A stretch of DNA of 64,000 nucleotides from contig JBLYPX010000001.1 of assembly GCA_048538235.1 (NCBI GenBank), forward strand, positions 264,013 through 328,012, in the 5' to 3' direction. Positions 1-64,000 of the stretch are shown piece by piece. The notes under the pieces were generated by a model that made no database searches, had not been told where the DNA came from, and saw only the letters and a list, made by a program, of their open reading frames with translations. The position numbers and the translations under genes are program-made. Position 1 is the first letter of the stretch. Every line of letters starts with the position of its first letter. The stretch comes from Candidatus Komeilibacteria bacterium (GTDB taxonomy: Bacteria; Patescibacteriota; Patescibacteriia; UBA1558).

Positions 1-26
1 GAGGCAGAAGAAGAGGAGCAGGATAG

Positions 27-962
27 TTAATATTTTTTTAATATATTTTGTATATCTTTAAGAGTTGAAACTGCAACCAACTGTTTTTTTAATTCTTTAG
101 CTTGTTTATGGCCTTTAACATACCATAGTAAATGTTTGCGTAATTCAATTAAATTATCTTTATCTTTAACAGATAATTTAGCATGTTTAATAATAGCTTT
201 CTTCATTTGCTGCCAACTTAATTCTTTGTATGTATTTGTTTTTAAATATGATTTAATTTGCTTAAAAAGCCAAGGTTTACCCCAAGCGCCTTGAGCAATA
301 CCAATACCATCTACTTGTGTTTCTTCTAAAACTTTTTTAGCATCCTCTGGTGTATATATACCTCCATTGGCAAGTAATATTCCTTTATATATTTTTCTAA
401 CCTTTTTGACTTCTTCCCAATCAGGATCACCATTAAAGGCTTGTTCAAAACTGCGTCCATGAATCATAATAGCTTGAACAGGCAAATCTTTAATTCTTTC
501 AACCAGCATAGAGGCAGTAGTTTTACCTTTACTTTTCCTCATTTTAATAGAAACAGGTAAAGAAGTAGCCTCGCAAGTAGCTTTAATTATTTCATAAGCA
601 TTGTCTAAATTATCCATTAAAGTACAACCAGAATTATTTTGTACTACCTTCTTAGCTGGACAACCAAAATTAATATCTATGCCAGAAAAGCCTGCTTTCT
701 CTACGATCTTAGCTGCTTGAGCAAACTGTTTAGGATCAGAGCCAAATAATTGTAATACAACTGGTTTTTCTTTAGCTTTGAATTTAAGATAGCTTAAGGT
801 TTTTTTACCTTCATAACACAGACCTGCTGCAGATACCATTTCTGTATAAAGAACATCTGCGCCATATCTTTTACATATAATACGAAAACTGGAATCTGTG
901 ATTCCAGCCATTGGAGCTAAGGCTATTATTGGTTTATTTAATTTATTCCAAAAATTAGTCAT
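27..962 (-). CDS. dus: tRNA-dihydrouridine synthase (Dus family, TIM-barrel flavoprotein)
   Basis: N-terminal 'IALAPMAGITD' motif and overall Dus-like sequence. Its start overlaps the cysS stop by a few nt. Confidence 0.85.
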   Translation of the reverse strand: MTNFWNKLNKPIIALAPMAGITDSSFRIICKRYGADVLYTEMVSAAGLCYEGKKTLSYLKFKAKEKPVVLQLFGSDPKQFAQAAKIVEKAGFSGIDINFGCPAKKVVQNNSGCTLMDNLDNAYEIIKATCEATSLPVSIKMRKSKGKTTASMLVERIKDLPVQAIMIHGRSFEQAFNGDPDWEEVKKVRKIYKGILLANGGIYTPEDAKKVLEETQVDGIGIAQGAWGKPWLFKQIKSYLKTNTYKELSWQQMKKAIIKHAKLSVKDKDNLIELRKHLLWYVKGHKQAKELKKQLVAVSTLKDIQNILKKY

Positions 963-2328
963 GTTTAATTAATGTATATGATTCATTTGAATCATTAACA
1001 GTATATCCTTTATTTTCAATTTCATTTCTTAATTCATCTGCACGTGCCCAGTCTTTATTATTCTTTGCTTCTAAACGCATATCTGCTAATTTAATAATCT
1101 CTGCAGGAATTTTTACAGCTTTAGCACTTTTTAAATTAAGACCAAGCACTTCATCCATTTTAAGGATAGTGGCTTTTTTATCTTTATCTTCAATATTATC
1201 TTTTAATAAATCCCAAACAAGAGCTAAGGCCTTAGGAATATTTAAATCATTATTAATACTATCTGTAAACTTATCTATATATTCTTTATTAACCTTTCCT
1301 TTACCTTTAATACTAGCAATACGGTTTGTTAATTTATTTAAAGCAGATTGTGCAGCATTTAAAGCATCCCAAGAAAATTCTAAATGTTTAGAATAATGTG
1401 TTTGTAATGTTAAATATCTAAAGGCTAGGGGATTAATATTCTTTTTAATTAAATCATCTACAGTAATTGTTTCACCCGCTGACTTGGACATTTTACCTTC
1501 ACGCATAATTAAATGCTCAAAGTGTATCCAGTAATTTGCCATTTTTTTATCGTGTGCTGCTTCAGATTGAGCAATTTCATTAGTGTGATGTATTGGAATA
1601 TGCTCAATACCACCAGTATGAATGTCAAAAGGTTGTCCTAGTAAATCTGTTGAGATGACCGAACATTCTAAATGCCAACCAGGAAAGCCCATGCCCCAAG
1701 GTGAATTCCATTCCATGTCCCTTTGTTTGTCCTGTGGAGAGAATTTCCAAACAGCAAAGTCTGTAGAATTTTTCTTATCTGCCATTTCAATCCTAGCGCC
1801 AGCTTTTAACCCTGTGAGATCTTGTCCAGTTAGCTTGCCATAGTCTTTAAGTTTAGAAGTATCAAAATACAAACCATCTTTAGTTTTGTAAATATATCCT
1901 TTTTTTTCTAATTCCTTAACTAAATCTATTTGCTCCTTTATACAAGATGTTGCTCTTACATATTTATTCGGTGGTAATATATTTAATTTATCGCTATACC
2001 TTTTAAATATATCTGTATAAAATTTTGCAATATCCCAAGCAGATTTATTTTCTTTATCCTTAGCTTTTTCTAATTTATCTTCGCCAGTATCTCCGTCAGA
2101 TGTTAAATGACCAACATCTGTAATATTCATAATATGTTTAACTTTATACCCATTAAAGATAAACATGCGTTTAAGTAAGTCATTCATAATATATGATCGC
2201 ATATTGCCAATATGTGGGTAATCGTAAACTGTTGGACCACAAGAATAAAAGCCAACCCTATTTTTTTTAACAGGCTTAAACTCTTCTTTTTTCTTAGATA
2301 ATGTATTATTTAAATATATTTTATCCAT
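955..2328 (-). CDS. cysS: cysteinyl-tRNA synthetase
   Basis: Class I aaRS with the HIGH-region 'CGPTVYDYPHIGN' and a KMSKS motif. Length is about 457 aa. Confidence 0.93.
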   Translation of the reverse strand: MDKIYLNNTLSKKKEEFKPVKKNRVGFYSCGPTVYDYPHIGNMRSYIMNDLLKRMFIFNGYKVKHIMNITDVGHLTSDGDTGEDKLEKAKDKENKSAWDIAKFYTDIFKRYSDKLNILPPNKYVRATSCIKEQIDLVKELEKKGYIYKTKDGLYFDTSKLKDYGKLTGQDLTGLKAGARIEMADKKNSTDFAVWKFSPQDKQRDMEWNSPWGMGFPGWHLECSVISTDLLGQPFDIHTGGIEHIPIHHTNEIAQSEAAHDKKMANYWIHFEHLIMREGKMSKSAGETITVDDLIKKNINPLAFRYLTLQTHYSKHLEFSWDALNAAQSALNKLTNRIASIKGKGKVNKEYIDKFTDSINNDLNIPKALALVWDLLKDNIEDKDKKATILKMDEVLGLNLKSAKAVKIPAEIIKLADMRLEAKNNKDWARADELRNEIENKGYTVNDSNESYTLIKHD

Positions 2329-2390
2329 ATGTATATTCTATACTAAAAAAGCCTCTATTTAAAGAGGCGAGTATTATTTAAGTTTTAAAA

Positions 2391-3317
2391 TTAAAGCCAT
2401 CTTTTACGTTTAAAATAATAGGCAAGAATTAGCATAAAGGTTGCCATAGCCCCTATTAATATCCAAAAACCATAAGGATGTTTAACAAGAGGCATGAATA
2501 CGGAATTCATTCCAAAGATTGAAGCCATAAGGTTAGCAGGAACAATAATAACAGAAATAACTGTTAATATTTTCATAATATCGTTTAACCTGAAAGATAT
2601 TAATGATTCATTGGTACTGTGTAAAGCTTCAATCGTTTCTCTGTGGTTATTCAATATATCCCAAATATCTTTTGTTTGTTCAAGTATATTTGCATAGTAA
2701 GTATCTATACTAGTTGGAATAAAGTATTTAGTATTTTTAGACATCAACTTCTTAATAACATTTTTATGGGCCTGCATTATCTTTCTGAAGTTTACAATAT
2801 TTCTTCTAACGATTAATATCTTTTCTACCATTTCTCTTTCATAACCCTCAAAGATACCTTTTTCTAGGAAGTCAATATCATCGCTGATGTGATCTAGCAT
2901 TGGAAAACAATACTCTTGTAGTCTGTTCAGTATCTCATAAAGCAATTTAGTAGGATTACCTTGCATGAATTTCTCACGCATTGTGTCATTTAGCTGACAT
3001 TGTTCAAAAAACTTTGTTAAAGGAGATAATTTATCTTTATTAACAGTTATTAAATACTCTGGACCAATAAAAAAGTTTACCTCTGCTGAAACAATTTCTT
3101 TTTTCTCCGGTACATAAATAGGGAAGGTGAGAATTAAAAATATATAGCTATGGTACTCATCTAGCTTTGGTCTTTGTGAAGGAGATAAACAATCTTCAAT
3201 GTCCAATGGATGAAAATCGTAATTCTCTCTTAAGTATTCAGCTTCAGAAGCCTCAAACTTATTGAAGTGTATCCAAGTAAGTCTGTTTGTTTTTATTTTA
3301 TTAACTGCGTTTAACAT
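2391..3317 (-). CDS. corA: CorA-family Mg2+/Co2+ transporter
   Basis: C-terminal two-TM region containing the signature 'GMN' motif ('IFGMNSVFMP'). Confidence 0.85.
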   Translation of the reverse strand: MLNAVNKIKTNRLTWIHFNKFEASEAEYLRENYDFHPLDIEDCLSPSQRPKLDEYHSYIFLILTFPIYVPEKKEIVSAEVNFFIGPEYLITVNKDKLSPLTKFFEQCQLNDTMREKFMQGNPTKLLYEILNRLQEYCFPMLDHISDDIDFLEKGIFEGYEREMVEKILIVRRNIVNFRKIMQAHKNVIKKLMSKNTKYFIPTSIDTYYANILEQTKDIWDILNNHRETIEALHSTNESLISFRLNDIMKILTVISVIIVPANLMASIFGMNSVFMPLVKHPYGFWILIGAMATFMLILAYYFKRKRWL

Positions 3318-3382
3318 AGCAATATTATACCATAATTTTACAAAGTCTTAAAAAAGTTGTGTTTTTTTGGTATAATATATGC

Positions 3383-3838
3383 ATGGAAAAAGAATTTATT
3401 AAATTTGAACAACCCGTATCTCCAGATAAGGTAAATGAGACAAAGGTTGAGGCAAAACCTGAAAAAGTTACTGAAAAAATTAGTGAACAGAGTAGTAATA
3501 CACCTGTTTCTGCTAAAAAGGTGGAACCTAAAGCAAAACCTGTAGCAAAACCCATTGCTAAAGATCCTCAAGTTCAAGAAATTGAGAATATATTAGCAGC
3601 TGGATTAGGTGATTACTATACTTCTCTTAATCCAGTTGAGCAGAAGAAATTTAAAGAATCTGGGGAAGAAGTAGCTAAAGAAGTAAATAGTATATTACAG
3701 AGAGCCGTTATTAAGGTTGAGGAAATAATTGGCGTTATTAGAAAGTGGCTCGGATCTGTGCCTGGTCTTAATAAATTTTTTGTTGAACAGTCTGCTAAAA
3801 TTAAAGCAGATAAAATATTAATTTCACGTAGGAAATAA
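3383..3838 (+). CDS. hypothetical Lys/Glu-rich protein; first gene of an operon with the downstream ATPase
   Basis: The ORF track starts at GTG 3359. ATG 3383 lies 6 nt after a TATAAT box (3371-3376), which suggests a leaderless start. Its stop overlaps the next ATG (taATG). Low-complexity K/E/P-rich N-terminus, no recognisable domain. Confidence 0.5.
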   Translation: MEKEFIKFEQPVSPDKVNETKVEAKPEKVTEKISEQSSNTPVSAKKVEPKAKPVAKPIAKDPQVQEIENILAAGLGDYYTSLNPVEQKKFKESGEEVAKEVNSILQRAVIKVEEIIGVIRKWLGSVPGLNKFFVEQSAKIKADKILISRRK

Positions 3839-6375
3839 TGAACCCAATTGAAGTACCAGAGAGTCAATATAATGTGGAAGTAGATACAAACTATTTCTTG
3901 TTTTTAATTATAGCTTTAGTAGTTCTAGCTATACTTTGGATTATTTTTAAACAAGTAATTAAATATATTAGAAAAAATAATAAATTCCCAGAGGAATGGC
4001 GACCAGTCGTTCTTTCTTTATCTGTACCTAAGATAAAAACAGAAGGAGAAGAAACAATACAAAAGAACCACGAAGCTATATCTATGGCAGAGAACTTGTT
4101 TTCTACCTTGGGTGGTTTAGAGGCGCAGCGTGGATTTAAAGCCTGGCTTTACGGTAGAACAGATGTCTTTTCTATGGAAATGGTTGCCAATAAAGGAATG
4201 ATTGAATTCTATTTAGCAGTACCACAGATTAATAAAGATTTTGTTGTTCAGCAATTACATGCAATCTATCCACATATTAATATAGATGTAATAGAGGACT
4301 ATAATATTTTTCAACCACAGAGTCATGTAGTGGCTGCGGCTTTAAAGTTTTCACGTGAATTCATTTTTCCAATAAAAACATATACAAAGTTAGAGAATGA
4401 TCCATTGAATATTATTACTACATCACTTGGTAAGATTGATGAAACAGAAGGTGCAGCAGTACAGCTTGTTATGCGTTCTGCATATAAGAAGTGGCACTAT
4501 ATGGGTAATAAAGTAGCTTCTACCATGCAGCAGGGTAAAAGTTTAGAAGAAGCTTTAGCATCTGTTGGTATGGGATCTAAATCCGGTAAGATTTTTAATT
4601 TTATTTTTAAATTAATAAAGGCAGCTAGTAATTCAGCTACTAGTGATGGTATGAACACTCCTCCTGTTAGACAAATATCTCCAATGGAACAGGAGCTTAT
4701 TAAAAATATTGAAGAAAAGTCAGCTAAGGCTGGGCTAGATGTTAATTTAAGAGTTATTGTTTCTGCAAATTCAGAACAGGTTGCAAATGCCAAGCTAAAT
4801 GACATGCTTAATTCTTTTGGACAGTTTAGTATGTTCCAACAAGGAAATAGTTTTAAGATTTGGCAACCAAAGAAACAAGTTAAGAGAGATAAAATAGTCC
4901 ATGACTATATTTACCGTAACTTTGATGAGAAGTATAAAATGATAATGAATACAGAAGAGGCGGTTTCATTGTGGCACATGCCATTACCAAATAATGCTAC
5001 GCCTAATATTCGTTGGCTTGGTGCTAAGAAAGCTGCTCCACCAGTTAACTTGCCAACTGAGGGTGTTATTTTAGGTAAGAGCGAGTATAGGGGGATAACA
5101 AGACAAATTAGATTAAAACGTGCAGATAGAAGACGTCATGTATATATTATTGGACAAACTGGTGTGGGTAAGTCTACTGTTATGAAGAATATGATGATAC
5201 AGGATATGCAGAATGGTGAGGGTTGTTGTGTTATTGATCCTCATGGAGATTTTGCAATGGACATGTTAAAAAATGTTCCTAAGGAAAGAGCTGAAGATGT
5301 AATCTACTTTAACCCAACAGATACAGAAAGACCATTAGCTCTTAATATGCTTGAGTATAATAGTCCGGAGCAAAAAACATTTGTTGTGAATGAGCTTTTG
5401 TCTATCTTTGACAAACTTTATGATTTAAAGGCTACTGGCGGTCCTATGTTTGAGCAATATATGCGTAATGCATTATTACTTATCATGGATGACCCAGAAT
5501 CTGGCATGACTTTGATGGAAATACCACGTGTGCTTGCAGATGAAGATTTTAGAGCATTAAAATTAAGTAAGTGTAAAAACCAGAGTGTTAAGGATTTTTG
5601 GGAGAAAGAAGCACAAAAGGCTGGTGGTGAAGCATCACTTGCTAATATGGTTCCATATATTACTAGTAAATTAACACCATTTATTGCTAATGATCTTATG
5701 AGACCTATTATTGCTCAACAAAAGAGTAGTATAGATTTTAGACAAGTAATGGATAATAACAAAATATTAATTGTTAATCTTACCAAAGGTAAATTAGGAG
5801 ACATTAATTCATCATTACTTGGTATGATTATTGTGGGTAAGATTTTACTTGCGTCTTTATCTAGAGTAGATATGGATGAAGACAAGAGAAAAGATTTCTA
5901 TCTTTACATTGATGAGTTCCAAAACTTTACAACAGATAGTATTGCTGTAATTTTATCTGAAGCTAGAAAGTATAAATTGAACTTAGTAATAGCTCATCAA
6001 TATATTGGTCAGCTGGTTAAGAATAATGACACAGCTATTCGTGATGCTGTCTTTGGTAATGTTGGCACAACTATTGCTTACAGGGTTGGCGTAGATGATG
6101 CAGAGATTTTAGCTAAGCAATTTGCTCCTGTATTTAATGAATATGATGTGGTTAATGTTCCAAAATATACAGCTTATGCAAAGATTTTAATAGATAATGC
6201 TAATCCACCAGCATTTAATATTTCTTTTGACAGAGAGCCAGAGGGTAAAAAAGAAATGGCAGATGCTGTTATTGAGCTATCTAGATTAAGATATGGTAGG
6301 GCAAAAGAAGAGATTGAAGCAGAAATTAAGCAAAGAGCTTCAGCAGCTGTAAATGTTTTGAAAAAAGAAGAGTAG
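3838..6375 (+). CDS. membrane-anchored P-loop ATPase, TraD/VirD4/HerA(DUF87)-like
   Basis: N-terminal TM helix; Walker A 'GQTGVGKST'; 'VIDPHGDF' block; Walker B 'LYIDEFQNF'. 845 aa. Confidence 0.7.
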   Translation: MNPIEVPESQYNVEVDTNYFLFLIIALVVLAILWIIFKQVIKYIRKNNKFPEEWRPVVLSLSVPKIKTEGEETIQKNHEAISMAENLFSTLGGLEAQRGFKAWLYGRTDVFSMEMVANKGMIEFYLAVPQINKDFVVQQLHAIYPHINIDVIEDYNIFQPQSHVVAAALKFSREFIFPIKTYTKLENDPLNIITTSLGKIDETEGAAVQLVMRSAYKKWHYMGNKVASTMQQGKSLEEALASVGMGSKSGKIFNFIFKLIKAASNSATSDGMNTPPVRQISPMEQELIKNIEEKSAKAGLDVNLRVIVSANSEQVANAKLNDMLNSFGQFSMFQQGNSFKIWQPKKQVKRDKIVHDYIYRNFDEKYKMIMNTEEAVSLWHMPLPNNATPNIRWLGAKKAAPPVNLPTEGVILGKSEYRGITRQIRLKRADRRRHVYIIGQTGVGKSTVMKNMMIQDMQNGEGCCVIDPHGDFAMDMLKNVPKERAEDVIYFNPTDTERPLALNMLEYNSPEQKTFVVNELLSIFDKLYDLKATGGPMFEQYMRNALLLIMDDPESGMTLMEIPRVLADEDFRALKLSKCKNQSVKDFWEKEAQKAGGEASLANMVPYITSKLTPFIANDLMRPIIAQQKSSIDFRQVMDNNKILIVNLTKGKLGDINSSLLGMIIVGKILLASLSRVDMDEDKRKDFYLYIDEFQNFTTDSIAVILSEARKYKLNLVIAHQYIGQLVKNNDTAIRDAVFGNVGTTIAYRVGVDDAEILAKQFAPVFNEYDVVNVPKYTAYAKILIDNANPPAFNISFDREPEGKKEMADAVIELSRLRYGRAKEEIEAEIKQRASAAVNVLKKEE

Positions 6376-6415
6376 TGCATTATTTGTGCATAAATACTTA
6401 ATTAGTCTGTATATA

Positions 6416-6450
6416 ATGTGGGTAAATTTATCCACATTTTTTATTTATTT
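6416..6450 (+). terminator. rho-independent terminator after the ATPase gene
   Basis: ATGTGG/CCACAT stem with a 10-nt loop, followed by a long T-run. Confidence 0.7.
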
Positions 6451-6596
6451 TTTTAACTTAATTAAAAATATTAATAATATGCATTTTTTAGGCATAAATA
6501 GGGCTTTTGTTTATTTGACAAAATAAGATATAATAATGGTGAAAGTTAGAAAAACAAAACAAAAATAAACTAAAACTAAAATAAAACAATAAAATT

Positions 6597-7175
6597 ATGG
6601 AAGATGAAATAAAACAAAACAATCAGGATCAAGACATTGATCAAGAAGCAGTAAATGGAATCCAGTTAACTTTAGATAAAATTGAGTCTGAATTACAGAG
6701 AATAAAGTTAGAGTTATCTAAAGCAGGATTAACAACAGGCAGGAGTCCAGATTTTTCACCTAAGTTAAAGGAGTTAAGTGAAGAGATTACAGAGGATGAA
6801 AAGATAGTAGAGGGTGTATTTGATGGACAACAGATGATAGGGCCAGACGGTAAGAGATATTCCATACCTGCAAACTATATTTCTAAATCTAAATTAGTTG
6901 AGGGAGATATTTTAAAATTAAGAATTAGCGGCGATGGGTCGTTTATATACAAACAAATCGGACCAGTAGATAGGGATAGAAAAGTTGGTAAGCTGATCAA
7001 GGATGAAGAAGGTAATTATGGTGTAATGGTGGGTAATAAGTTGTATAAAGTGATAGTAGCAGCTGTAACATATTTCCATGGCTCAGAAGGTGAAGAAGCA
7101 GTTATTTTGGTACCAAAAGATACTGAAAGTCAGTGGGCTGCTATTGAGAATGTTATTAAATCTTCAAGCTCATAA
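6597..7175 (+). CDS. hypothetical protein (acidic N-terminus, KOW-like C-terminal segment)
   Basis: 192-aa ORF preceded by an AT-rich intergenic region. No confident family assignment. Confidence 0.5.
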   Translation: MEDEIKQNNQDQDIDQEAVNGIQLTLDKIESELQRIKLELSKAGLTTGRSPDFSPKLKELSEEITEDEKIVEGVFDGQQMIGPDGKRYSIPANYISKSKLVEGDILKLRISGDGSFIYKQIGPVDRDRKVGKLIKDEEGNYGVMVGNKLYKVIVAAVTYFHGSEGEEAVILVPKDTESQWAAIENVIKSSSS

Positions 7176-7196
7176 TTTTTACAATATTTATATATT

Positions 7197-7225
7197 AAAA
7201 GTCGGGAATGTCCCGACTTTTAATT
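7197..7225 (+). terminator. rho-independent terminator
   Basis: Perfect hairpin AAAAGTCGGGA-atg-TCCCGACTTTT followed by T-rich sequence. Confidence 0.75.
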
Positions 7226-7266
7226 TTATAAAATATTTGCTACAATACGAATGCTAATTTCAATAT

Positions 7267-8880
7267 ATGCAGTCAAAAGAAACACTATATAATAAGTACA
7301 GACCTTCAACATTTGCTGATGTGGTTAACCAAAATCACATTAAGATTACGCTGCAAAATGAGGTGTCTAATAATAAGCTAGCTCACGCCTATATTTTTAA
7401 TGGACCAAGAGGTATTGGTAAAACAACCATTGCTAGACTACTTGCTAAAGTTGTTAACTGTGAAAATAGAAAAGAAGGGGAGTCAGAACCTTGTAACAAA
7501 TGCGAAGCGTGTAAAGAAGTAGATAGTGGAAAATCTTTATCTATGGTTGAAATAGATGCTGCTTCACAGACTAAGGTTGATCAAACAAGGGAAAATATTA
7601 TTGCTGCCTCTAGAATTTCTGCAAGCTCAGGTAAGACAAAGGTGTTTATTATAGATGAAGTACATATGTTATCTACAGCTTCATTTAATGCCTTACTTAA
7701 AACACTAGAAGAACCACCAGCTAAGGTTCTTTTTATTTTAGCTACTACTGAAATACATAAGGTACCAGAAACAATTATTTCACGTTGCCAGAGATTTGAT
7801 TACCATCGTTTATCTGTTACAGATCTTACTTCCTGGATGGAAGATATTTGTAAACAAGAAAAACGTGAAGTAAGTAAAGATGTTTTGCAAGCAATTGCTA
7901 AACAAGCAGATGGTGGTGCTAGAGATGCTTTAAGTATATTAGGCCAGGTTTTAACTTTATCTGAAGAAAAAATTAACTTTGATCATGCTTCACTAGTATT
8001 ACCAAGATCAGATATAAGGATAGTTTCAGATTTAACAGATTTTGTTATTAAAAGATCAGCAGCTGATGGTATTAATCTATTAAACAAATCTCTAATGGAA
8101 GGAGTTGATCTAAATCAATTAACAATGGATTGGATAGATTATCTACGTCAGTTATTATTATTTAAACTAGCCGCAGATAATAAGATACTACAGAATAATT
8201 TTGACAAAGAAGTGCAGAAAAAAATGACTTCTCAAACAGAACTTGTCTCTTCAGATCGTATAGTATTTATGTTAGATACATTATTACTTAAGTTTCAGCA
8301 GATTAAATTATCTTCTATACCACATCTGCCAATTGAATTAGCTATTGTAATAATGTGTGGAGAAGGGTTAGATATACCCCAGCCTCCTAAACAGGAAAAA
8401 CCAAAACAAGATAATATAGATCAACCAAAACAAGAAAAGCCTAAACAGGAAATACCTGAGATTAAGAGTGAAAAAGTGCCTGATCCGCCACCAGCTGTTA
8501 AGTCTAATTTAAAGCTAGACGATATCCAGCCGAAATGGCTGGACATTTTAATTGCATTGAAGGAATATAACCATTCTTTATCTGCTTTAATGAAAGTAGC
8601 AAGACCAGTTAGTTTTGAAAACAATATTTTAACATTTGGTTTTGAATATTCTTTTCATAGTGAAGTTTTAGCAGATGCTAATAAAAGACACGCCTTAGAA
8701 GAAATTATTAGTAAGCATTTAGGTGAAAAAATATCTATTGAAGGTATAGTTGATGAAGATTATAATAAAAGAAATGTTTGGCAAGTATTTATTGAAGAAG
8801 AAGCACCTATTGAAGAAAAACAAGAAGAAAAGCCAATTGAGCAAGACGTAGAGGTTGACGTCGCGGCTGCTTTTGGTTAA
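7267..8880 (+). CDS. dnaX: DNA polymerase III subunit gamma/tau
   Basis: N-terminal 'YRPSTFADVVNQ...', P-loop 'GPRGIGKTT', clamp-loader AAA+ boxes. Low-complexity PKQEKPKQ repeats in the linker. Confidence 0.92.
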   Translation: MQSKETLYNKYRPSTFADVVNQNHIKITLQNEVSNNKLAHAYIFNGPRGIGKTTIARLLAKVVNCENRKEGESEPCNKCEACKEVDSGKSLSMVEIDAASQTKVDQTRENIIAASRISASSGKTKVFIIDEVHMLSTASFNALLKTLEEPPAKVLFILATTEIHKVPETIISRCQRFDYHRLSVTDLTSWMEDICKQEKREVSKDVLQAIAKQADGGARDALSILGQVLTLSEEKINFDHASLVLPRSDIRIVSDLTDFVIKRSAADGINLLNKSLMEGVDLNQLTMDWIDYLRQLLLFKLAADNKILQNNFDKEVQKKMTSQTELVSSDRIVFMLDTLLLKFQQIKLSSIPHLPIELAIVIMCGEGLDIPQPPKQEKPKQDNIDQPKQEKPKQEIPEIKSEKVPDPPPAVKSNLKLDDIQPKWLDILIALKEYNHSLSALMKVARPVSFENNILTFGFEYSFHSEVLADANKRHALEEIISKHLGEKISIEGIVDEDYNKRNVWQVFIEEEAPIEEKQEEKPIEQDVEVDVAAAFG

Positions 8881-8892
8881 TATATTTGTTGA

Positions 8893-8966
8893 TCGGAGGT
8901 CGTCTAATGGTAGGACAGCTGGTTCTGGTCCAGCCAATTGGGGTTCGAATCCCTGCCTCCGAACCA
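8893..8966 (+). tRNA. tRNA-Gln (anticodon CTG), CCA encoded
   Basis: 7-bp acceptor TCGGAGG/CCTCCGA; anticodon stem GCTGG/CCAGC with loop TTCTGGT; T-arm GGGGTTCGAATCCC; 3' ACCA. Confidence 0.85.
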
Positions 8967-9059
8967 ACACAGTGTACAGTTAGTGTGACCTGTTCGTATT
9001 AGATATACGTAACGCTTTGCAAAAAAGCATCTTGATTTTGAGATGTTTTTTATTTAGTA

Positions 9060-9088
9060 TTGACACAATTTAGAAAATAGTGTAGTAT
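9060..9088 (+). promoter_or_regulatory. sigma70-like promoter upstream of the J-domain gene
   Basis: TTGACA, 17-nt spacer, TAGTAT. An SD (AAGGGG) precedes ATG 9135. Confidence 0.5.
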
Positions 9089-9134
9089 TATTTGATATCA
9101 TTTTTGAACTTTAACAGAAAGAAGGGGTGATAAT

Positions 9135-9623
9135 ATGTCTACTTATTATGAAATACTAGGTGTCAATCATACTGCCTCTTCTAAAGAAATAAAACAAGCA
9201 TTTAGGAGAAAGGCACACAAGTGTCATCCAGACAAGCCTGATGGAAGTGATGAGAAGTTTCGGATACTTAACGAAGCCTATCAGACACTTTTTGATAATG
9301 CAAAGAGAAAGGCATACGATGAGATGTTGCATACCTCTTCTGCATCAAAAGGTCGTAGAGTAAAAGAAGAGAGGAAAGAAAAAGAGGGCAGAGATAAAAC
9401 TTCTTGGCAACACGGCTCACCTAATAAAGAACATGGAAGTAGTGGCAAACAAAGACGAGCCAAATCATGGCATGAGCCTGAGGTTGATACTAATCAAAAG
9501 GTAAATCTTCCCCATGGACGTGAGTATTGTCATGAATGTAATGGATTTGGATTCAATATGGTAGCTGGCAATGTTCACTTTGGTTGCATGAGGTGCGAAA
9601 GTACCGGGCTAGAACCCATTTAA
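9135..9623 (+). CDS. small J-domain (DnaJ-like) protein with a C-terminal Cys-rich zinc-finger-like tail
   Basis: 'YYEILGV...HPDKP' J-domain with HPD motif; C-terminal 'CHECNGFGF...GCMRCESTG'. Confidence 0.85.
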   Translation: MSTYYEILGVNHTASSKEIKQAFRRKAHKCHPDKPDGSDEKFRILNEAYQTLFDNAKRKAYDEMLHTSSASKGRRVKEERKEKEGRDKTSWQHGSPNKEHGSSGKQRRAKSWHEPEVDTNQKVNLPHGREYCHECNGFGFNMVAGNVHFGCMRCESTGLEPI

Positions 9624-9643
9624 CAAAAGGTCTATAAATAAAT

Positions 9644-9669
9644 AAAAGAGTTTGACCAGCTCTTTTTTG
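9644..9669 (+). terminator. rho-independent terminator
   Basis: AAAAGAG/CTCTTTT stem with T-run. Confidence 0.6.
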
Positions 9670-9840
9670 TTTATGAATATGTGCTATTGATGATAATTTG
9701 AATTATTAAGCAATTGTTTGTAAAAATAATAGAGCAGTAAAAATAAATTGGAGGGTGTATTGGTGGGTGGGGTTATTTTATATTTTTTAATTTGTTTGTT
9801 TTTATATAAGGTTATAATATCGTTAACTTTGTGTGAGTAG

Positions 9841-9866
9841 AAAAATCCCATATGGGATTTTTTTAT
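9841..9866. terminator. palindromic hairpin with flanking A/T runs (bidirectional terminator-like)
   Basis: Perfect palindrome AAATCCCATATGGGATTT followed by TTTTTTATTTT. Confidence 0.55.
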
Positions 9867-9977
9867 TTTCACCCGTTACATTTGACAAGAAATAGAAGTG
9901 GTGCTAAGTTGCTCTATTAAGCCGTCGTGAATATTAGCGCCGTCGCTTAATACTAAAAAGGGTACAATTTCATAAAA

Positions 9978-10895
9978 ATGGCTAAGAATAGGGTATTAAT
10001 AATTTACTTAGATGTAAGAAATAGCCTTAAACAGGCTGATTTAATAGCCTCAAAAATGCCAGAATTGGACTTACTTGCAGAGATAGTTACATTGCCATTA
10101 AAAGTTACGGAAGATTGTAGTCAGTTAGAATCGTGGCAAGCTATTAACGAAACAATCTATACTAATTATGACAGATATGACGGATTCGTAGTTGTGAGCA
10201 AGGCAGATAATTTAATTTATTCAGCCGTTGCTACAGACACTGCTTTTGAGAAGAATTATAAGCCAATTATATTTACCACCGCCTTACTTTCAGGCGGTGG
10301 TTTTAAATTTAAGAAATTATCTGATCTTTCTTTAAAAACTAATTTAATTAATGCCTTGCAGATAATTAATAGTAATATTAGCGATGTAATGATTGTCTAT
10401 GGTCAGAAAGCTATTCTAGCAACACTGGCTAGAAAGGTAAGTGTTTCTCATTTAAACTCATATGATAGTTTAACAGGTGAATATATTGCTACGGTAGATT
10501 TTAGTTTAGAGCTATTTGCTAAGCCTAATAAAAAGAATCATGACGTTATATTTAAAAATGATTTTGATGATAGAATAGCTTTGCTATATTTGCACCCAGG
10601 TTTTGTTTGGTCAAAATACAAAGAGGTGTTAAAGAAATCTAAAGCCTTAATTATTAAGAGTACGCACAGCGATGGATTATTAGATAAAGATATTAAATGG
10701 TTAAAGGATAATTTTGGTAATAAGCCAATAATCATATATAACAGATTAGGTATTGTTAGGGAGCAGCCATTGCCTGCTAATTACATTACGACTGACAGAA
10801 TGTCGTGGGAGACTATGATTATTCGAACTATGTGGTGTTTGGCTGCTAGTAAGTCTACAACAACATTTAAGAAAATATTTTTTCCAAAACAATGA
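9978..10895 (+). CDS. hypothetical protein with a weak asparaginase/glutaminase-like pattern; catalytic Thr motifs absent
   Basis: 'YDGFVVVSKADNLIYSA' resembles the asparaginase 'DG(I/V)V(I/V)THGTDT(M/L)EET(A)' block with the catalytic Thr residues replaced. Confidence 0.4.
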   Translation: MAKNRVLIIYLDVRNSLKQADLIASKMPELDLLAEIVTLPLKVTEDCSQLESWQAINETIYTNYDRYDGFVVVSKADNLIYSAVATDTAFEKNYKPIIFTTALLSGGGFKFKKLSDLSLKTNLINALQIINSNISDVMIVYGQKAILATLARKVSVSHLNSYDSLTGEYIATVDFSLELFAKPNKKNHDVIFKNDFDDRIALLYLHPGFVWSKYKEVLKKSKALIIKSTHSDGLLDKDIKWLKDNFGNKPIIIYNRLGIVREQPLPANYITTDRMSWETMIIRTMWCLAASKSTTTFKKIFFPKQ

Positions 10896-11458
10896 AACTA
10901 TTCTTAAGCATACAAGAGAATAGCTCAACTCAAGCTAAGATTTTTGACATTGATCGTGTATTAACAGATCTTGGCGTTATTGTTTTTACGCCAAAAGATA
11001 AAAGTAATATTTCTAACAATATTTCCTTTTCAAGGCTAGATGGTTTAGTAATAGCTGGGGGAGAGAATAACCAGGATGCAGGATATTTAATAGCGCTGGC
11101 TATCTCGCAAAAGAAGCCAATATTGTATTTACTAGAAAAAGGTCAAGCTCTGCCGGATGAATTGTTATATATTAAAAATAATAATGATGTTTCAAAATAT
11201 TTAATTGTTAAATATTATAACGATTGCAACATTAAAACTAAGATTACAGAGTTTCTAGATTTAATAGAAAACGGAGACTGCAGATGGGACGCACCTTCGG
11301 TTAAATTCACTTGGCGCATAACACCAAGAATAGAAAGATATTTAAGGTGGAAAACATCTGTTTCTGGTAAAACAAAGGCTACTTGGTTAAGAAACCATAT
11401 AGTCAAGGAGATCATAATGAAAGATGTAGAATACCAGAGATTTTTGCAATCAGATTAA
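10892..11458 (+). CDS. hypothetical protein
   Basis: 188-aa ORF overlapping the previous stop. Basic C-terminal tail. Confidence 0.45.
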   Translation: MKLFLSIQENSSTQAKIFDIDRVLTDLGVIVFTPKDKSNISNNISFSRLDGLVIAGGENNQDAGYLIALAISQKKPILYLLEKGQALPDELLYIKNNNDVSKYLIVKYYNDCNIKTKITEFLDLIENGDCRWDAPSVKFTWRITPRIERYLRWKTSVSGKTKATWLRNHIVKEIIMKDVEYQRFLQSD

Positions 11459-11459
11459 A

Positions 11460-11488
11460 TTTACAATATGTGTCTTTTTTAGTATAAT
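11460..11488 (+). promoter_or_regulatory. sigma70-like promoter of the hydrogenase/glycolysis gene string
   Basis: TTTACA, 17-nt spacer, TATAAT. The first ATG (11490) is only 2 nt downstream; a second in-frame ATG at 11499 would give a near-leaderless start. Confidence 0.55.
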
Positions 11489-11489
11489 A

Positions 11490-12482
11490 ATGCTACTTAT
11501 GCTAAAAAAAGATATAGATAAATTAGCAACTTTTATTGCTAAACAATACGCTATTTATGCACCCGTACCTGAAGATAATGATTTAATTGTTAAACGTGTA
11601 AATGACGTTTCAGAAATAGACTATTCTGCAAGGATTCCCAACAATACTTTTAAGCAGCTTTTCTTACCTTATGAAGAAGAGCTTTTTTCTTTTAAGAAGG
11701 GCAAGATTGAAAAGAATAATACTAAAGTTGAGCCAAAAGCAGCCTTTGGTATGAGTGTGTTAGATTTAAAAGCCTTAGGTCTATTTGATTTAGTATTCTC
11801 TAAAGATCCATATTATTTAGCGAAAAGAGAAAATAATATAGTTATTGGAATATCTTCAGGAGCTCCAGCAGATTATGAGGAGTATAAAGTATTTTCAATG
11901 AATAAAGAGGAGAATATTTTAGAGCACATTCCTTTTGATATCTTTCTTGAAAGAAACAATGAGAATGAGTTTAAAATATATTCTGGGTCAGTTAAAGGAA
12001 GAAAGATTTTAAAAGCAGCCGGTGTAAATGTATTTGAAAATATTCAATTTGCTGGACTTATTCAAGAAGAAGGACCTGATGAAAGAATGTTAAAATTAAT
12101 GCCCGTTGTTAAAGGATCAGAAGATAATCCTGTATGGGATGAGATAGCTAAAATATGTACAGCTTGTGGTAAATGTTCAACTGCTTGCCCAACTTGTTTT
12201 TGTTTTGATCTATTAGATGAATCACAAGAAAATGATAGGGTGAGTAAGAAAAGAGTTTGGGGTAATTGTTTTTATCCAGAGTTTTCACAAGTGGCTGGTA
12301 ATAAGAAATTCGTAGAAACTGTTAAACAAAGATTATTTTTTTGGTATGAGCATAAGTTTAGTAGAACCCCAACAGATTACAAAGTGCCGGGTTGTGTGAG
12401 TTGTATGCGATGTTTTAAGGCCTGTCCGGTTGGCATAAACATTATTGAGGTTTTAAGAAAATTAGAAAACAAAAATGATTGA
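11490..12482 (+). CDS. hydB: [NiFe]-hydrogenase (group 3b-like) beta subunit, 4Fe-4S ferredoxin-domain protein
   Basis: Two Cys clusters, 'CTACGKCSTACPTCFC' and 'CVSCMRCFKACP'. Adjacent to hydG/hydD/hydA homologs. The real start may be ATG 11499. Confidence 0.8.
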   Translation: MLLMLKKDIDKLATFIAKQYAIYAPVPEDNDLIVKRVNDVSEIDYSARIPNNTFKQLFLPYEEELFSFKKGKIEKNNTKVEPKAAFGMSVLDLKALGLFDLVFSKDPYYLAKRENNIVIGISSGAPADYEEYKVFSMNKEENILEHIPFDIFLERNNENEFKIYSGSVKGRKILKAAGVNVFENIQFAGLIQEEGPDERMLKLMPVVKGSEDNPVWDEIAKICTACGKCSTACPTCFCFDLLDESQENDRVSKKRVWGNCFYPEFSQVAGNKKFVETVKQRLFFWYEHKFSRTPTDYKVPGCVSCMRCFKACPVGINIIEVLRKLENKND

Positions 12483-13320
12483 TCCATATTTACCACAAAG
12501 AGTTAAGATTACTAAAATAAAAGCTGTAGCTGGAGACGCTGCATTATTTACTACTGAGTTTGTTGATTCGTCTGTACAAAAAAAGTTTGCTTTTATACAA
12601 GGTCAGTTTGCAATGGTGGGAATACCTGGTGTAGGTGAGTGTGCGCTAGATATTTGCTCTCCTTCTGAAAAGTCTACAAAGTATTTACAGTTTACAGTTA
12701 AACAGGTTGGTTTCTTAACAAAGAAACTAGTAGATTCTAAGGTTGGAGACATATTAACCTTTAGAGGTCCTTTTGGTAATGGTTGGCCTAATTTAGAAAA
12801 GCTCGCAAAACCAAACATATTATTAATTGCTGGCGGTTCGGGTGTAGCACCAATCAGAGGTGTAGTTGAACATATTTTAGCTAGTAAACATCAAAAGGAA
12901 AATTTAGTAAAGGTTTTGTGTGGTAGTAATGAAATAGATTATCTAATGTATCAGGATGAAATGCCTAATTGGATAAATAATGATATTAAATTGGGTATTG
13001 CTATAGATAGGCTAAGTAAAGCAACATCTATCGCTAATACTAAGGTTACAAAGGGGTTTGTTACAAATTTACTTAATGCTGACGATATAGACAAAGACTC
13101 AACAGTATTTATGGTTGGACCACCAGCTATGTATAAACCAGTAATAAAAAAATTACAGGAATTAGGGTTTGCAGATGAAGATATATTCTATTCCCTAGAA
13201 AGACGTATGCATTGTGGGGTAGGTGTTTGTCAACATTGTGCAGTAAATGATGTATATGTTTGTAAGGATGGTCCGGTTTTCAATGTAAATGATTTAATTA
13301 ATAACCCAGATTTAATATGA
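12475..13320 (+). CDS. hydG: hydrogenase gamma subunit, FAD/NAD(P)-binding oxidoreductase with C-terminal [2Fe-2S] motif (PyrK/HydG-like)
   Basis: Flavoprotein-reductase fold signatures; C-terminal 'CGVGVCQHC...C'. Confidence 0.8.
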   Translation: MIDPYLPQRVKITKIKAVAGDAALFTTEFVDSSVQKKFAFIQGQFAMVGIPGVGECALDICSPSEKSTKYLQFTVKQVGFLTKKLVDSKVGDILTFRGPFGNGWPNLEKLAKPNILLIAGGSGVAPIRGVVEHILASKHQKENLVKVLCGSNEIDYLMYQDEMPNWINNDIKLGIAIDRLSKATSIANTKVTKGFVTNLLNADDIDKDSTVFMVGPPAMYKPVIKKLQELGFADEDIFYSLERRMHCGVGVCQHCAVNDVYVCKDGPVFNVNDLINNPDLI

Positions 13321-14228
13321 TAAATAATAAAAGAAGAAAAGGTTTTCTATTTGTATTAGCAACAGCTGGTATATCTGGTTTTTCTATCTTTTTAAATAAG
13401 TTTGGGGTTGCTATGAATGACCCCTATGTATTTGCCGGGTTGAAGAATGTATTAGTTGGAATATTTTTTGTTGGAATAGTAATGCTAATTAATAAATATC
13501 CACTTAAGGAAATCTCTAAGAAGCAGTGGGTGTTATTAATCACTGTTGGATTAATTGGTGGAGCTATTCCATTTCTCATGTTCTTTAAAGGTTTGAGTTT
13601 AACCTTAGCAGTAAAAGCTGGATTTATTCATAAGAGTATGTTTTTAATAGTTGCTATGCTATCTGCATTATTTTTGAAGCAAGCACAAAATAAATATGTA
13701 TGGATTGGAATTGTTTCATTACTAATTGGCAATGTGTTGTTTTTAAATATTAAACCTCAGGTTTTAAATTTTGGTGATTTATTAGTATTGGGTGCTGTAT
13801 TGCTATGGTCTGTTGAAATTATTTTATCTAAGAAACTATTAGTAAATTTACCAACAAGTGTAGTGGCGGGTTCAAGAATGTTTTTTGGCAGTATATTTAT
13901 TTGGTTATTCTTAATATTATCTGGTAAGGCAATGTTGGTAAGTAATTTAAACCTAGAGCAGTGGGGTTGGGTTGGAATAACAGCAGTCTTGTTAATTGGT
14001 TATGTAGGTACGTTTTATTCAGGTTTGAAATATGTTTCTGCTGTAGAAGCTACGTCTGTATTAGCACTAGGTGCTCCTATTACCGCAATATTAACAATGA
14101 TATTTTTAGATAAAACTATTTCTGGTTTGGCAGTAATTGGCATATTGTTTATTACATTGGGATTGTTTGTTTTGTATAGAGCACAGAAGATTAGTTTAGG
14201 ACAATGGTCTTTAGTAAAAAACAAATAG
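13317..14228 (+). CDS. EamA/DMT-family transporter (10 TM)
   Basis: Two EamA-like five-TM halves. Entirely hydrophobic 303-aa protein. Confidence 0.75.
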   Translation: MINNKRRKGFLFVLATAGISGFSIFLNKFGVAMNDPYVFAGLKNVLVGIFFVGIVMLINKYPLKEISKKQWVLLITVGLIGGAIPFLMFFKGLSLTLAVKAGFIHKSMFLIVAMLSALFLKQAQNKYVWIGIVSLLIGNVLFLNIKPQVLNFGDLLVLGAVLLWSVEIILSKKLLVNLPTSVVAGSRMFFGSIFIWLFLILSGKAMLVSNLNLEQWGWVGITAVLLIGYVGTFYSGLKYVSAVEATSVLALGAPITAILTMIFLDKTISGLAVIGILFITLGLFVLYRAQKISLGQWSLVKNK

Positions 14229-14986
14229 AGCTGGTTGAAAAAACTAGAAGATTAAGTTTTAAGAACTTTGATAGCATTAAAATATCTGGAGATGGTGTAA
14301 GGATTATATCTAATATATTTTTAAACCCAGATTGTTTAATAGATATAAACTTAGATGAATATATAGATAAAGATGTATTATTGGCAGATCTTTCAAAACA
14401 TATAGTAACAGCAGCCCCAGCAACACTAGCACAGTATGCCCAAGATCATAAGAAGGAATACCTTTCTAGGGATGATGTTATTAAATGTTTTGCTCTTGAT
14501 CATTTAAATACAATTGAAAACAATGACATTATTAAATTAAAGGGTGCTAGTTATGCTTTAGCTCATGCTTTATCTGTAGCTAGGGTAGAAAATATTTATC
14601 ATAATAAAGGAGTTGTTGTGGCAGAGTTAGTGGCAGATAATATTAAGTATATAAATGTAATTATCCCAAATAATTTAAAGGTAGAAGTGGAAGATAGTGT
14701 TTGGCAACATTTTGGGGTGGTTATAGATAAGGTAAATGAAAAAGATAAGGAAATTATTTCTGAACAAGCACAACACCCAGAATGGCAAAGGATATTAAAT
14801 GAAGTTAAAGATACTATAATAGATTATATGGATGAAAAGGTTTTTGAAAAGAATGTTTATAAAAATATTATTAGTGAAATAGAGAATAGACAGAGTGGTG
14901 ATTATAAACAAGGAGCTGGTCAAAATGAAATTGATCAAGCTGTTAAAAATAATAGTAAGGTTAATAAAATAAAATTTACAAATTAA
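14204..14986 (+). CDS. hypothetical protein
   Basis: 260-aa ORF, no recognisable motif. Lies inside the hydrogenase gene string. Confidence 0.5.
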   Translation: MVFSKKQIELVEKTRRLSFKNFDSIKISGDGVRIISNIFLNPDCLIDINLDEYIDKDVLLADLSKHIVTAAPATLAQYAQDHKKEYLSRDDVIKCFALDHLNTIENNDIIKLKGASYALAHALSVARVENIYHNKGVVVAELVADNIKYINVIIPNNLKVEVEDSVWQHFGVVIDKVNEKDKEIISEQAQHPEWQRILNEVKDTIIDYMDEKVFEKNVYKNIISEIENRQSGDYKQGAGQNEIDQAVKNNSKVNKIKFTN

Positions 14987-15459
14987 TGAATAATATTTAC
15001 GAAGAAAAACAAAGATCAAGTATTATGACCATAGTTATATTTTTAGTTGTAGCTTTTGTTTTTGCAGTGACTTTAATAAGTAATTGGTTTGAATACGGAG
15101 AAGTTGCTTTTAGACAAGGCGATGAAGCTGCTTTTTTGGCCATGGCTGTAATTTTTGTATTGATGTTCATATTTTTCTACAATCTAAAGATTGTTATTAC
15201 AGAAGATCGTTTGGAATTCGGTTTTGGTATATTTAAGAAAAAGATTAATAAGGGTGAAATTAAATTAGTTACTGTTAAAAAGTTTGAATTTAAAAATTAC
15301 TGGGGTTATGGCATAAGACTTGGTAGATTAGATAAGTCTTGGGGATATATTGCAGGTAATGATAAAGGAGTATATTTAGAACTTGAGAATAAGAAGTTTT
15401 TCTTTACTACAGACAATCCAGAACAAGTTGTAGATTTAATTAAAAAAACTTTAATGTAA
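14986..15459 (+). CDS. small membrane protein with bacterial PH-like domain (DUF304-like)
   Basis: Two N-terminal TM helices followed by a beta-rich 'GYGIRLG...GVYLELENKKFFFTTDNPEQV' segment. Confidence 0.45.
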   Translation: MNNIYEEKQRSSIMTIVIFLVVAFVFAVTLISNWFEYGEVAFRQGDEAAFLAMAVIFVLMFIFFYNLKIVITEDRLEFGFGIFKKKINKGEIKLVTVKKFEFKNYWGYGIRLGRLDKSWGYIAGNDKGVYLELENKKFFFTTDNPEQVVDLIKKTLM

Positions 15460-16212
15460 ATGATTAAGCGTAAGTTAAAAATAGCAATTATTGGTTTAAC
15501 GTCCTGTGAAGGATGTGAATTTGCACTGCTGGATACTGGTAAAGAATTTTTAGATTTTCTAAAACAAGTAGATTTAGCAGAGTTTAGATTATTAGAAGAG
15601 GAGTTTGATAGAAATGAGTATTATGATATTTGTTTTATTGAAGGTTCACCAATAACAAAAGAGAATGTTAAAACTTTGAAAGAAGCTAGAGAAAAGTCAA
15701 AGTATTTAGTAGCACTCGGTAACTGTGCAGCTATGGGCGGAGTTCACGAGATAAAGAATTATCATAACAAAAAAAAGATAAAAGAATATATTTATGGTCA
15801 AAATTCAACTGTGGCTAATCCAGATATTAAAGAAATAGATAATATTGTTAAAGTAGATTATAAAGTTTCCGGATGTCCTATTAATGCAAATGAATTCTAT
15901 AAAATAGTATATGCTTTAATGAGAAATGAGAGGGTAAGTATTTTACAAAGACCTGTTTGTTTTGAGTGTCAAGCTAGAGGTTATGAATGCTTATTACAAA
16001 AAGGTGAGCCTTGTTTAGGACCTATTATCCTTGGTGGTTGTGAAGCAGTTTGTTTAAAGAGTAAAATGGCTTGTCAGGGTTGTCGGGGTTTATTTGAAGG
16101 AGCTCAAGTTAAAACTATGATGAAAAAATTAATTAAAGAACACGGCCAAGAGAAAGTTAATAGAATAACAGAAATTTTTGGCTTAAGAGATGAAATAGAA
16201 GAAAAATTATGA
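15460..16212 (+). CDS. hydD: [NiFe]-hydrogenase small (delta) subunit
   Basis: N-terminal 'IAIIGLTSCEGCEFALLD' FeS-binding motif and further Cys clusters ('CFECQARGYECLL', 'CQGCRG'). Confidence 0.8.
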   Translation: MIKRKLKIAIIGLTSCEGCEFALLDTGKEFLDFLKQVDLAEFRLLEEEFDRNEYYDICFIEGSPITKENVKTLKEAREKSKYLVALGNCAAMGGVHEIKNYHNKKKIKEYIYGQNSTVANPDIKEIDNIVKVDYKVSGCPINANEFYKIVYALMRNERVSILQRPVCFECQARGYECLLQKGEPCLGPIILGGCEAVCLKSKMACQGCRGLFEGAQVKTMMKKLIKEHGQEKVNRITEIFGLRDEIEEKL

Positions 16213-17459
16213 AAATACAAATAAATCATTTAGCAAAAATGGAAGGTCATGCTGGTTTTGTAGGACATATCTTAGATGGTAATGTCGGTAAAGCTAAGAT
16301 AGAAACACAAGAAGGCGCTAGACTTATTGAGGGAATGCTACTAGGGCGTCATTATATGGATGCACCTATTATCACTTCCCGCATTTGCGGTATTTGTCCA
16401 GTAGTACACAACTTAACAGCCATTGAATCTTTAGAAAAAGGATTAGGTGTAAAAGTTTCAAAGCAAACAAAAACTTTAAGAAAGTTAATGCAGTACTCAC
16501 AAATTATTCATAGTCATGGTTTACATTTATTCTTTTTATCTTTACCTGACTTCTATGGCATTTTAAATGATTTGCAGATGATAAAAAAGCAACCACAAGA
16601 AGCAGATATGGCTATTGCTATACGAAGGTGGGCAACAGATTTAATTAGACTAGTGGGCGGCAGGACTGTTCACCCTATTACTTCTGAGGTTGGTGGCTTT
16701 AAGACATTGCCAGCTCAAGCAGATTTAGATGCACTTAAGGATAGATTGCCAGATTTAATAGATAAGGCCACAAAGCTAGTAAAGCTATTTATTAAATTAA
16801 ACTATCCTGAGCTAGATAGAAAAACAGAATATATTTGCCTATACAATGAAGAAGAGTATGCAATATATAACGGAGATATTAAATCTTCAGAAGGGGAGAT
16901 AATTAGCAGTGCTAAGTTTAGTAAAAAGATTACAGAAATTAAAAAACAGTATGAGGCTGTAAAGAAAGCTAAATTATCTGGCAATTCATTTATGGTTGGT
17001 GCTATTGCAAGACTTAATAATAATTCTAAGCAGTTGAATCCTAAGGCTAAGGAATTATTAAAAGCCTCTGGCTTAAAACTACCAACATATAATTCTTTCT
17101 ATAATATCCTTGCTCAGGCTATTGAGTTGGTACACATGTTAGAAGAATCTCAAAAGATATTAAACACTCTAAAGATTAAAGAAGAAGAACAGGTTAAGTA
17201 TGAAGTAAGGGCTTGCTCAGCAGTAGCTGCTATGGAAGCACCAAGAGGAACATTATTTCACTATTATAGATTAGATAAAGATGGAATAATCCAAGATTGT
17301 AATATTATTACTCCAACAGCACAGTTTCTATATAACCTTGAAGATGATTTAGCAAAATACTTACCAGATATTAAGAATATGACTGCTAAGGAAAGAAGGC
17401 AGAAGATAAGATTATTAATACGCGCTTACGATCCTTGTATCAGCTGCGCAACACATTAA
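16209..17459 (+). CDS. hydA: [NiFe]-hydrogenase large (alpha) subunit
   Basis: L1 motif 'RICGICPVVH' near the N-terminus and L2 motif 'DPCISCATH' at the extreme C-terminus. The protein ends at the His, with no C-terminal extension. Confidence 0.9.
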   Translation: MKIQINHLAKMEGHAGFVGHILDGNVGKAKIETQEGARLIEGMLLGRHYMDAPIITSRICGICPVVHNLTAIESLEKGLGVKVSKQTKTLRKLMQYSQIIHSHGLHLFFLSLPDFYGILNDLQMIKKQPQEADMAIAIRRWATDLIRLVGGRTVHPITSEVGGFKTLPAQADLDALKDRLPDLIDKATKLVKLFIKLNYPELDRKTEYICLYNEEEYAIYNGDIKSSEGEIISSAKFSKKITEIKKQYEAVKKAKLSGNSFMVGAIARLNNNSKQLNPKAKELLKASGLKLPTYNSFYNILAQAIELVHMLEESQKILNTLKIKEEEQVKYEVRACSAVAAMEAPRGTLFHYYRLDKDGIIQDCNIITPTAQFLYNLEDDLAKYLPDIKNMTAKERRQKIRLLIRAYDPCISCATH

Positions 17460-17463
17460 ACAT

Positions 17464-17718
17464 ATGCATGATTTACACGAAGCAGATAGAATTCTAAAAC
17501 TAGTTTTAGAAAAAGCTGTAGAAAATAGATTAAAGCTTGTTAAAGAAATAGATATCAGACTTGGTCAAATAGAAGAGCATGGTGAAATTATTAATCCAGA
17601 TAATTTAAGATTTAATATGCTTAATTTAGCTAAAGGCACAATTGCTGAAAATGCTTTAATAAACATCTCAGTTATTGAAGGAGATAGTTGGGAATTAGTA
17701 TCTATTGACGGTAATTAA
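17464..17718 (+). CDS. hypA: HypA-like nickel metallochaperone N-domain, zinc-finger domain absent
   Basis: Starts 'MHDLHEA' (MHE-type Ni site). The pattern 'V.EIDIRLGQ...NLRFNM.NLAKGTIAENALINI' matches the HypA N-domain. No Cys residues anywhere. Confidence 0.6.
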   Translation: MHDLHEADRILKLVLEKAVENRLKLVKEIDIRLGQIEEHGEIINPDNLRFNMLNLAKGTIAENALINISVIEGDSWELVSIDGN

Positions 17719-17719
17719 T

Positions 17720-17923
17720 ATGTGCATGACTGTTCCGTACAAAGTAAAAAGCATTCAAGACAATACTGTTATTGGTATTGTAGCTGATCAAGTAAAAGAA
17801 TTTAAAACAGATGTTTTAGAAGAGGATATTAAAGTGGGAGATTATTTCTTAGCGCAGAATGGTTATGTGTTACAAATAATACCTAAGCAAGATGCAGATA
17901 ATTTAATGAATTTATTTAATTAA
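17720..17923 (+). CDS. hypC: hydrogenase maturation factor HypC
   Basis: Starts 'MCMTVPYKV...', the MC(L/I)xxP HypC signature with the essential Cys2. The ORF track's TTG start 17705 is replaced by ATG 17720. Confidence 0.8.
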   Translation: MCMTVPYKVKSIQDNTVIGIVADQVKEFKTDVLEEDIKVGDYFLAQNGYVLQIIPKQDADNLMNLFN

Positions 17924-19033
17924 ATGAAAAAGCTCAATCAATTAAAAAATATAAAAGATAAAAATATAATAGTACGTGTAGATTTTAATGTACCCATGAA
18001 AGGTAAAAAGATCATAGATGATTTTAAAATCTATGAAGTAATACCAACTATTAAACATTTACTTAAAAATAATGCTAGAGTTATATTAATTTCTCATCTA
18101 GGGCGCCCTAAGGGAAAAGAATTAAAATATAGTTTAAAACCAGTCGCTAAACATTTAGAAAATATATTGAAAAGAAAAGTAGAGTTTATTACAGACTATT
18201 CAAAGGTTAAAGATAATAAAGCAAAGTTAATACTACTTGAGAATATTCGTTTTGATAGTAGAGAACAAAAAGGTTCAAAGGTGTTTGCTAAAGAACTTGC
18301 TGAACTTGGAGATTATTTAATATTTGAATCATTTGCATCAAGCCACAGAAAAGATTCTTCAGTATATTATTTACCAGATTATTTAGAAACATATGCTGGT
18401 TATAGATTTGAATATGAACTGCAAAATTTAAATCTAAAGAAAGCAAAGGGTATGGTTGCTGTTATGGGTGGTGCTAAAATATCTACTAAAGTACAACTTA
18501 TTAATAAATTATTACCACAAGTAGATTATTTAATTGTGGGGGGAGCGCTAGCTAATAATTTTCTAAAAGCTTTAGACTTGCCAATTGGTAAATCTATGTA
18601 TGAGCCAGAGATGGTTAATATTTGTAAGAAATTGATTAATAGAAAGATATTATTACCAATAGATGTGGCAGTTGAATCAAGAAATAAAAGGCAAATAAAA
18701 CCAGTGTCTGAAGTTAAAAACTATGATAGAATACTAGATATTGGACCAGCTACTATTGAATATTATATAGATATAATAAAACAAGCTAAGTCTGTTATTT
18801 GGAATGGTCCAATGGGTATGTTTGAAAAAACAGGTTATGAAAAGGGAAGTTATGAAATAGCAATGGCTATTGCTAGCACTAAAGGTAAGACAATAGTAGG
18901 TGGTGGAGAAACATTAGCAATAATTGAACACCTAAAACTACACCAGTACTATAATTTCATTTCAACTGGTGGCGGGGCAATGCTAAAATATTTGGAAAGT
19001 AAAAATTTACCAATACTTAAAAAATTAAAATAA
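17924..19033 (+). CDS. pgk: phosphoglycerate kinase
   Basis: 'IIVRVDFNVPM' N-terminus; C-terminal 'GGGA' and 'STGGGA' nucleotide motifs. Confidence 0.93.
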   Translation: MKKLNQLKNIKDKNIIVRVDFNVPMKGKKIIDDFKIYEVIPTIKHLLKNNARVILISHLGRPKGKELKYSLKPVAKHLENILKRKVEFITDYSKVKDNKAKLILLENIRFDSREQKGSKVFAKELAELGDYLIFESFASSHRKDSSVYYLPDYLETYAGYRFEYELQNLNLKKAKGMVAVMGGAKISTKVQLINKLLPQVDYLIVGGALANNFLKALDLPIGKSMYEPEMVNICKKLINRKILLPIDVAVESRNKRQIKPVSEVKNYDRILDIGPATIEYYIDIIKQAKSVIWNGPMGMFEKTGYEKGSYEIAMAIASTKGKTIVGGGETLAIIEHLKLHQYYNFISTGGGAMLKYLESKNLPILKKLK

Positions 19034-19037
19034 TAAT

Positions 19038-20306
19038 ATGGCTAAAATACAAAATATAAAAGCAATTGAGATTTTAGACTCTAGAGGTAATCCAACTGTA
19101 CAGGTTACTGTAGAATTAGATAATGGTTTAAAGTCTAAAGCCTCAGTTCCGTCTGGTGCATCAACCGGTGTGCATGAAGCTTTGGAATTAAGAGATGGAG
19201 ATAAGAAAAGATTTGGTGGTAAAGGGGTTTTAAAGGCAGTTAAGAATGTTAATACAACTATTAATAAATTATTAGTAGGTGAAGATATTAATGATCTGTT
19301 GAAAATAGATAGTTTAATGTTAAAACAGGATGGTACAGAGAATAAAAGTAAATTAGGTGCAAATGCAATTTTGGGAGTGTCTCTTGCCTGTGCTAGAGTT
19401 GGAGCTCTTGCTAATAATAAACCATTATTTAAACATTTAAGAGATGTATATAAATTAAATAAGAAAGGCTACAGCCTACCAACACCACTTTCTAATATTG
19501 TTAATGGTGGAGAACATGCAGATAATAATCTAGACTGGCAAGAGTTTTGGATTATACCAGTTGGTATAAAAGAATATCCTGAGGCTTTAAGAGCTTGTGC
19601 AGAAGTATTTCATACTTTAGCAAAGGAATTAAAGGCAGCTGGTCACGCTACTAATGTTGGTGATGAAGGTGGCTATGCACCACAGTTAAATAATGCTAAA
19701 GAAGTTTGGGAAGCTATTCAAAAGGCTATAAAGGATAGTGGTTATAAACCAGGTAAACATATATTCATGGGAATGGATGCAGGTTCTTCAGAGTTTTTTA
19801 ATAATGATTCAGGTATGTATGAGCTTAAAGGTGAAGGTATAACAGCTTCTAGAGAAGAGATGATTGCTATGTTTGAATCCTGGGTTAAAGATTATCCTAT
19901 TCTTGCATTAGAAGATCTGTTTGATCAAGATGATTGGGAGAGTTGGGAAAATATAACAGCAAACAAAAAGTTTGAAAATATTTCTTTAATTGGAGATGAT
20001 TTATTTGTAACTAATGTAAAAAGATTACAAAAAGGGATTGATCAAAAAGTAGCAAATGCTATTTTAATTAAAGTTAATCAAATTGGGTCTGTATCTGAAA
20101 CAATGGCAGCTATAAAACTTGCACAAGATAATAAATATAAGATAGCTATATCTCATAGAAGTGGTGAAACAACAGATGATTTTATTGCAGATTTGGCTGT
20201 AGCAGTTAATGCTGAATATATTAAAACAGGTGCAACCTCAAGAGGGGAAAGGGTTGCTAAGTATAATAGATTATTAGAAATATATAACGAAATTAATGAA
20301 AAATAA
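19038..20306 (+). CDS. eno: enolase
   Basis: 'IKAIEILDSRGNPTV' N-terminus; 'SHRSGETED' active-site block. Confidence 0.95.
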   Translation: MAKIQNIKAIEILDSRGNPTVQVTVELDNGLKSKASVPSGASTGVHEALELRDGDKKRFGGKGVLKAVKNVNTTINKLLVGEDINDLLKIDSLMLKQDGTENKSKLGANAILGVSLACARVGALANNKPLFKHLRDVYKLNKKGYSLPTPLSNIVNGGEHADNNLDWQEFWIIPVGIKEYPEALRACAEVFHTLAKELKAAGHATNVGDEGGYAPQLNNAKEVWEAIQKAIKDSGYKPGKHIFMGMDAGSSEFFNNDSGMYELKGEGITASREEMIAMFESWVKDYPILALEDLFDQDDWESWENITANKKFENISLIGDDLFVTNVKRLQKGIDQKVANAILIKVNQIGSVSETMAAIKLAQDNKYKIAISHRSGETTDDFIADLAVAVNAEYIKTGATSRGERVAKYNRLLEIYNEINEK

Positions 20307-21855
20307 TAAATATAAACCAGTAGTATTAGCTATTCTGGATGGCTGGGGTTTAACAAAACCCAGTAAAGGTAATGCCATAGCAATAGGTAATACTCCTAAT
20401 ATAGATAACTTCTGGGATAATTATCCCCATACTACGCTGCAAGCTTCTGGTAAGTATGTGGGCTTGCCACGTAATCAATTTGGTAATTCTGAAGCCGGTC
20501 ATCTTAATTTAGGTGCAGGACGTATTGTTAAACAAGATTCTGTAATTATTAACGATGCAATTAAAAGTGGAAGATTCTTTAAGAACCCAGCCTTTTTAGA
20601 TGCGCTTAAGCATGTTGAAAAAAATAAATCGAGCGTCCATGTTATGGGGCTATTATCTGGTCAAGAATCCGCACACGCTGAGAGAGGACATTTGTTAAAA
20701 CTATTAGAACTCATTGAACAACATCATGTATCTAATATTTATTTACACTTGTTTACAGATGGACGCGATGCTCCACAACACGCTGCTTTAACATTTATAC
20801 GTGAAGTACAAAAAGGATTTAAGAATGGCGAGAAGATAGTTTCTATCATGGGTAGATATTATGCAATGGATAGGAATAAGACTTGGAGTAGAACAAAGAA
20901 AGCCTATGATTTATTAACCAGTGGCGTTGGTACTGTAGTATCCAGTCCTGAAGAGGCAATTTTGCAGGCATATAATAGAAATGAAACAGATGAATATATT
21001 AGGCCAACTATTATTGCTAAGGATAATAAGTCTAAAGTAACTATTAAAGATAATGACTCAGTTTTCTTCTTTAACTTAAGATCAGACAGGGCTAGACAAT
21101 TAGCAAAGGCTTTTGTACAAAAAGATTTTGCTAAAATGAATCCTGGTTCATTTCATAGACAAAGAATTCCAAAGAATTTAAAGTTTGTTGCTATGACAGA
21201 TTTTGGCCCAGACTTGGGTGAAATATTGGTAGCTTTTCCTAGTGAAGACGTTAAAGACACCTTACCAGTTGCTTTAAAAGATTATACTCAACTATATATT
21301 TCTGAGAGTGAAAAGTTTGCACACGTTACATACTTTTTTAATGGTGGTTATGCAGACCCAGTAAATGGTGAGGCTCGTATTAAAGTACCATCACCAAAAG
21401 TAAAGTCATATGCTATGAGACCTGAAATGTCTAGTAAAGAGTTAACAGATATTGTCGTGAACAGTATTAAGGAAAAGCAATATGATTTTATTTGTATAAA
21501 TTTTCCTAATCCAGACATGATTGGTCATACTGGTAATTTATTAGCTGGTGTAAAAGCTGTTGAAGCAGTAGATAAAGCAGTTGGTAAAATATATAAAGAA
21601 ATTGCTAAGCATAAGGGTAGTTTAGTTATAGTTGCAGATCATGGTAATGCTGAAGAAATGATCAATCTTAAAACAGGTGAAGTTCATACAGAACATACTA
21701 GCAATTTAGTACCGTTTATTATTGTTAATCATAATAAATATAAATTAAAGAAGGGGAGTTTATGTAATGTAGCCCCTACCATATTAGATATGCTAGATAT
21801 TAAAAAACCAAAGTTAATGGCAGCTAATTCATTAATTACAAGTAAGCATGTTTGA
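20296..21855 (+). CDS. gpmI: 2,3-bisphosphoglycerate-independent phosphoglycerate mutase (copy 1)
   Basis: 'PVVLAILDGWG', 'GNSEAGHLNLGAGR', 'FTDGRD' and C-terminal 'ADHGN' motifs. Confidence 0.92.
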   Translation: MKNNKYKPVVLAILDGWGLTKPSKGNAIAIGNTPNIDNFWDNYPHTTLQASGKYVGLPRNQFGNSEAGHLNLGAGRIVKQDSVIINDAIKSGRFFKNPAFLDALKHVEKNKSSVHVMGLLSGQESAHAERGHLLKLLELIEQHHVSNIYLHLFTDGRDAPQHAALTFIREVQKGFKNGEKIVSIMGRYYAMDRNKTWSRTKKAYDLLTSGVGTVVSSPEEAILQAYNRNETDEYIRPTIIAKDNKSKVTIKDNDSVFFFNLRSDRARQLAKAFVQKDFAKMNPGSFHRQRIPKNLKFVAMTDFGPDLGEILVAFPSEDVKDTLPVALKDYTQLYISESEKFAHVTYFFNGGYADPVNGEARIKVPSPKVKSYAMRPEMSSKELTDIVVNSIKEKQYDFICINFPNPDMIGHTGNLLAGVKAVEAVDKAVGKIYKEIAKHKGSLVIVADHGNAEEMINLKTGEVHTEHTSNLVPFIIVNHNKYKLKKGSLCNVAPTILDMLDIKKPKLMAANSLITSKHV

Positions 21856-23425
21856 AGATAGACCAAAGCCAGTTGTTTTAATGATTCTAGATGGTTGGGG
21901 AGCAGCACCGGCTGCTAAAGCTAATGCCATAGAACTTGCTAAAACGCCTAATTTGGACAGTTATGTCCTAAAATACCCAGTTGTAACCCTTCAAGCCTCT
22001 GGTGAGTCTGTAGGCCTTTCTTGGGGCGAAATGGGCAATTCAGAGGTGGGACATTTATCTTTAGGCAGTGGTACTATTATTTACCAGAGCTTACCTCGTA
22101 TAACTAGATCTATTGCTGATGGTTCATTTTATTCTAATGAGGAATTTTTAGCAGCTTGTAAGCATGCTAAAGATAATAATAGTTCATTACATTTAGTTGG
22201 ATTATTATCTGACGGAAGTGTTCATAGCTATAATGAGCACTTGTATGCATTATTAGAAGTCGCTAAACAACAAGATGTAGATAATGTATTTATTCATGTA
22301 ATTTTAGACGGTAGAGATACTTCATACAATTCTGGTGAAAAGTTTATTGCTAAATTGGAAGATAAGATAAATACAATTGGTGTTGGAAAAATTGCAACCA
22401 TTTCTGGTAGATATTATGCCATGGATAGAGATAATCATTGGGAAAGAATTAGTAAAACATATGCTGCAATGACAAAAGGCGAGGGAAGTACTGTTAAGAC
22501 AGCTAGTGAGGCAATTGCCGCGTCATATGCTAAAGGTGTTTATGATGAGGAGTTTGTGCCAGTAGTTATTGCAGATGGTCAGGCAAATATTGTTAAAGAT
22601 AAAGATTCGATAATATTTTTTAATTATAGAGCAGATAGAGCCAGAGAATTAAGCAAGGCTTTTGTTTTACCAAGTTTTGATAAACTTGATTGTGAAAGAG
22701 AGTATTTCCCAGATCTATATTTTGTTGCTATGACAGAGTATGAAAAAGATTTACCTATTAAGGTTGCTTTTCCACCTATCGCTATTGAAGAGCCACTAGC
22801 TAAGGTTATATCTCAAGCCGGTTTAAAACAATTGCATATTGCAGAAACAGAAAAATATGCTCACGTTACATTCTTTTTTAATGGTGGTAAAGAGGAAGAG
22901 TATGAAGGTGAAGATAGGGTTTTAATACCATCACCAAGAATACCTTCATATGATCAACAACCTAAGATGAGTGCAGATAAAGTAACAGAGAGTGTAATTA
23001 AGGAAATTAAAGCAGATAAGTATGATTTTATTGTACTTAACTTTGCCAACGGAGATATGGTCGGTCATACAGGTAATATTAAAGCAACAATTGAAGCGGT
23101 TGAGTATATAGATGCATCAGTTTCTAAGATAGTTGATGTTATTTTGGAAAAAGACGGCGTAGCTTTAATTACGGCTGATCATGGTAATGCTGAAGAGTTA
23201 TTTAATTTACAAACGGGTGAGATGGTAAAAGAACATTCAGTAAACCCTGTACCGTTATATATAATTGCTAATCAATTAGAGGGTAAAGCAATTCTGCCAG
23301 GCGTAACTCCTCAGAATTTAGCAAGTCAAGTACCGACTGGAATTTTATCCGACGTAGCACCAACAATAATTAAAATAATGAAATTAAAAAAGCCCGACCA
23401 AATGACTGGTACGAGCTTAATATAG
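21848..23425 (+). CDS. gpmI: 2,3-bisphosphoglycerate-independent phosphoglycerate mutase (copy 2, tandem paralog)
   Basis: 'PVVLMILDGWG', 'GNSEVGHLSLGSG', 'LDGRDT' and 'ADHGN'. Full length and diverged from copy 1. Confidence 0.9.
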   Translation: MFEDRPKPVVLMILDGWGAAPAAKANAIELAKTPNLDSYVLKYPVVTLQASGESVGLSWGEMGNSEVGHLSLGSGTIIYQSLPRITRSIADGSFYSNEEFLAACKHAKDNNSSLHLVGLLSDGSVHSYNEHLYALLEVAKQQDVDNVFIHVILDGRDTSYNSGEKFIAKLEDKINTIGVGKIATISGRYYAMDRDNHWERISKTYAAMTKGEGSTVKTASEAIAASYAKGVYDEEFVPVVIADGQANIVKDKDSIIFFNYRADRARELSKAFVLPSFDKLDCEREYFPDLYFVAMTEYEKDLPIKVAFPPIAIEEPLAKVISQAGLKQLHIAETEKYAHVTFFFNGGKEEEYEGEDRVLIPSPRIPSYDQQPKMSADKVTESVIKEIKADKYDFIVLNFANGDMVGHTGNIKATIEAVEYIDASVSKIVDVILEKDGVALITADHGNAEELFNLQTGEMVKEHSVNPVPLYIIANQLEGKAILPGVTPQNLASQVPTGILSDVAPTIIKIMKLKKPDQMTGTSLI

Positions 23426-23437
23426 TTTAAGGTTTGT

Positions 23438-23851
23438 TTAGAACAATAGCCAAGTAAGACCAATACCGATAATAATTCCAACTATAACTTCACTTAGACT
23501 ATGACCAGTTCTTTCATTAAGTAAAGGATATTTATATTCTTGTTTATCTGGCAATTCTTTAATAAGTTTATTTAAGATATTACCTTGGAAACCAATTTGA
23601 TGCCTAGTTGTAAAAGCATCCCAGATAACTATCATAGCAATAGCTAATGCTAATACAAAGATAGGGGATTCTGGGCCAGCTGTTAAATAGATTACTGTAG
23701 CAGCAGAAGAGGCAAAGGATGAATGAGATGAAGGCATACCACCATTACTAGTTAGGTGATTCCAAGAGAAATTTCCTTTAATAGTTTCAATAATTAGTTT
23801 TAATAATTGATTTGCAACTAAAACAATAATAGGTATTAAGTAAATTGGCAT
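23438..23851 (-). CDS. divergent PAP2-superfamily membrane protein (DUF212-like)
   Basis: 4-TM protein with 'MPSSHSSF' resembling the PAP2 PSGH motif. Confidence 0.6.
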   Translation of the reverse strand: MPIYLIPIIVLVANQLLKLIIETIKGNFSWNHLTSNGGMPSSHSSFASSAATVIYLTAGPESPIFVLALAIAMIVIWDAFTTRHQIGFQGNILNKLIKELPDKQEYKYPLLNERTGHSLSEVIVGIIIGIGLTWLLF

Positions 23852-23869
23852 ATATTTAATTAAATATTT

Positions 23870-24679
23870 ATGAATACATTATACATTATAATCAGTGGAA
23901 TAATCCAGGCCTTAACGGAATTTTTACCAATTTCTAGCTCAGGTCATTTAGTTATTTGGCATAATATTATTTCATCACCTGTTAATGCTTTAGATTTAGA
24001 TATAATTTTACATTTAGGTTCAGTGCTAGCATTGATTGTGTTTTTTAGAAAAGATATTATTAAAATCTTAAAAGAATGGTTTATATCTTTTTCAGGAAAG
24101 GTAACAGCTTATAGTAGATTAGGTTGGTTATTAATATTATCTACTATACCAGCGGGCCTAGTTGGTTTCTTTGCAGAAGATATAATCACTAATATATTTA
24201 GGTCTATGTACTGGGTAATAGCTATGCTCATTATTGTTAGTTTTATTTTTATTATTGTTGAGAAAAAAATAAAAACCAATAATGATGTGTTTACTATTGG
24301 AATTAAGGAAGCAATATATATTGGACTCGCACAATGTTTAGCTTTAATACCAGGAACTTCTAGATCTGGTATTACAATTGTTACGGGAATGCTCTGTAAA
24401 CTAAAACGAGCAGAAGCTGCTCGTTATTCTTTTCTCTTAGCTATCCCAATTATATTGGGTGCTAGTATTCGTGGTTTAATGATGATTGCTAGCCAGGGCA
24501 CGACAAGTAGTAGCATGATAATGCTGGGTACTGGATTGTTCATAAGTTTTATTTTTAGTTTTTTTGTTATTAAATTTTTATTACAGTTTTTGAATAATCA
24601 TTCGCTTAAGGTTTTTGCCTATTACCGTTTAGCTTTAGCGCTTGTTCTAATTATTCTATTAACTGTAGGAGTGATTTAG
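23870..24679 (+). CDS. uppP: undecaprenyl-diphosphatase
   Basis: 'FLPISSSGHL' signature near the N-terminus; 8 TM; 'PGTSRSG' second motif. Confidence 0.9.
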   Translation: MNTLYIIISGIIQALTEFLPISSSGHLVIWHNIISSPVNALDLDIILHLGSVLALIVFFRKDIIKILKEWFISFSGKVTAYSRLGWLLILSTIPAGLVGFFAEDIITNIFRSMYWVIAMLIIVSFIFIIVEKKIKTNNDVFTIGIKEAIYIGLAQCLALIPGTSRSGITIVTGMLCKLKRAEAARYSFLLAIPIILGASIRGLMMIASQGTTSSSMIMLGTGLFISFIFSFFVIKFLLQFLNNHSLKVFAYYRLALALVLIILLTVGVI

Positions 24680-25246
24680 TAATATGGTATTGCTTTGAAT
24701 GAATTCACTAAATCCTTCAGATAATCTTAGTACTGGTTGAGCTCCAAATATTTGTACAATTATTGTTTCAAGATTACCATCAATATCTCCCTGCATTACA
24801 ACGAGTCCTATCTCGTTGTATTTTTCATTTAAAATATTTTCTTTATGCTTAGGTGAATCCATCCAAGCTTTCATAACATCTTTATTAGTAGCAAAACCGA
24901 TAGCTAGATTCTCACCAATTATTTGGAAATTATATCCAGATTCAATTATCCATTCAGAGAACTGTTTACCAGCTGGTGAATTATGTGAGAAGTAATCATG
25001 TTGAATTAAATGTTTAGCCTTACTAGTAGCAGCGTTTGTTAATTTATTATTAACTGTTAATGGATTCAAGCCTTTAATATCTCTAATCTCATTTGTTAAT
25101 ATAATTAAATCCTGACTATTAATTTCTGTTTCTAATATGCTAGGGGATTGAGATCTACCAGGAGTAACAAAAAACAGTAAGCAAATAGCACTTACTGTGA
25201 CAGCAATACTTACAATAAAGCTTGTTTTATTATTTAAAATATTCAT
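24659..25246 (-). CDS. secreted CAP/SCP (PR-1-like) domain protein
   Basis: Signal-peptide-like N-terminus and a CAP block 'HNSPAGKQFSEWI...GENLAIGF'. The ORF track extends to 25342, but the start is placed at the Met preceding the signal peptide because a hairpin (25293-25317) lies in the extension. Confidence 0.7.
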   Translation of the reverse strand: MNILNNKTSFIVSIAVTVSAICLLFFVTPGRSQSPSILETEINSQDLIILTNEIRDIKGLNPLTVNNKLTNAATSKAKHLIQHDYFSHNSPAGKQFSEWIIESGYNFQIIGENLAIGFATNKDVMKAWMDSPKHKENILNEKYNEIGLVVMQGDIDGNLETIIVQIFGAQPVLRLSEGFSEFIQSNTILLNHSYS

Positions 25247-25422
25247 TTGTTTTTTGTTTTTGTTTTTTTGCGCTAATTTTCTACGCAACATAAAAAGCCC
25301 GCTTTGAGGGCTTTTATACATACATCTTAGCACATATTTCATAAAAAGTCAAGTGAATTATTACTATAAGATGTTATCTAATCATATAGCGCAAATCATG
25401 TCAATTGCGGTATAATATATTC

Positions 25423-26058
25423 ATGGAGGATATATCTCAAGACAATTTAATAAATTATTTAAAAGGTAAGGGTGTTTTAAATTCTGAAAGGATTGAAAGT
25501 GCTATTAGAAAAGTGAAGAGAGAAGATTTTGTTAATGTTAATAGTAGAACTGAAGCATATATTGATCATCCTTTAAGTATTGGTTTTGGACAGACCATTT
25601 CTCAACCAAGTACGGTTGTGTTTATGCTTGAGCAATTAAAAATTGAAATAGGAGATAATGTTTTAGATGTTGGCTGTGGTTCTGGTTGGCAATTAGCTTT
25701 ATTGGCTGACCTGGTTGGAGATGGTGGTAGAGTAACTGGTATTGAGATTATTAAAGATTTAGCAATTAAGGCAAGGAATAATATTGCTAAGTATAATTTT
25801 AATAATATACAAATAGTTAATGGTGATGGTAATAATGGTTTTTCAATTAATGCACCTTTTGATAAAATTGTTTGTGCTTGCGCTACTAAAGGTGAAATAC
25901 CAAAAGCGTTACTTGAACAATTGCGCCTAGGTGGCATGCTAATGATACCAGTGGGTGATGGAATTCAAGATTTACTACTGATCAAAAAAATTGGTCATGA
26001 TAGATTTGAGAAAAAAAGATTTCCAGGGTTTATGTTTGTACCCTTTGTTAAAAAATAA
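25423..26058 (+). CDS. pcm: protein-L-isoaspartate O-methyltransferase
   Basis: SAM-binding 'VLDVGCGSGW'. ATG 25423 lies 6 nt after TATAAT (25411-25416). The ORF track's TTG 25405 is probably not the start. Confidence 0.85.
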   Translation: MEDISQDNLINYLKGKGVLNSERIESAIRKVKREDFVNVNSRTEAYIDHPLSIGFGQTISQPSTVVFMLEQLKIEIGDNVLDVGCGSGWQLALLADLVGDGGRVTGIEIIKDLAIKARNNIAKYNFNNIQIVNGDGNNGFSINAPFDKIVCACATKGEIPKALLEQLRLGGMLMIPVGDGIQDLLLIKKIGHDRFEKKRFPGFMFVPFVKK

Positions 26059-26067
26059 TATATATAA

Positions 26068-27084
26068 ATGATAACAGAATACAAAAAGAAAAAGTTTGAA
26101 TTAAATAAATTTCTATTAATTCTTTTTTTAATTATACTTGTTTGGTTTTTTGGCTCAGCACTTTTTAATAATAATGAGTCTGGTGAAATGGAATTATTTG
26201 TTATACAACCAGGTGAATCTGTTTCCAGCATTGCTAATAGATTGCAAGAAAAAGATTTAATAGATTCAGAGTTTGGTTTTAAAGCATATTTGCAATTAAC
26301 AGATAAGGGTTCTGAATTAAAAGCGGGCGAGCACTATTTATCTACAAAGATGAGTGTGAAGGAAATTGTAGAGACTTTAATGATTGCTTCGTCGCAACCA
26401 GACACGCAGATAACTATTATTGAGGGTTGGAGTAATTTAGATATAGCGGAATATTTAAATGTAAATTTAGGTATTAAGGTGAATGATTTTATTGCAGCCA
26501 CTACTAGAGATTATTCAGATTATACTTTTTTACCAAGTAGAAATATTGAAGATTATTTACAAGGATATTTATTTCCAGATACCTATCGCATATTACCAGA
26601 TGCAAGTTCTGAGGATATTGTTGGTAAAATGTTAGATACATTTGAAACTAAAGTTTATGTGCCAAATTTATCTATCATACAAAAGAGTTCTATGGATTTG
26701 CATGATATTTTAACATTAGCGTCTATTGTAGAAATGGAAGTAAGTTCAGAAGCAGATAGAAAATTAGTGGCAGATATATTTTTAAGAAGATTAGCTGACA
26801 ATTATCCACTACAGTCTGATGCTACAGTAAATTATGTGACAAAATCTGGCAGAGCTCAATCTACTATTAATGATACAAAGATAGATTCACCATATAATAC
26901 ATATAAATATTCTGGTTTACCACCAGGACCAATAGGAAATCCAAGTATTTCATCAATTAAAGCTGTTCTAAACCCAGTAACTAATACATATTATTTCTTT
27001 TTAACTACCAAGGATGACGGTAGGGTAATATATAGTAGAACATATGATGAACATCTACAAAATAAAGCTAAGTATTTAGACTAA
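26068..27084 (+). CDS. mltG: endolytic murein transglycosylase MltG (YceG-like)
   Basis: N-terminal TM; 'LQSDATVNY' and 'SPYNTYKYSGLPPGPIGNPS' YceG signatures. Confidence 0.85.
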   Translation: MITEYKKKKFELNKFLLILFLIILVWFFGSALFNNNESGEMELFVIQPGESVSSIANRLQEKDLIDSEFGFKAYLQLTDKGSELKAGEHYLSTKMSVKEIVETLMIASSQPDTQITIIEGWSNLDIAEYLNVNLGIKVNDFIAATTRDYSDYTFLPSRNIEDYLQGYLFPDTYRILPDASSEDIVGKMLDTFETKVYVPNLSIIQKSSMDLHDILTLASIVEMEVSSEADRKLVADIFLRRLADNYPLQSDATVNYVTKSGRAQSTINDTKIDSPYNTYKYSGLPPGPIGNPSISSIKAVLNPVTNTYYFFLTTKDDGRVIYSRTYDEHLQNKAKYLD

Positions 27085-27089
27085 TATAT

Positions 27090-27440
27090 ATGAAAAAGTT
27101 TTTTACAATTCTTTTCGTAACATTTGGCGTTTTATTCTTAATTGAGATTATTATTGTTGCTTATTTATTTTTAGCAGACCCTTTTGGTATAAAGGAAATG
27201 TTACCAAGTATGGATACGACAGCTAATAATCAGGCGGTAGATCAACACCCTTTACTTGATGCATCTCAAGAAAAGATTTTATCTACTTTGGGTGTAGATG
27301 TAGCTAATTTACCAACAGAAATGACACCAGAACTGCAAAGTTGTTTAACAGAAGCAGTTGGTGCAGATAGAGCTAAAGAAATTATGGAAGGTGCGACACC
27401 TGGTGTAATGGATGTTATAAAAGCAAAATCCTGTTTATAA
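27090..27440 (+). CDS. hypothetical small membrane-anchored protein
   Basis: N-terminal TM; two Cys near the C-terminus. No family assigned. Confidence 0.45.
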   Translation: MKKFFTILFVTFGVLFLIEIIIVAYLFLADPFGIKEMLPSMDTTANNQAVDQHPLLDASQEKILSTLGVDVANLPTEMTPELQSCLTEAVGADRAKEIMEGATPGVMDVIKAKSCL

Positions 27441-27460
27441 TTTAAAATAAAATTAAATTC

Positions 27461-27493
27461 AAAACCCCGCCAAGTTTCTTGGCGGGGTTTTTC
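27461..27493. terminator. bidirectional rho-independent terminator
   Basis: CCCCGCC/GGCGGGG stem flanked by an A-run and a T-run. Confidence 0.8.
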
Positions 27494-27507
27494 CATGTTT
27501 TGGACTG

Positions 27508-27897
27508 TTAAGTGAATGTTGCGCGATTCTTGTTGGCGTATTCACGGGTAGAGACGGTTTGAACGTAGGATGAAGCGATGTAGGAAATTTCGATGGCCGA
27601 TATGGCACATTCACCTCCATTTCCTGAGTACGCCAGCAGAGGGATCATCATGGTATTGTTGCCAGGATACAGGCTTGTAACATTTTCAAAAGATGACAGG
27701 CTGGAGACAATTTGAACGGCCGGAATGGCACTGACCTCCTGAGAAATTTTCTCCGCATTGCTGGTTTCCGCGACAACGATGTCTTGCTTTACAAAGCTCG
27801 CTGCAGACTCCGCAGGTGACGCTTTGTTATTACCGAAAAGACTTCCGGTAATCAGAAGCAAGGGTAGAACAAGAGCTGTGATTAATTTCTTAATCAT
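27508..27897 (-). CDS. secreted hypothetical protein in a GC-elevated islet
   Basis: Start placed at the second ATG, preceded by GGAGG plus 6 nt. Signal peptide 'MIKKLITALVLPLLLITGSLFG'. Visibly higher G+C than the flanks. Confidence 0.55.
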   Translation of the reverse strand: MIKKLITALVLPLLLITGSLFGNNKASPAESAASFVKQDIVVAETSNAEKISQEVSAIPAVQIVSSLSSFENVTSLYPGNNTMMIPLLAYSGNGGECAISAIEISYIASSYVQTVSTREYANKNRATFT

Positions 27898-28040
27898 TTT
27901 GACCTCCATTTCTACGGTTAAAGAACAAAAAACGGTATCAATTCCGTTGTATATAGTCTAACATTATATATATTATTTTTGAAGTGGATAAATTAAAAAC
28001 CCTCTCAATATTATATTAAAAGGGTTTTTAAGTTTGAGGG

Positions 28041-28250
28041 TTAGGTTGCATGTTCATATTTTTCCTCTTTTATTTTGCAGAAAGGACAGGGGATAGGTTG
28101 GGCTTTTATATACCCAACTCCTTTGCAGTGATTACAGAGTCTATTGTTAATAGCTCTATAACCACAACACTTTGGACAGCGCGATTGGTCAGTATATATG
28201 CCAGTATTTCGGCACATATCGCAGTATAGGGGTTTTGCTATTTTATGCAT
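28041..28250 (-). CDS. small Cys-rich (multi-CxxC) zinc-ribbon-like protein
   Basis: 'MHKIAKPLYCDMC...CPKCCGY...CNHCKG...CPFCK'. Start chosen at the ATG preceded by AAGGAGG plus 5 nt. Confidence 0.5.
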   Translation of the reverse strand: MHKIAKPLYCDMCRNTGIYTDQSRCPKCCGYRAINNRLCNHCKGVGYIKAQPIPCPFCKIKEEKYEHAT

Positions 28251-28320
28251 TTTAACCTCCTTTCTAGCAATACCATCTGCTAATTTGAAGATAGCACTTA
28301 AATAGTATCCGGTCAAAGTG

Positions 28321-28349
28321 TTGACAGATATTAGTAAATAATATATACT
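28321..28349 (+). promoter_or_regulatory. sigma70-like promoter of the rplJ-rplL leader
   Basis: TTGACA, 17-nt spacer, TATACT. Confidence 0.5.
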
Positions 28350-28437
28350 ATTTTTACCGTAGAAAGTGAGTGGTCGCCAAAGGCCTTAAATATCTCATTT
28401 AGGTAAATAAATAGCTACTTTAAGCTATGTTTATATC

Positions 28438-28460
28438 TACGGTTTATCCGTAGTTTTTTA
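28438..28460 (+). promoter_or_regulatory. leader terminator/attenuator hairpin upstream of rplJ
   Basis: CTACGG-tttat-CCGTAG followed by TTTTTT. The upstream ACCGTAG (28360-28366) could pair alternatively with CTACGGT. Confidence 0.4.
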
Positions 28461-28616
28461 ATTATATTTATGGATCAACAGGAAAAAATTATATTTAGCT
28501 CAATTTTAATTAGCTATACACTAATAGTTATTGGTGTTTGGGAGTATATTATTCAGCCAGTAGTAAGTTTTGCTAAAGAGATTATTTCACTTTATTAATT
28601 ATATATATAAAATAAT

Positions 28617-29150
28617 ATGCCAAAAACAAGAGAACAAAAGAAAGTAGCTATTGATGAATTAGCAGATAAAATAGTAAGAGCAAAGAGTATTATATTTACT
28701 TCATATGCTGGACTAGATGTTCCTGGTATTGAAGAATTAAGAGCAAAATTTCGTGAACAAGGTGTTGAGTATAAAGCTGGTAATAAGAATTTAATAAACA
28801 TTGCTCTAGATAATGCTAAGATTGAACATGAAGATATTACTAAATTAGAAGGAAGTATTGCAGCTGCATTTAGTACTGAAGATGAAGTTTCAGCAGCTAA
28901 GCTAGCTAAAGACTTTTCTAAAACTAATAAGAATTTAGGAATCAGAGCTGGTATTTTAAAGATCGGAGATGATTGGAAGTATTTATCTGAAGCAGAGGTT
29001 ATGAATTTAGCAAATCTACCTAGCCGTGAAGAATTATTAGCTAAGGTAGTTGGATCTATTAAGGCTCCTGTAACTGGCTTTGTAAATGTATTAGCTGGTA
29101 ATATGAGAGGCTTGGTAAACGTATTAAATGCGATTAAAGATACAAAGTAA
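28617..29150 (+). CDS. rplJ: 50S ribosomal protein L10
   Basis: L10 fold sequence; conserved position immediately upstream of rplL. Confidence 0.9.
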   Translation: MPKTREQKKVAIDELADKIVRAKSIIFTSYAGLDVPGIEELRAKFREQGVEYKAGNKNLINIALDNAKIEHEDITKLEGSIAAAFSTEDEVSAAKLAKDFSKTNKNLGIRAGILKIGDDWKYLSEAEVMNLANLPSREELLAKVVGSIKAPVTGFVNVLAGNMRGLVNVLNAIKDTK

Positions 29151-29191
29151 TTTGTATATTAATATATTAATAAATATTTAAGAAAAATATT

Positions 29192-29641
29192 ATGGCAGAC
29201 GAAGAAAAAAAAGTAGCTGATGCTAAAGCTGAAGAAGCTACTGAAGAAAAAAAGGACGTAGAAGTTCCTGCAAAGTTTAAGAGCTTAGTTGAAGAGATTG
29301 AAAAAATGTCAGTTCTAGATTTATCTGAATTGGTATCAATCTTAGAAGATAAGTTCGGCGTATCTAGTGCTGCACCTGTAATGGCTATGGCTGCTGGAGC
29401 CGCTGCTGGCGGTGAAGCTGCTGAAGAAAAGAGTGAATTCAATGTTGAATTGACTGGAGCAGGTGAGGCTAAGATTAATGTAATTAAAGCTATTCGTGAA
29501 ATTACAGAACTTGGTCTTAAAGAAGCAAAAGATATGGTAGATGGTGCACCAACTATGATTAAAGAAGGTGTTAAGAAAGAAGAGGCTGAAGAGATGAAGA
29601 AGAAGATTGAAGAAGCTGGTGGTACTGTTACATTGAAATAA
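29192..29641 (+). CDS. rplL: 50S ribosomal protein L7/L12 (with about 28-aa acidic/Lys-rich N-terminal extension)
   Basis: C-terminal '[27 protein letters not shown]...' and Ala/Gly hinge '[16 protein letters not shown]'. Confidence 0.9.
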
Positions 29642-29656
29642 ATTTATTTCATAAAT

Positions 29657-29690
29657 AAAAACACCTCAGTTTGTACTGAGGTGTTTTTTG
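29657..29690 (+). terminator. rho-independent terminator after rplL
   Basis: CACCTCAG/CTGAGGTG stem and TTTTTTG. Confidence 0.8.
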
Positions 29691-29700
29691 TTATCTATTT

Positions 29701-31869
29701 TTATAGAGGAATAATATATAGTTGTCCGTCAGCTACAATTAGCATCCTTTTAGCTTCTTCTTGAACTGCAAAGTCTACTATATTATTGAACGAGTCAGAA
29801 TGAAATTGCTTTACCAGTTTACCACCTTTGTCAAAAACAAGTGCACGTTTATTATCTGGCTCTAGAATATATATGTCATTAGCATTTAAGTCTGTATATA
29901 GTTTGGTTGGGTTTGTAACTTCAGGGTATATGCTAATACTTGGGAATGATTCTTGTCTGCCATTAATATATTTATCTATACTAGTGCCATTCAATATATA
30001 TACATAACCATCAATAGAGATATCTTTTGTATTGGCAAGGTCATTATTTTCTTTAAGCCAGGTGTCTGGTGATAAATATGTTGTCCCAGATAATCTGTGT
30101 CTATATATTTGATCTGTAGCTGCATCTAGAATATATAGTCTGTTATAGAAACTGGTCATAGCAGTTATATCTTGTAAACCAGCTGCTAAAGATATTAGAA
30201 CGGGTTGCAAGCCTTCTGTGGTAGCTATGAAGAATTGTTTATTATTATCTACAACTAGTATATCTTGAGCTGGTGAAATAGCAGTTTTATCTAAACCAGC
30301 AAAATTACTTGGATAATCTACTGTTTGGTAACCTTTATCTGTTAAGTCAAAGATGTAGTATTGATTACTGTCTGTAAATATATATGCTTTATCTCCTTCC
30401 ATAGCTATATCTAGGATATTAGCATTATTGTTTATTTCTTTAATATTAAATAAAGAAACTGGAGCATCTATTTCCATGATATTCCAAATACGTTCAGTTA
30501 ATATATTTGCTCTTTGATTAAGGGCATCTATTTCAGCTTGGTATTTCTTACTTTCAGCTGGTAATGGTTCTAATAGATCTAAGATCTCTGTTAATATTCC
30601 TTGTGCTTTAATTCTATCTCCATATATTAAAGAAGCTTCAATTGTTTCTTCACGATTCTTTAATTCAAGATCAATATTAGTTAATTGTTCTTCTGTCAAA
30701 TTACTAGTATCACCCTTAGGCACTATTATTAAAAGTAGAATAATAATTAAAGCAATAATTGCAGATAATATTATCTTAGATTTTTTATTTAATTTAATAT
30801 CTTTTATCTTATTAGGTATTTTTATCTTAGGTAGCTGCTTATTAGGTTTAACAAGGGCCATTATTAATATATACAGTCTTTTTACTAGATAAACTAAGAT
30901 TTGGAATATGAATTTTATTCCTAACCATATATATGTAAACAGTAAACCTATATATTTAAATATCTTACTTAAAATACCAGCCTCTTTTAAACTAGTTGTT
31001 AAATTATCCATACCAGCTTTAATTGTTTGCCAAGAAGAGGGGACAGTTAATACTCTTTGTGTTTCACTTTGTGTATTTATTAATCTATCTATAGATTCTC
31101 GTGAATGTCTAACAGCTTCTCTTGGTATTTTGGTAGTTTGAGCTACATTTTCAACTTCTTGCTGCCTTTCTTTATGGGCAATAAAGGCTGGCACTGGTTG
31201 TTCTGAGTCTACTTCACTGTTTTTTATTATTAAACTAGCAAAAGTAACATGTGTTGGAACTTCTGCAACCATATTTTTTATTTGCTCTGCTGCAGACTTA
31301 GCTGGAATAGTAGATAATATCTTTCTAATCTTATCTAAAGCTAAATAATCTAGTAATGATGGATTGGTTAAGATAAAACTTAAGCCATGGTCTAGATTAC
31401 CAGTAATAACATTTTCAAAAAGTTTAATAGGGTTAATTGGTGGGGGAGTTTTACCTAAAACATCTATCGCTTTTGTCTTGTGCATCAAAAATCCTCTCCA
31501 CTCTCCGATATAAGCTATATTTAAAACATTATCTTTAAGATTACCAACTATAATATTTAATTGACCTAATATCTTTTTCTGTTCTGGTAAATTTTCTGGT
31601 AACCATTTATTTAAATCATTCAGAGTGTGTTCTAAAAGTTTTGTTGAATCTTCAAGATGTGATTCATAATATGTATGTTTAGCTCTGTCTATAAAGGCTC
31701 CTAAAAATCTTTCATAATCTGGCTTAGGATTTTGCATATTAGCCAAGATAAAAAAATGACCCTTTTGCTCTACTGAAGATTGGTCATCTACAATGTACAC
31801 ATCGCCTAAGGCGTGAGCATGAATAGGGTCTTGTATGAATATGCTAGATAATTGTATATTTTTGGTCAT
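29701..31869 (-). CDS. large hypothetical membrane protein: cytoplasmic N-domain, two TM, coiled coil, C-terminal repeat/beta-rich domain
   Basis: 722-aa ORF. Hydrophobic segments at about residues 305-340 and 360-385. Heptad-rich region, then a Tyr/Asp-rich C-terminal domain. Confidence 0.6.
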   Translation of the reverse strand: MTKNIQLSSIFIQDPIHAHALGDVYIVDDQSSVEQKGHFFILANMQNPKPDYERFLGAFIDRAKHTYYESHLEDSTKLLEHTLNDLNKWLPENLPEQKKILGQLNIIVGNLKDNVLNIAYIGEWRGFLMHKTKAIDVLGKTPPPINPIKLFENVITGNLDHGLSFILTNPSLLDYLALDKIRKILSTIPAKSAAEQIKNMVAEVPTHVTFASLIIKNSEVDSEQPVPAFIAHKERQQEVENVAQTTKIPREAVRHSRESIDRLINTQSETQRVLTVPSSWQTIKAGMDNLTTSLKEAGILSKIFKYIGLLFTYIWLGIKFIFQILVYLVKRLYILIMALVKPNKQLPKIKIPNKIKDIKLNKKSKIILSAIIALIIILLLIIVPKGDTSNLTEEQLTNIDLELKNREETIEASLIYGDRIKAQGILTEILDLLEPLPAESKKYQAEIDALNQRANILTERIWNIMEIDAPVSLFNIKEINNNANILDIAMEGDKAYIFTDSNQYYIFDLTDKGYQTVDYPSNFAGLDKTAISPAQDILVVDNNKQFFIATTEGLQPVLISLAAGLQDITAMTSFYNRLYILDAATDQIYRHRLSGTTYLSPDTWLKENNDLANTKDISIDGYVYILNGTSIDKYINGRQESFPSISIYPEVTNPTKLYTDLNANDIYILEPDNKRALVFDKGGKLVKQFHSDSFNNIVDFAVQEEAKRMLIVADGQLYIIPL

Positions 31870-31939
31870 TGATTTGCAAAATTAGCCAAACTTATTATAC
31901 TATATTTGGTAATGATAAGTAAAACCTATTTTTTATTGT

Positions 31940-32500
31940 ATGCTAGAACAATTATTTAGTTCAAGAACTAGAGAAAAATTATTGAATTTATTCCTTTTTA
32001 ACCAAGAAAAGAGGTTTTATGTTAGGGAAATTACAAGAGTTATTGGAGAAAGATTAAACTCAGTTAGAAGAGAGTTGGCTAATTTAGAGAGATTTAACCT
32101 AATTATTTCAGAAGAAGAGGATAGAAGAAAGTATTATTATTTAAACCAGGAGTTTATTTTATTACCAGAGATGACTAGTTTGTTTGTTAAAGCAAGACTT
32201 CTCTGGGAGAATAAGATATTGGAATCAACTAAAAAGTATGACGGTATTCGTTATTTATCTTTAGTTGGTTTTTTTGTAGATGATGAAGAAGCTAAGACAG
32301 ATATTGTAATTGTGGGTAGAATTAACAAAACAGACTTAGCTAGCTTTATTAGAGAAATAGAAAAGATAACTAATCAACCATTAAGGTATACACATTTTAC
32401 AACTAAGGAATATAATTATAGACACAGCATGACAGATAGATTTTTATATGACTTATTAGAGAGAAAGTCTATTGTATTAATTAATAGGTTAAATAAATGA
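31940..32500 (+). CDS. hypothetical protein, possible winged-helix regulator
   Basis: N-terminal 'REITRVIGERLNSVRRELANLERFNLI', HTH-like. Low confidence. Confidence 0.4.
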   Translation: MLEQLFSSRTREKLLNLFLFNQEKRFYVREITRVIGERLNSVRRELANLERFNLIISEEEDRRKYYYLNQEFILLPEMTSLFVKARLLWENKILESTKKYDGIRYLSLVGFFVDDEEAKTDIVIVGRINKTDLASFIREIEKITNQPLRYTHFTTKEYNYRHSMTDRFLYDLLERKSIVLINRLNK

Positions 32501-32886
32501 TATTAATATTTAAAGTTAATACAGAAGGTGTAGATTTAAAACTAGTTAAACCAACTAGTGTTATTACCAAGTCTGTTAAAGCAGATAAGAATGTATTACT
32601 TAATCACGTTGTTGAGTGGTTAGAACAAGAAGGTGTAAAACTAACTCAATTACAAGCCTTAGCTGTTTTTTATAGCCCTGCTTCTTTTTCATTATTAAGA
32701 GCTGTTACTAGTATTGCTAATACTTTAGCTTGGAGTTTAGGAATAGCTGTTTATAAGATAAAAGGTAAGGATGCGTCAGATGTTGAACTTGCTAAAGCTT
32801 TAAAAACTAAGATTAAGGGTAAGTCATCCCCATCATTTATTATTCCAGAGTATTATAAAGATCCCAATATAACTAGTAGTAAATAA
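32497..32886 (+). CDS. hypothetical protein
   Basis: 129-aa ORF overlapping the previous stop. Confidence 0.45.
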   Translation: MILIFKVNTEGVDLKLVKPTSVITKSVKADKNVLLNHVVEWLEQEGVKLTQLQALAVFYSPASFSLLRAVTSIANTLAWSLGIAVYKIKGKDASDVELAKALKTKIKGKSSPSFIIPEYYKDPNITSSK

Positions 32887-33066
32887 AAATAGCTTAAAAT
32901 ATTAAATAGCCAAATCCTTGGCTATTTTTTGTTTTTATGTCCTAGTATTGAAATGGTTGAACATATCTACAATGTGGTGTATAATAGTTATAGAGAGGTG
33001 AAAAGTGGGAAAATGTGGGGATAACCCCATTAAACTGTTAATAACTATATAAAAAAGAAACAAAAT

Positions 33067-33498
33067 ATGTTAATTGGTGAATATTATCACAGTGTAGACA
33101 CTAAAGGCAGAATGGCACTTCCTGCTAAGTTTCGTCAGGTTTTCAAATCAGGAGCAGTTATCACAAGAGGTTTAGATAACTGCCTTTTTATTTACCCTAA
33201 AAAAGATTGGCAAAAGCTGGCAGATAAGTTAGCAGCTTTACCAATTAGTCAGGCTAAAACAAGAGCTTTTGCACGTTTAATGTTAGCTGGGGCTATGGAT
33301 GTGTCTTTAGATAAGCAGGGAAGAGTTAACTTGCCAGATTATCTAACCACATATGCTAAGTTGGGTAAGAAGGTTGTTATTACAGGTTTGTATGACAGAT
33401 TAGAAATTTGGGATGAAAAGGAATGGAGTAAGTATAGTAAACAAACTGAAGCAAACAGTTCAGACATAGCTGAAGCATTAAGTGAGTTGGGTGTCTAA
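33067..33498 (+). CDS. mraZ: transcriptional regulator MraZ
   Basis: 'YYHSVDTKGRMALPAKFR' and a second 'DKQGRVNLP' repeat. Confidence 0.92.
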   Translation: MLIGEYYHSVDTKGRMALPAKFRQVFKSGAVITRGLDNCLFIYPKKDWQKLADKLAALPISQAKTRAFARLMLAGAMDVSLDKQGRVNLPDYLTTYAKLGKKVVITGLYDRLEIWDEKEWSKYSKQTEANSSDIAEALSELGV

Positions 33499-33503
33499 AA
33501 CAT

Positions 33504-34439
33504 ATGGAAGAACACACCCCTGTACTATTATCTGAGTTAATTGCTGGCCTCTCAATAGAGCCTGGTAAAGATTATATAGATTGCACATTAGGTGCTGGCG
33601 GTCATGCTAAGAGAGTTCTAGATTTAAATAGTCCAAGTGGTAAAGTTTACGGGTTTGATCTAGATAAGAGAGCGATAGCGATTGCTAAGAAGAATTTGAG
33701 TGAGTATGTAGATAGAGTTATATATATAAATGAAAATTACAGCTCTTTAGAAGAAATAATAGAGGAGTATAAGATAAATAAAAAAAACATTGCTGGTATA
33801 TATGTAGACCTTGGTACTTCATCAATGCAACTAGCAGACACGAATAAGGGTTTTAGTTTTCAGATAGACGCACCACTTAATATGCAATTTGGAGATACAG
33901 ATGGTGTAACAGCAGCTGATGTATTAAATAATTGGTCAGAAGCAGAGATTGGTAAGATATTAAAAGAGTATGGTGAAGAAAAGTTTTGGAAATTAATTGC
34001 AAACAGAATTGTAAAGAGAAGAAAAACAAAACAGTTTGTAACAACAAAAGATTTAGTTGATCTTATTCAGGAAATTAAACCACGACATGCATTGGATAGA
34101 ATTCATCCAGCTACAAAAACATTCCAAGCTTTACGTATTGCAGTAAATGATGAATTAAATAATTTAAAAGATTTCTTGAAAATAGCAGTTAAAGCATTAC
34201 CAAGTAGAGGAAGATTAGCAGTTATATCCTTTCACTCATTAGAGGATAGAATTGTAAAACAGATGTTTAAAGAAATGAGTATAGATTGTATTTGCCCGCC
34301 AGAATTACCACAATGTGTTTGTAATCATAAGGCAAGTATAAAGAAAATTACTAAAAAACCTATTGTACCTAGCGAAGGCGAAATAAGTACTAATCCCCGT
34401 GCTCGCAGCGCTAAGTTAAGAATAGTAGAGAAGTTATAA
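33504..34439 (+). CDS. rsmH: 16S rRNA (cytosine1402-N4)-methyltransferase
   Basis: 'HTPVLL...DCTLGAGGHA' and 'ISFHSLEDR' motifs. Confidence 0.92.
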   Translation: MEEHTPVLLSELIAGLSIEPGKDYIDCTLGAGGHAKRVLDLNSPSGKVYGFDLDKRAIAIAKKNLSEYVDRVIYINENYSSLEEIIEEYKINKKNIAGIYVDLGTSSMQLADTNKGFSFQIDAPLNMQFGDTDGVTAADVLNNWSEAEIGKILKEYGEEKFWKLIANRIVKRRKTKQFVTTKDLVDLIQEIKPRHALDRIHPATKTFQALRIAVNDELNNLKDFLKIAVKALPSRGRLAVISFHSLEDRIVKQMFKEMSIDCICPPELPQCVCNHKASIKKITKKPIVPSEGEISTNPRARSAKLRIVEKL

Positions 34440-34481
34440 TAATTAATTTTAATAAATAGCAAAAATTAAAAAATAAAAAAT

Positions 34482-34808
34482 ATGCGAGGGCCAAAATCAA
34501 AACCACTAAGTGGTAATTTAACAAATTTTTTTAATGTTGGAAAATTACGTTCTTTATTAATTTTCAGCGCAGTTGTGTCAGTATTTATTTACATGTTTGT
34601 TGTAAATAATTCAGCCACATTAGGAATAGCTATTTCTGAACAACAAAGAAATATCTATGAATTGCAAGAGCAAAACAGAGAATTGCAATTGCAAATTACT
34701 AATCTAAGGGCAATATCTCGTATTGAGGAGATTGCAAATGATTTGAATATGGTTGAAGTTGACCACTATAGTTATGTTGGTGGTGACGCAGTTGTTGCTG
34801 TTAAATAA
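34482..34808 (+). CDS. ftsL: FtsL/DivIC-like cell-division protein (TM plus coiled coil)
   Basis: Single TM followed by the 'ELQEQNRELQLQITNLRA' coiled coil. Conserved position between rsmH and ftsI. Confidence 0.55.
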   Translation: MRGPKSKPLSGNLTNFFNVGKLRSLLIFSAVVSVFIYMFVVNNSATLGIAISEQQRNIYELQEQNRELQLQITNLRAISRIEEIANDLNMVEVDHYSYVGGDAVVAVK

Positions 34809-34890
34809 GTGACGGATCAAATATTCGTGACTCCCATGCCTGAGAAATATAAGCCCTCTTAAAGTTTTTGAGGGCTTTAAGTTTATTCTT

Positions 34891-36636
34891 ATGCACCGTA
34901 TTAGAAAAAAAGACAACTACATAGATAATCGTTTAGCTGTTTTAATGACAGTTATTTTAGCTTTTGTAATACTTTTAACTGGTAAGTTAGCTATTATACA
35001 AATTTTTCAACATAGTAAGTATCAAGCACTAGCTGAAAGTCAGTATAAAATTGATGCAGAGATATCTCCTAATAGAGGTGAAATATATTTGCAAGACTAT
35101 AAAGATAGTTCAAAGATTTACCCTTATGCTACTAATCGCAAATATTATTTAGCCTATGCTAATACAACAGAGGTTAAATATCCAAAAGATATATTAGATA
35201 AACTAATTGAAGTATTAAAAATAGAGGATGAGGATCAGCAAGATATTATTTTAGATAGACTTTTAAAAGAAGATGATATCTATGAGCCATTACATAGAAA
35301 AGTAACAGATGAGCAGAAAAAGGCATTGGAAGAGTATGAATTGCCAGGTATACATTTTATTGAAGAGGTTTGGAGATATTATCCTGAAAACGCAATCGGT
35401 GGACATCTACTTGGTTTTGTCGGTTATACAGATAATGGTTATCAGGGGCAATATGGTTTAGAGGGTTATTACAATGAGGAATTATCTGGTCAAATTGGAC
35501 GCATGCAATACCATAGAGATGTTTTGGGTAGAATTATTCCAACTGGAGATAGAGTTTATGAAAGGGCAGAGGATGGTTTTGATTTAATTTTAACTATAGA
35601 TAGATCTCTACAGTTTCAAACTTGTTCATTATTAGAAAAGCATGCAGTTAAGTATGGCGCTGAAATTGGCACTGTAATTATTATGGAACCTAATACTGGA
35701 GCTATTATGGCTATGTGTTCTTATCCAGATTTTAATCCCAATGAATACAATATGGTGGAGAGTATAGATATATATAATAATCCAGCTATATTTACAGCCT
35801 ATGAACCGGGATCTGTTTTTAAAGCAATAACTGTGGCTGCTGCTATTGATCAAGGAAAAGTAGATCCAAACAGTACATATAATGATACTGGTTCTGTTGA
35901 AATAGGTAAGTATACAATTAAAAATGCTGAGGAAAAATCATATGGCGAGCAAACAGTTACACAAATTTTAGAAAAGAGTATTAATACTGGTGCAATCTGG
36001 GTAGCACAACAAGTTGGTATGAATAAATTTAGAGACTATGTTGAGAATTTTGGATTTGGTTCATTAACTGGCATATCTTTAAATAAAGAAGTGGCTGGTA
36101 ATATTAGTTCATTAGACAAGAAGAGCGACATTTTTTTAGCTACTGCTTCCTATGGACAGGGTATAACCGCAACGCCTATTCAATTAATAACTGCTTTTGC
36201 AGCACTAGCTAATGGTGGTAAATTAATGAAGCCATATGTAGTAGATAAAATTGTTTTTTCATCTGGTGTTGAGGAAGAAAACAAACCAGTAGTTGTTAGA
36301 CAAGTAATATCACCAAAGACTAGTATGACAGTATCTGCAATGCTTGCTAGCGTGGTTGAATCTGGTCACGCAAAATTAGCAGGTGTTGATGGTTACTATA
36401 TTGGTGGTAAAACAGGCACAGCTCAAGTGGCTAACTCAAACACTGGTGAGTATGATAAGGACCAAACAATACATACCTTTATTGGTTTTGCTCCGATAGA
36501 TAATCCTAAATTCGTTATGCTTACTAAGTTTGACCACCCAACCAATGTTCAGTTTGCAGCTTCGTCAGCCGCCCCATTATTTAGTGAATTAGCACAGTTT
36601 ATCTTACAATATTTACAAGTACCTACAGAAAAGTAA
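34891..36636 (+). CDS. ftsI: penicillin-binding protein (FtsI/PBP2-type transpeptidase)
   Basis: N-terminal TM; SxxK ('GSVFK'), SxN ('SINTG') and KTGT ('GKTGTAQ') motifs. Confidence 0.88.
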   Translation: MHRIRKKDNYIDNRLAVLMTVILAFVILLTGKLAIIQIFQHSKYQALAESQYKIDAEISPNRGEIYLQDYKDSSKIYPYATNRKYYLAYANTTEVKYPKDILDKLIEVLKIEDEDQQDIILDRLLKEDDIYEPLHRKVTDEQKKALEEYELPGIHFIEEVWRYYPENAIGGHLLGFVGYTDNGYQGQYGLEGYYNEELSGQIGRMQYHRDVLGRIIPTGDRVYERAEDGFDLILTIDRSLQFQTCSLLEKHAVKYGAEIGTVIIMEPNTGAIMAMCSYPDFNPNEYNMVESIDIYNNPAIFTAYEPGSVFKAITVAAAIDQGKVDPNSTYNDTGSVEIGKYTIKNAEEKSYGEQTVTQILEKSINTGAIWVAQQVGMNKFRDYVENFGFGSLTGISLNKEVAGNISSLDKKSDIFLATASYGQGITATPIQLITAFAALANGGKLMKPYVVDKIVFSSGVEEENKPVVVRQVISPKTSMTVSAMLASVVESGHAKLAGVDGYYIGGKTGTAQVANSNTGEYDKDQTIHTFIGFAPIDNPKFVMLTKFDHPTNVQFAASSAAPLFSELAQFILQYLQVPTEK

Positions 36637-36658
36637 GATATTAAGATATAATACAAAT

Positions 36659-37939
36659 ATGCAGAAAATATTACATTTCATACTTAAAATTTTAGCAGCC
36701 GGAATACTAAAAAAATATAATCCAGATATTATTGGTATTACGGGTAGTGTTGGTAAAACAAGTTGTAAAGAAGCAGTTTTTGCCGTCTTGTCTGCTAATT
36801 TTAATGTTAGAAAAAATATTAAGAACTACAATAATGAAATAGGTGTACCCTTAACAATTATTGGTGAGTACTCGGGTAATAGATCTGTATTTAAATGGTT
36901 AAAGGTAATATTTAAAGGATTAAAATTAATTTTTAAGAAAGATTATTCTTATCCAGAAATATTAATACTTGAAATGGGTGCAGATAAACCAGGAGATATT
37001 CAGTACTTACTTTCTTTCATAAAGTGTAAGATTGGAATCTTAACAGCTGTTTCAGACGCACATATAGAATTCTTTGGTACTCAAAATAAGATAGCTGCAG
37101 AAAAGAGATTAATCATTAGTGAGCTTTCAAAAGATGGTTGGGCAATAATAAATAAAGATAATGAATTAGCATGGGCTCAAAAAGCCCACACCAAAGCTAA
37201 TGTTATGAGTTTTGGCATACATAATGAATCAGCAGTTCACGCTGATGACATCATCCTCCTAAGTAGAGGTAATGAACTAGGACTTAATTTTAAATTAAAA
37301 AATGAGGGAACAGTTGTGCCAGTATTTTTACCAAATATTGTTTCTCATCAACATGTATATGCCATTTTAGCAGGAGTTGCTGTTGGAATTATATATAATT
37401 TAAATTTAGTAGCTATTTCAGAATTAGTACAAAAGTATAAAGGAATAGCTGGCAGAACTAGACTTATACCAGGCATTAAGCATACGCAGTTAATAGATGA
37501 TACATATAATTCTTCACCGATTGCTGTAAAGGCAGCTGTTGATCTATTATTAACACTACCTAAGGAAGATGAAGCTAGAACATATGTAGTACTGGGAGAT
37601 ATGCTTGAGCTTGGTAAGAAAACAGAAACAGAACATAGATCAGTTGGAGAATATATTGCAAAGCATAATGTAGATAGATTAATAACAGTCGGTGAAATTG
37701 CTAGAGATATAGCCAGAGGTGCGAAAGAAGCTGGTATGTTGGAAGAGCATGTATATTCATTTACTAAACATGATGAAGCTGGTCATTTTATTCAAAATAG
37801 AATTAAAGAAGGAGATATTATTCTTATTAAGGGATCACAAGGCGCTAGAATGGAACGTATTACTAAAGAAATTATGGCTGAGCCAAATAGGGCAGCCGAG
37901 TTATTAGTTAGACAAGAAGATAGTTGGCTTAATAGATAG
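36659..37939 (+). CDS. murF: Mur ligase, MurF-like (UDP-MurNAc-tripeptide--D-Ala-D-Ala ligase)
   Basis: 'IGITGSVGKTSCKE' P-loop; 'DDTYNSSPIAVKAA' MurF-like C-domain block. MurE cannot be fully excluded. Confidence 0.65.
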   Translation: MQKILHFILKILAAGILKKYNPDIIGITGSVGKTSCKEAVFAVLSANFNVRKNIKNYNNEIGVPLTIIGEYSGNRSVFKWLKVIFKGLKLIFKKDYSYPEILILEMGADKPGDIQYLLSFIKCKIGILTAVSDAHIEFFGTQNKIAAEKRLIISELSKDGWAIINKDNELAWAQKAHTKANVMSFGIHNESAVHADDIILLSRGNELGLNFKLKNEGTVVPVFLPNIVSHQHVYAILAGVAVGIIYNLNLVAISELVQKYKGIAGRTRLIPGIKHTQLIDDTYNSSPIAVKAAVDLLLTLPKEDEARTYVVLGDMLELGKKTETEHRSVGEYIAKHNVDRLITVGEIARDIARGAKEAGMLEEHVYSFTKHDEAGHFIQNRIKEGDIILIKGSQGARMERITKEIMAEPNRAAELLVRQEDSWLNR

Positions 37940-37984
37940 ACTTGATTATTTAATATATATTTGTTAATATATCTGCACAATTTT

Positions 37985-38059
37985 GCCGCTATCGTCTAAC
38001 GGTTAGGACGTCAGATTCTCAATCTGGTAATCGGGGTTCGATTCCCCGTAGCGGTACCA
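37985..38059 (+). tRNA. tRNA, probably Glu (anticodon CTC), CCA encoded
   Basis: Acceptor GCCGCTA/TAGCGGT (G1-U72); D-arm GTC..GAC; anticodon stem TCAGA/TCTGG with loop TTCTCAA; T-arm CGGGGTTCGATTCCCCG; ACCA. Confidence 0.7.
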
Positions 38060-38106
38060 AAAGATACTCATCATTTGATGGGTATTTTTTATGATATAAT
38101 TAAATT

Positions 38107-38589
38107 ATGAAAAACAAAGGATTTACTTTAATTGAAATATTAGTTGTCATTGGTATTATTGGTATTTTATCTACAATGGTTATTGTTTCTCTTGGTAGCG
38201 TTAGGTATAAAGCAAGAGACACAAAGCGAATAAATGATTTATCTCAAATTGGTAGATTTTTATCCTTTGGCTGTTTAGTTCCAGCAGACGGTGTAGGGGA
38301 ATATGATCTTAATGATTTAATTGCTGAGTATAAAGCTAAGTATCCTCAACAAGCACATTTAATACCAAGTAGTTTAAAAGATCCCAAGACAGGTAATTCA
38401 AATACATCAAATTATACTTATATAATTAATGAAGAAAATGATTGTGCTTTGTATGCTAATTTAGAAAACACTGAGGCTGAGGTTAATTTAACACAAATTA
38501 ATGAAGCTACTCCAAAAGGAGGCATAGGTATCTTTAAAGGAGTAGTAGGTGTTAATGGTTCAAATAAATATTATCAAGTAAGTAATTAA
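38107..38589 (+). CDS. type IV pilin / pseudopilin with prepilin N-terminal methylation motif
   Basis: 'KGFTLIEILVVIGIIGIL' class III signal peptide. Confidence 0.8.
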   Translation: MKNKGFTLIEILVVIGIIGILSTMVIVSLGSVRYKARDTKRINDLSQIGRFLSFGCLVPADGVGEYDLNDLIAEYKAKYPQQAHLIPSSLKDPKTGNSNTSNYTYIINEENDCALYANLENTEAEVNLTQINEATPKGGIGIFKGVVGVNGSNKYYQVSN

Positions 38590-38590
38590 T

Positions 38591-39100
38591 ATGTATAAAA
38601 GAATAGTATATATACTAGCAGTAATGATTGTAATAACAGGCTGTAGTTCTACAAGGATTAATATAAACAGTTTTGATGAATGTATAGCTGCTGGATTTCC
38701 AGTAATGGAAAGTTATCCTAGACAATGCAATGATGGTCAAAATTCATATACTGAATATATTGGTAATGAATTAGATAAGCTAGATTTAATTCAGATAGAT
38801 TATCCTAGACCTAATGCTATTATATCTAGCCCACTAAATATTACTGGTCAAGCAGTAGGTTATTGGTATTTTGAAGCAGATTTTCCAGTAGAATTATATG
38901 ATGCTGGTGGTAATTTATTAGGACAAGGTATAGCTACAGCTCAATCAGATTGGATGACTGAAGACTTTGTACCATTTGAGGTTATTTTAGACTTTGAAAA
39001 ACCAGAAGATAAATATGGTTTATTAATTTTAAGAAAAGACAATCCTTCTGGAGATCCACGATTTAATGACTCTCTAGAGGTGCCGGTTATATTTGAATAG
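38591..39100 (+). CDS. hypothetical lipoprotein
   Basis: Lipobox 'VITGCSS' after the signal peptide. Translationally coupled to the pilin gene. Confidence 0.5.
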   Translation: MYKRIVYILAVMIVITGCSSTRININSFDECIAAGFPVMESYPRQCNDGQNSYTEYIGNELDKLDLIQIDYPRPNAIISSPLNITGQAVGYWYFEADFPVELYDAGGNLLGQGIATAQSDWMTEDFVPFEVILDFEKPEDKYGLLILRKDNPSGDPRFNDSLEVPVIFE

Positions 39101-39116
39101 GTATGTATAAAATATA

Positions 39117-39141
39117 GCACTTTTATTTAAAGTGCTTTTAT
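39117..39141 (+). terminator. rho-independent terminator
   Basis: AGCACTTT-tattt-AAAGTGCT followed by TTTTATT. Confidence 0.7.
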
Positions 39142-39162
39142 TATTGACAATATATAAATTAT
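39134..39162 (+). promoter_or_regulatory. sigma70-like promoter of the GC-elevated orphan gene
   Basis: TTGACA, 17-nt spacer, TAATTT. A strong SD AAGGGAGG precedes ATG 39211. Confidence 0.45.
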
Positions 39163-39210
39163 CTGTTAATTTAATATATTCATTGTTATTTAAAAAAAGG
39201 GAGGATAAAA

Positions 39211-40452
39211 ATGGAATGTGGTTTATCTTTATCGCAGGAGATTAAGCAAGAGCTGTCTCCAGAGCAGGCGCTGGAATTGAAGCTCTCTTTATCTCAGGAA
39301 TTAAGCCTGGACATGATAGAGCTTTTGGATGAATCAGATGACAATCCAGAGGCTACATTAGATATTGTTTTGCAGCAAGTTTGTAAAGCAATAGATAGTG
39401 AAGAGTTGCGAGAGGCTTTTCAGACAGTTTTTGGTCTCAATCTTCTTAGGGAGATTTTAATCAAAGATCATTTGGAATTATCTGTTTATTCAGAGAGTTC
39501 TATTCGTAGTACTGTTGTCAATTTTTTTGCGAAGATGTATAAGGATGGTTTTCCAGACTTATCGTCTTCAGGGAATAAATTGCACGATAAAGTACCTGAA
39601 GGTCTTGTCATCAAAGTGTTTAGTCAAGGCAGGGAGCAGAGTGAGAGAGATCTTAATTTTCTTAAAGAAACATTGAAATCTCAAACCGATTACAGAGGCA
39701 CGATGGAGGCATTTAATGAGTTATCTAACGCCATAAAGATTTTTGATCAGTATTCTGTTCAGGTAGATAATATGTGCAATATCATATTACATGCCTGTCA
39801 GGTTCATAATCAAATCTTAATCAGCTTCTTTCGTGACTTGGTGATGATCAAGCAACTGAATTTTCTGTTCGCAGAAAAGATCCAGAAGAGATTTGTTAAG
39901 AAATTTCGTCAGATCAGAAGATTTGACAGTACAGATTCTCTGGCAAATCATATGCTTAACACTATCAGTGAATATGTCCTAGTGGGCATGGGCATTGTTA
40001 GTCCCAAACTGTTTAGCTTAAGAGTCTTCCAGCAGGATCCTCAATATTTAAAAGATATTGATGAGAAGTTGGAAAAATCTGGTTTAACAGCAAAGCAATT
40101 GCTTCAGCATTACAACCTGCAAACTACTGGTACGGTTTTCTTTCACCGCTGGCATGTACTTGGTCATAAACTGACGCGCATAACAGATAATCTTATACGT
40201 TTGTTTATGACAAAGACTGTTCGTCAATGTGCCGATGAATTATTAACAGCGCTTGACTTCGAATCTTTGATTGAAGAAATTAAAGATTTGCAAGGGCAGA
40301 AATTAAAACCGACAGATTTGGATGTTGGTATTCGTGAGTTATTGGTTAAGTCTTTTACTAAGAAAAGCTTTCTTAGGTTAATAAAAGGTAAGATCAAGAC
40401 TGACTGGTACAGACATCTAGTCATATTCCTCAGAGAAGCTCCTACAAGTTAG
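39211..40452 (+). CDS. hypothetical protein in a GC-elevated orphan gene; N-terminus resembles sigma-54 region I
   Basis: 'LSLSQEIKQELSPEQALELKLSLSQELSLDMIELLDESDDNP' resembles the RpoN region I Leu/Gln heptads. No RpoN box or HTH. Codon usage (CAG/CTG/GAG) differs from neighbours. Confidence 0.6.
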   Translation: MECGLSLSQEIKQELSPEQALELKLSLSQELSLDMIELLDESDDNPEATLDIVLQQVCKAIDSEELREAFQTVFGLNLLREILIKDHLELSVYSESSIRSTVVNFFAKMYKDGFPDLSSSGNKLHDKVPEGLVIKVFSQGREQSERDLNFLKETLKSQTDYRGTMEAFNELSNAIKIFDQYSVQVDNMCNIILHACQVHNQILISFFRDLVMIKQLNFLFAEKIQKRFVKKFRQIRRFDSTDSLANHMLNTISEYVLVGMGIVSPKLFSLRVFQQDPQYLKDIDEKLEKSGLTAKQLLQHYNLQTTGTVFFHRWHVLGHKLTRITDNLIRLFMTKTVRQCADELLTALDFESLIEEIKDLQGQKLKPTDLDVGIRELLVKSFTKKSFLRLIKGKIKTDWYRHLVIFLREAPTS

Positions 40453-40494
40453 GGGCTTCTTTTTTTTACAGTGATTTGGTAAAATATATAAACT

Positions 40495-41751
40495 ATGAAA
40501 GTACAGACAGTTTGGAAACAAAGAAAGCTAAATTCATATAAAGGATATGTAAAAATAGCTGCAATTGGATCAGTTGTAGTTGTTTTTTTGCTAGCCGTAA
40601 TATTTATTCCTAAACTATTTAAGAGTAGTAGTGATGTTGTTGAGCAAGTAGAAGCAAGAGTGGTAGATAAAAAGGTTGAAGTTGAGATAAATACAGGGGA
40701 CACTTATGGAATAATTATGGAGAATAATTCTGTACCAGCTTCTATTGCTACTGAAATATATAATAAGTCACTAGAATATTACGATTTAGCAACAATTAGA
40801 GCTGGTAAGAAATTAGATTTCTATTATGATGGCAAAACAGATGAATTTATAAGGCTTGAGTACAAATTAGATTCAGAAGAGGAGCTTATAGTTGCTAAGA
40901 ATTTATCTACTACCGGAGAGGGTGAGTGGATGGTTACCAGACAATTAATTCCTTATGATGTTAAGGAAAAAGCTGTTGCTGGTGAAGTTAAATCATCTAT
41001 GTATCAAGCTGCATTAGATAATGATATTGATGAGAGAGCTATTATTGAGCTTGCTAATGCTTTCCAGTGGTCAATAGATTTTGCAATGGATCCAAGAGTA
41101 GGTGATACATTTAAATTTGTATTTGAAGAAAGATACTTAGATGGAGAATATATAATGCCGGGCAAAGTATTAGCTGGTCAATATATAAATGCTGGAACTA
41201 AGTATGAGTTATTCTACTTTGAGGAGAGTGAAGATAATAAAGGATATTTTGACACAGATGGTAATTCAGTTCAAAAGATGTTCTTAAAAGCACCGGTTGA
41301 GTTTAGATATATTTCATCTGGGTTTACAACTGGTAGTCGCTATGTAGCTGCTTTTAATGTTTCTACTGGCCATAGAGCTATAGATTATGCAACACCATAT
41401 GGTACTCCAATTAGATCTGTAGGTGATGGTACAGTTGTTTTTGCTGGTTGGAGTAGTGTTGGTTACGGCAATTTAGTAAGTATTAGGCATAATAGTACCT
41501 ATTCGACAAATTATGCTCACCAATCTAGAATAATAGTAAGGTATGGTCAAAAAGTTAAACAGGGTGAGGTTATTGGTTATGTTGGTTCAACAGGATTTTC
41601 AACTGGTCCGCATTTACATTATGAGATGGTAAAGAATGGTGTAAAGATAAATCCAATGTATGAGGTATTACCACCGGGTAAACCAATTTTAGATGAGAAT
41701 AGAGACAGATTTGAAGAAGTTATTAATAAATACAGGGAAGTGTTAGAATAG
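40495..41751 (+). CDS. membrane-anchored M23 (LytM) family peptidase
   Basis: N-terminal TM; 'HRAIDYATPYGTPIRSVGDGTV...GPHLHYEM' with HxxxD and HxH zinc ligands. Confidence 0.88.
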   Translation: MKVQTVWKQRKLNSYKGYVKIAAIGSVVVVFLLAVIFIPKLFKSSSDVVEQVEARVVDKKVEVEINTGDTYGIIMENNSVPASIATEIYNKSLEYYDLATIRAGKKLDFYYDGKTDEFIRLEYKLDSEEELIVAKNLSTTGEGEWMVTRQLIPYDVKEKAVAGEVKSSMYQAALDNDIDERAIIELANAFQWSIDFAMDPRVGDTFKFVFEERYLDGEYIMPGKVLAGQYINAGTKYELFYFEESEDNKGYFDTDGNSVQKMFLKAPVEFRYISSGFTTGSRYVAAFNVSTGHRAIDYATPYGTPIRSVGDGTVVFAGWSSVGYGNLVSIRHNSTYSTNYAHQSRIIVRYGQKVKQGEVIGYVGSTGFSTGPHLHYEMVKNGVKINPMYEVLPPGKPILDENRDRFEEVINKYREVLE

Positions 41752-41758
41752 AATTATA

Positions 41759-42337
41759 ATGAATATCATTAATACAATTTTAAAAGCAGGTAAGCTAGTA
41801 TTTAAAAATACAAGATATATTATTACTGGAATAATATTTGCCTTTTTGGTTTATATGCTATCTGTCATAACAAACAAGTCTGGATTTATTAATTTTACTA
41901 TAAAGTCAGACATGTTTAACTTTTTTACCAGAATAAAATTAATTACATCCTCGTTGTTTTCAATTGAGACTAATTTTACTTCTTCCTTATCTTTTTGGGT
42001 GATTGTATTGGTTGCTATTGTAGCTGGTATTAATATTGCTATGCTCGTATATTTATTAAGAAGGCAAGCAAAGGCTACTAAAGAAGCGGGTGCTAGTTTT
42101 TTTGGAATAGTTGCTGGTATGATAGGAATAGGTTGTGCAGCGTGCGGTTCAGTCATTCTAACTACACTGTTTGGTTTAGGTTTTACAGCTTCCCTTATTT
42201 CTTTTCTACCTCTTGATGGTGCAGAGTTTATGATCTTAGCTTTGCTAGCTATGATTATCTCTGTATATTATGTAAGTAAAAAAATAGTTAATCCAATGGT
42301 TTGTAAGCCTAAAAGAGCGTCAGAAATGATTGAATAG
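41759..42337 (+). CDS. hypothetical polytopic membrane protein with intramembrane 'GCAACG' motif
   Basis: Several TM helices; 'GIGCAACGS'. Confidence 0.5.
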   Translation: MNIINTILKAGKLVFKNTRYIITGIIFAFLVYMLSVITNKSGFINFTIKSDMFNFFTRIKLITSSLFSIETNFTSSLSFWVIVLVAIVAGINIAMLVYLLRRQAKATKEAGASFFGIVAGMIGIGCAACGSVILTTLFGLGFTASLISFLPLDGAEFMILALLAMIISVYYVSKKIVNPMVCKPKRASEMIE

Positions 42338-42460
42338 GTATAAATGTATAGATTTTACGTAAACGAGCTAAATAGCTCGTTTTTTTTGCTAAAAAGTGGT
42401 AAAATATATACAGAAGTGGTAATATATTATACCTATATTATTTAAGATATTTAAAATTAT

Positions 42461-44116
42461 ATGACAAAGAAGAAGATTATTTGGATTTCCATTATTGCCA
42501 TTATTTTGGTAATAATTTTAGGATCTGTTTTTGGAGGGGGAGATAAACAAGAACAATATGTAACAGAAGAGGCTGGTATTAAAGATTTAGTTAAAACTGT
42601 TTCAGCTACAGGTTCAGTAGAGTCTGCAGATGAGATAGACTTAAGTTTTTCTAATAGTGGAAGAATTAGTCGTATTAATGTTACCGTTGGTGATGAAGTT
42701 AAAGTTGGACAAACATTAGCTCAGCTTAACACTGCATCTGTTAGCGCAGATGTTGCTAATGCTAATGCAAGTGTAGCAGCAGCTCAGGCAGATTTAGATC
42801 AAGTACTTGCTGGTGCATCATCTGAAGATGTAGCAGTTACCGAGCAGCAATTAGTTCAAGCTCAAGTTAGTTTAACTCAAGCTAAAACTAGTTTGGATAA
42901 TTTGATTAAAGAAAGAGATGATAAACTATCTACTTACAGAGAAACAGCTCTTAATGCTATTGCTACTAAGAATTTTTATTCAAGAGCAGCATTAGATATT
43001 GTAAATACAATATTATCTGACACAGATGCTAAACCACTATTGTCTGTTATTAATCCGCAGTTTAAAAATCTTTGTGAGGGTAGTTATCCCTCATTAGACA
43101 ATAGATATTCAACAGTGCAAGCAGAATTAAATAGTATTACAAGTTTGTCATCCAATGACGAGATTTTAAATGGATTAGCAAACTTAATAACCTACCAGTC
43201 AGACATTGCTGGATTATTAGTTAATTCATATTTAATGCTAGAGAATAGTTTAACTGGTTCACAATTTACACAAACAGAATTAGATACATACAAAGCTAGT
43301 ATTAGAACACAGCAAACAAATCTAGACACAGCTTTAACAAGTCTGCAAACTGCTAAATCTAATTTAAGTAGTAATATTGTATATTATGAAAACCAAGTAA
43401 GAATAGCAGAAGACAATATTAATACTAAGGAAGAAGCTGTACAATTAGCTGAAGCTCAACTAGCTTTAAAGGAAGCTGGACCACGAGACTTTGAGGTGTC
43501 AATTTACCAAGCTAGATTGCAACAAGCACAAGCTACATTACAAACAGCACTAGCTAGACTTTCAGATTATATAATTAGAGCACCAATAGATGGAACTATT
43601 GTTAAAGTAGATAAAAAAGTAGGTGAACAAGCTTCACTTGCAGATACAATTATTACAATCATTGGTAAATCTAGTTATGAGATTGAAGTAGATATACCAG
43701 AGTCAGATATAGCGGATGTTAAAGTTTCAGATGAAGCAGAGATAACTTTAGATGCTTATGGTAGTTCATTGGTTTTTAATGGACATATAAGCTTCATTGA
43801 ACCAGCAGAGACTACAATATCTGATGTTGTTTACTATAAAGTAAGGGTAGCTTTTGACCTACCAGATCAGGCTATTAAACCAGGTATGACAGCTAATGTA
43901 GATGTTCTAATTGATCAGAAAGAAGGAGTTTTAGCTGTTCCAGCTAGAGCTGTATTTGAAGTAAACAATAAACAACAGATTAAAGTGCTTATAGATAATG
44001 AAGCTGTTACCAAGGAGGTGGTAACTGGTCTTAAAGACGATACAGGATATATTGAAATAATATCTGGTATAGAATTAGGAGATACTATTATTATTAGTCA
44101 GAGCAATGGACAATAA
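42461..44116 (+). CDS. efflux periplasmic adaptor (HlyD/MacA-like) with very long coiled coil
   Basis: N-terminal TM; beta-barrel/lipoyl motifs at both ends; central A/Q/L-rich coiled coil of about 250 aa. Confidence 0.75.
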   Translation: MTKKKIIWISIIAIILVIILGSVFGGGDKQEQYVTEEAGIKDLVKTVSATGSVESADEIDLSFSNSGRISRINVTVGDEVKVGQTLAQLNTASVSADVANANASVAAAQADLDQVLAGASSEDVAVTEQQLVQAQVSLTQAKTSLDNLIKERDDKLSTYRETALNAIATKNFYSRAALDIVNTILSDTDAKPLLSVINPQFKNLCEGSYPSLDNRYSTVQAELNSITSLSSNDEILNGLANLITYQSDIAGLLVNSYLMLENSLTGSQFTQTELDTYKASIRTQQTNLDTALTSLQTAKSNLSSNIVYYENQVRIAEDNINTKEEAVQLAEAQLALKEAGPRDFEVSIYQARLQQAQATLQTALARLSDYIIRAPIDGTIVKVDKKVGEQASLADTIITIIGKSSYEIEVDIPESDIADVKVSDEAEITLDAYGSSLVFNGHISFIEPAETTISDVVYYKVRVAFDLPDQAIKPGMTANVDVLIDQKEGVLAVPARAVFEVNNKQQIKVLIDNEAVTKEVVTGLKDDTGYIEIISGIELGDTIIISQSNGQ

Positions 44117-44825
44117 ATTAATTGAAGTTCAAGACTTAAAAAAAGAGTTTGTAAATGAAGAGGTTGTAACAAAGGTTTTACATGGTTTAAACTTTTCAAT
44201 TGCTAAGGGTGAGTATTTAGCCATTATGGGGCCATCTGGTTCTGGTAAATCTACTCTAATGCATATTTTAGGATTTCTAGATAAATTAACAGGCGGTAAA
44301 TATATTTTTGACGGTCAAGATGTCACTTCCTTTAATGAAGATAAATTAGCAGCTATTCGTAATGAGGAAGTTGGCTTTGTTTTTCAACAATTTAACTTAC
44401 TGCCAAAAACTACAGTTTATGAAAATGTTAAATTACCTTTAACATATTCCACTAGACTTGATCAAGATAAATTAGCAGTAGAAGCAATTAGAGCAGTTGG
44501 TCTTGATCATCGATCAGATTTTTTATCTAATCAATTATCTGGTGGTGAAAAACAAAGAGTGGCTATAGCTAGAGCTATTGTTAATCAACCAAAGATAATA
44601 TTTGCGGATGAACCTACTGGTAATTTAGATACGAAGTCTGGTACACAGATTATGGAAATATTTGAGAAGTTGAACGATAAAGGTCATACAATTATATTAG
44701 TTACTCATGAACAAGATACAGCTAATCATGCTGACAGAATAATTAAAATACGTGATGGTCTTATTGAAAGTGATGAGAAAGTAGAAAAGAGACGTTCTGT
44801 TAAAGAAGGTGAACTTGTTAAATAA
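44106..44825 (+). CDS. ABC transporter ATP-binding protein (MacB/LolD/FtsE-like)
   Basis: Walker A 'GPSGSGKST', signature 'LSGGEKQRVAIARA', Walker B 'IIFADEPTGNLD'. Confidence 0.92.
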   Translation: MDNKLIEVQDLKKEFVNEEVVTKVLHGLNFSIAKGEYLAIMGPSGSGKSTLMHILGFLDKLTGGKYIFDGQDVTSFNEDKLAAIRNEEVGFVFQQFNLLPKTTVYENVKLPLTYSTRLDQDKLAVEAIRAVGLDHRSDFLSNQLSGGEKQRVAIARAIVNQPKIIFADEPTGNLDTKSGTQIMEIFEKLNDKGHTIILVTHEQDTANHADRIIKIRDGLIESDEKVEKRRSVKEGELVK

Positions 44826-46066
44826 TGGTTATACTAAGTTTATTCAAATCTGCTTTTAAAAGTCTGAATATCAACCGATGGCGGGCTTTTTTAACAATGC
44901 TTGGAATAATTATTGGTGTTGCTGGCGTTATTATGATTTTATCTGTTGGTGCTGGTGCGCAGAGTTTAATTTTCAATCAAATTGAAAGCGCGGGTTCTAA
45001 TTTAGTATCCATATTACCAGGAGCTTCAGATGATGAAGGTCCACCAGCTTCTGCTATGGGTATTACAGTTACAACTCTTCATCTAGATGATTTAGAGGCT
45101 GTTTTAAATGATCCAAGTATGAATAATATAGTAGCTGGTGCTGGTTATGTTCAAGGAGTTGCTAATATTATTTACCAGAATCAAAAAGTAGATACAACTT
45201 TTGTCGGTACTTCTTCAACCTATCCAGAGGTAGAAAATACCGTATTAGAATCTGGTCGTTGGTATACAGATGTTGAAGACAGAAGTTTAAGCAGAGTTGT
45301 TGTTTTAGGACATCAGGTTGCAATAGATACATTTGGAGATATTGATCCTTTAAACCAGAAAATTAAAATAAAGAAAGAGATATTTAGAGTTATTGGCGTT
45401 GTTGAAGAAAGAGGAACAACTTTTTTTGGAGATTTAGATAACCAGGTATATATACCATTAAGAACTGCTCAAAAAATAATGCTGGGTATTAACCATATTA
45501 GTTCAGCTCGTTTTCAAGTAGATAAAGATGAAAATGTACCTTCAGTTATTGAAGGTGTTAAAAGAATTATTAGAGAACAGCATAATATAGATAATAGTGG
45601 GGTGGACGATTTTTCTGTTAGATCACAAGCTCAAGCTTTGGATGTTTTAGGCAGCGTAACTGGTGCTTTAAACTTTTTCTTAGCTGCCATTGCTGCTATT
45701 GCTTTATTGGTTGGCGGTGTTGGTATTATGAATATAATGCTTGTATCTGTGACAGAAAGAACAGCTGAGATAGGACTAAGAAAGGCAGTTGGTGCAAAAC
45801 CAAGAGTAATAATTATACAGTTTCTTGTTGAGGCTATTACCATCACATTCTTAGGCGGAGCTATTGGTATTATTGTTGGAGCTTTTGTTGCCGGTCTTAT
45901 TGCCATTGTGGCTAATTACTTAGGTTATTATTGGGAATATATTGTCAGTTTTACTTCAATTATTTTAAGTGTTGGTATAGCTGTTGCTATTGGAATATTT
46001 TTTGGGCTTTATCCAGCCATTAAAGCAGCCAAACTAAATCCGGTTGAAGCATTAAGATATGAATAA
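44825..46066 (+). CDS. ABC transporter permease, FtsX/MacB type (copy 1)
   Basis: TM1, large periplasmic domain, and three C-terminal TM helices typical of the FtsX fold. Confidence 0.85.
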   Translation: MVILSLFKSAFKSLNINRWRAFLTMLGIIIGVAGVIMILSVGAGAQSLIFNQIESAGSNLVSILPGASDDEGPPASAMGITVTTLHLDDLEAVLNDPSMNNIVAGAGYVQGVANIIYQNQKVDTTFVGTSSTYPEVENTVLESGRWYTDVEDRSLSRVVVLGHQVAIDTFGDIDPLNQKIKIKKEIFRVIGVVEERGTTFFGDLDNQVYIPLRTAQKIMLGINHISSARFQVDKDENVPSVIEGVKRIIREQHNIDNSGVDDFSVRSQAQALDVLGSVTGALNFFLAAIAAIALLVGGVGIMNIMLVSVTERTAEIGLRKAVGAKPRVIIIQFLVEAITITFLGGAIGIIVGAFVAGLIAIVANYLGYYWEYIVSFTSIILSVGIAVAIGIFFGLYPAIKAAKLNPVEALRYE

Positions 46067-47320
46067 ATGAACATAATTTTTCCTGTTAAAACTGCATACT
46101 TGGCATTAAGTAAACATAAAGTAAGAACAGCTTTAACTGTTCTTGGTATGGTTATTGGTATTGGAGCAGTAATTATGGTGATGGCAGCAGGTGAGGGAAT
46201 TAAGAATTATGTTACAGATCAAATCTCTAGTTTTGGAACGAATATTATTCAAGTTGAAGTTAAAACACCAAATGTTGGTAAAACATCTGTTCAGAATGCA
46301 ACTTCAATGGCTCAGGGTTTAACCATAACTACTTTAACAATGGAAGACGCGGAGGCTTTATCTAAATTATCTTATGTAGAAAAAGTAAACGTTGGATTAA
46401 TTGGTCAAGAAGTATTTAATTATGAAGGTAATACTAAAACAGCATTAATATTTGGTACTGATCAGAACTTTCTAGATGTATACAATATGTCTATTGCTAA
46501 GGGGTATTTTATTGATGAGTCACAAGTAGATAGTCAGGCTAGGGTAGTTGTGCTAGGAATAAAGATGAAAGAAAAACTATTTGGTGAATCTGAAGCAGTT
46601 GGTAAAAACGTAAAGATACGTAATAAGAACTATAGGGTAATAGGTGTTTTACAAGAAAAAGGAATATATTTTGGCATGGATATGGATACCATTACTATTA
46701 TTCCAGTAACTACTATTCAAAAGCAATTAATGGGAGTAGACCATATTTCATATGCTATGAGCTGGCTAAAGGATGATTCATACATTGAAAGAGGTATAGA
46801 TGAGTTTACAGAGATTCTAAGATCACGTCATAATATTGAAGAGCGTAATCCAGATAAATATGACTTTTCTGTAACTTCTATGCAAGAAGCTATGAGTATG
46901 ATGGATTCAATCTTGGGAGGTATTAGTTTGCTATTGATTGCTATTGCGAGTATTTCTTTAATAGTTGGTGGTGTTGGTATTATGAATATTATGTATGTGT
47001 CTGTTTCAGAAAGAACATATGAAATAGGTTTAAGAAAAGCAGTTGGTGCTACCAGTAAAAATATTATGAACCAATTTTTAATTGAGTCAGCTTTAATAAC
47101 TTTTGGAGGGGCCATTGTCGGTGTTGGTATAGGCGCCTTGCTTGCTTATCTAACAGCTATCATTGCTCAATCACAGGGCATAGCTTGGAGATTTAGCCTG
47201 CCACCAGAATCCATATTAATATCTGTAGGTGTAGCTGTAGCTATTGGTTTAGTCTTTGGATTGTATCCTGCTAAGCAGGCTGCTAAATTAGATCCAATAG
47301 AAGCTCTTAGACAAAATTAG
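46067..47320 (+). CDS. ABC transporter permease, FtsX/MacB type (copy 2)
   Basis: Same architecture as copy 1. Conserved C-terminal 'LYPA(I/K)(K/Q)AAKL(N/D)P(V/I)EALR'. Confidence 0.85.
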   Translation: MNIIFPVKTAYLALSKHKVRTALTVLGMVIGIGAVIMVMAAGEGIKNYVTDQISSFGTNIIQVEVKTPNVGKTSVQNATSMAQGLTITTLTMEDAEALSKLSYVEKVNVGLIGQEVFNYEGNTKTALIFGTDQNFLDVYNMSIAKGYFIDESQVDSQARVVVLGIKMKEKLFGESEAVGKNVKIRNKNYRVIGVLQEKGIYFGMDMDTITIIPVTTIQKQLMGVDHISYAMSWLKDDSYIERGIDEFTEILRSRHNIEERNPDKYDFSVTSMQEAMSMMDSILGGISLLLIAIASISLIVGGVGIMNIMYVSVSERTYEIGLRKAVGATSKNIMNQFLIESALITFGGAIVGVGIGALLAYLTAIIAQSQGIAWRFSLPPESILISVGVAVAIGLVFGLYPAKQAAKLDPIEALRQN

Positions 47321-47358
47321 TTGCTAGATACATAATTTGAATATATAATGTTGCTGTT

Positions 47359-47898
47359 ATGCAATTAGAAATAGAAATGAAAGCTAAGATTAAAAACAAG
47401 AAGCGCTTACTAAATAAGTTTGCGCTTTTAGGAATACATAATAAAAATAAGAAGCATTTTGTAGATATATATTTCTCTCCAAAGAATGGCAAAAGATTTA
47501 TTAGTTTTAAATCTCCACGTTTAAGAGTTAGAAAAGATTTAACTTCGGGCACAGCTAGTTTTGAGTACCATTTACCATCAGGTATATATGGTGGCAGAGA
47601 AAGTGAAGTTCAAATATCTGATGGAGATATGATGGATGTAATTTTAAAACATTTAGATTTTATTGAAGAGGTGAGAGTAGATAAAGTTAGAAGCTATTAT
47701 GAGTACAGACATTTCAATATTTTTATTGATGAGGTGAAAGATCTGGGTAGTTTTATTGAAGTCGAGATTATGAATGCTGCAAATAGAAAAACAGCAACTA
47801 AACAGATTAAACAATTAATGGGAGATCTGGGTGTAAGAAGAGATATTATACAAGACTGGTATTGGCGGATGATGCTGAAGAAAAAGAAATTAATATAA
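47359..47898 (+). CDS. CYTH-domain protein (CyaB/thiamine-triphosphatase-like)
   Basis: N-terminal 'LEIEMKAK' ExExK motif; later 'EVEIM' acidic strand. Confidence 0.65.
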   Translation: MQLEIEMKAKIKNKKRLLNKFALLGIHNKNKKHFVDIYFSPKNGKRFISFKSPRLRVRKDLTSGTASFEYHLPSGIYGGRESEVQISDGDMMDVILKHLDFIEEVRVDKVRSYYEYRHFNIFIDEVKDLGSFIEVEIMNAANRKTATKQIKQLMGDLGVRRDIIQDWYWRMMLKKKKLI

Positions 47899-47900
47899 TT

Positions 47901-47933
47901 TAAAACCCCTGTTAAGTTTTAACAGGGGTTTTG
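47901..47933. terminator. bidirectional terminator hairpin
   Basis: AAAACCCCTGTT-aagtttt-AACAGGGGTTTT. Confidence 0.8.
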
Positions 47934-48265
47934 CTTAAATAGGCGTTTAATTTGGCTGTGTTTTTTTCAGATAGTCTTTGAACGATAACACCACCGCATT
48001 GCTCATTACCTTCGATAAATGAGCCTACTTCTTCAAAAGCATTAAGGATACTGCGTGCATCCTCAGGAGTTGTTCCAAAGCTCTCAAAGTGTTCAATGTG
48101 AGCTGTTGAACCCTTAAGAAGAGAATTTAGTATGCGAGCACTAACTTTTTCTTGAAGTGTAGTTTCGCTCTCAAATTTCTTCAGCAGCTCTTGATAGGGA
48201 ACAGCATGTTCTCCGGTTGGTGTGAAAAATATCATAATGTTAAAGGCAGCTCGTTTTACAGACAT
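47912..48265 (-). CDS. hypothetical protein (GC-elevated islet, gene 4)
   Basis: AAGGAG plus 5 nt before the ATG. No recognisable family. Confidence 0.5.
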   Translation of the reverse strand: MSVKRAAFNIMIFFTPTGEHAVPYQELLKKFESETTLQEKVSARILNSLLKGSTAHIEHFESFGTTPEDARSILNAFEEVGSFIEGNEQCGGVIVQRLSEKNTAKLNAYLSKTPVKT

Positions 48266-48367
48266 ATTATCTCCTTGTTTCTAATGTGCTAGTTGTTTAG
48301 AGCATCTTATACTGTATTGCTAATTGTGTCAATTTTAAACCCCACTATTTCTAGCGGGGTTATTTGT

Positions 48368-48694
48368 TTACGCATTATGCGTTTCTGGTAATCCGGTAAG
48401 GATTGAGTTTGGAGCAATTGTTTTCAGCGTGATTGCAATCTCGTTCCATGCTTGAATTGTTTGATTACGCAAAACAGATTGTTCTGTATTGTCGTGAATA
48501 AACTCATTAGCCTTTACACCAGGGAAGCCTTCTTTCATTTTCCGGTTGTCAATCAAGGCCATAAGGATATTTGATTGTAAACCAGCTATCGGATTAGCTT
48601 TGGATGTAAGCGCGTACAACAAAGCTTGTAATTGCAAAATATCTTTAGATTTTGCATCAGCCTTCAACATAATAAAATCAGTTCGAACAGTCAT
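48368..48694 (-). CDS. hypothetical protein (GC-elevated islet, gene 3)
   Basis: AAGGAGA plus 4 nt before the ATG. No recognisable family. Confidence 0.5.
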   Translation of the reverse strand: MTVRTDFIMLKADAKSKDILQLQALLYALTSKANPIAGLQSNILMALIDNRKMKEGFPGVKANEFIHDNTEQSVLRNQTIQAWNEIAITLKTIAPNSILTGLPETHNA

Positions 48695-48777
48695 TTATTC
48701 TCCTTTTTTGAAATGAACAATAATTTGGGTTGACTCAGTATACATTAATTATTGTTAAGTGTCAATGGTAAATGAAA

Positions 48778-48804
48778 GTCCCCAGCTACTTTCGTAGTGG
48801 GGAC
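48778..48804 (-). terminator. terminator-like hairpin downstream of the Zn-ribbon gene
   Basis: GTCCCCAGCTAC-ttt-CGTAGTGGGGAC imperfect palindrome. Confidence 0.45.
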
Positions 48805-48815
48805 TTGAGTTTTCA

Positions 48816-49058
48816 TCACATTATGTGATGACAGTGTGGACACTCATCATCTTTTTGGAACTGAGTGTTGTCCTCATTGGCAATGCCACAGTTCGGACAA
48901 TGAACACCATAAGTGGTGGGATGTACATGGGTTCTGTTTGCAGCCATACGGAGATCGAGTTCAGTTATTGAATGGCCATTCAGACAGACATCGCCAACCT
49001 GAAATGATGAACCACCTTTTTTAGCAACACCGCAACCGGTGCGTGGACAATGAAGCAT
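48816..49058 (-). CDS. small Cys/His-rich zinc-ribbon protein (two CPxCG motifs) (GC-elevated islet, gene 2)
   Basis: 'HCPRTGCG' ... 'HCPNCG' ... 'CPHCHH'. AAGGAGG plus 4 nt before the ATG. Confidence 0.55.
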   Translation of the reverse strand: MLHCPRTGCGVAKKGGSSFQVGDVCLNGHSITELDLRMAANRTHVHPTTYGVHCPNCGIANEDNTQFQKDDECPHCHHIM

Positions 49059-49231
49059 ATAGCCTCCTTGGTTTGTGATTTTATTTATAGATGTTAATTT
49101 ACGTTTAATACTTACTATGATAGCATACTTTTAGTATTTTGTCAAGAGGTAAAATATGGTAACAAAAAACCCCTTAACTGTGGTATAAAACCAGTTAAGG
49201 GGCAATGATTCCATGTTTCAATTTATGTCTC

Positions 49232-49597
49232 CTAGCTTAGCATTATTCTTAATGCTGCTTCTGGGTCTAGAAATAACATTAGCTCTGCAACAGCTGACTG
49301 TTGACGCTCTAATGTAACTCCTGGTTGCCTTTCATTAAATAGTTCAGTAAATGAAATAGTATTGTGTTGTGAAATATTTCCATTTATACTGAAACTTTGA
49401 TACGGTGTAGCGGACTTACATAATGCAGACTGGAATGATTCCCAGCCAGATTGAGCAGTTGTATCCAAATCAGCAATCAATACAAAACCAGCAGATTTTA
49501 GTATAGCTGACTGAAATAAATTCCAGCCATCTATAGCTTGTCCATCAAGTTCATGTATCGGTAAAAGAAATGGATCAGAGCCTACCAATTGTAACAT
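49232..49597 (-). CDS. hypothetical protein (GC-elevated islet, gene 1)
   Basis: GGAGGTG plus 5 nt before the ATG. No recognisable family. Confidence 0.5.
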   Translation of the reverse strand: MLQLVGSDPFLLPIHELDGQAIDGWNLFQSAILKSAGFVLIADLDTTAQSGWESFQSALCKSATPYQSFSINGNISQHNTISFTELFNERQPGVTLERQQSAVAELMLFLDPEAALRIMLS

Positions 49598-49682
49598 GAT
49601 TACACCTCCATTTATTAAGGTTCATTACCTCCTAATATAATTATAGTACTTTTTTTATGTTTGTGCTACGATAATTAAAGAT

Positions 49683-50924
49683 ATGGATTTATTTGATAAA
49701 AACCTATTAAAAGCAAGACCTCTTGCAGATAGAATGCGCGCAACAGATTGGACGCAGTTTTTTGGTCAAAAAGATATTGTAGATAAAGATAAGATATTAA
49801 GACAGGCAATTGCTAAGGATCAATTACCATCTATGATCTTTTGGGGACCACCAGGAACCGGTAAAACAACCTTAGCTAGTATTATTGCCAACAAGACAAA
49901 TTCAGAGTTTGTACAATTATCTGCTGTAACATCTGGCAAGAAAGATTTACAAGCTGTTATACAAAAAGCAGAAGATAATTTAAAGCACAGTCAGAAAAGA
50001 ACTATTCTTTTTATTGATGAAATACATAGGTGGAATAAAGCACAACAAGATGCACTATTACCACATGTAGAAAAAGGAATTATTACTCTAATTGGTGCAA
50101 CTACAGAAAACCCTTCCTTTGAAGTAATATCTGCATTGTTATCTAGATGTAGAGTCTTTGTACTAGAATCATTAAAGGTTGAGGATATTGTTAAGATATT
50201 GAAAAAAGCATTAAAGGATAAAGAAAACGGTTTAGGTTCTTATGATGTTATTATTCAACCAAAAGATTTAAAATACTTAGCTAGTCTAGCTGCTGGAGAT
50301 GCCCGGGTTGCCTTAAATGCACTCGAATTTGCTGTTTTAACTAAGTCTAAGGTAAAAGGGAAGCATGAGATAAAAAAGAGCGATTTTGAGCAAGCTATAC
50401 AGAATAGTAATCTCTATTACGATAAAGCGGGTGAGGAACATTATAATATTATATCTGCTCTGCATAAGAGTATGCGTGGTTCAGATGCTAATGCTGCTTT
50501 GTATTGGCTAGCTAGAATGTTAGAAGGTGGTGAAAATCCACTATATGTTGCTAGAAGATTAATTAGATTTGCTTCGGAAGATATAGGACTAGCTAATTCA
50601 CAGGCACTTGTACAAGCAGTTACGGCTTATGAGGCTTGTCATAATATTGGTATGCCTGAATGTGAACTAGCTCTTGCTCAAGCAGTGGTATATATGGCAA
50701 AATGTAAGAAGAGTAATGAATTGTATAGAGCTTATGGTGAAGTTAAGAAAGATGTTAAAGAAACAATGCACTTACCAGTACCATTGCATATACGGAATGC
50801 GGAAACTAAATTAATGAAAGATTTAGGTTATGGTAAAGGTTATAAATATTCTCCAGAGCATGATTACAAAGAAGATCAAACATATATGCCTGAGAAGTTA
50901 AAGAATAAGAAGTATTTAGATTAA
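49683..50924 (+). CDS. rarA: replication-associated recombination protein A (AAA+ ATPase)
   Basis: 'MIFWGPPGTGKTTLA' Walker A; 'LFIDEIHRWNKAQQD' Walker B and sensor region; MgsA C-terminal domain. Confidence 0.9.
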   Translation: MDLFDKNLLKARPLADRMRATDWTQFFGQKDIVDKDKILRQAIAKDQLPSMIFWGPPGTGKTTLASIIANKTNSEFVQLSAVTSGKKDLQAVIQKAEDNLKHSQKRTILFIDEIHRWNKAQQDALLPHVEKGIITLIGATTENPSFEVISALLSRCRVFVLESLKVEDIVKILKKALKDKENGLGSYDVIIQPKDLKYLASLAAGDARVALNALEFAVLTKSKVKGKHEIKKSDFEQAIQNSNLYYDKAGEEHYNIISALHKSMRGSDANAALYWLARMLEGGENPLYVARRLIRFASEDIGLANSQALVQAVTAYEACHNIGMPECELALAQAVVYMAKCKKSNELYRAYGEVKKDVKETMHLPVPLHIRNAETKLMKDLGYGKGYKYSPEHDYKEDQTYMPEKLKNKKYLD

Positions 50925-50929
50925 TAATA

Positions 50930-51487
50930 ATGACTAAAGTTTTTATAATTCATGGAACAGGTGGTAATCCAAATGGTAATTGGTTTCCTTGGCTTAAGAG
51001 TGAATTGGAAAAAATTGGTTGCGAAGTAATAGTGCCTAAATTTCCTACACCTGAAGGGCAGAGCCTAGATGCTTGGAATGGGGAGTTTAGAAAATACATT
51101 AATAAAATTGATAAAAATACAATTGTAGTTGGTCATAGTATGGGAGTAGGTTTTTTATTAAGCGTTTTAGAACAAATCAACGTAAAAGTTAAAGGGGCTT
51201 TTTTTGTATCCGGGTTTCTTGAACTTTTAGGTAATGATTTTTTTGATAATTTAAATAAAACATTTGTGCAGAAAGAGTTTAATTGGGATAAAATACAAGG
51301 TGCCTGTGATAAATTTTATTTATATCATGGTAGTAACGATCCCTATGTACCAGTTAAGTACGCTCAAGATGTTGCTAATAAGCTAGGGGTAAAGTTAAAT
51401 ATTATAGATAATGGAGGACACCTTAACACTGAGTCTGGTTACACTGAATTTCCTACACTTTTAAATGATATTAAGAAAACAATATGA
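50930..51487 (+). CDS. RBBP9/YdeN-like alpha/beta serine hydrolase
   Basis: 'VFIIHGTGGNP' and nucleophile elbow 'GHSMG'. Confidence 0.75.
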   Translation: MTKVFIIHGTGGNPNGNWFPWLKSELEKIGCEVIVPKFPTPEGQSLDAWNGEFRKYINKIDKNTIVVGHSMGVGFLLSVLEQINVKVKGAFFVSGFLELLGNDFFDNLNKTFVQKEFNWDKIQGACDKFYLYHGSNDPYVPVKYAQDVANKLGVKLNIIDNGGHLNTESGYTEFPTLLNDIKKTI

Positions 51488-51801
51488 AACCAATAAAGAA
51501 AGATGCAACAATGAAAGATTATCAGGAATATGTGAAAGAAATGGAAGTTGAAAGAGGATTTTCTGAACAAAATGTTTTAGACAAATGTTTAATTTTAGGT
51601 GAAGAAGTGGGTGAGCTATTCAAAGCAGTTCGTAAAGATGAAAAAATTAAAGTTGATCACAATTCTAAATTTGGTTCTGTTGATGAAGAAATAGCAGATA
51701 TAATTATAATGCTTTGTGCTGTTGCTAATAGATATGGAATAGATATGGAAGAAGCATTTAGAAATAAAGAAGAAATTAATGGCAAAAGAGAATGGAAATA
51801 G
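51484..51801 (+). CDS. MazG-like nucleotide pyrophosphohydrolase domain protein
   Basis: 'LGEEVGELFKAVRK' and 'EEIADIIIML' EExxE-type helices. Confidence 0.75.
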   Translation: MKPIKKDATMKDYQEYVKEMEVERGFSEQNVLDKCLILGEEVGELFKAVRKDEKIKVDHNSKFGSVDEEIADIIIMLCAVANRYGIDMEEAFRNKEEINGKREWK

Positions 51802-52049
51802 AACAGGAAATAATTAAAATAAAAGAACGTAATGCTAGAGTAGAGGCAGATAAAGCTTGGGAAACAAGCTATTTTAGAAAGATAATTATAGCAATATTAA
51901 CATATATTGTTATAGTAATATTTTTTTACTTTGCAGGATTGTCTAAACCATTTTTAAACGCAATAGTGCCTACAACTGGTTTTGTGTTATCTACTTTGTC
52001 AGTACCGATATTTAAGAAATTTTGGATTAAGAAAATATATAAGAAATAG
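51792..52049 (+). CDS. hypothetical small membrane protein
   Basis: Two predicted TM helices; 85 aa. Confidence 0.4.
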   Translation: MEIEQEIIKIKERNARVEADKAWETSYFRKIIIAILTYIVIVIFFYFAGLSKPFLNAIVPTTGFVLSTLSVPIFKKFWIKKIYKK

Positions 52050-52050
52050 T

Positions 52051-52503
52051 ATGGATAGACACAAGGTTACAATAGGTGCGTTTGCAATTATTACCAATAG
52101 TCAAAAAGAGGTTTTGCTTTGTTATAGAAATGATTTAAAAAAGTGGAATTTACCAGGCGGAAGAATGGAAAACGGTGAATCACCTTGGGAGGCTGTGGTA
52201 AGAGAAGTAAAAGAGGAAGTTGGTTTAGAAGTAAAGGTTGTGAGATTGGTTAATATATTCTCTAAGGCAGACATGAAGGATATAAGTTTTCAATTTGAGT
52301 GTGAGGTTGTGGGTGGAGACTTAACTATTTCAGATGAATCAGCAGATAATAAATATTTTTCACTAGATCAGATTCCTAAAAATATAGTATTGAATCACGG
52401 TATTGGCGTTAAACAATATTACGATGGTGTAAATGAAGTTATACTTAAGTCTCAATTACAACGTTTATTTATAAATTTAAATGGAGAAGAGATAAAATAT
52501 TAG
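52051..52503 (+). CDS. NUDIX hydrolase
   Basis: Nudix box 'GGRMENGESPWEAVVREVKEEVGL'. Start moved to ATG 52051 ('MDRHKVTIGA'). Confidence 0.85.
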   Translation: MDRHKVTIGAFAIITNSQKEVLLCYRNDLKKWNLPGGRMENGESPWEAVVREVKEEVGLEVKVVRLVNIFSKADMKDISFQFECEVVGGDLTISDESADNKYFSLDQIPKNIVLNHGIGVKQYYDGVNEVILKSQLQRLFINLNGEEIKY

Positions 52504-52507
52504 AATT

Positions 52508-52909
52508 ATGAAAATTGCAATTTGTAGTAGCATGTCATTTGCTAAAGAAATGATAAAAGCTAAAGAAGAGATGATTGAATTAGGCCATGAAGTAATTATT
52601 CAGGATGATGTAGAATTACACGCATCAGGAGAGATTGGAGACGAAGATAAGTGGAGAAAGATGGAAATAGATCCATTCAAAGTATATTTTGAAGAAATTA
52701 AAAATGCGGATGCTATTTTAGTTATAAATTTAGATAAGCATGGTGTAGAAAATTATGTAGGCGGTAATACTTTAATTGAAATGGCTTTTGCATATGTTTT
52801 AGATAAGAAAATATTTATGATGAATCCAGTTCCTAAATTAGGTTATTCAGACGAAATAGAAGCTATGAGGCCAGTTATATTAAATGGAGATTTAAATAAA
52901 ATAATATGA
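52508..52909 (+). CDS. hypothetical protein
   Basis: 133-aa ORF, alpha/beta-like pattern. No family assigned. Confidence 0.45.
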   Translation: MKIAICSSMSFAKEMIKAKEEMIELGHEVIIQDDVELHASGEIGDEDKWRKMEIDPFKVYFEEIKNADAILVINLDKHGVENYVGGNTLIEMAFAYVLDKKIFMMNPVPKLGYSDEIEAMRPVILNGDLNKII

Positions 52910-53379
52910 GTGAACATATAAAAAAAGGATTTAGTTTTGGATTAGCATCCGGTGTAATAACAACCTTGGGCTTAATTGTTGGTCTAGAAGCGGGTACTGG
53001 ATCAAGATTGGTTGTTATTGGAGGCATACTTGTTATTGCTATAGCAGATGCTATGTCTGATGCACTAGGAATACATTTATCTGAAGAATCAAGTGGTTTG
53101 CAGTCACATAAGAATGTGTGGAGAGTAACAATTGCAACATTTTTATCTAAATTCTTTTTTGCTTTAACTTTTGTAATTCCAATTATATTATTTGAATTAC
53201 AAACAGCTATAATTGTAAGTGTTATTTATGGACTAGCTTTAATTGGTGCTTTTAGCTTTTATATGGGTAAGCAGCAGGATAATAAGCCATGGCATACAAC
53301 ATTTGAACATTTATTTATTGCTATTGTTGTAATTGTTATTACTCACTACGTTGGTCATTGGGTTGCCTTACTTGGTTAA
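52906..53379 (+). CDS. hypothetical polytopic membrane protein
   Basis: Four to five TM helices. Confidence 0.5.
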   Translation: MSEHIKKGFSFGLASGVITTLGLIVGLEAGTGSRLVVIGGILVIAIADAMSDALGIHLSEESSGLQSHKNVWRVTIATFLSKFFFALTFVIPIILFELQTAIIVSVIYGLALIGAFSFYMGKQQDNKPWHTTFEHLFIAIVVIVITHYVGHWVALLG

Positions 53380-53395
53380 TATATTGTTAAAAAGA

Positions 53396-53428
53396 AAAAC
53401 CGCTGATGTTAATCAACGGTTTTTTTAA
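53396..53428. terminator. bidirectional terminator hairpin
   Basis: AAAAACCG-ctgatgttaatcaa-CGGTTTTTTT. Confidence 0.75.
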
Positions 53429-53432
53429 ATCT

Positions 53433-53699
53433 TTACTTTCTCCCCTCAATATCCAAGATGAGTTTCTTGATATATTTCAGAGGAGTGCCAGCGCTCAACC
53501 GCTTTTCAAAAGCAGATTCCATTTCACCTAGCTTTATTAAGATCGGCTTGGTGGCTTGTTTGGGTATGCGTGATTCTAATAAAATATCACACAGCAAGCT
53601 GAGCTCCTTTTCAAATTCTGGCAAATGAAGCACAGATTTTGTTGCTCTTTCAATCTTTAGTAAAATCACCTCATGTATACTGGGTCTTGTGTCTGGCAT
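53433..53699 (-). CDS. hypothetical small helical protein (pair member B, GC-elevated)
   Basis: AGGAGGA plus 4 nt before the ATG. 'MPDTRP...'. Confidence 0.5.
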   Translation of the reverse strand: MPDTRPSIHEVILLKIERATKSVLHLPEFEKELSLLCDILLESRIPKQATKPILIKLGEMESAFEKRLSAGTPLKYIKKLILDIEGRK

Positions 53700-53700
53700 T

Positions 53701-53928
53701 TTATCCTCCTATTTTGACTATTAAGTCTTTTAGGTGTTTTTTAATATCTTCATTGCTACAATTCTCAGTAAGCTTTTCTAATAAAGATAGCACCTTTGTT
53801 TTTTCACTGCTTGTCATTTTTTCTCTTTTGAGAATATTACTCAAGGCTTCGACTTGAACAATAGATAAGCCGTGCGTGATCTGTGTATCAATAAGGTCAA
53901 CTATGGCCTCACAAAACATTTTAGGCAT
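53701..53928 (-). CDS. hypothetical small helical protein (pair member A)
   Basis: AAGGAGG plus 5 nt before the ATG. 'MPKMF...'. Its stop is adjacent to the next start. Confidence 0.5.
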   Translation of the reverse strand: MPKMFCEAIVDLIDTQITHGLSIVQVEALSNILKREKMTSSEKTKVLSLLEKLTENCSNEDIKKHLKDLIVKIGG

Positions 53929-54043
53929 ATTAACCTCCTTAAGTTTTTAATGTCCAGCACTCAATTTAACCATGTAGAAGTTTTGTTGTCAATAAATAGG
54001 TAAAAGTGGTATAATAATCGTACTAAATCTTTATGAAAAGCCT

Positions 54044-54367
54044 ATGAATTTAGAAAAATGGGAACAGATTAAGGCAATGGCTAAAGATAAGTTTGATATC
54101 ACCCGTGAACACGAAGAAGAAGGAGTGGATGGTATTGGTAAAGTAGAGATTCTTGAGTTCAATGGACCTTTGGGTCGTATGAAATTAGAATTTATTACTA
54201 AACCTAGAATTTTAGATAAAAAGACGTCTTATAGTAATAGGATTGGTTCAGATGTTAAGGTGGATTATGTTTACTCAGAAGATGAGGAAACCTGTCAGCT
54301 TGTGGCATATAAATGGGATGAAGGTGCTGAAGCATGGGAAAGTATAGATGCTAGTGCCTTTACTTAA
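54044..54367 (+). CDS. hypothetical protein
   Basis: Preceded by an extended -10 (TGGTATAAT, 54007-54015). Confidence 0.5.
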   Translation: MNLEKWEQIKAMAKDKFDITREHEEEGVDGIGKVEILEFNGPLGRMKLEFITKPRILDKKTSYSNRIGSDVKVDYVYSEDEETCQLVAYKWDEGAEAWESIDASAFT

Positions 54368-54384
54368 ATATTAATAATAAAACT

Positions 54385-55122
54385 ATGTATTACACTATTG
54401 GAATTATAGTATTTATTCTTCTGATTAGTATTCGTCAGATTAATCAATACGAAAGAGGAGTTAAATTTACACTTGGTAAATATACTGGAACAATGCAGCC
54501 AGGTTGGAGAATTGTTTTACCAATTATTCAATCTATGAAAAAGGTTGATGTTCGTGTTAAGGCTGTAGATGTGCCTGATCAAGAAACGATTACTAAAGAT
54601 AATATTTCAGCGTCTATTAACGCTGTTATTTATTATAAGGTGTCAGATGCTGCTAAAGCTGTTATTGAAGTAGAGAACTTCTATTATGCTATTACTCAGC
54701 TTGCACAAACAACAATGAGAAATACAGTTGGTGAGGTAGATTTAGATGAACTTTTATCTAATAGAGATGAGATATCTAATAGAATTAAAACCGTAGTTGA
54801 TGCAGCTACTGATCCATGGGGTATTAAAGTAGATAATGTAGATTTAAAAGATATTTCTTTGCCAGAAGATATGAAGAGAACTATTGCTAAACAAGCAGAA
54901 GCGGAAAGAGAAAAAAGAGCGGTTATCATTAAAGCTGAAGGTGAAAAGATAGCTGCAGATAATATGTCACAAGCTGCAGATGTGCTTGCTAAATCTCCAG
55001 GGGCATTACATTTAAGGACATTACAGTCTATTAATGATTTGTCATCAGATCAATCTAATACAGTTATATTTGCTTTACCATTGGAAGTTCTAAGAGCTTT
55101 AGAAGGTTTAACTAAGAAATAA
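54385..55122 (+). CDS. SPFH/band-7 (stomatin/prohibitin-like) membrane protein
   Basis: N-terminal TM; 'YERGVKFTLGKY'; SPFH core and C-terminal coiled coil 'AEAEREKRAVIIKAEGEK'. Confidence 0.85.
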   Translation: MYYTIGIIVFILLISIRQINQYERGVKFTLGKYTGTMQPGWRIVLPIIQSMKKVDVRVKAVDVPDQETITKDNISASINAVIYYKVSDAAKAVIEVENFYYAITQLAQTTMRNTVGEVDLDELLSNRDEISNRIKTVVDAATDPWGIKVDNVDLKDISLPEDMKRTIAKQAEAEREKRAVIIKAEGEKIAADNMSQAADVLAKSPGALHLRTLQSINDLSSDQSNTVIFALPLEVLRALEGLTKK

Positions 55123-55127
55123 TAATT

Positions 55128-55562
55128 ATGAGACATACAAAGTTTACGTTCTTCATTATTTTAGTAGTACTCACAGCAGTATTAGTTTTTATTATTATCG
55201 GTGAAGATGATTCATATAATGATCCTGCTAATATGTCTGTAAGCCTACCAGAGGATAAAGTTGTTTTATCTAGTGAAGAAATGGTTGCAGCTTACCAAAA
55301 TGAGTTGAGCGATATTTTGTATGAGTATCAGCAAGAAATATTACAACAGTCATTGACTAGAGAAGATGCTGTTAAAGAAATGAGAGAAAAGGTTTTAAGT
55401 ATTGCGCAAATTCCAAAGGACATGCAGGATTTACATTTAAAATTAGTTCTAGCATTTAGTAGAGATTTAAATGGTTATTTAGATGAAGCTGTGTCAGTTT
55501 ATAAGGAATTACAAAGTGAGTACACTTGGTTATTTAGTAGATTTAACTTTTTATTAGAATAG
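55128..55562 (+). CDS. hypothetical membrane-anchored protein
   Basis: Single N-terminal TM. Confidence 0.45.
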   Translation: MRHTKFTFFIILVVLTAVLVFIIIGEDDSYNDPANMSVSLPEDKVVLSSEEMVAAYQNELSDILYEYQQEILQQSLTREDAVKEMREKVLSIAQIPKDMQDLHLKLVLAFSRDLNGYLDEAVSVYKELQSEYTWLFSRFNFLLE

Positions 55563-55565
55563 AGA

Positions 55566-56276
55566 ATGGTATTACTTAGTCGTATATCTACATATCTTGT
55601 ACCTTTAATATATTTTATAACTGCTTTAAGTTGGTTAATTCATCCTAATTGGGTGTATTACGGTAGTGTCTTAGTTATATTATTTTTAGCTCTTAGTATT
55701 TATTCTATTACTAAACAATCTGAAAATATTAAGATGTTTTTGTCTGAGATGATTTATCCATTATTTGTTCAAGTTATTAGTTTAAGTTTTATTGTTTTTT
55801 TACCTAAAGGTTGGCTATATGTATTGATGATAATATTCTTTTCTTTCATGCTTTATTTAATATTAAACGAAGCATTTAATAGACATCATCCGTTCTTAGG
55901 CAAGACATTCGAGTTTACTACAAAATTACAAATGGTATTAATTGTTTCTTTAGTGTTTTTTATGGCAGTTATTGGCTATAACTTAGTATTGTATTTAGGT
56001 TGGCAGTTGTGGGTTGTATCTCTAGTTATGATTTTCTTAATAGCTTTACTTTTATTAAGACTGCAAGGAATAAGTAATAAATTAGATTATTTATTTGTGG
56101 ATACGGCTATTACTATATTAACAATGGAAATATTCTTTATCCTACATTATCTACCAATAGATATATACTTTAAAGGATTAATAGTTGCTGCTAATATATT
56201 TATACTATTTAACTATATTATTAATAAACAATTTTATAATATTAAAAAACAATATGACTTTAAAGAGAAAGCCTAA
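55566..56276 (+). CDS. hypothetical polytopic membrane protein
   Basis: Six to seven TM helices. Confidence 0.5.
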   Translation: MVLLSRISTYLVPLIYFITALSWLIHPNWVYYGSVLVILFLALSIYSITKQSENIKMFLSEMIYPLFVQVISLSFIVFLPKGWLYVLMIIFFSFMLYLILNEAFNRHHPFLGKTFEFTTKLQMVLIVSLVFFMAVIGYNLVLYLGWQLWVVSLVMIFLIALLLLRLQGISNKLDYLFVDTAITILTMEIFFILHYLPIDIYFKGLIVAANIFILFNYIINKQFYNIKKQYDFKEKA

Positions 56277-57516
56277 GAAAAAAGCTGCTCAAAAGACAGC
56301 AGAGGAAAATTCTAGAGCAGAAACAATTAAAGAAATTTATTTACAAGACGATGAGATTCGTTTACCACAACAAGCTTTGAATTGGACAGCTGTTGTTATT
56401 GTTTCTCTGTTATTTGGACTGGTTGCAGGATTTTTTGGATCTTGGTGGCAAATTAGAATGAGACCAGGTTGGCTTTATACAGATACTAAAACAGGACCAG
56501 AGATTAGCGAGATATTAGATTTGGCAGCTAAGCAGAACGATAATATTAAGAATAGTTTTGACAATATTACTACTCAGAATTTAAGCAATCAGGTGGTTCT
56601 GATATATGCAAACAATTATAGTGCTAAAGCAGATGAGTGGGATTTGTTATATACTGACGATAATCTAAAAGGTAATGGTTTAATAATTACTTCAGATGGT
56701 TGGATTGTAACAAGTAAGGCAGTTATTGATGATGTTAATGATGATTTCTTAATTATCACAAATGATAGACAAGGTTATGAACCAATAGATTTTGTAGTAG
56801 ATAGCTATAATGATTTAGTTTTTGTGAAAATAGATAAGGGAGATTTAAGTCCAATTACTATTAAGTCTGCAGATAATACTAAGTTTAGTGATGATTTATT
56901 AGTTTTAAGAAATACCTTAAAATTTAATCAACCTTTGCAATTACATACAAAGTTAATTGCTAAAGATTATGCTGTAGTTGAAGATGGAACTGACTTTTTA
57001 CATAGCACAGATTATAATGACACATATTTAGTTATAAAAGATGTGCTATTAGATAGTTTTGTCGGTGCACCACTTGCTAATAGTAATGGTGATGTTATTG
57101 GTATGGTTATTGGTGAAGATAAGGCTATTAATGGCTTTAATTTACAAGTAACAGTTAGAAATTTCTTAAGTAGTGAAGCAATGGTTAATCATAATAGTTT
57201 AGGAATACACTATATAGATTTAGCAGAAGTGGTAGGACTGACTGCAGATTTACATCAAGGATATAACAAGGGAGCACTTGTTTATGGTAATGAAGATTTA
57301 GATAAAGCAGCGGTTATGGAGGATAGCACAGCAGCTGGAGCAAAGCTTGTTAGCGGAGATATTATTTTAAAGGTTAATGATCAGGCCATAGAATCTGGTA
57401 CAAGTTTAAATAAAGTATTACAAGAATATCCACTTGGTAGTACAGTCACATTGTCTGTATTAAGAGCTGGTGGTGAAACAGAAGATATAATATTAACATT
57501 GGATATTAATCCATAA
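56254..57516 (+). CDS. membrane-anchored HtrA/DegP-like trypsin-fold protein with C-terminal PDZ domain; catalytic His not apparent
   Basis: Start moved to ATG 56254 ('MTLKRKPKK'). Trypsin-fold blocks 'LIITSDGWIVTSKAV', 'DLVFVKI' and 'DSFVGAPL'. PDZ 'GALVYG...GDIILKVNDQAI'. Confidence 0.65.
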   Translation: MTLKRKPKKKAAQKTAEENSRAETIKEIYLQDDEIRLPQQALNWTAVVIVSLLFGLVAGFFGSWWQIRMRPGWLYTDTKTGPEISEILDLAAKQNDNIKNSFDNITTQNLSNQVVLIYANNYSAKADEWDLLYTDDNLKGNGLIITSDGWIVTSKAVIDDVNDDFLIITNDRQGYEPIDFVVDSYNDLVFVKIDKGDLSPITIKSADNTKFSDDLLVLRNTLKFNQPLQLHTKLIAKDYAVVEDGTDFLHSTDYNDTYLVIKDVLLDSFVGAPLANSNGDVIGMVIGEDKAINGFNLQVTVRNFLSSEAMVNHNSLGIHYIDLAEVVGLTADLHQGYNKGALVYGNEDLDKAAVMEDSTAAGAKLVSGDIILKVNDQAIESGTSLNKVLQEYPLGSTVTLSVLRAGGETEDIILTLDINP

Positions 57517-57517
57517 G

Positions 57518-60061
57518 ATGGTTAGAAAAGCAAAAAAAGAAGATAAAAAAAATAAACTAGATCTAAATTTAGAGCATTTTAGTATTGGTGATGAAGAGAT
57601 AGCCGCTGAGCTATCTGCCAGTGCCAAGAAAAAGGTACTTGCTAGTTATGAACTTGATCGTCTGATTGAACAATCTGATGATGCTTTTTTTGTTAACCAT
57701 CGTAAGAAACTAATCTTTACTCATTCTCCGCATTTATTAAATTTACAGGATAAGAAATTAAAAAAGAAGGAACAGGAAGAAGTAGTACCGCTAGAGGTTA
57801 AAAGTAAAAAACCTATACTTGATTCAATGAAGCCTGTTAATCTTCTTGTTAAAATGCAAAGATTGGCAGCTTGGCAAAGACCAAAGTTTTCATTTGAATT
57901 TCCAAATATATATAGATTATCTGTTATACAGATTATATATAGTGTATATAGATTATTCATACTACTACTTGTAGCTATTAAATATTCGTTTAAGCAAAGT
58001 GGTAAAGCTGTTGTTAAATCTGCTCAGGGAATAGGTAGGGGAGTTAAACATAGTAGGAATGCTTTTACAGATTCAATGATACTTAAATATAGTCGTAGCT
58101 TACTTGTGTTTATAATAGTAGCCGTAATGTTAATGCTACCTTACTTTGGTTTTGGTTTATACAGTAATGCGAAAACTGTTCAAGGTAGGGTAATGGGAGT
58201 TAGTCAGGAAGCAGCTCGTACTTGGCAAATGGGACTAGACAATATGATGCAGGGTAATTGGACAGAAGCTGAAACTAATTTTAATGAAGCTTCAATAAAC
58301 TTTGCTAATGCTCAAAGCATGCTTAGATCATATACTGAAGCATTAGATAAAGTTCCAGATTGGTTATCACTAGATAGTACTGAGGTTGGAACTGGTTTAA
58401 ACCTTGTTGAAATTGGAGCAGTTATGTCAGAGGTAAGTTTGAAATTGAATACAATAGCAGCTTTAAGTAATAAAGAAGGAATGTCACTATCTGATAAACT
58501 AATAGTGTTATCTGTTAATTTAAATGAGATATATGATTTATACTCAACAGTGGCAGTTAAAGTTAACAAGATTAACTTAAAGGTTATACCCGAAGAATAT
58601 AGATCAATTTTTGCTATTTGGCAGTCTCAAAGTAATGAACTATATAGTTATTTAGGTGAGGTTACAGATAATATTAATTGGATCCTATCCTTAACCGGAA
58701 CTTTAGAACCAAAAAGGTATTTACTTGTATTTCAAAATAGTAATGAGTTAAGAGCAACGGGTGGTTTTATGGGTAGTTTTGCACTTCTAGATATGGCAAA
58801 AGGTGAGATTCAAGATTTAAGTATACCTGGCGGCGGATTATATGATTTAGAATCTCAAGTAAGAGAAATGGTAGTAGCACCATACCCACATCAATTACTG
58901 GGTGCACGTTGGCAGATATGGGATGCAAACTGGTGGTCAGATTGGCCAACTACAGCGCGTAAGATAGCTTGGTTTTATGAGAGCGCCAATGGTCCAAGTG
59001 TTGATGGTGTGATAGCTATTAATAGTCAATTAATAATTGATCTGGTTGGATATTTTGAACCAATTGTAATGCCTGAATATGATAAAGAATTAACAAGCTC
59101 TAATGTGGTAACAGCCCTGCAACATGCTGTTGAATTTGAATATGATAAAACAGAGAATAAGCCAAAACAAATCTTAGCTGACCTTGCCCCAATTTTAATA
59201 GACGATATTTATAGTTTGCCACCGATTGAATTATTTGGTGTAGCTTCAATGCTTTATGATCATTTGGATAGGAGCGATATCCAGATTTATCTTTTTGATG
59301 AAGAGATGCAGTCTACTGTAGAAAATAAATCATGGTCTGGTAAAGTACCAGATATAACAGGGGATTATCTTCAGGTTGTAGTACATAATATTGGCGGAGG
59401 TAAATCAGACGAAGCTATTAAACAAACAGTAGATTATGATTTAGTTGTTGGACCAGATAATTACTTGATCGGTAAAGCTACAATCAAACGTGAACATCAA
59501 GGTGATATTAATGATGTATTTACTGGTCATAGAAATGTATCATTTATCCGCGTACTTGTTCCAAAGGGAAGTGAGCTTATTGCTGTAGAAGGAGCAATTG
59601 AACCAGACGAGAAATTATTTAAAGAAGTTCCAGATTACTTAGAAGCAGATAAGGATTTAATACAACTTGATGGAATAAATTATTATAATAAATTTAATAA
59701 ATATTATTCTGCAACCCAATTTAATAAACAAGTATTTGGTCAGTGGTTAATGGTAGATCCTGGTGAAGCAAAGGAGATTACTTTTATTTATAGATTACCA
59801 TTTAAAATAGACAAGGATGAACAAAAATCTAAAATAGCATCATGGCTTCTACCAGAACAATATAAATTAAACTATACATTCTATTATGATAAACAATCTG
59901 GAATGGATAACCAGACATTTAAGTTTAATTTTGTTATACCTAAAGCACTAGATAGTAAGTGGTTTTCAGATAGTTTAAATTCTATGTATAAAATAGGGAA
60001 GACACTATCTACAGAAGCTATAATTAATGAAGATTACCAACTAGGGTTTATTTTAAGGTAG
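57518..60061 (+). CDS. large membrane-anchored envelope protein, DUF4012-like
   Basis: Hallmark block 'YLLVFQNSNELRATGGFMGSFALLD'. TM near residues 190-215. 847 aa. Confidence 0.6.
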   Translation: MVRKAKKEDKKNKLDLNLEHFSIGDEEIAAELSASAKKKVLASYELDRLIEQSDDAFFVNHRKKLIFTHSPHLLNLQDKKLKKKEQEEVVPLEVKSKKPILDSMKPVNLLVKMQRLAAWQRPKFSFEFPNIYRLSVIQIIYSVYRLFILLLVAIKYSFKQSGKAVVKSAQGIGRGVKHSRNAFTDSMILKYSRSLLVFIIVAVMLMLPYFGFGLYSNAKTVQGRVMGVSQEAARTWQMGLDNMMQGNWTEAETNFNEASINFANAQSMLRSYTEALDKVPDWLSLDSTEVGTGLNLVEIGAVMSEVSLKLNTIAALSNKEGMSLSDKLIVLSVNLNEIYDLYSTVAVKVNKINLKVIPEEYRSIFAIWQSQSNELYSYLGEVTDNINWILSLTGTLEPKRYLLVFQNSNELRATGGFMGSFALLDMAKGEIQDLSIPGGGLYDLESQVREMVVAPYPHQLLGARWQIWDANWWSDWPTTARKIAWFYESANGPSVDGVIAINSQLIIDLVGYFEPIVMPEYDKELTSSNVVTALQHAVEFEYDKTENKPKQILADLAPILIDDIYSLPPIELFGVASMLYDHLDRSDIQIYLFDEEMQSTVENKSWSGKVPDITGDYLQVVVHNIGGGKSDEAIKQTVDYDLVVGPDNYLIGKATIKREHQGDINDVFTGHRNVSFIRVLVPKGSELIAVEGAIEPDEKLFKEVPDYLEADKDLIQLDGINYYNKFNKYYSATQFNKQVFGQWLMVDPGEAKEITFIYRLPFKIDKDEQKSKIASWLLPEQYKLNYTFYYDKQSGMDNQTFKFNFVIPKALDSKWFSDSLNSMYKIGKTLSTEAIINEDYQLGFILR

Positions 60062-60131
60062 TGGATATTATAGAAAAACCATTAAAATAGCTAATCTTAG
60101 CTATTTTTTTATTAATAAGGGGATAAATGAC

Positions 60132-60160
60132 TTGACAAATATATAAATATGGTGTATAGT
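60132..60160 (+). promoter_or_regulatory. near-consensus sigma70 promoter
   Basis: TTGACA, 17-nt spacer, TATAGT. Confidence 0.6.
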
Positions 60161-60166
60161 ACTATA

Positions 60167-60285
60167 TTAAACGATATTTACATCTAAATAACATATCCTT
60201 GGAGAGAGGGATAATATACAAAACATAAACAGATTTATTTATGAAAAGCAACTGTCAGAACCTCTCTCCAGTTGCTTTTCTTTTG
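60167..60285 (+). ncRNA. candidate structured sRNA or attenuator with mutually exclusive helices
   Basis: Terminator AAAGCAACTG (60245-60254) / CAGTTGCTTT (60269-60278) plus a T-run. Alternative helix TGGAGAGAGG (60200-60209) / CCTCTCTCCA (60261-60270). A 25-codon mini-ORF (ATG 60241) spans the terminator. Confidence 0.4.
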
Positions 60286-60506
60286 CCAAAATTAGTTGTT
60301 TTAAGAGGGGAGAGTTAATCTAGGTACTATCTCGCATAATTATCTAGATCGTGGAGATATGTTTAAGTAAATTCTGGTCTGACTAGAAATTACCTATTAC
60401 TATCTTCTTTGTCTAAGAGGCTTCGGCCATAACTTAGACCTAACTCTCTTGCCTTAAGATAGTTAATAATAACTATTAGAACCTTAAACTGAATTGGAGA
60501 GAAATC

Positions 60507-60728
60507 ATGAATATGAACAAGGCAGCTTGGAGTTGCATAATGATCGTTATTGGTCTCGTGGTAATTGACGGAAGTTTTGGTCAGTACGTAACTGAACTGT
60601 TCGGTCAATCGATTGGCCAATTGATTCGTCTTGCTCTCGTTGGAATTATGGGAATATCTTGCTGGTTTCTGTTCAGAAACTATTCAAAATTTCTCAAAGA
60701 CCAACCAAAACCCTTCCCGAAGAATTAA
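60507..60728 (+). CDS. small two-TM peptide P1 (73 aa)
   Basis: SD GGAGAG plus 5 nt before the ATG. Two hydrophobic helices and a basic C-terminus. A 9-bp hairpin overlaps the stop. Confidence 0.55.
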   Translation: MNMNKAAWSCIMIVIGLVVIDGSFGQYVTELFGQSIGQLIRLALVGIMGISCWFLFRNYSKFLKDQPKPFPKN

Positions 60729-60737
60729 CTTCGGGAA
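60714..60737 (+). other. stem-loop without U-tract (TTCCCGAAG-aattaa-CTTCGGGAA)
   Basis: Perfect 9-bp hairpin overlapping the P1 stop, immediately followed by the 51-bp repeat. Confidence 0.7.
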
Positions 60738-60740
60738 CCT

Positions 60741-60791
60741 CCCAAGTCTAGTACTTAGGTAATAGATTTAGGAAGTAATTTGTACATTGAA
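60741..60791 (+). repeat. 51-bp direct repeat, copy 1 (leader of P2)
   Basis: Identical to 61080-61130: cccaagtctagtacttaggtaatagatttaggaagtaatttgtacattgaa. Confidence 0.9.
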
Positions 60792-60812
60792 CGTAAATAG
60801 AAAGGATTTGTT

Positions 60813-61037
60813 ATGAAAACAAATTTGCAAGTAGCACTTGTTGGCTGCATAGCAGTAATTATCGGCTGTGTTATTGCCACAGTTAATGGTATCAAGTATT
60901 TGGAGGATAGTTCCTGGAAAATGCCATCAGGTGATGCAGGTGTTGTCACGATAGCAATGTTGTTGGGATTGATCATGATCTTCTATGGAATATTTAAACA
61001 GCTTCGTGAGGAGAATAAAACTCACGACATTAACTAG
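60813..61037 (+). CDS. small two-TM peptide P2 (74 aa)
   Basis: SD AAAGGA 8 nt before the ATG; start about 21 nt after the repeat. Two TM helices and a charged C-terminus. Confidence 0.55.
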   Translation: MKTNLQVALVGCIAVIIGCVIATVNGIKYLEDSSWKMPSGDAGVVTIAMLLGLIMIFYGIFKQLREENKTHDIN

Positions 61038-61048
61038 TTCCTGTTCTT

Positions 61049-61075
61049 CCCAGAAACAGATAATCGTATTCTGGG
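61049..61075 (+). other. stem-loop without U-tract (CCCAGAA...TTCTGGG)
   Basis: 7-bp stem with 13-nt loop, directly followed by repeat copy 2. Confidence 0.6.
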
Positions 61076-61079
61076 ACTC

Positions 61080-61130
61080 CCCAAGTCTAGTACTTAGGTA
61101 ATAGATTTAGGAAGTAATTTGTACATTGAA
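61080..61130 (+). repeat. 51-bp direct repeat, copy 2 (leader of P3)
   Basis: Identical to 60741-60791. Confidence 0.9.
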
Positions 61131-61150
61131 TTTAAATATAAGAGGTAAGA

Positions 61151-61315
61151 GATGAAACGTTTAATGATTTTTTTGATGATTTTGGCAATTGGTGCTCTGT
61201 ATGTCGGTTATGACCATTTAATGGGTCAGTTAACGAAAGAAATGCTTTTCATTGATGTTTTAGCAAGCTTGATTGCTGCGACAGTAATATCTCTTACCGC
61301 AAAGGTAGAAAAGTA
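61151..61315 (+). CDS. small two-TM peptide P3 (54 aa; below the ORF-track cutoff)
   Basis: ATG 61151 preceded by AAGAGG. Translates to MKRLMIFLMILAIGALYVGYDHLMGQLTKEMLFIDVLASLIAATVISLTAKVEK. A 9-bp hairpin (61322-61349) follows. Confidence 0.45.
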
Positions 61316-61503
61316 ATCTATCCCTAGCTGGTTATCATAACAGCTAGGGGAACATCTTAAATATATTAAATGTTTAGTATATTTAAAATGTTTTTTGAAA
61401 ATAGATGTAGACTTTGTAAATTTGGAGATTGGAGTCGGATATAATTTAAAACATATAAATATTCATATCCATCGCTCTAGTCTCCAGTTTTACAAAGTTT
61501 AAC

Positions 61504-61602
61504 TTAATTCTAATTGTAGTAGGGTTATAATAATAATGAATTCGGTATAGTCCTCGTGGCGAAAATTGAGTTTGTGCATAGCCCTATTACAATTAGAATT
61601 AA
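61504..61602 (+). repeat. 21-bp inverted repeat flanking a 57-nt loop
   Basis: Arms TTAATTCTAATTGTAGTAGGG (61504-61524) and CCCTATTACAATTAGAATTAA (61582-61602). A perfect RNA duplex with one G-U pair. MITE-like or processing hairpin. Confidence 0.8.
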
Positions 61603-61607
61603 TATAT

Positions 61608-61688
61608 GGCAGTGCAGTCTGAAAGAATGCCAGGGGCAGCCTGAATAAGGTTAGACTGTAGACGGAGGTTCGATTCCTTCCATTGCCG
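61608..61688 (+). ncRNA. tRNA-like element (T-arm plus acceptor-like stem) of uncertain identity; not a canonical tRNA
   Basis: T-arm GGAGG-TTCGATT-CCTTC (61664-61680). GGCAGTG (61608-61614) can pair with CATTGCC (61681-61687). No anticodon arm could be folded. A weak terminator follows at 61700-61728. Confidence 0.35.
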
Positions 61689-61699
61689 CAACAGCAAAT

Positions 61700-61728
61700 A
61701 AAGGAGAGAATAATTTCTCTCCTTTATC
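61700..61728 (+). terminator. terminator-like hairpin after the tRNA-like element
   Basis: AAAGGAGAG-aataattt-CTCTCCTTT followed by TTTATC. Confidence 0.55.
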
Positions 61729-61732
61729 TACC

Positions 61733-61761
61733 TTGACAGTAATTTGAAATATTATAAAATT
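61733..61761 (+). promoter_or_regulatory. sigma70-like promoter of the murJ leader
   Basis: TTGACA then A/T-rich -10 region (TATTATAAAAT). Confidence 0.45.
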
Positions 61762-61787
61762 ACAGTGGTAATAAAGTATTTGTTGCC

Positions 61788-61905
61788 AAAAAGCTGTGCC
61801 CTTATTGAAGGCTGAATTATAGTTTTTTTACCCACATAACTGTGCGGTAACTCTCTCCTAAAAGAAGACTATAACTCATGCAATCCTCTCAGTGGGGCAC
61901 AGCTT
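61788..61905 (+). promoter_or_regulatory. structured 5' leader of murJ with a 14-bp long-range helix ending in a U-tract (attenuator or riboswitch candidate)
   Basis: AAAAAGCTGTGCCC (61788-61801) pairs with GGGCACAGCTTTTT (61885-61898), enclosing about 83 nt, then TTTTTGTTTTATTT. About 60 nt further on is the murJ ATG. Confidence 0.4.
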
Positions 61906-61964
61906 TTTGTTTTATTTAAGTATCTAGACAAATACCTTAAAATAGCGTATAATTCTATCGTTTT

Positions 61965-63557
61965 ATGTTTAATAAAATTTGGAACAAATTAATAACAACA
62001 GTTACCGGTGGGGCAGTTTTGATTGCCTTTTTTTCTATTCTTGCAAAATTGGTTGGTTTATTAAGAGATAGAATATTAGCAAGTACATTTGGTGCTGGTA
62101 GAACTTTGGATATATATTATGCTAGTTTTCGTTTGCCAGACTTTATTTTTAACACTTTGGTGCTTGGTGCATTAGCTGCCGCTTTTATTCCAGTCTTTAT
62201 TAGACTATGGGATATAGATAAGAATAAGGCTTATGAACTAGTCAATATTGTTATAACTAAACTAGTTATTATTTTAAGTTTATTAGCTGTCATTGCAATA
62301 ATTTTTGCACCATCAATTGTTGGTGTGCTTGCACCTGGTTTTGATCTTGCTAGTCAACAACAAACAGTTACCTTAACTAGAATAATGCTGATTAGTATTA
62401 TTTTCTTTGGTATTAGTAATGTGTTTTCTGGAACATTAAATGCTTGGAGAGATTTTGTACCATATGCGATTGCTCCAATATTCTATAATGTTGGAATTAT
62501 AGTTGGTGTTTTATTGCTATACCCAAGCTTTGGTTTAAAAGGATTAGCTAGTGGTGTTGTTTTGGGATCTATATTACATCTTTTAACTCAATATCCATCA
62601 GTACGTAAGCATGGTTGGAAGTACGGGTTTACAGTTAAAAATACAGTTGAGACAACTAGAATGTTTTGGTTGATGCTTCCTAGGACAATTGGTCTAGCTG
62701 CTAACCAAATAAACCAAGTGGTTATTACTTCTATTGCTTCAACTTTAACAATTGGTAGTATTGCTGTATTTAATTTAGCTTCTAATTTACAAAGTTTTCC
62801 AATTTCAATATTTGGTCTATCCTTTGCTATTGCAGCCTTTCCAGTTATGTCCAGAGCTTGTACAAGTGAAAACAAACAAGACTTTAGAGGTAGTTTTTCT
62901 ATAACCTTCAGAAGAATACTTTTTTTCATAATTCCAATTTCTGTTTTAATCTTAGTGCTGCGTGCTCAGATTGTTCGTGTGGTATTAGGAGCTGGTGTTT
63001 TTGATTGGGAAGATACATATTTTACAGCTCAGATACTAGGTGTCTTTTCTATCTCTTTATTTGCTCAAGGAACAATACCGTTACTAGCTAGAGCTTTCTA
63101 TGCCTTTGAAAACACTGTAATACCAGTTGCAATTGGTATTGTGAGTGTAATTATTAATATTGTTTTGTCTATATATTTATCTCCTTCAATGGGGATTATT
63201 GGTTTAGGTGTAGCTTTTACAGTAGCTAATATTGTAAATATGTTAGCTCTACTTATTGTGTTAAGAGAAAGAGTTGGAGATCTGGATGATAAAACAATAA
63301 TTAAATCTGTATTTAAGATAAGTATTAATTCTATCCTAGCTGGTCTTACAACCTATGGACTATTAAACTTAATAGCGCCAGCTGTAAATATGCAAAGCTT
63401 TTTAGGTATATTTATTCAAGCATTACTAGCAGGAATTGGTGGTATGATTGTTTACTTCCTACTTTCTGCTTTTACAAATATGTCAGAGATGAAAGTTATT
63501 ACAGATTTTGTTAGGTCATATATTAAACCTTTATTAAAGAGAAATGGATCAGTCTAA
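61965..63557 (+). CDS. murJ: lipid II flippase MurJ (MviN)
   Basis: 14-TM protein; N-terminal '[20 protein letters not shown]...[13 protein letters not shown]' MurJ signature. Confidence 0.9.
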
Positions 63558-64000
63558 GATAAGAAATTTTGGTATTATTGCCCACATTGATCACGGTAAG
63601 TCTACATTGGCTGATCGTTTTTTAGAAATAACTGAAACTGTAGCAAAAAGAGATATGCAGGCTCAGCTACTGGATACTATGGATATTGAAAGAGAACGTG
63701 GTATTACTATTAAACTTCAACCCGCTACTATGATGTATAAGGGGTATCAGTTGAATTTAATAGACACTCCTGGTCATGTAGATTTTAATTATGAGGTGTC
63801 TAGATCATTAAAGGCTGTTGAAGGTGTTGTTTTAGTAGTAGATGCTACCCAAGGAATTCAAGCTCAAACCTTAGCTAATCTATACCTTGCATTAGAACAA
63901 GATTTGGTTGTAATTCCAGTTATTAATAAAATAGATTTACCAGCAGCAGATTTGGAAATGGTTAGTAATGAAATAATAAATCTTCTTGGTTGTAAAGCGG
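63544..64000 (+). CDS. lepA: elongation factor 4 (LepA), N-terminal part; continues beyond the window
   Basis: '[20 protein letters not shown]' G1 motif, 'DTPGHVDF' G3, 'NKIDL' G4. Truncated by the window end. Confidence 0.93.

Follow-up and report, generated by a model that had tools for sequence, protein, structure and literature searches.

Introduction

To our knowledge, only a few tRNA mimics have a defined job, namely tmRNA, the bacterial Y RNAs and the tRNA-like ends of viral RNAs; each known mimic has revealed a re-use of the cellular tRNA machinery. In tmRNA, the G3-U70 wobble pair is the alanine identity determinant, and a tag-less form of tmRNA is found in jakobid mitochondria. tRNA-linked processing modules such as mascRNA, located behind MALAT1, are eukaryotic or viral, and mascRNA keeps the cloverleaf with a stub of the anticodon arm. 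CPR bacteria are genome-reduced and host-dependent, and our search of the literature on tRNA-like RNAs in CPR, Patescibacteria or Komeilibacteria found nothing relevant.

For YrlA of M. smegmatis, a 7-bp acceptor suffices to make an RNase P substrate, and the RNA receives CCA in vivo (PMC4201824). YrlA is permuted, with the 5' end pairing with the 3' end in the Ro-binding stem at the place of the anticodon stem, while its 'acceptor' is closed by a loop, and the YrlA genes adjoin rsr, the gene for Ro60 (PMC4201824).

Here we describe a tRNA-like element from a 64-kb stretch of Komeilibacteria DNA, which we refer to as the window. A preliminary description of this DNA had proposed a non-canonical tRNA-like or tRNA-derived non-coding RNA at this locus, and our analysis bears out that proposal. 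The element is a previously undescribed tRNA mimic, distinct both from decoding tRNAs and from tmRNA.

Results

Architecture of the tRNA-like element

The element was first recognised from its T-arm and from the pairing of the strand behind it, CATTGCC (61681-61687), with GGCAGTG (61608-61614), and it had been noted that an anticodon arm could not be folded between them. All three observations held on closer analysis (Table 1). The 7-bp acceptor stem of the window copy includes one G-U pair, at 5:68, and its two strands lie 66 nt apart in the standard, non-permuted order. The acceptor strand is followed by helix P2 after a gap of only 0-1 nt, which leaves no D-loop analogue there. Across the copies P2 has 6-7 bp, hairpin A 4 bp, and hairpin B 3-4 bp with a loop of 4-5 nt; the internal loops, of 3-5 nt, are not conserved.

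Table 1. Positions in the window of the tRNA-like element, its parts and the flanking features
Feature	Position	Strand	Description	Basis
tRNA-like element	61608-61688	+	81 bases; 7-bp acceptor stem and canonical T-arm around a non-tRNA body
Acceptor stem, 5' strand	61608..61614	+	GGCAGUG	pairing and tRNA model alignment
Body	61615..61658	+	in place of D and anticodon arms	fold and covariation
Helix P2	61615-61620 with 61653-61658	+	6 bp	fold
A-rich strand	61621-61627	+		fold
Hairpin A	61628-61638	+	GG loop	fold, covariation
Hairpin B	61640-61650	+	5-nt loop	fold
Linker	61659..61663	+	5 nt, variable-loop position	model alignments
T-arm	61664..61680	+	5-bp stem, UUCGAUU loop (GGAGG-TTCGATT-CCTTC)	sequence, tRNA model
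Acceptor stem, 3' strand	61681..61688	+	CAUUGCC and discriminator G	pairing
Possible internal promoter	61566..61593	+	TTGAGT-16-TACAAT; weak	match at 9/12 positions
hp1	61408..61501	+	long imperfect hairpin, first module of a putative ~320-nt transcript	inverted repeat, minimum-free-energy fold
hp2	61504..61602	+	~100-nt hairpin	inverted repeat, fold, covariation
Intrinsic-terminator-like hairpin	61698..61731	+	ends UUUAUCU	perfect 13-bp stem 61698-61727

No anticodon arm is foldable and no 7-nt anticodon-type loop is present in any copy. Folding by hand into cloverleaf, class II, tRNA-Sec and allo-tRNA (8/4 and 9/3) forms yielded an anticodon arm in no register, and an intron-containing tRNA was dismissed because 81 nt is too short to hold an intron. 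The window element does not encode CCA, the bases that come next being CAAC. In these genomes, all 14 genuine tRNA genes that we examined encode CCA, and so do the tRNA-like sequences L026 and L011. The discriminator is G in the window and either G or A among the copies. Within the 64 kb, the element is single-copy.

Comparison with tRNA and tmRNA models

ARAGORN called neither a tRNA nor a tmRNA at the element, and a scan of 4227 Rfam families gave nothing at gathering threshold over it and no match to YrlA or another Y RNA. Used in E-value mode, the Rfam tRNA model RF00005 aligned with the element end to end at 24.5 bits (E = 0.011 after correction for 4227 families), against a gathering score of 29 bits and scores of 56-64 bits for the real tRNAs in the window. 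The agreement was limited to the acceptor stem and T-arm. The match is above chance, yet the element is not a tRNA: it has the 7-bp acceptor, the 5-bp T stem and the 7-nt TΨC-type loop of a decoding tRNA, and it lacks an anticodon arm with U33, a score at the tRNA threshold and an encoded 3' CCA. With model R2, family members scored 65-89 bits versus at most 39 bits for real tRNAs with the same acceptor.

The locus had also been read as a reduced or unusual tmRNA. We give hardly any credence to a reduced tmRNA, or to a tag-less tmRNA tRNA-like domain of the jakobid-mitochondrial type that would serve in ribosome rescue. Such an RNA would have the acceptor stem, the T-arm and the helix that replaces the anticodon stem, without an anticodon; for another tRNA-like RNA with this acceptor (L028/L011), tmRNA is the best Rfam model (25 bits), and two clan-mate Rfam models gave overlaps in the window, below threshold. 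However, position 3:70 is C-G in all six aligned copies and in the divergent copy L037, so the G3-U70 alanine determinant is missing, the discriminator in the window is G, and neither a D-loop analogue between the acceptor and P2 nor room for an mRNA-like domain and pseudoknots is present. A short reading frame encoding AVQSERMPGAA* does exist, as the preliminary description had pointed out, but its interpretation as a tmRNA tag fails: it starts inside the acceptor stem, at base 2, differs in length and sequence in L001 and lacks a counterpart in L004, L005, L026 and L040. Likewise GGAGATTGGAGTCGGAT at 61423-61439, proposed as a tmRNA 5' D-analogue, is simply the 5' arm of hp1. The checks with ARAGORN and the Rfam tmRNA models gave no tmRNA at threshold, all scores lying below the Rfam tmRNA gathering score of 47, and the element is dispensable in close relatives.

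Distribution of the element

Of nine related Komeilibacteria-type lineages, six carry the element, always at one site between DUF4012 and murJ; these are the window and L001/L012, L004/L014, L005, L040 and L037. It is absent from the site in L003, L009 and L039 and has been lost at least three times; this repeated absence indicates that the element is accessory and its role dispensable. In L037 the homologue at this position has a body rebuilt to 104 nt, which shows looser constraint on the body than on the ends. L026, the seventh copy, stands alone as a gene on an unrelated contig from an unrelated organism. It has a promoter (TTGACA-17-TATATT) six nt upstream of G1, a G-CCA 3' end and a terminator of its own.

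Patchy presence at one site could also reflect conservation at the DNA level, with the element being an attachment site or the scar left by an integrative element whose targets are tRNA-type genes. A tRNA-like sequence with the same acceptor that is not a member of the family (L028) adjoins a large serine recombinase, which is flanked by 137-nt inverted repeats starting inside tRNA or tRNA-like 3' ends. We nevertheless regard this explanation as highly improbable. The surroundings of the window copy contain no integrase or mobile genes, filled and empty sites compared by eye differ without target duplication, and a DNA site does not explain covariation in RNA helices or conserved G-U pairs.

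To find further copies, genome, metagenome and viral contigs were scanned with the pattern GGCAGTG..GTTCRAYTC....CATTGCC. The few true members recovered were L012, L014 and L026; the pattern was too strict, as copies with acceptor variants such as GGCGGTG were missed and later recovered by synteny. Most other matches were real tRNA-Met(CAU) genes, phage tRNAs (L031, tRNA-Ile UAU), odd tRNA-like sequences unrelated to the element (L011/L021/L028, L020/L029, L022, L030/L034, L032 and L033/L035) or chance matches (L018/L027 and L023-25), and none of these was scored above ordinary tRNAs by model R2. Real tRNA-Met(CAU) genes of Daviesbacteria share the acceptor GGCAGUG/CAUUGCC with the element base for base, in keeping with a tRNA origin for the element.

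Covariation of the fold

Covariation was evaluated in six core sequences, from five lineages and one outlier. When these were aligned to a model built on the proposed structure, which biases pair counts towards that structure, 96% of cells were paired and changes on both sides were seen in 15 of 25 pairs, in five helices. None of 500 shuffles matched the observed pairing and covariation values, and sliding the partners by 1-3 columns brought pairing down to 30-57% of cells. Both-side changes occurred in 6/6 pairs of P2, 4/4 of hairpin A and 4/5 of the T stem. The acceptor stem is nearly fixed, with five of its seven pairs invariant in the six aligned copies and a G-U pair that is always single, at either 5:68 or 4:69. 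Between Komeilibacteria and L026, P2, hairpin A with its GG loop, the A-rich strand and the CC/GG pairs of hairpin B are kept. Covariance-model alignments were used in place of a five-copy MAFFT version, which misregistered the 3' strand of P2.

These comparisons bear on the suggestion that the locus is a decayed tRNA gene. A decaying pseudogene of tRNA-Met(CAU) type that had lost its D and anticodon arms would be expected to retain an acceptor and T-arm almost identical to those of real CPR tRNA-Met(CAU) genes, as seen here, and the sub-threshold tRNA score, the missing CCA that real tRNAs here encode and the repeated loss are in keeping with it. The pairing and two-sided changes described above are unlike neutral decay, however, and they are found among lineages whose MurJ proteins are only 67-89% identical; moreover, the same non-tRNA body recurs in an unrelated genome (L026) in a gene that looks expressed. 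Covariation thus largely refutes the pseudogene, which we consider very unlikely. Purifying selection acts on the fold in five or more Komeilibacteria-type lineages and in one unrelated organism, and we are highly confident that the element is a real, selected, non-decoding tRNA-like RNA.

Upstream hairpins, promoters and terminator

The tRNA-like element forms the last part of a unit that also comprises hp1 and hp2 and is closed by the terminator-like hairpin. The fold of the whole span 61400-61735 has z = -11 relative to shuffled sequences. Hairpin hp1 is conserved in L001, L003, L004, L005 and L009, including a 3-nt bulge (CC-AUC-GC), and folds better on the plus strand than on the minus strand by 4-27 kcal/mol. 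Hairpin hp2 folds much better on the plus strand as well, because of G-U pairs, and the folding energies point to the plus strand as the RNA strand.

The base of hp2 is a 21-bp inverted repeat (61504-61524 and 61582-61602) that the preliminary description had placed around a 57-nt loop. The repeat is real; the supposed loop is itself paired. The arms extend over 25 nt (61504-61528 and 61578-61602) with 92% complementarity, the apical part is conserved (AGUCC..GUGGCGAAAAU), and compensatory double changes are found in 13 of 34 pairs across seven lineages. The repeat had been suggested to be an RNase III-type processing hairpin or a MITE-like element. The former is a plausible candidate; the latter was rejected on the grounds of its single copy in the 64 kb, where only its own two arms match, its conserved position, its covariation and its plus-strand folding bias. 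A YrlA motif (GNCGAAN0-1G) in the hp2 loop was judged by eye not to be conserved.

The weak promoter TTGAAA-16-TAAATT (61395-61422) proposed earlier does match at 9 of 12 positions, but matches of this kind are no commoner than in shuffled sequence. The possible internal promoter ends 14 nt before the element, within the 3' arm of hp2; it is identical in L001 and unrecognisable in L004 and L005. The idea of a consistent promoter upstream of the element was dropped, one being seen only in the window and L001. At the other end, the downstream hairpin noted earlier was confirmed. It was not listed by a consensus terminator scan because its U-tract lies partly inside the stem, and an equivalent hairpin followed by UUUU(U)AU is found in all relatives, 3' of the element or, where the element is missing, of hp2.

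This arrangement raises the possibility that the element is an RNase P 'punctuation' mark, a 3'-end-forming and stabilising module for the hp1-hp2 RNA, whose released piece would have no function. The element lies directly 3' of hp2, after a 5-nt spacer, and 5' of the shared terminator, and L003 and L009, which lack it, retain hp1, hp2 and terminator. Strong conservation is confined to the acceptor and T-arm, the minimal RNase P substrate, the body of L037 is restructured, and RNase P has a precedent for acting on a tRNA-like domain with a 7-bp acceptor (PMC4201824). We consider a pure processing role unlikely, since the stand-alone L026 gene, with promoter, terminator and CCA, has nothing upstream to process, the body is not drifting but keeps the features shared with L026, and a near-invariant acceptor sequence is not an RNase P requirement.

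The intergenic region contains no ORF of 40 aa or more. Annotated neighbours comprise an HtrA-like protease, DUF4012, small ORFs, MurJ and LepA; a Ro60 gene is absent among them. A second conserved small RNA gene is located at 61787-61915 in the same region. In this clade several uncharacterised structured RNAs, namely hp1, hp2 and the RNA at 61787-61915, are thereby packed into one 650-nt intergenic region, although the genome is very compact.

Discussion

We favour, with some confidence, the view that the element is a tRNA-derived, non-decoding tRNA mimic that is matured like a tRNA and acts through its acceptor/T-arm end. It keeps the coaxial acceptor-stem/T-arm 'minihelix' with a purine discriminator, the D and anticodon arms being replaced by a closed body. 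The part retained is what RNase P, the CCA-adding enzyme, aminoacyl-tRNA synthetases and EF-Tu recognise, and the part decoded by the ribosome has been discarded.

Maturation of the tRNA type is reasonably probable. The element would be transcribed together with hp1-hp2 or from the weak internal promoter, and RNase P would cut at G1; the same cut would set the 3' end of the freed hp1-hp2 RNA. Trimming of the 3' trailer would follow, with CCA added where the gene does not encode it. The resulting mature RNA of ~81-84 nt would be a tRNA mimic unreadable by codons that works through the acceptor/T-arm end.

What this RNA would do is a matter for tentative proposals, each single downstream function being doubtful. 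It may be a dedicated acceptor-end substrate, possibly aminoacylated for non-ribosomal use, or it may bind, as ligand or decoy, to a protein specific for the acceptor stems of tRNAs. The lack of an encoded CCA in the Komeilibacteria copies weakens the idea of aminoacylation unless a CCA-adding enzyme is present, and the variation between G and A at the discriminator is unusual for a single aminoacylation identity. A more specific and decidedly speculative version is that some CPR bacteria possess a dedicated anticodon-less 'top-half' tRNA, which would be processed by RNase P, receive CCA and be charged via its fixed acceptor for a non-decoding use; the conserved G-U pair (5:68 or 4:69) may then be part of the acceptor recognised for charging. 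Having no anticodon, such an RNA would stay insulated from translation. It could, for example, donate an amino acid for cell-envelope or peptide modification, or alternatively act as a tag-less ligand of the ribosome or of a tRNA enzyme. If the tRNA mimic is charged, or if a specific factor binds it, the tRNA scaffold would have a new use outside translation; as a mere processing handle, the mimic would give bacteria a counterpart to the MALAT1-mascRNA arrangement.

The element can be set beside four known systems. The closest canonical tRNA is the Daviesbacteria tRNA-Met(CAU), with an identical acceptor and a nearly identical T-arm (GGAGG-UUCGAYU-CCUYC). As in canonical tRNA genes, a terminator lies 3' of the gene, and hairpin A, GG loop included, looks like a D-arm in miniature; in contrast to them, the element has no anticodon arm or 7-nt loop, encloses the D-like hairpin within the extra helix P2, scores 24.5 bits where the tRNA threshold is 29 and does not encode CCA. 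With the tRNA-like domain of tmRNA (Rfam clan CL00001), including the jakobid form, it shares the 7-bp acceptor, the canonical T-arm and the absence of an anticodon, as well as a helix at the place of the anticodon stem joined to the T-arm by a short variable-loop-like linker, and the tag-less jakobid tmRNA is of similar size. Unlike tmRNA, the element has C-G at 3:70, a discriminator that is G or A, and no D-loop analogue, tag ORF or pseudoknots, it goes undetected by ARAGORN and the Rfam tmRNA models, and close relatives can do without it. YrlA is likewise a non-decoding bacterial RNA that mimics the acceptor, T and D part of tRNA, but here the ends of the element themselves form the acceptor stem, and the Ro60 neighbour and Rfam Y RNA match are missing. 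Finally, as with mascRNA and MALAT1, a small tRNA-like RNA lies directly 3' of a larger structured non-coding RNA whose 3' end could be set by RNase P release; the difference from mascRNA is that a stand-alone copy exists here and that the body of the element is under selection of its own.

The tRNA-like element and its locus

The tRNA-like element lies in an intergenic region of 650 nt, flanked by a 54-aa hydrophobic ORF and by murJ, in which no ORF of at least 40 aa was found. The window derives from a Candidatus Komeilibacteria MAG (Patescibacteria/CPR), and at 100% identity its MurJ matches an NCBI Komeilibacteria protein encoded on an 860-kb contig. The order HtrA-like protease, DUF4012, small ORFs, murJ, lepA and divIC is kept in relatives. 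The 54-aa ORF is the last of three small hydrophobic ORFs in a row, and ORFs of this kind at the same position in relatives differ in number and size. Folding of 61400-61735 (336 nt) gave z = -11, and the fold comprises hp1, hp2, the tRNA-like element and the terminal hairpin. The T-arm (GGAGG-TTCGATT-CCTTC), the acceptor-like stem pairing GGCAGTG with CATTGCC, the upstream inverted repeat and the downstream hairpin were all found where the preliminary description had placed them.

Features of the locus and of related or pattern-matched loci
Feature	Locus	Position	Strand	Detail
tRNA genes examined for CCA	window	8893-8966; 37985-38059
Three small hydrophobic ORFs	window	60507-61316		73, 74, 54 aa; upstream of RNA cluster
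Intergenic region	window	61317-61964
Two hairpins 5' of hp1	window	within 61324-61392
AT-rich hairpin	window	61351-61392		20-nt arms
Candidate promoter	window	61374-61379; 61397-61402		-35 TTAGTA; -10 GAAAAT
hp1	window	61408-61501
hp2	window	61504-61602
Inverted repeat	window	61504-61524/61582-61602		arms extend to 25 nt
Internal promoter candidate	window	61566-61593		TTGAGT-16-TACAAT
tRNA-like element	window	61608-61688	+
Acceptor-like stem	window	61608-61614/61681-61687	+
T-arm	window	61664-61680	+
Terminator hairpin	window	61698-61731	+	perfect 13-bp hairpin, 61698-61727
Candidate second small-RNA gene	window	61733-61915
Its promoter	window	61733-61760		TTGACA-16-TAAAAT
Its closing stem	window	61787-61801/61895-61909		15 bp
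murJ	window	61965-63557
Recombinase segment	L028	1450-3324		137-nt inverted repeats
tRNA-Lys	L028	1500-1574	+
tRNA-like gene	L028	3244-3324	-	81 nt, ACCA end
Stretch with tRNA-Ile(UAU)	L031	469-797		phage contig
tRNA-Met-like gene	L032	847-933

On the window, ARAGORN called only a tRNA-Gln and a tRNA-Glu, both elsewhere, and Rfam at gathering thresholds returned the same two with no match in the region of the element. The Rfam tRNA model in E-value mode aligned the element end to end at 24.5 bits against a threshold of 29, a score that comes from the acceptor stem and T-arm only. A covariance model built from six copies scored members at 65-89 bits and everything else at 39 bits or less, the latter including real tRNAs with an identical acceptor stem, and found one copy in the window.

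Conservation and distribution

Syntenic loci were retrieved via MurJ homologues. In L001 (MurJ 89%) the entire intergenic region is 83% identical to the window, and the element also occurs at the same position in L005 (68%), L004 (67%) and L040 (69%), and as a restructured 104-nt form in L037 (73%). It is missing in L003 (80%) and L009 (68%), which retain hp1, hp2 and the terminator, and in L039, where the entire RNA region is missing. In a neighbour-joining tree of MurJ, both subclades contain the element; the simplest account has it present in the ancestor and lost three or more times. Pattern scans of genome and metagenome collections added L012 and L014, species representatives of the same lineages, and an outlier, L026. 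On this 48%-GC contig the same architecture forms a stand-alone gene adjoining an M16 peptidase gene. A promoter (TTGACA-17-TATATT) precedes G1 by 6 nt, the 3' end reads G-CCA, and the gene has a terminator of its own.

Structure and covariation

All six core copies have the same layout. A 7-bp acceptor stem is followed after 0-2 nt by helix P2 (6-7 bp) and then by a strand rich in A. Next come hairpin A (4-5 bp, always with GG in the loop) and hairpin B (beginning CC and ending GG around a 4-5-nt loop), after which the P2 3' strand and a linker of 2-6 nt lead to the T-arm; the 3' acceptor strand and a purine discriminator complete the element. The internal loops are short and not conserved. 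A decoding tRNA is ruled out, as a 5-bp stem carrying a 7-nt loop is missing from every copy.

In the alignment of these copies, which are just six sequences aligned under guidance from a model of the same structure, standard pairs fill 96% of cells and 15 of 25 pairs change on both sides. None of 500 shuffles matched any of five covariation measures, and sliding partners by 1-3 columns reduced pairing to 30-57%. Covariation is seen in P2 (6/6 pairs), hairpin A (4/4) and the T stem (4/5). The P2 variants (CAGUCU/AGACUG, CCGUUC/GAACGG, UUAUCC/GGAUAA, CUCGGC/GCCGAG and UGUCAU/AUGACG) can be seen to be independent solutions, despite the model-guided alignment. The acceptor stem is unlike the other helices: five of its seven pairs are invariant, and in the other two a single G-U alternates between 5:68 and 4:69 (A-U/G-U or G-U/G-C, with G-C/G-U in L037).

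The covariation, together with the stand-alone copy in L026, argues for function and contradicts the earlier suggestion of a decayed tRNA gene. A MITE, suggested for the inverted repeat, is contradicted by the single copy in the window, the fixed position and the lack of a visible target duplication. The tmRNA proposal drew on a mini-ORF (AVQSERMPGAA*), which starts within the acceptor stem and is unconserved in relatives, and on a supposed 5' D-analogue (61423-61439), which is the 5' arm of hp1. The element is not a tmRNA: both acceptor strands lie inside 81 nt, 3:70 is C-G, a D-loop analogue is absent after the acceptor strand, and ARAGORN reports no tmRNA in the window. What holds is the reading as a tRNA-like non-coding RNA: judged from sequence comparison, this is a selected plus-strand RNA, bounded by a terminator, that joins the acceptor/T-arm minihelix of a tRNA to a body unable to decode.

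Flanking hairpins, promoters and a second small RNA

The structures of hp1 and hp2 are kept in seven lineages, even with wholly different sequence (L009). The plus strand folds better than the minus by 4-27 kcal/mol and hp2 has compensatory double changes in 13 of 34 pairs; this identifies both as hairpins of a plus-strand RNA. Each has some 30 base pairs in an almost unbroken run, which makes it a plausible RNase III substrate. An asymmetric feature of hp1 is invariant across lineages, with (A/G)GUCGG in the 5' arm opposite CC-AUC-GCU and its 3-nt AUC bulge; the feature as a whole resembles a protein-binding site. Two more hairpins precede hp1, so the entire intergenic region is a string of structured elements. 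A terminator-like hairpin, CCCTAGCTG...CAGCTAGGG, immediately follows the 54-aa ORF, and the AT-rich hairpin has compensatory changes in L005.

A terminator hairpin with U-tract is present in every lineage, after the tRNA-like element or, where this is missing, after hp2. The TTGAAA/TAAATT promoter of the preliminary description was reported by a scan as a weak pair, along with an internal candidate. From the alignment, by eye, we propose TTAGTA/GAAAAT instead, from which transcription would begin at the first base of hp1.

Downstream lies a candidate small-RNA gene, better conserved than the tRNA-like element and kept in eight lineages, including ones without that element. It has a near-consensus promoter and encodes a rod-like hairpin of about 125 nt whose closing stem is followed by a U-run. 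UUGAAGGCUGAAUU and CAUGCAAUCCUCUCAG are among its invariant strands, and one loop, ACUCUCUCCU, is CU-rich. It has no Rfam match. A murJ leader is ruled out because a different gene lies downstream in L004.

Relationship to tRNAs

The acceptor GGCAGUG/CAUUGCC is shared with bona fide tRNA-Met(CAU) genes from three MAGs of Daviesbacteria and from two that carry the label Gammaproteobacteria, the latter being bins that may include CPR contigs. This identity and the nearly identical T-arm of the window copy point to an origin in a tRNA-Met(CAU)-type tRNA. These tRNA-Met(CAU) genes (L013, L015, L016, L017 and L019) form one identical sequence family with this acceptor, G5-U68 included.

Several unrelated and odd tRNA-likes (L011/L021/L028, L020/L029, L022, L032 and phage tRNAs) combine the same acceptor with another body and are non-members by model score. 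In L028, whose sequence recurs in L011 and L021, a gene for a 540-aa large serine recombinase lies between inverted repeats (89% complementarity) that start inside the 3' parts of a tRNA-Lys and a tRNA-like gene. This segment may be invertible or mobile, exchanging tRNA 3' ends. The assembly breaks about 80 nt past this tRNA-like gene in two of three assemblies, and the gene's best Rfam match is tmRNA, sub-threshold at 25 bits. In the tRNA-Met-like gene of L032 the acceptor stem, D-arm, CUCAUUA loop and T-arm are normal, but the anticodon stem carries about 15 additional nt on its 5' side; ARAGORN makes no call there. On phage contig L031, a four-tRNA array ends in an unusual class-II-like tRNA-Ile(UAU) that shares the acceptor stem and has a 5-nt D-loop; jumbo-phage contigs L033 and L035 (350-450 kb) carry an uncalled 77-nt tRNA-like gene with this stem.

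Proposed maturation and function

The tRNA-like element would be co-transcribed with hp1-hp2. RNase P would cut at G61608. In M. smegmatis, a 7-bp acceptor stem was sufficient for RNase P to act on the tRNA-like domain of YrlA, which also received CCA (PMC4201824). The 3' end would then be trimmed, and the RNA would presumably work via its acceptor end. The element could instead be a pure processing signal, but an independent role is favoured by the existence of L026 as a stand-alone gene, by the conservation of features in the body and by an acceptor sequence that is nearly fixed. Simple aminoacylation is argued against by the discriminator, which varies between G and A, and by the 3' end. 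Copies in Komeilibacteria-type genomes encode no CCA and have a conserved CAAC or CAAT instead, whereas all 13 genuine tRNA genes inspected in such genomes (two in the window; those near 6900-8200 in L001, L003, L004, L005, L007 and L009), or 14 of 14 with the L028 tRNA-Lys, do encode CCA. We therefore settle on a tRNA mimic that does not decode and would be matured by the machinery that processes tRNAs. Downstream, it may serve as a charged carrier, or as a decoy or ligand for a protein that binds acceptor stems.

No Rfam 15 family covers the element, and full-text searches of the literature turned up no account of tRNA-like RNAs from CPR, Patescibacteria or Komeilibacteria. The element is new within tRNA mimics, a kind already known. 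The tRNA-like domain of tmRNA is nearest in architecture and tRNA-Met(CAU) is nearest in sequence, but the element lacks defining features of both.
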